Source: Neoconidiobolus thromboides FSU 785 | Taxonomy: Eukaryota > Fungi > Entomophthoromycota | Assembly: GCA_025603075.1 (NCBI GenBank) | Contig: MU626418.1 | Coordinates: forward strand, 1-45,888 | Reading direction: 5' to 3' | DNA length: 45,888 nucleotides | Shown here: one piece after another, positions 1-45,888 of the stretch | Layout of the letters: every line of letters begins with the position of its first letter | How positions within the stretch are numbered: position 1 is the stretch's first letter | The notes under the pieces: generated by a model | What the model was told of the DNA's origin: nothing | Database searches by the model: none | Seen by the model: the letters and a program-made list of their open reading frames with translations, nothing else | Program-made: the position numbers and the translations under genes

Positions 1-11900: not shown

Positions 11901-14759
11901 TTCCCTATTGATGAAATTGCTAGTGATAAGCAAGATACAAAGGTTAAAATGGACGATTTGCCATTTTATTGCATTGGGTTTAAATCTGCTGCACCTGAAT
12001 TTACTTTACGTACTAGAATATGGGCCTCTTTAAGATCTCAAACTTTATATCGTACTATTTCTGGATTCATGAACTATTCTAAAGCCTTGAAATTATTGCA
12101 CCGAATCGAAAATCCAGAGTTAGTTCAGTTGCTAGGCGGTAATAGTGAAGCTTTAGACGAAGAGTTAGATTTAATGGCAAGGCGTAAATTTAACTTCCTG
12201 ATTTCTATGCAAAGATACACCAAGTTTAATAAGGAGGAAAAGGAAAATGTAGACTTTTTATTAAAGACTTATCCAGATCTCCAAATTGCTTATCTTGAAG
12301 AAGAAAAAGGTGTCACTGAAGATGAAGTTGTTATGTATTCTTGTTTAACTGATGGTCATATGCCAGTTAACGAAGACGGTAAAAGAGAAGCCAAATATCG
12401 TATTCGTATTCCTGGAAACCCTATTCTTGGTGATGGTAAATCGGATAATCAAAATCATGCTATTATATTCACAAGAGGTGAATATATTCAAGTCATTGAT
12501 GCTAATCAAGATAATTATCTTGAGGAAGCACTTAAAATCCGTTCCGTTTTAGCCGAGTTTGAAGAATATCAAGCTCCACAACATTCTCCATATGCTCCAG
12601 CCTCAGCCGCAGAAGAAGTAAAGAAACCAGTTGCCATTATCGGTGCCAGAGAATACATCTTCTCTGAAAATATCGGTGTACTTGGTGATATTGCTGCTGG
12701 TAAAGAACAAACCTTTGGTACTCTTACCCATCGTATCTTGTCCACTGTTGGTGGTAGATTACACTATGGTCATCCTGATTTCTTGAATATGGTCTTCATG
12801 AACACTCGTGGCGGCTTATCTAAAGCACAAAAAGGTCTTCATTTAAATGAAGATATCTATGCTGGTATGAATGCTTTCCAAAGAGGTGGAAGAATTAAGC
12901 ATTGCGAATATATTCAATGTGGTAAAGGAAGAGATCTTGGTTTTTGCTCAGTGCTTAATTTCAATACAAAGATTGGTACTGGTATGGGTGAACAGTTACT
13001 TTCTAGAGAATACTACTATCTTTACACTCAGCTTCCTTTGGATCGCTTCTTAACTCTCTTTTATGCACATCCTGGTTTTCAAGTTAACAATATGATGATT
13101 ATGTTTTCTATTCAAATCTTTTTGATGGTCTTAGCCTGTGTTGGTGTAATTACTAGTACTCAAACTGTTTGCTCTACCTCAGAAGTTAATAATGAATTCC
13201 CTGTGTTCCAAGAAAGTTTACAGTGTTGGAACAAGCTTCCAGTCACTAACTGGATCGACCGTACCGTGGTATCCGTCTTTATTGTTTTCTTCATTACTTT
13301 CCTTCCACTTATCTTACAAGTATTATCAGAGCAAGGTTTTGTTCGTATGGCAGCTAGACTTGGAAAACAATTAGCGTCCTTTTCCCCCATGTTTGAAATT
13401 TTTACTACTCAAATTTTCAGCAATTCAATTTTGAGCAACATGAGCTTTGGTGGTGCCAGATATATTGGTACTGGTCGTGGTTTTGCTACTACAAGACAAA
13501 CTTTTGCAATTCTTTACTCAAGGTTTGCTAGCTCTAGTATTTATTCTGGATTGAGAGGTTTCCTGTTTTTAATGTTCGCTTGTCTTGCCCCTCATCTTTT
13601 CTCACCTTTCTTTCTTTACTTCTGGTTTACAGTTATTGGTTTGGTCTTATCCCCTTGGATCTTTAACCCTCATCAATTGTCTTTAATGGAGTTCATTCTT
13701 GATTATCGTAACTTTTTAAGATGGATGTCTGCTGGTAACTCTTCCTCAGCAAAAGAATCATGGGTTGCTCATTGCCGTTATGCACGTACTAGAATCACTG
13801 GTCAAAAGAGAAAGAAGCTTGGTGATAAAGAAAGAAAGATTGGAGGCCATGTACCTAGAGCTCATCGTTTGATTATCTTCTTCTCAGAAGTCATTGTACC
13901 AATGATGTTTGCCATTCTGACTGTATTGATTTATGGTATCGTTTCAAACTATGATCCTGTTATTGAGGAGGACAAAAATGGTAAAAAGCCATATACTCCT
14001 CCTTCTCTTAAAGGTTCATCAGGTTTGGTACGTGCGATCTTAGTTGCTTTCCTACCTATCATCTTAAATGCTGGTATTTTGATTGTCTTGTTCCCAGTCT
14101 CCTTATTTTTGGGTCCAGTTATGACCATCTGTGCTAAATCCTTTGGTGCTGTTATTGCTGCTATTGCTCACGCTTGGGCAGTTTTAAATCTCATTATTTG
14201 CTTCGTATTATTATGGTTCTTAGAAAACTTTAACTTATCTCGTGCTATCCTTGGTATTACTGCTGCTATGTTTATTCAACGTTTCATATTTGCTTTATTA
14301 ATGTTTATGTTCTTGACACGTGAGTTTGGACATGATGGTGCTAATGTAGCTTGGTGGACTGGTAAATGGATCTCAGCAGGTTTAGGATGGATGACTATTA
14401 CTCAACCATTAAGAGAATTTGTATGTAAAATCATTGAAATGTCTTTATTTGCAACCGATTTCATCTCCGCTCATTTGATCTTTTTCTCACTTGCCCCATT
14501 CACACTTATTCCATATGTAGATAAATGGCATTCAACCATGTTGTTTTGGTTACGTCCTTCGAGACAGATACGTCCACCTATCTTTTCATTAAGGCAAATG
14601 AATCAACGCCGCCGTCGTGCCATTCTTTATGGAATCTTGTTTGTTATCATATTTGCTTTCTTTGTAGGCCTTATTGTAGCTCCTCTTTTATTTAAGAAGA
14701 CAATCTTAGGAATCTTTTCAAGGAAAAGCATATCTATTCTTTCTTCCTTTTATGTTTAA
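8994..14759 (+). CDS. FKS1: 1,3-beta-glucan synthase catalytic subunit (GT48), 1921 aa, single exon
   Basis: Hallmark motifs [105 protein letters not shown]; many transmembrane segments. Confidence 0.98.
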   Translation: [1921 protein letters not shown]

Positions 14760-15758
14760 ATCGTTGGCCTTTCTAAAAATGGATAAAATTTATAGATTTT
14801 AATCCTTCTGATATTTAATATCTTTTATTCAATAAACTTATTTTAATTAAATTGTAAAGTTTATCATTATAGTATTTGTTTCACTTTGAAAAAATAACTT
14901 ATAGAGACTGCTATTGATTATCTTTGCCTTAATAATGTCTGTTCATTTATTCAAAGTATTAGTAGATAAACTACAATAATCTTAATTTTTAACCTTATTT
15001 AAGCGTTTACAAATATTGTTAAAAACGTAGTAAATATACAAATTATACGATTTTACTTATTTGTATATTGATATTAATTTATTATGTTTTTCAATGATAA
15101 TGATAAGGTATTAATAAAAAATAGCAGTGTACACTCCTATTGCTTTATAAAAAAATAGAAAATAAAAAAATAGCAAACTGAGAATTGTCATAAATCTAAA
15201 TTTCTTATTAAGTTAAATATGAAAATATCTTCACTTAAAGAAGACTTGTAAACTTGTAAAAAAACAATTGAAAATTAATAGAAACACCTTTAATTTTTCT
15301 GTGATAGAGAAATGTAAAACTATTTTTAAAATTAAACCTATTTAATAGATGAAAATCAAACATGTAAAAACAAATTTACAATCGTACACTATACAAAAGT
15401 AAAGCGATTCTTTTCTAACAATGTTTAAATAATAGCAATAAATACTACAATAAAATCGAAACCTCAAGATAGTTAGAGCTATTATTTGTGTTTTATTATA
15501 AGTAAAACTTTAGATTTCTAACTAATATTAACAATATGAATGATTCATTTAAATGTATTAACCTATTTCAAACATAAATTAAATCTAATGCTGCTGAATA
15601 TTATTAGTTTGTATAGCTGTTAAATGCAATATATTTAAGTAAAATCAGATAATAAAAATACAATAAAATCAAACTTCAATTTACTTTAATTTACCAAACT
15701 CAAAATCTATGAATTCCATTCAATTCACTTAAAAAATAAAGATGGTTTAAAAATCTAC

Positions 15759-17214
15759 TCAACATTCCTCTGAATTAGGGTTATAATTAAATATAAAGTT
15801 TTCAATCGCTTCATTTGCTTCAACAGGGTTTAGTGGAAGGCTAATTAAATCAATCAATAATAATTTTTACAAAATAAAACACTTATTACTTTTCAAGTTT
15901 CCAACTACTTCCACTTTCAGTTACATTGAAGAATCGATGCTTCCATTTCTTTTTAGCTTCTTCGTATTTGCGAGTACGATCCCTTTGATTTTGTTCTATC
16001 CGAGATTTTTCTTCAGTTGCTTTATCAAGATCTACCTTTAAATTTTCTGTAACATGTTGCCAAAGCCTTAAAAGGAAATTTAGCTTAATAAAAAATCTCC
16101 AATTTATTAACATACCTTCTAGATTCAAATTCATCTTGTTCTGCTTCTGGCGCTACATCTTTAGGATATACTTCAGCACTTATAGCATCAAAAAACAATC
16201 TTGATTTTCCTCCCTAAAATTTTTAACTTAAGTTTTTTTTATTTTGAAAACCATTTACTTTATCTGACAACTTTAATTTATCCGTCCATTTTCCTTGAAT
16301 TTCATATACTGTTTCTCCTGTATTTATTTTCTTAATTTTACCTGCTAAATCATGATATGACCCAGAAAACAATCCCTAAATAAAATTAGTATTTAATTAT
16401 CTGTTAACTATGTCATTTACCTTAGTTTTAAACTCTGCCTTACAGACCAAGTTTGTTTTTTCACATCTAATTACTGAAACGTCCCCGAGCTCATAAGTTA
16501 ATTTACCAAATAAGATTCCATAAACATATATATTAGGGTAAGTGATGGTATATTCTTCTCCCGGAAAATTTAATAAGCGAATGCGTGCTGATCCTTCTAA
16601 CATCGTTCCTGCCGATGTTCCATAAAACTTGGATTTCGGCCTCATCTCCCCTTCAATTATAAAATTATTATCTGGGCTTGCAAACACATATGCTGATATT
16701 GGGGGATGATGTGATACTTGTTCAGATAGATAATATCCTTTGGTACCATTGGAAAAATTCCAACGGCATCGGAAATATTCCCCAAGAACTGGATTGTATG
16801 GTTTACGTACCCCCTTTTAAAAACATTTAAAATTCAATTTAATTAGCTAAATTAAAAATTTACTTTAGGTCTAATGTGCCATCCAGACAAAAAATAGTGA
16901 CAAATTGCTAACATTCTTTTTTCAGGGGAATCTAATTTATGAGCTCTTTTTTGAATACAGTATTAATTTAAACCAAAACAATAAAAATAAAGTTACTCTA
17001 ATAACTCTTCTGGATGGCTCATAAAATCAGTTATCCTTTCTAAAAAACTTCTAGGCTCTAAAACAAAGGTAGGCAATGTTACCCTATGTAAATCTGAGCC
17101 TTTAGATAGTTGGCCTATCAAGGAAGTGATTATATTGCGTGCGCTTGGCTCTAAGATCTCTTCTTCTTCATGATATTCGCTGTTTTCCATCTTTAAATTG
17201 CTGTTTGTTGTCAT
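15759..17214 (-). CDS. OSH6/OSH7: Oxysterol-binding protein homolog, Osh6/Osh7-like; about 6 introns
   Basis: DLHRVTLPTFVLEPRSFLERITDF, GWHIRPK|GVRKPYNPVLGEYFRC, the ORP signature EQVSHHPPIS and KSKFYGTS; last exon ends YNPNSEEC-TGA at 15759. Confidence 0.9.
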
Positions 17215-18302
17215 GTGTAAATCAAAAAACTTTTAATTTTTTTGTCATATATTCTTCGAATCCATATGAGATCATTATTTGCCAATGAGTAGGCTTGTTT
17301 ATAGCCAATTAGAGTTTCAGGTTACACTAAACTTTAGTTATTCACCTTGGTATTTTTAATCATGATTGTGGAGGTTCATTGGCTGTAGGGAAAAGTAAAA
17401 TCATAATAGGTTTTTTACTAAGGATTTTAAATAGCTGATGCTTTTAATTTTAGCTAAGATATTGAAAGCTGTTGAAATAAGTAATAATCTCAATTTTTCT
17501 AAGCTTTAAGGCTAAACCAATATTATAAATATGAAGTCAAAGAAAGGATACTTTATTATAAATCTAAGACTAATAGTAGAAAGAGTTTAGCACGTTAATT
17601 AGACAACCATCTTAGAGAAATATTTATGCATAGGAGCTAATAGTGTTTTAGAGCTAGGCATTTAAAGTAGTAGCTTGTTGAACTTCAAAGTTAATAGAGT
17701 ATGTTTGGTTTTTTATAATTTTTGTATCATGAGTAAATTATAATAAAAACTAAATTTAAATTTTTCAAAAAATGCAAAATATTTCAAAAATATTTCAAAA
17801 TTAATTTCTAATGTTCTTATTAACAAGTCAATATAAAATTTAGGGATCTTGTAATTAAATTACACGCATGACGTAATGAGTTCTATAAAGAAATTTTTTT
17901 ATCCTTAAAATTCACTCGTCATTCGTAACTTTACCTAGAATATAATTAGCATTTTAAATTAAAGGTTCTATTATGATTTCTAAAATAATTTCCCTCATTT
18001 ATTATTTTACGCTTATCAAAGGATTGTATTTCAAACAACTTGTTAATTTTTTTACTATTATTTAAAACACATATTTAAAATTATTGCACTCATATAATTT
18101 TATTTAAACAATATGTGCTAAACTTATAAAAATAAAAAGAGTATTTGGATTCATTAAAAATTAAATGAATTTATCATTTTTAAAAAAAAGCGTAGTAACA
18201 AACCAGAAATAAATGGAACAAGAGTTACAAAAATGTTGTGGTAAGCAGATCAGGTGGATAGCTATGTTTTTTTATAAAACCAACTGTTCTCTAAATCGGA
18301 AA

Positions 18303-21205
18303 TCAGGCCTGAGAGGTGGAGCGTCTTGAAGAAGTACCATTCCTCTCGTCAGGATGGGATCCATTGGTTTGATTTTTTGGTGATTGACGGGGGGATCCGA
18401 GTTGGGATGGATGGTATGAATTCAAATTATTATTAATATTATTTGATTCATTATTTGATTCATTATTTTGTGGCTTAGGTGGAGTTGGTGGTCTATGTGA
18501 TTTATAAGAATAAGATTGACTCATACTTACTAAAGTATCAGCGGCTCCATCATAATCTTCATCAACATGGCGTGATTTACGAGACTCATTGAATTTAGGG
18601 CTAGCCATAGGTTCGCTAGGGCGGGAAAGATGAGATGGGATTGGTGGCCTTGGCTTTTCTTCAATACGGTTATGGTTATCTATATTTTGGAATGGACTTT
18701 TCTCTTCTTCTCTTGGGGTTCTAGAGATACCATGTCCAACCATAGGTGAAGGGCGAGTAGAAACTTGGTGAGATCTACGTACAGCATCATGGTGGTATGG
18801 ACTCTCATGATGAGGCATATGACGTTCATTCATATAAGAATGCTCGGGTCTTGAATATGGAGGTGGGCGTTGTTGTCTATAAATATCCTCTTGCTCACGA
18901 CGTTCATTATGGTGGTTTACACTTTCTTGATGATGGTAATAATTCGATTCAGGGGGACGGTGTTGAACTGAAGATCCATTATGAGGACGATTCGATATAC
19001 CTGCAGGGGAAGGGAGACTCATCTTACGATTATCTACAGGAATTGTAGCATTAGATGGCTCAGTACGTTTAATTGGCTGACGATGGAACCCAGGTTGAGT
19101 ATTAGGTGCGCGTAAAGCATCAGGATGCTGCAATAAGCTTTGAGAATATTGCGAGTGTTCATTAGCATAAGGATGACGTGGTGTGTGTCCTGGATCAACT
19201 GGTCTTGGATGTTCTTCACGTAAAATGTTTGGTAAATGATGTCCACCACGTGGATTAGGTGAATTAGTATTATTCATACGCATTAAAGGGGCAAGCTGAT
19301 CTTGATGGGAATGATTTGATCTATCTCCATTAGGCTGTATAAGTTGCTAAATAAGGATTAAATGCCATGTATAAATAATATAACTCTTACAATAGGTGGT
19401 GGCATAAGCGAAGGTGGTTCTTGACGGGGAGGTGGAGGGTATGATTGAACCCCTGGTCCTGGCCCGATTGGTCCCTTATAATTTTAAGAAACGCTATTTA
19501 TTTGTTTGAAAATATTTACCTGATTAAATCTAGCTATGTGTCCATTTCCATTAGCATAGCTATTTTGAAAATGATTTGGATTTATATCTTGAGGTACTGG
19601 AGCACTACTGAAAGTATTAGATACTTTTGAAATGAAAGTTTTAATAACATTACACTCTCTCACTTTGATTACTATTTAACAAGTTCAATCTTTGCCTTAT
19701 AAGTTGATTATTTGGATCTAAATCCAAAGCACGGCTATATGCATCTCTTGCATCTTCAATTTGGTTGTTGCAAGATTCGTACAAAGTTCCTAAATCATAC
19801 CTAAAGTACTTAGTAAATGTTATAAATAACAAATCTAATTTCATACCAAACTTCACTAATGTGTGGGTTGATGCGAATAGCTCTAGAATAGGCATCTAAA
19901 GCGTCACGAAACTGATTTATTTGATAATAAAGTACACCAATTGAACACCAAAAGGCTGCATTTTTCCCATCACGATAACTAAAACCAAAGTTCAATAAAC
20001 CAATTATTATTATGTTATTGTGAACTTACACAGCTTGTTGATAGGCTTCATATGCTCTTCCATATTTGCTTTGAGCCATAAAACAACGGCCTAACAAATA
20101 AAAAGTCTGTGGATCATTTGGATCTAAAAAACGTTAATTTTTTTAAAAAAAAGTTGTAAAGTAAATTACCAGCCTCAATAGATTTGTTGAGATAAACAAT
20201 GGCTTTATCTTGATCCTCAAAAGGCGCAGCAGATTGATGATAGAGCCAGCCCAATTGCTGCAACACTTTAGCATGGGATGGGTTCTCAGAAAGGACTCTC
20301 TCATATGCTTCTTTAGCTAAATTAAACTGGAAACGTTAGTAAAAAGTCTGTAAGTTATAAAAGAATATTACATCTTTCTGCTGCTCATAAACATGACCAA
20401 TTTGAAACCAAATGTCCACATCAGTCAAAGGACGAGGGGGGGAACTTAAAATGTATCTAAAGCACTAAAATAATGTAAATAATGTACCAAATGATAGCAA
20501 ATAATCTTACTTGTAAACTGAGCTCATATTTATGTTGTTGCTTGTAAATAATTCCTAAACGGAAGTAAATTTCACTTCCTTTTTCAAATTTTGGCTCCAT
20601 TCTCATCACTGCGGAAAAAGCTTCCTCCGCGTGTTCTAAGGAACCATAGCGGTCATAAAGAATACCGATGCCATACCAAAGTTTGGGATCCTGATATAAT
20701 AGTGATTAGATTAAAGAGTAAAGTAAATTTAAGTATTTTTACTCTTTGGGAGGTGCCGTGGTAAAGGGCTTGTTGGTAAGCGGAATAAGCTTTTTGGAGG
20801 TCATCCATCATCAAGTAGCAATGACCTAATGCTCCCCACACTTCACCATTAGAGTTTTCGATGTTAAGAGCTCTTTGGAAGTATTCAGTAGCCTAAAGAA
20901 AAAATGAGATTACAAATAATTTTTAATAAGTGCATTTACCTTAGCGTATTGCTCCCTGGCACGATGCAGAGCAGCAATCTGGAATAGAGCGGTAAATGAG
21001 TAAGGATTGTGGCGAAGGGCTGACTCATATGACTTCATTGCCTTTTCAGGCTCATTCATCATTTCAGCTAATGAGCCTTGAGGATGGTATGTAAGTTTAT
21101 GTTTGGTTATGTGGAGGAGATTAGCTTACCTAAATGAATCCAGGTGGATTCATTTAACCCAGTTAGTTTCTGTACAAGAGGGTTGTTTTGTAAATTAGAC
21201 CCCAT
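18303..21205 (-). CDS. SSN6: General transcriptional co-repressor Ssn6/Cyc8 (TPR array plus long low-complexity tail); about 10-11 introns
   Basis: TPR exons NESTWIHLG|SLAEMM, WGALGHCYLMMDDLQKAYSAYQQAL, DPKLWYGIGILYDRYG, FWCSIGVLYYQINQFRDALDAYSRAIRINP, YDLGTLYESCNNQIEDARDAYSRALDLDP. The 326-aa ORF 18303-19283 is the tail. Start codon is tentative because an acceptor-like AG lies just upstream. Confidence 0.9.
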
Positions 21206-24105
21206 AACCTAGTACAACAATTTAATTTATCAAATAATTCTGAACTAAACGATATAAAGTAATTTAATAGAAAGTTTAGAGAATAAAAAATAAAGAAACA
21301 AAAAGGAGTATTCTAAGCATTAAAATATTTATTACAATACTTTTTTAAATCTTATTTTTGCAGAATTAACAAGTTCGTTATTTAATCATCCTTGATTTAT
21401 TAGCTTATTCTTATAAAACTTGCTTCCAAATTTAATGGCTTTACAGTTATTACTAAATTTGAGGTGATTAGGTATAATTTAATCTTAGTAAAAATATGAC
21501 AAGGCAGATTTTTAATGGACAAATTAGATAAAAAAAAAAATTTTTACATTTGAATTTTGATAGGTAATTTAGCATCGTTGTATGTTTCTTTAAAATTTAA
21601 AACATAAAACAAAAATGTGTTTTTATTGATCTGTTTCACATAAGCAAATTTAAAATGGATGAATCCAATTTTATCAGCTTGGTGAGGCTGAAAAAGATAA
21701 AGGAAAGTGATGCCATCACCCACATAAAATTTAAGAAGTTAATTCCTGTTCCACCCATACATAATTCCTTATCGATTTAAACCTGATTTTATGCACATGA
21801 TTCTACCTTAATTTCAATCCCAAGATCCAAAAAAAATCCTTTCAATTTTAATCATTTTGTAGTTTTACTGTATTTCTATGCGTAAAAATTATACTTGATT
21901 TGATTTGAACTTTACAGTTAAATTTTCCTAAATGCAGAGCTGGGCATTTTAATTTTGTATCTATAGGGTTTAACTATGGCAATTTTTTCTATTTTTAGAT
22001 TTAGTAAATCAAAATCTTAAATACTCAGTTCTACGCTTAGGAAAATTTTGTAGTTTCATATTTTCATTGAAATACGTAATTTCAAATACTAAAATTAGCT
22101 ATTACACAATATCATTATTTATAAATAGCTTCCAATTAACTCAAGATTAAAGACCGAGAACACAAAGATTTAAATGGCCAATTAAACAAAGTAATTTAAT
22201 GATAATAGCATTAACTTATACTTGAATGAATAATAGAAAGATCAGCTTATGTGCAAGGACACAAGATAATCTATATAATATAAGATATTAATTTATTAGT
22301 GAATTAATAAAGTTCCAGTATATATTAGTTTTAAAAAAATCTATACAAAATAGCATACTTAGTGTTAATATATAACGATAATGATTTCAAATAAGATTAA
22401 TAGCTAAAAATCAATTACATCTTTATTTGCTAAACCAAAAAATTTTAAAAGTTCAATATTTGAAGAAGAATTAATTGCATTATTAGACACATGTTTACAA
22501 AGGAAACATCCCCTGTTATTTACTTGTAAACTCTAACTCATTTTAAACTAACACATACCCCATTAAAATTTAATTTATTATATGCATAAGCTATGAAATC
22601 AATACATTTATACATTGAATTAAAATTTAACACACTCCAAGCAGTTAGTCACCTCAAACAAAATAGGTAAAGATATTAAAAATAGTATTTGATACAAAGG
22701 ATCCTTTACATTTAGTCATATTGTTAGCTATTTTATCACGGAATAACTAAGTCTTCTTTTAAGTTTATTTCGAAATGAGGCTAATTACCGCTTTTTGAAA
22801 TAAAAAATTAAACTTAGCATTTTAAGATCAAATTAGAAATAGAAATATAGTATCTGTGGTAGTTTATTGTCACTTAGAGGCAAGGCGATAAAAATATCTA
22901 TTTTCCCGATTGAAATAAAATATATTTACAGTAATATAATATAACAAACAGAAAGTAAGAACTATTTTACTGTTTAAAACAGTAGTTGACTATTTCTACT
23001 GATAAACTTCTTAGCTAAAATAGTTTTAAAAAGCAACCTTACTTTATATTAACATATTAAAACATATTAAGCTTTTGTTTTACTATCAATAGTAACGTAT
23101 TTATAACAAGTTTACTAATTGTATTGATAATTCACCTTTTTCGTAAGGAGTTGATGTGCTTTCAGGATAACTTATTTAATTTACAGATTGAATACTAAAT
23201 TTTCTAAATATTCTTTTAGAAACATAGGAGTCCCTGCAAAGGCGTTGTTAGGCTAGTCTAGATTATGGGATCTTAATGCTTTTAAAGTTAGCATTTACAC
23301 AAAAAGAGTGAATTTACCGGAAGCATCTTAAGAATTTGATTCATACATTGTCCATTTTTTCAGATAAAAATAAACAAAAAAATAAAGGTAAAAAAACACC
23401 TACACTAAAAAATTAAATTATTAGAGTCTAAAAGTTAAATGAAAATTTAATACTCTAGCGAAAATTATCTAGATAGTCTAACTCAAAATAATAATAAAAG
23501 GTTTTTTGAAAATACAAAAAAAAGCTAGAGTTATACTTGACAATCCTTTGCTGCTCTAAAATTTACACATAGCTCACGCTGATAGAATTTAAAGTGCCAA
23601 GGAATCGTTGAGTATAGTCAAGGCACTTAAGCCCTATTGTTGTTTGTAGAGTATTTCTAGCTTAATAATATACTTTGGATTAGTAATAACATAACAGTTC
23701 CAAATTAATTATAATAGAATATTTATAATGTTGCAGTAAAATTATAGATTTATTCTAATCAATTCTCCAATTGGAAATAAAATAAAGATTCAAATGGAGC
23801 TAATTTAACAAATAGTACCATATGGTATTGCTTAAAAACAAATACTTTTATAAATATAGCATTCTATATTGGTTTTATAACTTTTGTCTATAGATTTAAC
23901 TAATTTTTAAAGTACTAATATTTCCAAGTTAAATGTTAGAAAAATAATAAGTAAAATCAAACACAAGAGTTTATTGGTATTCTATATTACTATCACTTAT
24001 GCCTTAAATTGATAAGAAAAATTCGCAGTTTGAAGATGATGTAATTACAAGTAACACTATAAATAAACATAAAATAAATTAAGGACCATTAATTTTTATT
24101 TAAAA

Positions 24106-24975
24106 ATGAAACCATTTCTTTTAGCAAGCGGTGCCGAAATTCCAAGAATAGGTCTAGGAACCTGGCAATTGCCAAAAGACAAAGTGGGCGGTTTAATTAA
24201 GGAGGCACTTAAATTGGGGTATAGACATTTGGACTGTGCTTTAGATTACGGAAATGAAAAGGAAATTGGGGACGCCATTAGAGAGAGTGGAATCAAAAGA
24301 AATGAAATTTTTATAACTTCAAAGCTTTGGAACACTTACCATCGTCCCGATCTTGTAAAAAAAGCTATCACTAAAACTTTGGCCGACTTGCAAGTCGACT
24401 ATTTAGATTTATATCTTATTCACTTTCCTCACCCAGAACCTGCTGAGGATGAAAACATTGAAATGAAGGACTTCAAACCAAGCTATTCTATTGTAGATAC
24501 TTGGAATGCTATGCAAGAATTAGTTGATTTAGGTTTGGTTAAACATATCGGTGTATCTAATTTCACCATCAACCGTATTAAAGATGTGTTGAATAGTAAT
24601 CCAAAACATTTACCTGCAGCCAACCAAGTAGAGTTACATCCTTATTTAGCACAAAATGAATTGATTGATTTCTGTAATCAACATAATATTCATGTAACAG
24701 GATATTCACCATTAGGTTCTAATAATAATACACCTGTGTTGATAAAAGAAAAAATCCTTTTAGACGTTGCCGAAAAATACAAGGCTTCCCCTGCTCAAGT
24801 TTTACTTAGCTGGGGTATAGCTAGAGGTACTTCTGTAATCCCGAGGACTACTAATTTTGATAGATTAAAGCAAAATATTGAGCTTATTGAACTTAGTAAA
24901 GAAGATACTGAAGCCATCAATAGTTTAAATCAAGGAATTCGATTTAATACTTATTATGACGTATATGATTATTAA
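24106..24975 (+). CDS. Aldo-keto reductase (Gcy1/Ypr1-like), single exon
   Basis: IGLGTWQ, GYRHLDCALDYGNE (catalytic Asp and Tyr), FITSKLWN (Lys), YLIHFP (His), IGVSNF, NQVELHP, YSPLGS. Confidence 0.95.
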   Translation: MKPFLLASGAEIPRIGLGTWQLPKDKVGGLIKEALKLGYRHLDCALDYGNEKEIGDAIRESGIKRNEIFITSKLWNTYHRPDLVKKAITKTLADLQVDYLDLYLIHFPHPEPAEDENIEMKDFKPSYSIVDTWNAMQELVDLGLVKHIGVSNFTINRIKDVLNSNPKHLPAANQVELHPYLAQNELIDFCNQHNIHVTGYSPLGSNNNTPVLIKEKILLDVAEKYKASPAQVLLSWGIARGTSVIPRTTNFDRLKQNIELIELSKEDTEAINSLNQGIRFNTYYDVYDY

Positions 24976-25572
24976 AATTTATTCATAAAGTATTAGGCAT
25001 TATTTTTACCTTTTATTTGTAAAATTACACTAGTAAGCAATACTTAAATGATTTTTTTAAATTCCTAACAGTTTTCTTTTTATAAACTTATTAAAATTAT
25101 TAGTAATATATTAAATCCAGATATTAACATCTTAAAGCATACTTTGGGTTAATGATAATTAGTCCTCAATATTAAAAAAATAATAATAGTAGTACAGCTA
25201 AGCGAAGTTCACATAGCTTAACTTGAACTTTAAGAACAAGTTAATCCTAATCAAAGTAAGTGGATCTATTGTTAAATAACAGCATACTCTAAAAGCTCAA
25301 TAGTTGTATGATAAATAAACTATTTGTGAATAAAGATATTATAATAAGATCATGATTAGCTAACATACTAATAATAAAACAAAAAGCAAAAATACAAAAG
25401 TGAATGACTAAATGATTTAGTAAAAATGAAAAGAGAAATAAATCAATTCCAATCTAAAACTCTATAGTACAACATTTAAACCGCTTCAGAAATAGAAAGA
25501 AATATTTAGAGTACCTTATAATAATCTAAAAAAATATCCGATTTTTAGTTTTAATAAGATTCCAACTTAAAT

Positions 25573-26086
25573 TTAATCCTCCCAACTTAACTCCACTGTT
25601 TCCTTAACTCTTCGAATGTATTCCTTTGTATTATCCCTATATAGCTGAGCCGCTTCAACATTAGCTGGTGAAGAAGGATTGGGGTCATGTAATAAAGATT
25701 GAATAGACGTAAGTATGGCTGCTACATCATAAGTTGGACTCCATCTATTTTGTAAAATATCTAAACATAACTCCCCGGAGGCATATACGTTTGGATGGAA
25801 CATCTTTGAGGTAAACTTTACAGTTGGTGGTTTATTTGGATATGTTTCTTCAAATTGTAGTATTAATTTAAACGTACCGTCTTCAAACGGGGTTTCAGCT
25901 AAATAAAGTCCGGTATGTTTAGTTTACGATTTGATTTATTTAAAAAAATAGCTTACGTGGTCCAAATATTACCGCGTTCCATAACATTATATTATCTGCA
26001 CATGGCGCCCCTGATATCCCCTCTGAAGCATCAGCCTGTAGGCGCTTAAAATCTCTCATTAACCTTCTGCGGGCTGGAGTTGACAT
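25573..26086 (-). CDS. RAD6: Ubiquitin-conjugating enzyme E2 Rad6/Ubc2, 1 intron
   Basis: [16 protein letters not shown]...[12 protein letters not shown]|[12 protein letters not shown]...[37 protein letters not shown]; no acidic tail. Confidence 0.96.
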
Positions 26087-26769
26087 AATGAAATTAAAGT
26101 GATAAAAAAATAAAGCTGCTTAAAAATTCACTTTATTATTTATTGTGATATTTTTGCTGTGGAGAAGTGCTTAGTTTGGTTGAACCAATCATTATCTAGT
26201 CATTTTTTCTGTCCAAGAAACCCACTACAAACTAACTTTAGAGTCTGTTTTCGGTTGAGTTTGTATAAAAATCGATTGTATACTTATTTTAGGTTAATTA
26301 ATAGTCTTATGCTTTCATATTTAAATTTGATGATCAAGGCTAATTATAAATCAAAAGCTATTATTATACTCTAAGTTATGTACAAAATCGAGCTAAGTTA
26401 AAAATGAGTAATAAAATAATAACATATATAAAATGATATTCTACTTTATAAATGGATTAAAATAAAAATTTAGGATTTTTATTAACAATCAATCATAATC
26501 AATTAAATGCTGCAAAGTACTATAGTAGTTAAATTGCTTTAAAAGGCCTGACACATGGGATACAGCTGTATTCAAATTCTTAAAATGAGCCCAGTATTAA
26601 TATCCAATAGGTGATTTAAATAAATAAAAAATAAGATGGATTATATCTATTTAATCTATCATGAATAATGGACATAAGATTAAAAAGTATGAAAGAAGCG
26701 TTATAAAATTTAAATTTATTCCCTCTATAAGCTATCTATAACGTAAAATTTATAAGGAAGTATCCATGA

Positions 26770-27434
26770 TTAGTAACAGCATTTGCAGTCAAACGGACAT
26801 AATGGAGTATCTATTTTATTAGCTGTTATCTTATAATTTTGACCATTAATTACCTCCTTCTCCTTCTCCTATTTTAAGCTCTTTCAAGTCGAAGATAGGA
26901 TAGCCTTCTTCAGTTAATTTTCTTTCTAATATTAATTTAAAATCTTTTTTTTAAAAAAGAGAAAAATCAGTTACTTCCTTTAGTTCCTCTAGAATCAAAG
27001 AAATCATCTTCTTCATTAATAATTGGTTTTTGTTTAGAATTTAGTGTATTCTTCTCTTGAAAAACAATCTTGTCAACTTTTGGCTTTGCTTTGGTGTTAT
27101 TGTTAGTAACTATTTATATTTAGACATATCCTTATATTATTTCTATAAAGAAACGTACTTGCTTGTTTGTTCTCTACAACCGGTTCCTTACTCGACTTCT
27201 TTTTTGAAAATAAATCGTCAATGAATTTATCATTGTCTACAAAATTAAAAGTTGTACACTTTGTATTATTAAATTACCTTTTGAATTTATATTTTTGGTT
27301 ATGCTTGATTTATCTACTGGTACAATTTATTAGTCCATATAATACTATTAAACTATTTATTTACTTTTTTCTAAGTTATTTTTAGTATTTTGTTTATTTC
27401 CTTTACTTTTCAATTTCTTATTAAGTTGAGCCAT
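26770..27434 (-). CDS. DUF1764-family small lysine-rich protein, multi-exon
   Basis: Spliced C-terminus DDFFDSRG...KLTEEGYPIFDLKELKIGEGEG|DTPLCPFDCKCCY-TAA matches my recollection of the DUF1764 motif (TPLCPFDCxCC). Internal exon phases not fully verified. Confidence 0.75.
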
Positions 27435-27768
27435 TGTTAAAACAAATAAAAAACCAAACTTATTCTATTTAAACTTTTAGAATAAAATAAGAAGGATTAA
27501 AAATACAAAGTGCCACTTATACTACTAGGAAAAATTAAAAGATATTGATAAAACTTATTTTATATCTATACTTTCTTTTATTGATAGTTTGGAGTGTTAT
27601 TTACTTTCAAAAACTAGTATTTTAAATATAATAAATACAACGCTGCTCAGCTTATGCCACTTTTTGCATAATGTAAATTTCGTGAAATCATTGCAAATTG
27701 AGAACTAAAGTATAAAAGGGGTGATTTTTGTTTTTCAATTTTAACTTTTTATTTCATTTCTTTTAAAA

Positions 27769-30700
27769 ATGTTAGATTCAGAGTCAGAATCAGATGTTCA
27801 AGAAATAAGACATAATAGAAGAAGACGTGCAGTAATAGATGATGAAAGCCCGGATGAAGAAGAGGAAGATGAAGAAGATGAAGAAGGTCTGGATGAGTTT
27901 GAAAAGGATGACTTTTTAGTAGATGAAGAAGAAGAAGAGGAGGAAGAAGAGACTATTAAAGTTAAAAAACCAAAGAAAAAGAAGAAAATATCGAATAGTA
28001 ATTTATTGTAACTACTCGTGGTTTAAACTAAAACAATATTAGGTGAGGACGAACTTGATGAAGCGGATCTTGATTTGATTAAAGAGAATACTGGTTTGAA
28101 CTTGGGCTCAAATAAAGTAAGTTTCTTCAATAATAAATATTTAGATTGATTTCTTAATAATCAAAGTTAACCCGTCTTCAAAGAAAGAGAGATGATGATT
28201 ACTCTGATGAACAAGAAGATTACGATCAAAATTATAATAAGGATCATTTAAACAATATGTTTGCAGATGAAGAAGAAGGAATTGTGCAAGACGAGGAATA
28301 TGATGATTATTTAGATGATTTTATTGAGCATGATCTTGGAGATGATGAAGAAGATATGCAAGATGAAGATCCTCAAGTAATGATGGAACGCAGAGAAAAA
28401 ATAAGGCAACAAAAATCCGAACACCTCCGTAAGTTACGAGCATCTGGCGTTGATGTTGAGTAAGTTCATTTATTTTATATTTAATTTTATGCTAATCTCA
28501 TTTAGAGTTCAAGACATTATCATTGAAATTTTTGGTGATGGAACTGATTATAACTATGCTATGTTTGATCCAGACGTCGTCAGAGAATCGAATAAAGAAG
28601 CTCCACAGACTGCGCTTCAAGCAGCTTTTGAACCTGCTGAACTTGCTGAAAGAATGATGACAGAGCAAGATGAAATTATTCGGAATATGGATATGCCTGA
28701 GAGGATGCAAGGGAGGTTCGCTGATTTGATGGATAATAGGCCCGATGATTCAGAAATTGAAGCAGAAGCTACTTGGATATGTAACAAGATGGTTGATTTA
28801 TTGCAATCAGAATTCTTTTCAGAAGTAGCAACTAGTACAGCACCATCAATAGTAAAGGACTCAGTAACGGCATGCCTTGCTTTTTTCAATAAAGATTTCC
28901 TTGAAGTTCCATTTATTTGGCATTATCGTAGAGACTATTTGATTCACCAAGATTCCAAAATTGATCACCTAAAAGACATTCTTCAGTTACCTGATATCTG
29001 GAGAATATATGATCTTGATAGCAAATATAAATTATTTCGTGGACAGCTCAAGAAATTCGAGAATAATTATTTAAATAATGAAAAAGAAAAGAGGTTTGAT
29101 GACTACGTTGAAAGATACGCTCGAAGTGTTGAAAAAATTGAGGAAGTACAGGATATGATTGATTATATTAGTGTTAACTTTAGCTCCAAATCGAAAGGCC
29201 CTCGAGTGAATAACTCAAATGCAAATTTTTTTGAAAATTGTAAGCTAGCAGGGCTTGATGATTTGGTTTTGGAGTTCGGAATTTCACCACAAAACTTTGG
29301 GATCAATGTAATAGAAGGCCTAAATGTATATATTTCTCAAGATCCTCCGATAGCACCGCTTGAACTGTGTAAAAAATATGTATCAAAATATTTACCTACC
29401 CCCGAGCTTGTGCTTAAAAACATAAAAACATATATTTCGCAGCTCATGTATTACGATTTGAGATTGAGAAAATCAGTACGACAAGCATTTGAGCTTAGTT
29501 CCGTTATATCTGTGCAACCTACCCCAAGAGGTGTTTTGGAAATAGATACAAATAGTAGATTCTTCTCATTTAAGTTTGTTGATAAAAAGCCAATTTATAA
29601 TATGGGATATAAATTTCTTTTAATGCTAGAAGCAGAGGAACTAGGGTTAATTAAATTGGATGTAACTCTACCTAGAAAAGGGGATTTCATTTCAAATATA
29701 TTACTGTTTTACTATGGTGATCAATCTAACCCCAATTCCAAACTTTGGAATAAGACTCGTTCTGATATAATTGAATTGCTTTTTTATGAAAATTTCTTCC
29801 CTGTGTTAGAAGTTTGGATAAAGGAGAAGCTTAGACTACAAGCACAAGAGTATTTAGCCATCGAAGTCCAAAATGCAATCGAAAGAAAAATAAGTATGGC
29901 ACCTTATAAATCTCATAACATGAGAAGCGGTATCCCTCCTCGCGTGATTGCTATGAGTAACGGTACTGGACAAATGAGAGACCCATCAGTTGCAGTATAT
30001 TTAAATGAGAAGGGCATTGTTGAAGAAGTACTTGAGTTTGGCGACTTGAGGGATGAAGCCAATAAGACCATATTAGCTTCCTTTTTCGAATCACATCCAG
30101 CTGACGTGATCGTTGGATCTGGTTTTGATTTAGCAGCAAGAAGCTTTATGGAAAGAGTTCGAACGGTTTTTTCCGAATCCAGAGCAATCTATGATAGTCC
30201 ATGTGAAATCATATTACATACTGACGAAGCTGCAAGAATATACTTCCTTTTAGATAAAGCACATGAGGAATTTCCAAAATACCATCAAGTCGCGCTATAT
30301 TGTATATCTTTGGCTAGACATCTACAAGATCCACTTATTGAGTTTGCTGCCTTAGGTGAAAACATTTCAAACATCACATTTCATCAATATCAACATCTTT
30401 TGCCCAAAGAAATGCTTGACACAGCTATTGAAAGAGCTTTTGCGAACGTGGTTAGTACTGTTGGTATTCGTATATATATGCTTCCTTCGAATAAAAGATT
30501 AGGAAATTTAGTAAAATATATCCCAGGTCTTGGCCCAAGAAAAGCTCAACTTCTTATAAAAAGAACAGAGGAAGTCGATAGATACGAATCTCGAGCTGAA
30601 TTAGTCACGAGAAAAGGTGTTACAAGAAATGTTTTTGTTAACTGTGCGCCATTTATTCAGCTTTTGAATCCAACTGAGGTTTTAGATGCTACTCGTATGC

Positions 30701-32367
30701 ATCCTGAAGATTATAGTTTAGCAAGAAAAATGGCTGCTGATGCCCTTGAAGTAGATGAAGATGAGATGGATGATAGCAGCCATCCCTCTGCAAATGTTAC
30801 TGAAATTATAGAAAGACAAAGCCATCGCCTTAATGATTTAGATTTATCTGATTATTCTATGATTTTAAGTAAGAAATATGAAGCCCCCAAAACTGCAGTT
30901 TTGACAATGGTTAAGAGGGAATTCTGTAACCCATTTGGTGAAAATCGTTTGCCATTTAAACCTGCAAGCTTTGAAGAGCTTTTTGCGCAACTTACAGGTG
31001 AAACTGTCGAAACACTTAGTTCACATATGACTGTCCCTATTGAAATAACAAAAGTCCTCCCAAGAGTAGTACTTTGCAAATTAAGCTCAGGTTTAGATGG
31101 CGTTATACCATTTCGAAGAATCATTAAAAAAGATGAGCTTCAGCAAGGGTCTATTGTCCAAGCAGCAATTATTTCTGTCAATTTGGAACGATTCCAGGTT
31201 GAACTTTCGTTGCTTGAAGAAGATATACGCGAGTGTCAAAGAAAAGCCAAACTTTATTATAGTAAAGATGGTCCAGGTGTAGATAAATATTTTGCGCAGC
31301 AATTATTTGAGAAAGAACTTACAGATCACCCAGAAATATACCCAAATATGCCTAAACAAATTCGTACTACTAGAACAAGGAATCCCAATGTGGGCGCGAT
31401 TATGAATCCATTTTATAAAGATCTTACTTTCCATGAAGCTGAAGAATATCTTGCAAACAAGAACATTGGCGAATACTTGCTTCGTCCATCATCTCATGGT
31501 GCAAATCATATTTCACTTACATGGAAGTTCTATACCAATGTTTATTATCACTTAAACATAAAGGAAGAAAGCCACCCTGATTTCCCAAATGCTCCACCAC
31601 GCCTTAAAATAGCAAATTACACTTACACGGATTTAGATGAACTTGTAGTCAGTTTTATTGATGCTAGTAGACATAAAGTAGATGAATTAATTAAGCATCC
31701 AAAATTCCATAAAGGTACTCAGAGTAGCTTAGAGGAATATATCACCACCACTTCACTTGCACAACCTAAACAGTCTATTTATGGACTCTGTGTTGATGAT
31801 AAAAGCCCTGGATATTTCAGTTTAGGGTTCAAATTAAATGGAAAATCAAGGTTTATGATATGGCCTATCAAAGTGGAACCTAAGGCATACATTTTAAATA
31901 AAGTATCGTACCCAGATACAAGCGCATTGATGAATGGCTTTAAACTCATGGCAGCCAACCTTGCTGCACAGGCACAAGCGCCTTCTCAAGGCCATCAACA
32001 TATACAAGGGTTTAGACCAATGGCGCGCCCACCAAGACCTTTACCAGTACCACCAAATATGCATGGCCAACCACATCCAATGCATCCAGGTATGCAGGTG
32101 CCAAGGCATCCACGACCAGTAATGCATATGCAAGGACATCGACCACCTCAATTCCCACATCACCAAATGCATATGGGAAGGCCTATCCCACCACCCTTTG
32201 CATCTCAATATCCTGGGGCATTACATCAACATGGTCAACCACAAATGATGATCCCAGGACGCCCTAATAATATTTATCCAGGGCATACAAGTTCATCATT
32301 ACAACCCCAACAAGATCCTAATTACAACCCCCAAAATAACAATTATCATGGCCAACCATATCAGTAA
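27769..32367 (+). CDS. SPT6: Transcription elongation factor / histone chaperone Spt6, 3 introns near the 5' end
   Basis: Acidic N-terminus, AAFEPAELAERMMTEQDEIIRNMDMPERMQ, EVPFIWHYRRDY, YqgF/HhH region (ARHLQDPLIEFA, PGLGPRKA, LDATRMHPEDYSLARKMAADAL), S1 region, tandem SH2 (YLLRPSSHGANHISLTWK), P/Q/H/M-rich tail. ORFs 27769, 28257 and 28450 join via GT-AG introns. Confidence 0.95.
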
Positions 32368-32634
32368 GGTATCGATCTCACTATTTTGATCTATTATAAC
32401 TTTTATATTTCCTTTGGTATTACCTTTTATAGGCTTTTTTAACTAACAAGAAATAATCTCAAAAATAAAATAAAAGTAAAGCATATTATGCAACTTGATA
32501 TTTTATATTTCATCTGATCAAATTTTTCTAACAAGTAATAATAGTAAAGTCTGCTATTGAAACTAAATAAACATTAAAAATGTTAGTAAATTTTTTAAAC
32601 TTTTTTCTATAATAGTGGTGAGTGGATTATATAT

Positions 32635-32733
32635 GGGAATGTATTTTTGTATTCAAGAATTTTACTAACAATTTTTCCACTCAAATAGTGCTTAAAAGAT
32701 GGAAAAAATGCTGAAGCTAAAAAAAACATCCCC
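32635..32733 (-). mobile_element. MITE family copy 3
   Basis: Reverse orientation, 99 bp, ATAT/ATAT flanks. Confidence 0.92.
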
Positions 32734-32890
32734 ATATAGTTATTTTTAATTTGACAAGATTTAATTATCAACTATTAATTTTGATGAATAACTTGAAATT
32801 CAAAATTATTTTATTCTTTAAAGTAGAAGAATAGTTACATATAACTGATCTTTTTCATCAGCACTAAATTATCTCAAATAGAAAAGATAA

Positions 32891-32984
32891 GGGGATGTAT
32901 TTTTATATTTAAGAATTTTATTAACAATTTTTCCACACGAATAGCGCTTAAAAGATGGAAAAATGAAGTCAAAAAAACATCCTC
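32891..32984 (-). mobile_element. MITE family copy 4 (short internal deletion)
   Basis: Reverse orientation, 94 bp, flanked by ATAA (32887-32890) / ATAA (32985-32988). Confidence 0.9.
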
Positions 32985-33107
32985 ATAATTTAAAGTTCAA
33001 TATCTTTTTAATTTTATTTTTATAAGCTATCATGAGAGCACTCCAAGGGAAGAGGATACACTCAGAGACGGCAGCACAGCAATAATTAATCAGTGGATTT
33101 AAAAAGC

Positions 33108-34151
33108 TTAAGCTTTCTTTTTAAGGTCTTTTTTGTTGTTATTTACACCTGTGTCCCCAGCCACATTTTCTTTTTTGTTAAGTGTAGGCGAATTTCTTTT
33201 TGAGTTTATTTTTTTAGGGGAAGAAGTTGATTTTCTAGATGGTGATGGTGGCTTTTCATTACTTTTAGAGTTGGCGCTAAGTTTCTTTCTTTCAGCTTCG
33301 AGCTAATAAATAAATAGTAAAAATACTACAAATCTATAAGTATATTCTTACCGTTCTTTTAATACGATCCAAAGTTTTATCATAAGCTGGTGAAATTGAA
33401 AAACAATTATCCGGTGTATAAGGTGGTTTAACAACTACTTCATCAAGAACAACAATGTCATTTTTGTCCCATTTGCAAGGGAACCTAAAAACAATTTGTT
33501 AAATTAAAAATAAAAGAAATAAAAATACTTACATTTTGCTTAGCGCATTAAAAATTTCTTGTCCATTTTCTGGAGCATTACGGTTAGTTTTCTTATTAAG
33601 ATCAATCGTGTCAGAGATAGCTTTATGATGACGCTGAATAACAGCGTTCATATTAACATAATGAGGTTGGATACCAGTAGATTCTAAATAGAGATCCAGA
33701 GGAGTGGATTGAGCTTTAGTTTCGTTGATTAGTATATCAGTAGGATCCACTGGAGAAATAGACTTAATGGCATTGATTTTGATGATTTTGAAATTATAAC
33801 GCTCATCACGTTCAGCAGTTGGGCTCTTATTTTCCTTTAAGGGTTCCTTACTTTCAGTCATTATAATGAGAATGTTTGCAATAGTATCGTAAGTGTACAC
33901 TCTCCCAGTAAATTCTTTGCCTTGAGTAGTTACAACACGTACATTTAAATCCAAAATCCAACTTGAAGTTTCTCCAGCATTTCCTGAAATAGAACCCTAA
34001 ACAATTAGATATATACTAAAAGGAAAAATAAGTAGTTTACAAAGTTTAAAGAGTGTGTAGTTTCTGGGTTAGTAATACTTTGAGATGCATTATTATTTGC
34101 GGCTCCGTTCCCCTTTATTGAAGTTTGTTTATTTTCAATTGCGTTGCTCAT
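33108..34151 (-). CDS. LSM12: Lsm12-like protein (Sm-like domain plus anticodon-binding AD domain), 3 introns
   Basis: WILDLNVRVVTTQGKEFTGRVYTYDTIANILII...GQEIFNALSKM|FPCKWDKNDIVVLDEVVVKPPYTPDNC...LDRIKRT|LEAERKKL; basic S/K-rich tail ends DLKKKA-TAA at 33108. Confidence 0.85.
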
Positions 34152-35276
34152 CCTGCTAGTTATTAAAATTGGTATTATAGGATCAAAGTTAAACGTGAAA
34201 TATTAGAAAGCTATTTGATTAATAGTAGTATAAATTCAAAGCTAGCCTGATAGCTTAAGTTGTTATGTAAACCTTGTTCACGACTGTGATCTTTAACTGT
34301 TTCATTTTCTCTCGAATTGAGCTTTGATATCATTAATACCCTTTTGATTGGATTATTCTTGCTATTTGTGCACTTTAATTTGCTAAAATTGGAAGTTTAA
34401 CAAATAATATAAAGCCAAAATTTAACTTTGTATGTTTATTTTGCGTCATTTAATTTTATTGTTATTTTTTAACTATTTATTAAGAACAATGTAAAATTTA
34501 ATGTTATTATATATTTTAAGGCATTATAGTCAATTACCAAATTAAATTAAAAACCTAATAAAGATATTTATTTTTTCTTATCAATTGTTATCCTTGAATA
34601 AGCTAAAGTTAGGCTTTTTTAATAAATATTTTTGTCATTTAATAACATTTAACTCTTACTAGTTTGTTAAAATCGTTCAATAAAACATACTATGTAAAAG
34701 CTTTGAAAAGTTTTAACATCTTAAATTACTTGTTGGATGGTAAAGCTTATACAGTTTACTATTTGCGGAATGTCTTTTATCTAATAAATTAATTAACAAT
34801 TGTTTTGAACTTGAAATTACTTTAAAGATAATAAAATACCGATACAAAAAATTATACTCTATATTCTAAATAAATATATATCATACATATAACATGTTTG
34901 CACTATATAGTTATTAAGTTTACTCAAGTATTAGATTTTAAGGTAAGCAATTGATGAACTTTATTGTAATTTAAAGTAGTTACTATCTATTAAATTTATA
35001 CTTTTTCAAATTTATAAAAGGGGGTTTATTAAAGTCAATATTTTTGTATCAAACTGACATTGTCAAAGTGGTATTAAAATTAATGTATTATCTATACGTT
35101 CCTATTATTTGGACACATTCAAAGACAAAGTGCTGTTAGAATTTTAAATTCTATGATTTAAATTAGACAACCACACATTATCGTATTTTCCTAAGGCTTT
35201 AGCTAACTATTATTGCTGTAAAACGAAGGTAATAATATCTTTGAATTACAAAATTACCTAAATTTATAGTTAATAT

Positions 35277-35375
35277 GGGGATGTATTTTTGTGTCTAACA
35301 ATTTTACTAACGATTTTTCCACTTAAATAGCGCTTGGAAGGTGGAAAAAGTAATCAAGCCAAAAAAAACATCCCC
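35277..35375 (-). mobile_element. MITE family copy 5
   Basis: Reverse orientation, 99 bp, ATAT/ATAT flanks. Confidence 0.92.
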
Positions 35376-35839
35376 ATATATTTTTTGGGAATTTAGGTGA
35401 TCTAAAGCATAAGTGTTTTATTTATCAGACAAATAACGAATTATAGCAGTAGTTTATCTCTGAAAAGTATTTAGCTAAAAGTTTTGAAGGAACCTAAGAT
35501 GTAGATTTTGTAAACAATCTGCTTTACATATATTGATATTAGTGCACTTGAACGTTGACCTCTTATTTTTCAAAACCTTCTAATTAAATAGATGATGCAA
35601 TTTTTTTAGGAAACAGATGAGAAAAAGGAAATTGCCATTTTTGTTGTATTGGATTGATGGTGTCAATTTTTTCAAGCTACTTATCTATACGAAAAGGTTG
35701 GTTTATTCAAGGAAGAAAAAAATTAATATAAAGATATAGAAAATAAGAAGTGAGAACTTTAGTTCAAATTTCGATCCTATATTAAAAAATTAACCAAATT
35801 CTAAACAAATCAATTTATGTTATATATGAATAAACATAT

Positions 35840-35933
35840 GAGGATGTTTTTTTGGCTTCATTACTTTTTCCATCTTTTAAGCACTATATGAGTGAAAAGA
35901 TTATTAGTGAAATTCTTAAAAAAATACATCCCC
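35840..35933 (+). mobile_element. MITE family copy 6
   Basis: GAGGATG...ACATCCCC, 94 bp, ATAT/ATAT flanks. Confidence 0.9.
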
Positions 35934-36249
35934 ATATTCTGATATATTAGATTAGTTCGATGTTAAACGAACTTTACAATGTTTTCTATAATTATCAATT
36001 GCGATTTTAGTTTTGTTACTTATACATCCGGGTTTTTCATTTACACAATATAAGCAGTATAATTCCATGCTAGTATATCAAGATGAGTAGCATGAAATTG
36101 GATGTGGATATATATAAGTAACCAATTTAATGTATAAAAAGCAATAAAATCATGTTGTCAATTATTTTTCAGTCAACTGTAGTCTCAACTGATATTCTTA
36201 TTTATTCTGGTAAAAGGTATTAAATAAAGGTGAATTCCTTTCTTGATAT

Positions 36250-36348
36250 GGGAGTGTTTTTTTTGACTTCATTATTTCTTCCATTTTTTAAGCACTATTT
36301 AAGCGGAAAATTTGTTAGTAAAATTCTTAAATACAAAAATACATCCCC
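36250..36348 (+). mobile_element. MITE family copy 7
   Basis: 99 bp, ATAT/ATAT flanks; lies at the 5' end of the hydrolase pseudogene. Confidence 0.92.
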
Positions 36349-36524
36349 ATATTCTAAATTCTTTGGTTTCAGTAAACTACATTATCCAATAGAGGGTATA
36401 TATGTGAGGATAATTATAAAAAAGCAAAGTATCCAAAGGCCATTTTGATCGAGAGCTTGGAGCTGGAGTATCAGTAATTGATCTTTATAGTGGTTATCAA
36501 GACCTTGAGAAGAGGATAGCATAT

Positions 36525-36623
36525 GGGAGTGTTTTTTTTGGCTTCATTACTTTTTCCATCTTTTAAGCGCTATTTGAGTGGAAAAATTATTAGTAAAATT
36601 CTTAAATACAAAAATATATCCCC
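36525..36623 (+). mobile_element. MITE family copy 8 (near-consensus, inserted in a pseudogene exon)
   Basis: 99 bp, ATAT/ATAT flanks; removing the element plus one ATAT restores the frame KRIAYTSFTLNIVFSSSK. Confidence 0.95.
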
Positions 36624-37396
36624 ATATACTTCATTCACTTTGAACATAGTATTTTCATCTTCAAAATTTATGGTAGTTTTATTTTCAAAATATTGAGCTT
36701 GTTTTGATACTTAGTTTAGAGGTAAGTGCTGTTATTACTAGACTAGTAGATCAAGGACTACTTGATTATAATGAAAAGATAAGTACATATTGGCCTGAGT
36801 TTGGCAATGGTAATGAAGGAGAAGTGGCAATCGCTGATTTACTATAACATGAAGGAAGAGTATCCTTTCTAATGAATCCAAAACCAACCTATAACCTATG
36901 GGGAAGTATTACACAACTAAACTTAAAACTATTATTTCTAATACACCATATGGTATGACGGTAAAAGGGTACGATGATACCATGGTGTAACAAGAGAGTT
37001 AATTCTTAATGAAATTGTAAGAATAGTTGATAAAAAAGGGCGTAGCATTGGACAATTATTTAAAAAATAAATTAATTCGAGGTATAACATGGAATTTTAT
37101 TTAGGATTAGAAGAATCAAATAGTCATCGAAGAGCAAGATAATATAATCATCCTATCTTAGACATCTCAACTCTTTTTTTACCTGAGCGGGTGATTGGAA
37201 ATAAGGCTATTAAGTATGATAAAAGTGTCATTAAAAAGATTCAAGTTTAAATAAAACACTTCGTTCGAAAGTATCAAAAAACTGAGGTTTTGCTAATACT
37301 GCTGATCTTAAGGCCATTGAATCTTCTATTTTTAATGATCACAGTAACGCGAAATCGGTAAGATCATTGTATTTTTAAAAATTTTGATTAACTTAC

Positions 37397-37494
37397 GGGA
37401 ATGTATTTTTATGTTTAAGAATTTTACTATAAATTTTTCAGATGAAATAGCGCTTAAAAGGTACAAAAAGTGATGAAGCCAAAAAAATATCCCC
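37397..37494 (-). mobile_element. MITE family copy 9 (diverged, intronic)
   Basis: Reverse orientation, 98 bp; flanks TTAC/CTAT no longer match; sits inside predicted intron 37358-37507. Confidence 0.85.
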
Positions 37495-37927
37495 CTATTG
37501 AGTTTAGCTTGCTACTATAAATACTATCTTTGCTAATGAACGAATATCACATCATAAAAGATTTATAAGTGAGTTTGATATAAAAGGAGCAATAAGTGAA
37601 GGCATTAAAACAACCGATGTACCAATGCTTAGAGAAGCAGAGATAACTAAAGGAGGTATTAGGGTGTTTAGATGTAAAGGGATTGGAGAGTACTCAGATG
37701 TATCTTCCTATGACTAGGGTGAAATCGGTGGTGGCTGTATTCGATATTTCCCCGAATACAAGTTTTCTTTCACTCATGTCATGAATGCACAGCATACTGT
37801 CATGCCAAGTGAGGGAAGAGCTGTTGCTTCGCTTTGTACTGTTTTCAAAGAGCATTTGAAAGTATTTAATAAGGAATGAATCCAGTTTCCATTAAAATGT
37901 TGTAGGGCTGATAACAAATTTTTATAT

Positions 37928-38024
37928 GGGGATGTATTTTTATGTCCAAGAATTTTACTAACAAATTTTCTATTCAATAGTGCTTAAAAGATGGAAAAAG
38001 TAATGAAGCTAAAAAAATATCCCC
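37928..38024 (-). mobile_element. MITE family copy 10
   Basis: Reverse orientation, 97 bp, flanks ATAT/GTAT (1 mismatch). Confidence 0.9.
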
Positions 38025-38637
38025 GTATAGTGTTTAAAAATTATAATCTATGGGTTGGTATACCTAAAATTAAAATATTAAAAATTGAACATGTAAATTC
38101 TAGAACTATAGCTAAATTGTATATATAGTTTCTAAGATATCTTTTGTTGTTTTACTAAATTAATGCGCAATCATTGTAACTATCTGTCTATTAATATTAC
38201 ATACATATTGCATAGTTTAACTAATATTTAAGTGATAGTAGCTTTTAAATAAAAAGTTTCAAGGCTTAGCATAAGTAATGTACTTGATGTATCTTTATTT
38301 TCTATATTTTCATATATCATAGCTTTTGGTATTTGGATATTATAAATTTTACTTTAAATTGACTTCTACTGAAGTCAAAAACTTGAAGCCACCTTGTCAT
38401 TATAAAAGTAAAACTGATAATTGAAGATACTAAAGTACTAATAGAAACTTTCATATTGGTTTTTTTAAGGTTTATAACCAATAGATATTTAACTTAGTAA
38501 ATTTTTATTTACTATGATTTAACTAAAGACTCAACAGATTGAACCAGCAGTATAATAATTGGTATCCAACCCATCACTTTCGATGGAAAATGAAAATAGT
38601 TTAATACATAACATCATTTATAACCTCTTAAAAAAAT

Positions 38638-38880
38638 TTATTCATAATAACAACAGCAGGTTAACCATAAAAGACCACAACATTCACCTTTCTTATATCT
38701 ACCCGATGGGCCTGAACATCTCTTACAACGATCGTTACATAATCTAGCTCCTGCTGGCGCTTTACATGATCCAGCGGCACCACATTCTTGAATCTCACTA
38801 GCTATTTTACCTTCTGGAGCAGCCGCAAGGATGACGGAAAGGGAAGCAATAGCGAATAATAAAGTGGTTTGGAACTTCAT
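38638..38880 (-). CDS. Small secreted cysteine-rich peptide A, 80 aa, defensin/toxin-like (10 Cys)
   Basis: Hydrophobic signal peptide MKFQTTLLFAIASLSVILAAA; Cys spacing C-x5-C-x8-C-x3-C-x2-C-x11-CC-x6-CCC; paralog at 40409-40651 with 59/80 identical residues; upstream TATA box. Confidence 0.88.
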   Translation of the reverse strand: MKFQTTLLFAIASLSVILAAAPEGKIASEIQECGAAGSCKAPAGARLCNDRCKRCSGPSGRYKKGECCGLLWLTCCCYYE

Positions 38881-38930
38881 TCTTTTTTATAATATTACTT
38901 TTATGATTAATAGATAGTAATTTTCCTTTA

Positions 38931-38938
38931 TTTATATA
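38931..38938 (-). promoter_or_regulatory. Putative TATA box of peptide A
   Basis: TATATAAA on the minus strand 51-58 nt upstream of the ATG, at nearly the same position as in the paralog. Confidence 0.55.
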
Positions 38939-40408
38939 CTTTATCTGTATTGAGGTAATTTTTATTAACCTGTCATAATTGAATTATTAGAGCATTAAAT
39001 TATTTAATTGTTAGAATAATATTTTTTTGTTAGTATTTATTATCTACTTTATTTGAATCCTTAACCTATTAAAAATAGTCTTATTTACTGTTTAAAGGAC
39101 TTACTATCATTATCATTAATAATAGACATTAGTCCTCTACCTCTTGTTAATATGAAAGTTTTTACCCTTTTTTAGAGGACACTAGAATCAAAATCCCGAA
39201 GTTTTTTTTAGCACTTTACTAAACCTAGTAACTATCTTTCTGATTTCACTTCTTATTTGACTTTTTTAACTGTGTTATGTCACAATTCTTAGGATTGTAA
39301 TTTGAAGTTGGAACACCTATTAATCAATTTATGGAATAAGCTGTCAAACATAAATGATAAAAGTTTGTATACATATTTGCTTTGTATCATTATATAGTTA
39401 AATGTTAGTAGATCAAAGTATTTAATATGAAATTACTTTTATTTTAAGCATACGAATAAGAAAAATTAAAAATTAGTTTATATTCGACAGCTTCTACATA
39501 AATTTACCAAACAAAATACACAAATCACACTATTAAAAGTAAGCAGATATATTCTAATAAAGCTAAATCAGTAGTTATAATTATATAAATTAAACAGGCT
39601 TAAAAATGAGTAAGGTTTCATTTTAGTATTCAAAAACTTATAAATCATGGGATGGTCTTATAATTGTTACTGTATCCATTTCAAAGTGGAAGTATATTTC
39701 CTATATTCGAAATCAAAATCAAGAAACAATATCTAAATTTAAGCACTACATCATTGAGCATACATATGGAAATATTTGCTTCTCTTTTTTATAATTTTGG
39801 AATAGCCACTTAAGTCTTAAATAGTTTAATGTTATACATAGTTACCCAGTTCCTACTTTCAAATGTATTAACATTATATTATAGGTTAGTTCACATTCAA
39901 CTTATGCTATTTTCCCAGCCTTAATTTATTAAAGCTTTGTTAAATTCATAATGAATCAAAAAAATTATTCGCATCTTATTAGGCTTTCAATTTCATTTGA
40001 AGTGATTTTATATACCTTTATTAAAAGCTTTTAAAATACTTCTCTAATTAAAATCAACTACCATATAGTTTAATTCCATTATTATTTAGCATACTTTTTT
40101 TGCTAATATACTGTAATAACTAGCTTAAAAGATTCACTAGATTTTTTGTTTTTACTTATCACTTATAATTATTTTTAAATTTGAGTACTATAAGTTTTAT
40201 TTGTTTATCTTGTATTTATATCAAAATAATAGCATTTTAATAGACACAATTTGATAAATATATAACTACGACTAATAGCTTCATAAAGTTTTAATTAACA
40301 AAACTCATCCTTTTACAAATTATAGTGATAAACACACCACAATAAAATCATTTAAAGACAAAAATAGTTTCAATAAAATCATTCTTTATTAACTTAAACC
40401 CTTCAACT

Positions 40409-40651
40409 TTATTCATAATAACAACAACAAGTTAACCAGCCCCAACCACAACAATCTCCTTTTTTATAAGGTCCAGTTGGACCAGAACATTTCTTACAAC
40501 GATCATTACATAGTTTTCTGCCACCAATTCCTTTACATGAACCCGCAGCTCCACAGGCCTGGATCTCAGCAGCTATGTTGGCTTCTGGGGCAGCAGCAAT
40601 AGCAGTGGAGAGAGAAGCGATGGTAATTAATAATGTAGATTGAAATTTCAT
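40409..40651 (-). CDS. Small secreted cysteine-rich peptide B, 80 aa, defensin/toxin-like (10 Cys)
   Basis: Signal peptide MKFQSTLLITIASLSTAIAAA; same length and Cys spacing as peptide A; many synonymous differences between the pair with both frames intact. Confidence 0.88.
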   Translation of the reverse strand: MKFQSTLLITIASLSTAIAAAPEANIAAEIQACGAAGSCKGIGGRKLCNDRCKKCSGPTGPYKKGDCCGWGWLTCCCYYE

Positions 40652-40703
40652 CTTTTGAAGACACTTAATGTTTTTGATAATTTGATTTTACTAGTTTCTT
40701 TTG

Positions 40704-40711
40704 TTTATATA
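40704..40711 (-). promoter_or_regulatory. Putative TATA box of peptide B
   Basis: TATATAAA on the minus strand 53-60 nt upstream of the ATG. Confidence 0.55.
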
Positions 40712-41559
40712 CCCTTATTGATTTACAGGCTTGGTTTATTATACACTATTACAAGCATGAAATGTCATTGTTTGTTATTGAATTAGTTTCAGTATCATAA
40801 AAGAAGATTGAAAAATACTGAGTATTTATTAATAAGAAAGCCTTTAACCTTTTTTGAATATATTATATCTAAAACCCGAAATTGTTGACACTTTTCTATA
40901 ATTAGTAATTATCACTTAAATTCATTTTATCAAATTTGATTTTTTAAATTTTGTTGCGTCACTTAATCCTTGGTTTCAGAATTTTAAATTAGAACACTTT
41001 TAATAATTTTGTTTTCGTAAAATATTCCATAATTCATAATTGTATTATAAATAGCAAATGTAACTATTGACTTGATCAATGTGATAAACCAAAGTTATTT
41101 AAAACAAAACTTAGTCTTTAAAAAACTAAATATATAAAAAGATAATCTAAAAATCTAATAAAAAACTATAAATAAAGATATAAATTGAGAAATTATAACA
41201 AATGATAAAATTGGATCTTAATTACTAAAAATACTCAAATTAGATTATGCCTAATTATGTATTTATTTAAATTGGAAGTGTATTATTCATAAATTTTGAT
41301 ATTTTAAAATTGAAATAAAATTATCGATTTTGAGTATTACTTCATTAAGTAAATGATTAAAAATGTTTGTTTTGAATATTAATGATTACAATTTAACAAA
41401 ATTATTATACAATGACTATATATTGTTTATCAATAATTTTTAATTTAAATATTAATTAACGTAATGCTATACTTATGAGTATTGTTTCCACCTGAAAATA
41501 GTATTTTATACTGCTGTTTGAATTTATTAGCTTTTGCGTTTGATTATTGGTCAATATTT

Positions 41560-41656
41560 GGGGATATTTTTTTGGCTTCATTACTTTTACATTTCTTAAG
41601 CACTATTTAAGTGGAAAAATTGTTAGGAAAATTCTTAAACACCAAAATATATCCCC
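41560..41656 (+). mobile_element. MITE family copy 11
   Basis: 97 bp, flanked by ATTT (41556-41559) / ATTT (41657-41660). Confidence 0.9.
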
Positions 41657-42045
41657 ATTTAATAAAGTGAAATAATTATAAAATAATCAAATAAAATAAA
41701 TCAAAGCGAAGTTTATAACAAGTTAATGATTTTATAGAATGGTTTGACCCGATTAATTATTGATACTATTGTAATAAAATGAATAATAACATATATTTCT
41801 TTAATACATAAATATAATAAAATAACTATAATTAAAGGTATTCATTTTATAAACATAATTTCTATTATAATAAAATCAACCTTATTTCATTTTTAATTGT
41901 TGTGTTACGTATCACACTTATTTAGATGATATTAAGTATTAGATGAAACAATTATTGCTTACTATAATTAGCTTATTTTCAACTAAGATTCAAAAAAACT
42001 TTTTTGATTTTCTTCTTTGTTAATATATTATAAAAAAGATTATAT

Positions 42046-42144
42046 GAGAGTGTTTTTTTTGACTTCATTATTTTTTCCATTTTTTAAGCGCTATTTAAGC
42101 GGAAAATTTTTTAGTAAAATTCTTAAACACGAAAATACATCCCT
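42046..42144 (+). mobile_element. MITE family copy 12
   Basis: 99 bp, GAGAGTG...ACATCCCT, ATAT/ATAT flanks. Confidence 0.9.
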
Positions 42145-43297
42145 ATATCTATTTAATGTGTAGCCAAATCATTAGTGGGTATTAAAGCAATAAAGTATTG
42201 GTTTTTAGCTATTATTTTTGTCAATATTATTTATTAATAAATCATATGGAGACTCTATTACTTTGAAAGTATAAAAAAAGTCAATCTATAATTTTTTTAT
42301 CAATATAATATTTAAATATCATTAAAATTGTAAAAAATAAAATCCTAAGCTGCTATATCATTCATCATTATCTTCCTTTCTGATGTTGCTACAACAATTT
42401 TAGAAGCCAAAGTAACTAATGAAACCTAATTATGTAGAGTATTTAAATCCTACATTGTGTAAAATATCGTTTTTTCAGCTCCATGATTGATTATAGCATA
42501 ATAATCACTTAAGTTGTTATATTCTCGAGTTCAGAGACAATCAATTCCATGCTCTTAGTTTGATTTGCTATGAGAATTTCTAGCTTCATCTCAAAGAATG
42601 TTATCTTCTCATTTTGATATTTGTACTTGTCAGAGCATAAAAGAGATTTTAGAGTATAGTAGCTCGAGGCTTTTTTACTGAATTACTTCCCTGATATCTC
42701 GTACATTTAATAAAGCCACTGAATTTTCTTAACAGTGTTTTACGTAGATTTTACAGTAGTATTGTCTATTCTATTTGTTTTACATAGTCTGTAGCCTATT
42801 ACGTGCTATTCTTTATGATCCAAGTCTATCTTAGTTACATAAACTAAGATCTTTCAACTTAAAGTATAGTCAACTAGGCAATAGCTCCTACTGACTCCAA
42901 TCACTGAGTACCAGATTCCACAATTGGAATTAGAAGAAGCAGTAGAATCTGTAATAAATTAGATGAAAAATGCTCAGGCCTACCTGAGAAATATAAAAAA
43001 AGAATATTACAAATTACTATAACCATCTTATTGCTTTTATTATAATTAAGCTAATTTATTAAGATGACGAATAAGTATGTTGTTTTAATAACTATTAACA
43101 TTTTTAATATTATGTATAATCACCAAAAATTAGTTTGAATGGTTTATTTTTTGTAAATATTCAAACAAATAAGCTTATATTAACGAGTATTATTGAAAAC
43201 TAACTATTGACATAATTTTACAATATTTTTGCGTATTTCAGTGTTTCTTATTTAGATTAATATTAATGCTTTGTTTAGATTTTATTTTTCAAAAAAT

Positions 43298-43397
43298 GGG
43301 AATGAATTCTTCTGCTTAAGAATTTTACTAACAGCTTCTCCATTCAAATAACGCTTAAAGAAAGGGAAAAGTGATGAAACCAAAAAAAAACATTCCC
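43298..43397 (-). mobile_element. MITE family copy 13 (diverged)
   Basis: Reverse orientation, 100 bp, flanked by AAAT (43294-43297) / AAAT (43398-43401). Confidence 0.88.
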
Positions 43398-43519
43398 AAA
43401 TACTTCTATTGAAAAGGGTCAAATAAAGATCAGTACCTAATCTTGTGTAAACCACTTCATCTCCCCCTCTTTTTACTTATTTTGAATGACTTGAGTTTAA
43501 ATAGTTGAGTAATGAACGT

Positions 43520-43950
43520 TTAGCACTAGCCTGGTGACTTGCTAATGAGGCTTTTTTCAATAGAATAACTATTCATCTATATAAATCTGAAGTTGAATCC
43601 AGCTGCCCTTTTTGTAATAAACCTAAAGTTTCTACCAAATATTGTTATTCAGCTCTAAAATCAATACCTTATGGTACCATTATATTTCAGTTATTAGTTA
43701 TAGCCTACATAACTTCTTGCTTGATATGTATGATATGATTAGTTGCCTATAGGATTTTTATCCTACCCTCTTAGCTTGCTTCAATCTCTCTGTTATATTG
43801 ACCGCCTATAAAATCCATACGAACCTTTATTTTTCAGCAGAAAGTCAGTCCCTTTAGTCCATTCTATTCTTATAGAATGGTGTATTGCATGAGAGACTGA
43901 TTTTGATCTTGCTAAAATTAGGTTGGACAAAAACTTTAAGGATAGAGGTA
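43520..43950 (+). mobile_element. Possible decayed 3' end of a non-LTR retrotransposon ORF2 (zf-RVT/CCHC-like)
   Basis: Frame from 43520 reads LALAW*LANEAFFNRITIHLYKSEVESSCPFCNKPKVSTKYCY, resembling W-x-L...CPxC-x8-H-x4-C with His replaced by Tyr; stops and frameshifts follow. Confidence 0.35.
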
Positions 43951-44542
43951 CTCTGACATTGTGAATAGCTGCTCTTCCTTAATTCTTTTTATCGTTAATT
44001 AATTTTACCACTTGGAAGTTCTCTCAAAAAATTAAAAAAAACATCACTATCAATTTGTAAAGATGTTACCAGCTGCTATTTTACATTCATTTGCAATCAT
44101 CTAATTGCGTTATTATTAGAGAATAAATAATTAATGTTTATTTCAAATTTTCTAAATTTTTTCTAAACCTTTCGGAATAATTTATATAATTCATTTAAAC
44201 CATCTTTCATTAATAGATAGTGTTCTCTAAAAAATATGCAATTTTCTTTCTATCTAACTTTTAACTTTAAACATACTATTCATCTCTTCATAGACCTAAT
44301 TTCAATCCTAAAAAGCTAAAGCGTTAGCAGCTTGAAATGTTTATTACTTCGATAGTTACTGTTGCTAAAAGTGTAGTAAGTGAGACAGTCAATAAAGTTA
44401 TAAATGTCAGAGCTATAGACTTGACTAAGGTAAAGACCATCTATATGGTCTATTAATAGCTAAAGAAAGTTATTCCTTAGCCTTAGTGTTAGGCTAAATA
44501 ATGTTAACTTGGATAAAATTATTGTAAGGAATAATATAATAT

Positions 44543-44639
44543 GGGAGTGTTTTTTTTGACTTCATTCTTTTTTCCATTTTCGAACACTATTTAGCGGAAA
44601 AATTGTTAGTAAAATTCTTAAACACAAAAATACATCCCC
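44543..44639 (+). mobile_element. MITE family copy 14
   Basis: 97 bp, ATAT/ATAT flanks. Confidence 0.92.
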
Positions 44640-45888
44640 ATATATTGAAGGGATTTGATAAAAGATCTGAGAATAATTTGTTGTTCAAATTAATATTTGA
44701 ACTAGTTATACTTTTAAAATAGTGGATACTTTTATACTATAACATAAGTAACTTTATCAAAACCATGATTTATTTGTAATTGCTATTAATTAGTTTTTAT
44801 ATGAGATTGATATCATCAGAAGAAGCTACCAGAGTTCTAATTAGCGCTTTTGATTGAATATTGTTATGCTTGTTTATGCAATTCTTTTTCTTTTTTATGA
44901 GATTTTATTCTTATAGTTTTGGAAATTAAAGATCTTAAAGACATACTTTTAAAGAACAACTATTAATCTAAAAATAACATAGTGAAATAACGTAGTTAAT
45001 AGTTCACAATCAACAAGTGACAAATTTGTTATTTGACATTTATTTTAAAAATCATGTTAAAAATATTAAAAGTTACCCTTCAATATAAATTACATTTTGA
45101 AAGTGAGCCTTTAAAAAACCATACTACTATATATTACTATTAAAACATTAATAAATATTATATTTTATAATAATATAATAAAAACAAATAATAAGTACCT
45201 TGGAAAGTTGAGATCAAATTAGATTGTTTTATTTTTATTTCTTATTATAATCATAACCGTTTTAGAAATAGTCATAACTCGTCTATGCTTTTAGAATAAT
45301 TTGAGTAATGCCAAACAATAATAAATTAGGTAACTCAGAGCTAAAGTGCCAAAGACAATCTAGCATGAACTTGAGCTGATTAGTTTAATAAACTTAAAAT
45401 AAAGGACTAAATAATATTTTAACAGGGTATAAAATTCAAATAAAAAGATTAAACTATGAGTGAACTATAGATTGTATGAAAAAACATTTATAAAGTTGCG
45501 CCTATCAATACATCTTAATATATCAATAAGTAAGTTACCATGATATTTATTTCATAATTATTGTATCTATTTATTCTCTATTGTTGTATTCATTATTAAC
45601 TTAGATAATCAAAAATAACATTTCAACCTATAGTTGATATTCATTTCAGATTTAATTTATAAAGTAATAAACAAAACTATATAAGATAAGCAAAAAGACA
45701 TCAACCATATACAAAAAAAATCAAATGTTTCGAGCTTTACCATTCTTACTGTTTATTACTACTACTTTAAGTGAAAATCCCCTTGGATTAACTTATTTAG
45801 ATAAGGACTGTTATAAAATCAGCGATCAAAAAATATGGTTCGAATTAGATATATCCTCAAAGTATCAACGTAATTGTCAGCCTTTACA

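Follow-up and report, generated by a model that had tools for sequence, protein, structure and literature searches.

Plectasin, eurocin and copsin are fungal defensins that bind lipid II, and the lepidopteran peptides heliomicin and ARD1 are antifungal through glucosylceramide. Copsin from Coprinopsis cinerea is constitutively secreted, binds the lipid II of Gram-positive bacteria and has seven paralogues, among them two neighbouring genes, and the mature peptides of its family have 12 cysteines, a length of 57-65 residues and a conserved N-terminal Gln (PMC6461984). Leech macins carry a CNDRCK helix motif, a G-x-C element and a C-terminal C-x-C-Y together with 8-10 cysteines (PMC12295236). 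Here we analysed a stretch of 45,888 nucleotides from Neoconidiobolus thromboides FSU 785 (hereafter the window), which contains two genes, copy A and copy B, for small cysteine-rich peptides that very probably belong to the defensins with a cysteine-stabilised alpha-beta (CS-alpha-beta) fold. Both are intronless 80-aa ORFs on the minus strand, and with 1,528 bp between them our coordinates confirm the same-strand pair about 1.5 kb apart that a preliminary description of this DNA had reported. The features are as follows:

38638..38880, minus strand: copy A coding sequence, intronless, 80-aa prepropeptide, stop included (ORF; 74% identity to copy B)
38641..38790, minus strand: copy A mature 10-Cys defensin domain, residues 31-80, predicted (member of the 25-sequence mature-domain alignment A4; family profile E=7.7e-23)
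38791..38823, minus strand: copy A short acidic linker or propeptide, residues 20-30 (from sequence)
38824..38880, minus strand: copy A predicted signal peptide, residues 1-19 (Kyte-Doolittle hydrophobic core after M-K; predicted cleavage site approximate)
38932..38938, minus strand: putative TATA-like box, 58 nt upstream of the copy A ATG (motif scan)
40409..40651, minus strand: copy B coding sequence, intronless, 80-aa prepropeptide, stop included (ORF)
40412..40561, minus strand: copy B mature 10-Cys defensin domain, residues 31-80, predicted (the sequence modelled; AF2 pLDDT 83.2; defensin folds ranked first)
40562..40594, minus strand: copy B short acidic linker or propeptide, residues 20-30 (from sequence)
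40595..40651, minus strand: copy B predicted signal peptide, residues 1-19, with the cleavage site A17-I-A19 / A20 (hydrophobicity profile, -3/-1 rule)
40705..40711, minus strand: putative TATA-like box, 60 nt upstream of the copy B ATG (motif scan)

Recounted on the translations, the cysteines of both copies stand at positions 33, 39, 48, 52, 55, 67, 68, 75, 76 and 77 and are followed by YYE. The linker APExxIAxEIQ and the elements C48-NDR-C52, G65-x-C67 and C75-x-C77 are found in either protein, and from C33 onward each has 8 K/R versus 3 D/E, so that cysteine spacing, linker, CxxxC, GxC and CxC elements and charge all stood up to the recount. The signal peptide that had been proposed is likewise predicted here, since residues 3-19 are hydrophobic behind M-K and the small residues at -3/-1 (A17 and A19 in copy B) fit. 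Each prepropeptide would comprise a signal peptide of approximately 19 residues, an acidic linker of 11-12 residues and a cationic mature domain of approximately 49-50 residues, with the signal and propeptide cleavage sites, and secretion itself, predicted from these features. At the linker position, homologues have a propeptide that is longer and ends in R or KR, and in all N. thromboides copies a Gln lies two residues ahead of the first cysteine.

The two proteins align without gaps at 74% identity, while the DNA similarity is restricted to the coding sequences and stops at their borders. A dN/dS of 0.09 between the two copies, obtained with saturated synonymous sites (dS ~2), indicates strong purifying selection. 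The public gene models deviate from both ORFs: P0047 (copy A) contains a spurious intron that swaps out the conserved C-terminus, and P0001 (K502DRAFT_367222) is the copy B protein extended at its N-terminus by 12 residues of an upstream exon. At least 12 copies of a MITE-like element of approximately 120 nt occur in 32.4-45.9 kb, bearing out the earlier impression of a repeat-rich region. A next longest ORF of 72 aa in 34.0-45.9 kb agrees with the earlier remark that the last 11.7 kb hold no other intact gene, but falls short of proof. Every paralogue has a TATA-like box similar to those of the window copies at a similar distance.

Two RNA-like sequencing runs, whose RNA nature is presumed, contain contigs that cover the coding sequence only, with a k-mer depth in the thousands that provides no ranking of expression. 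These contigs differ from copy B at 11 positions, all 11 of which carry the bases of the paralogue on contig C346; this paralogue is represented in the RNA-like runs, demonstrably for C346 only and not for the window copies. A single 115-nt contig matches copy B at 99% identity, the remaining contigs correspond to paralogues or other alleles, and none of them demonstrated a transcript identical to copy A or copy B. One RNA-like contig of a paralogue runs through its own TATA-like box.

The N. thromboides genome holds six intact copies and one pseudogene, and the five loci outside the window as well as relatives in other phyla retain all cysteines. Ten-Cys members are found in Zoopagomycota, Mucoromycota, Ascomycota and Basidiomycota, between which the mature domains are 66-78% identical (same-subfamily members in Umbelopsis, Collybia nuda, Monosporascus and environmental samples); other fungi and bdelloid rotifers carry eight-Cys relatives. 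The suggestion of a lineage-specific family is refuted by this distribution, and an orphan family confined to one lineage is ruled out by the four phyla. In the tree, the 10-Cys clade is nested within the 8-Cys forms. The 10-Cys subfamily would thus be ancient and pan-fungal, derived from 8-Cys relatives by gain of the C68/C76 pair, and the two window genes would represent old paralogues within a six-copy expansion specific to N. thromboides. The preliminary description could put no name to the family, and neither could we: no Pfam model matched either window protein at E<=10, and in a literature text search exact family motifs of more than five residues were not found as peptide sequence, CNDRCK retrieving leech macins only. 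The peptides are almost certainly defensins, with two predicted disulfides beyond the canonical ones, and their subfamily is unnamed and uncharacterised.

Investigating the fold, we modelled the mature domain of copy B with AF2 using the 25-sequence mature-domain alignment and obtained a pLDDT of 83.2, with a helix at 14-23 and a hairpin at 34-38/44-48 (mature numbering); an earlier run on the full-length protein with 7 sequences was poor (pLDDT 61.5) and was discarded. The predicted helix covers C48-C52 (CNDRC), of which both cysteines are invariant across the 25 relatives, and the two-stranded hairpin covers C67/C68 and C75-C77. G65, C67, C75 and C77 are also invariant, with C, Q or Y between the latter two, and both segments are predicted strands. 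Foldseek against the PDB placed copsin first (probability 0.97, TM 0.63, 47 columns), followed by MGD-1, plectasin, mehamycin, ARD1, actinomycesin and micasin. In a VIA-align comparison with 48,161 chains, copsin scored Z 4.9 (47 aa), plectasin NZ2114 4.6 and eurocin 4.2; the best 27 rows are CS-alpha-beta peptides throughout, drosomycin and plant defensins being among the matches. The best six ESM Atlas clusters belong to Defensin_2, Gamma-thionin and scorpion-toxin-like families (TM 0.55-0.65), and no score of the ESM Atlas feature search exceeded 0.79. Foldseek E-values above 0.09 and VIA-align Z-scores below 5, as expected at 50 residues, mean that the fold evidence depends on the ranking.

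At the sequence level, the family profile built from the 25 mature domains retrieved seven PDB matches at E<=10, all of them defensins though none at a significant E-value, the best being ARD1 (E=0.035) and heliomicin (E=0.17) with the cysteines aligned in the expected register; the full-length 7-sequence profile gave zero PDB matches. Single 8-Cys relatives used as queries found mostly defensins and scorpion toxins at E 1-10. Two 8-Cys relatives (P0025, P0031) bear the UniRef name [quoted passage not shown], with PS51378 as the PROSITE counterpart, whereas the 10-Cys proteins in UniRef are all "hypothetical" and lack an invertebrate-defensin name. None of nine relatives scanned with Pfam matched a defensin family at E<=10, and a six-frame scan of the entire genome with PF01097 (Defensin_2) gave no match. 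We favour the CS-alpha-beta reading because structure prediction, three fold searches, the PDB profile search and cysteine co-occurrence agree, and consider defensin fold and kinship, as modelled here, highly likely. The core that had been read from the letters (helical CxxxC, GxC and C-terminal CxC) is supported by the same lines, and the structure prediction and Foldseek check proposed along with it returned a predicted helix plus beta-hairpin with defensins ranked first.

The two extra disulfides assigned earlier to C33, C55, C68 and C76 are backed, as predicted bonds, by cysteine co-occurrence. In the 25-sequence alignment, 14 of 14 ten-Cys sequences carry CC...CCC and 11 of 11 sequences with a lower count (8 cysteines in ten of them, 7 in the other) carry CG...C[QY]C, with no mixed sequence. 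Because C68 and C76 are either both present or both absent across these relatives, the pattern argues for a C68-C76 bond; the second extra bond would join C33 to C55. In the PDB alignments, the register fits C48-C75, C52-C77 and C39-C67, and these canonical bonds would staple the helix (CNDRC) to the C-terminal strand, while C33-C55 would tie the N-terminal loop to the helix end and C68-C76 would cross the outer face of the hairpin.

Among the described systems, none matches the predicted structure better than copsin (PDB 2mn5), for which 47 of 50 residues align, and the likeness extends to a fungal secreted prepropeptide, more than three disulfides on a CS-alpha-beta core, a multi-copy family with an adjacent gene pair and a Gln that is N-terminal in the mature copsins and stands just ahead of the first cysteine in the N. 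thromboides copies. However, identity in the structural alignments is 23-28%, the family profile has no PDB match to copsin at E<=10, and the CC/CCC arrangement and the CGAAGSC loop of the window peptides are missing from copsin; with 10 cysteines in approximately 50 residues, the window peptides also fall outside the 12 cysteines and 57-65 residues of the copsin family (PMC6461984). Plectasin and eurocin have the same fold (rmsd ~2 A over 38-39 residues, VIA-align) and, like micasin, are fungal, secreted and built on the same CxxxC, GxC and CxC framework, but these three have six cysteines and 3 disulfides in approximately 40 residues and lack the CGAAGSC loop, the post-helix cysteine and the CC/CCC pair. 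Heliomicin and ARD1 share cysteines in register and a very similar helix-to-strand motif, yet they are insect proteins with six cysteines and the profile E-values of 0.035-0.17 are marginal. Among the macins (hydramacin, neuromacin, theromacin), leech proteins share CNDRCK, G-x-C and C-x-C-Y with the window peptides, but macins have a long extra cysteine-bearing segment between GxC and CxC and a different N-terminus, and macin structures were found neither among the family-profile PDB matches (E<=10) nor among the listed fold-search matches. Clear homologues are the uncharacterised 8-Cys relatives of Purpureocillium, Clonostachys, Ascodesmis, Cutaneotrichosporon and the rotifers Rotaria and Adineta (profile E 1e-5 to 1e-25), which share the N-terminal loop, the CN[DN]RC helix, the post-helix cysteine and G-x-C-G...W-Q-T-C-x-C, but lack C68 and C76 (CGG...CQC or CYC in place of CCG...CCC); in some, the post-helix loop is five residues shorter.

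Taken together, we give a probability of roughly 0.65 to the explanation that the window encodes secreted five-disulfide CS-alpha-beta defensins with an antimicrobial function. By analogy with the matched defensins, an antimicrobial role is itself probable: the peptide would be secreted and act on competing microbes by binding a conserved envelope lipid, for which we would rank bacterial lipid II first and fungal glucosylceramide second. The best sequence matches are antifungal defensins versus antibacterial defensins as the best structural matches, so the matches do not fix the target, and lipid II is, again by analogy, a tentative candidate. A use of the same fold against competing fungi, by binding membrane sphingolipids (glucosylceramide), appears unlikely to us: the insect antifungals ARD1 and heliomicin head the PDB profile matches and share C-N-x-x-C-K...G-Y-K-x-G-x-C-G...C-x-C at equal length with the short 8-Cys relatives, and drosomycin and plant defensins speak for it in VIA-align, but the lipid II binders copsin, plectasin and eurocin lead the structural matches, a fungal producer would require self-protection, and the E-values are marginal in both directions. 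A more far-reaching proposal sets the 10-Cys peptides apart as a pan-fungal class of defensin antibiotics, ancient in origin and built on five disulfides. Their near-invariant Gly/Ala-rich N-terminal loop C-G-A-A/E-G-S-C-x-G-x-G-G would use its backbone amides to cage a conserved anionic ligand, e.g., the lipid II pyrophosphate, as a binding module unlike those of plectasin or copsin, and the family would have passed horizontally to bdelloid rotifers; as a whole, we regard this proposal as doubtful.

Neoconidiobolus thromboides infects insects, and the peptides might instead be directed at the host, blocking insect ion channels or disturbing aphid immunity during infection. CS-alpha-beta scorpion toxins and channel-blocking peptides do appear lower in the fold lists, and a fungal defensin with potassium-channel blocking activity is reported (PMC13199095), but the same subfamily is carried by Umbelopsis, Collybia nuda, Monosporascus and environmental samples, which are no known insect pathogens, and the strong purifying selection is unlike that of typical host-interaction effectors. 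This makes a host-directed toxin or immune effector improbable and speaks against the insecticidal role once suggested, as insect pathogens are a minority of the carriers and selection is purifying, not diversifying. A hydrophobin-like or cell-wall-associated structural peptide was rejected: hydrophobins are amphipathic proteins of about 70-120 aa with eight cysteines arranged as C-CC-C-C-CC-C, whereas here a small cationic 50-aa domain without repeats carries C-C-C-C-C-CC-CCC and gives no Pfam hydrophobin match. Signalling or recognition in the manner of plant SCR/LURE has a precedent, as plants recruited defensin-like folds for signalling (PMC3525529), but such peptides usually diverge fast and stay within one lineage, unlike this domain with its near-invariance across phyla, and we hold any non-defence role to be highly improbable. 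The gene-poor surroundings full of MITE-like repeats and the one dead family copy elsewhere in the genome could also suggest chance ORFs or dead gene relics; the probability of this is negligible given the intact frames, a dN/dS of 0.09 with saturated dS and the ten cysteines conserved in paralogues and across phyla.

For N. thromboides itself, the antimicrobial defensin reading yields a more ordinary result, a six-copy defensin family in repeat-rich DNA. For the family as a whole, an identity of 66-78% across four phyla is rare among defence peptides and suggests a strongly conserved target. Fungal defensins such as plectasin and copsin are antibiotic leads against Gram-positive pathogens, and extra disulfides give fungal defensins unusual stability. 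The predicted disulfide map, the curated alignment, which corrects many truncated public gene models, and the natural 10-Cys and 8-Cys variants for structure-activity comparison provide resources for follow-up work.

The two genes lie on the minus strand in a window with a G+C content of about 28%, separated by 1,528 bp:

38638-38880, minus strand: copy A, ORF of 80 aa
40409-40651, minus strand: copy B, ORF of 80 aa

They share 74% identity without gaps, and every sequence feature claimed for them in the preliminary description was recounted and found present in both translations, namely cysteines at positions 33, 39, 48, 52, 55, 67, 68, 75, 76 and 77, the APExxIAxEIQ linker, G65-x-C67, the C-terminal YYE, and 8 K/R versus 3 D/E from C33 onward in each copy. 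The N-terminus starts with M-K and continues with a hydrophobic stretch of 17 residues, and cleavage of the predicted signal peptide is likely after A19, with small residues at -3/-1. The N. thromboides genes are intron-free. Both public protein models are apparently wrong at one end: in P0047 (K502DRAFT_351563, copy A) an intron supported by none of the relatives replaces the conserved C-terminus W-L-T-C-C-C-Y-Y-E with unrelated residues, and in P0001 (K502DRAFT_367222, copy B) an upstream exon puts 12 extra N-terminal residues before the signal peptide.

A first AlphaFold2 run with the full precursor and seven sequences was poor (pLDDT 61.5), and a second run with the mature domain and 25 aligned relatives (alignment A4) reached a pLDDT of 83.2. 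In this model, mature-domain residues 14-23 form a helix holding C48 and C52 (precursor numbering), and residues 34-38 and 44-48 form a hairpin with C67/C68 and C75-C77. Foldseek against the PDB returned copsin as the best match (probability 0.97, TM 0.63, 47 columns), with MGD-1, plectasin, mehamycin, ARD1, actinomycesin, micasin, heliomicin and scorpion toxins ranked after it. VIA-align, an independent all-against-all comparison with 48,161 chains, again placed copsin first (Z 4.9, 47 residues, 2.4 A), followed by plectasin NZ2114 (Z 4.6), eurocin (Z 4.2), the NaV1.5 antagonist FS50, drosomycin and plant defensins, all of the top 27 rows being peptides with the cysteine-stabilised alpha-beta (CS-alpha-beta) fold. 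In the ESM Atlas, the six best structure clusters carried Defensin_2, Gamma-thionin or scorpion-toxin-like families (TM 0.55-0.65), and while all these scores are modest in absolute terms, which is unavoidable for 50 residues, the weight rests on the uniform ranking by three methods. The CS-alpha-beta defensin fold proposed earlier is supported by the model and by the top-ranked defensins. At the sequence level, the A4 profile gave seven matches in the PDB at E<=10, all of them defensins (three ARD1 entries at 0.035 to 0.83, heliomicin at 0.17, actinomycesin, BmKDfsin3 and Defensin-1) and aligned with the cysteines in canonical register, a link that is statistically marginal, yet specific. Pfam Defensin_2 did not detect the family in the two proteins, nine of their relatives or the whole genome in six frames, and the family is therefore not assigned to it; the exact family motifs were not found as text in the literature searched.

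The canonical bonds would be C39-C67, C48-C75 and C52-C77, so that the leftover C33 and C55, present in almost every 8- or 10-Cys member, would have to pair. C68 and C76 are both present in all 14 ten-Cys sequences of A4 and both missing from the 11 with fewer cysteines (ten with 8 and one with 7), with no mixed case, and in the tree the 10-Cys clade is nested within the 8-Cys forms. Judged from the alignment, such all-or-none presence is the mark of a disulfide whose two cysteines were gained together, the two residues presumably pointing away from the helix on adjacent hairpin strands. Both pairs match the earlier assignment of C33, C55, C68 and C76 as extra cysteines.

The DNA similarity between copies A and B starts a few bases 5' of the ATG and stops at the stop codon, and their flanks do not align to each other. 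Nei-Gojobori counting gave a saturated dS of ~2, a dN of 0.19 and a dN/dS of 0.09, with similar values for the signal/linker and mature parts; the pair is therefore old, with both members retained under purifying selection, and copies A and B are real genes. Searching all 799 contigs of the assembly (24.6 Mb) in six frames revealed six intact copies, including the two in the window and one on contig C410, and one pseudogene:

G000:C346:1816-2055 (L002:1501-1740), minus strand: paralogue, 90% identical to copy B
G000:C349:10794-11033 (L003:1498-1737), minus strand: paralogue of a head-to-head pair
G000:C349:12737-12976 (L004:1501-1740), plus strand: its partner
G000:C212 around 31983-32135 (L007:1411-1770), minus strand: pseudogene with in-frame stops

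The pseudogene is devoid of a signal peptide, and several of its cysteines are changed to tyrosine, which would correspond to G-to-A transitions. The C349 coding sequences are identical, and their similarity ends ~10 nt beyond the CDS, suggestive of gene conversion or of a CDS-limited duplication. In a maximum-likelihood tree the copies from N. thromboides group into a single clade (support 87/86), and the expansion is therefore specific to this species.

In two public sequencing runs (X1 and X2), guessed to be RNA and not recorded as such, the contigs cover the two CDS regions only, with intergenic DNA absent and k-mer depths in the thousands. At each of the 11 listed positions where they differ from copy B, the contigs have the base of the C346 paralogue, and the end of the X2 contig that does not align matches the C346 5' flank as its reverse complement, so the runs contain the C346-type gene of the same species as an abundant and probably RNA-derived molecule. 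These runs offer little evidence for copies A and B themselves: a single piece of 115 nt matches copy B at 99% identity, and the pieces on copy A show 94-95% identity to it and match none of the assembled paralogues. All paralogues have a TATA-like box ~55-65 nt upstream of the ATG; the X2 contig is genome-colinear with the C346 5' flank out to about -138 and therefore passes through this box.

In the final 13.5 kb of the window (32400-45888), a ~120-nt MITE-like element occurs in at least 12 copies and in both orientations, and the copies at 37920-38036 and 41554-41669 flank the defensin pair. Examples are:

32628-32752: MITE-like copy
35273-35394: MITE-like copy
36246-36361: MITE-like copy
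36521-36636: MITE-like copy
37389-37514: MITE-like copy
37920-38036: MITE-like copy
41554-41669: MITE-like copy
42031-42160: MITE-like copy
43288-43415: MITE-like copy
44537-44652: MITE-like copy

Together with the finding that no other ORF >72 aa lies beyond 34 kb in the window, this agrees with the description of the region as repeat-rich with few genes. Directly upstream of the gene-poor block, a single 1,305-aa ORF (28450-32367, plus strand) resembles, by eye, transcription elongation factor Spt6.

A word-based search matched only the N. thromboides proteins, one Monosporascus protein and one metagenomic fragment, just 30 matches at E<=0.001 came from a profile search against 1.84 billion representatives, and a second profile search of a larger clustered collection added further relatives. 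Members with the 10-Cys CC...CCC arrangement occur in Monosporascus (Ascomycota), Collybia nuda (Basidiomycota), two Umbelopsis species (Mucoromycota) and several environmental assemblies, and across these phyla their mature domains share 66-80% identity with copy B. The 8-Cys relatives, with CGG...C[QY]C where 10-Cys forms have CCG...CCC, were found in Purpureocillium, Ascodesmis, Cutaneotrichosporon and the bdelloid rotifers Rotaria and Adineta. This distribution shows that the family is not lineage-specific, as the preliminary description had suggested it might be. UniRef names the Ascodesmis and Cutaneotrichosporon proteins 'Invertebrate defensins family profile domain-containing protein', and all 10-Cys proteins are labelled 'hypothetical'. 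A Thelonectria protein has the CC half, its public model ending before the C-terminal cysteines, and a truncated Clonostachys model has the CGG half. The rotifer proteins (P0019, P0026, P0032, P0039-P0041, P0051 and P0052) form one clade (86/78) in an otherwise fungal family, which would fit the known habit of bdelloids to acquire foreign genes. The homologue of Monosporascus sp. mg162 (L008:3001-3388) has two introns within the mature domain, one of 53 nt (phase 0) directly after L-C-N-D-R and one of 68 nt (phase 2) after G-W-Q; in relatives, roughly a dozen public models are cut short because they run into the first intron ('CNDRV...') or end at the second.

Many homologues have a longer propeptide ending in R or KR one residue ahead of the first cysteine, as is typical for fungal defensin precursors. 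In its place, the linker of the N. thromboides copies is short and acidic and terminates in E-I-Q, and all six carry a Gln two residues N-terminal of C33. Considering the conserved N-terminal Gln of copsin-family peptides (PMC6461984), the mature peptide may begin with a pyroglutamate at Q31.

The reading with the best support is that of a cationic, very stable defensin with five disulfides, secreted against competing microbes, closest in structure to copsin, plectasin and eurocin and closest in sequence to ARD1 and heliomicin. An insect-directed toxin is unlikely, given the purifying selection and the conservation of the same peptide in taxa that are not known to be pathogens of insects. Among the sequence relatives of the proposed defensin, ARD1 and heliomicin are antifungal, and among the structural ones plectasin and eurocin are lipid II binders. 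Copsin likewise binds this cell-wall precursor (PMC6461984). By analogy with these relatives, lipid II would rank first as candidate target and fungal sphingolipid second. The 10-Cys CC/CCC arrangement is new within a well-known kind of defensin, and its interest is moderate, as that of an uncharacterised, unusually conserved pan-fungal subfamily.
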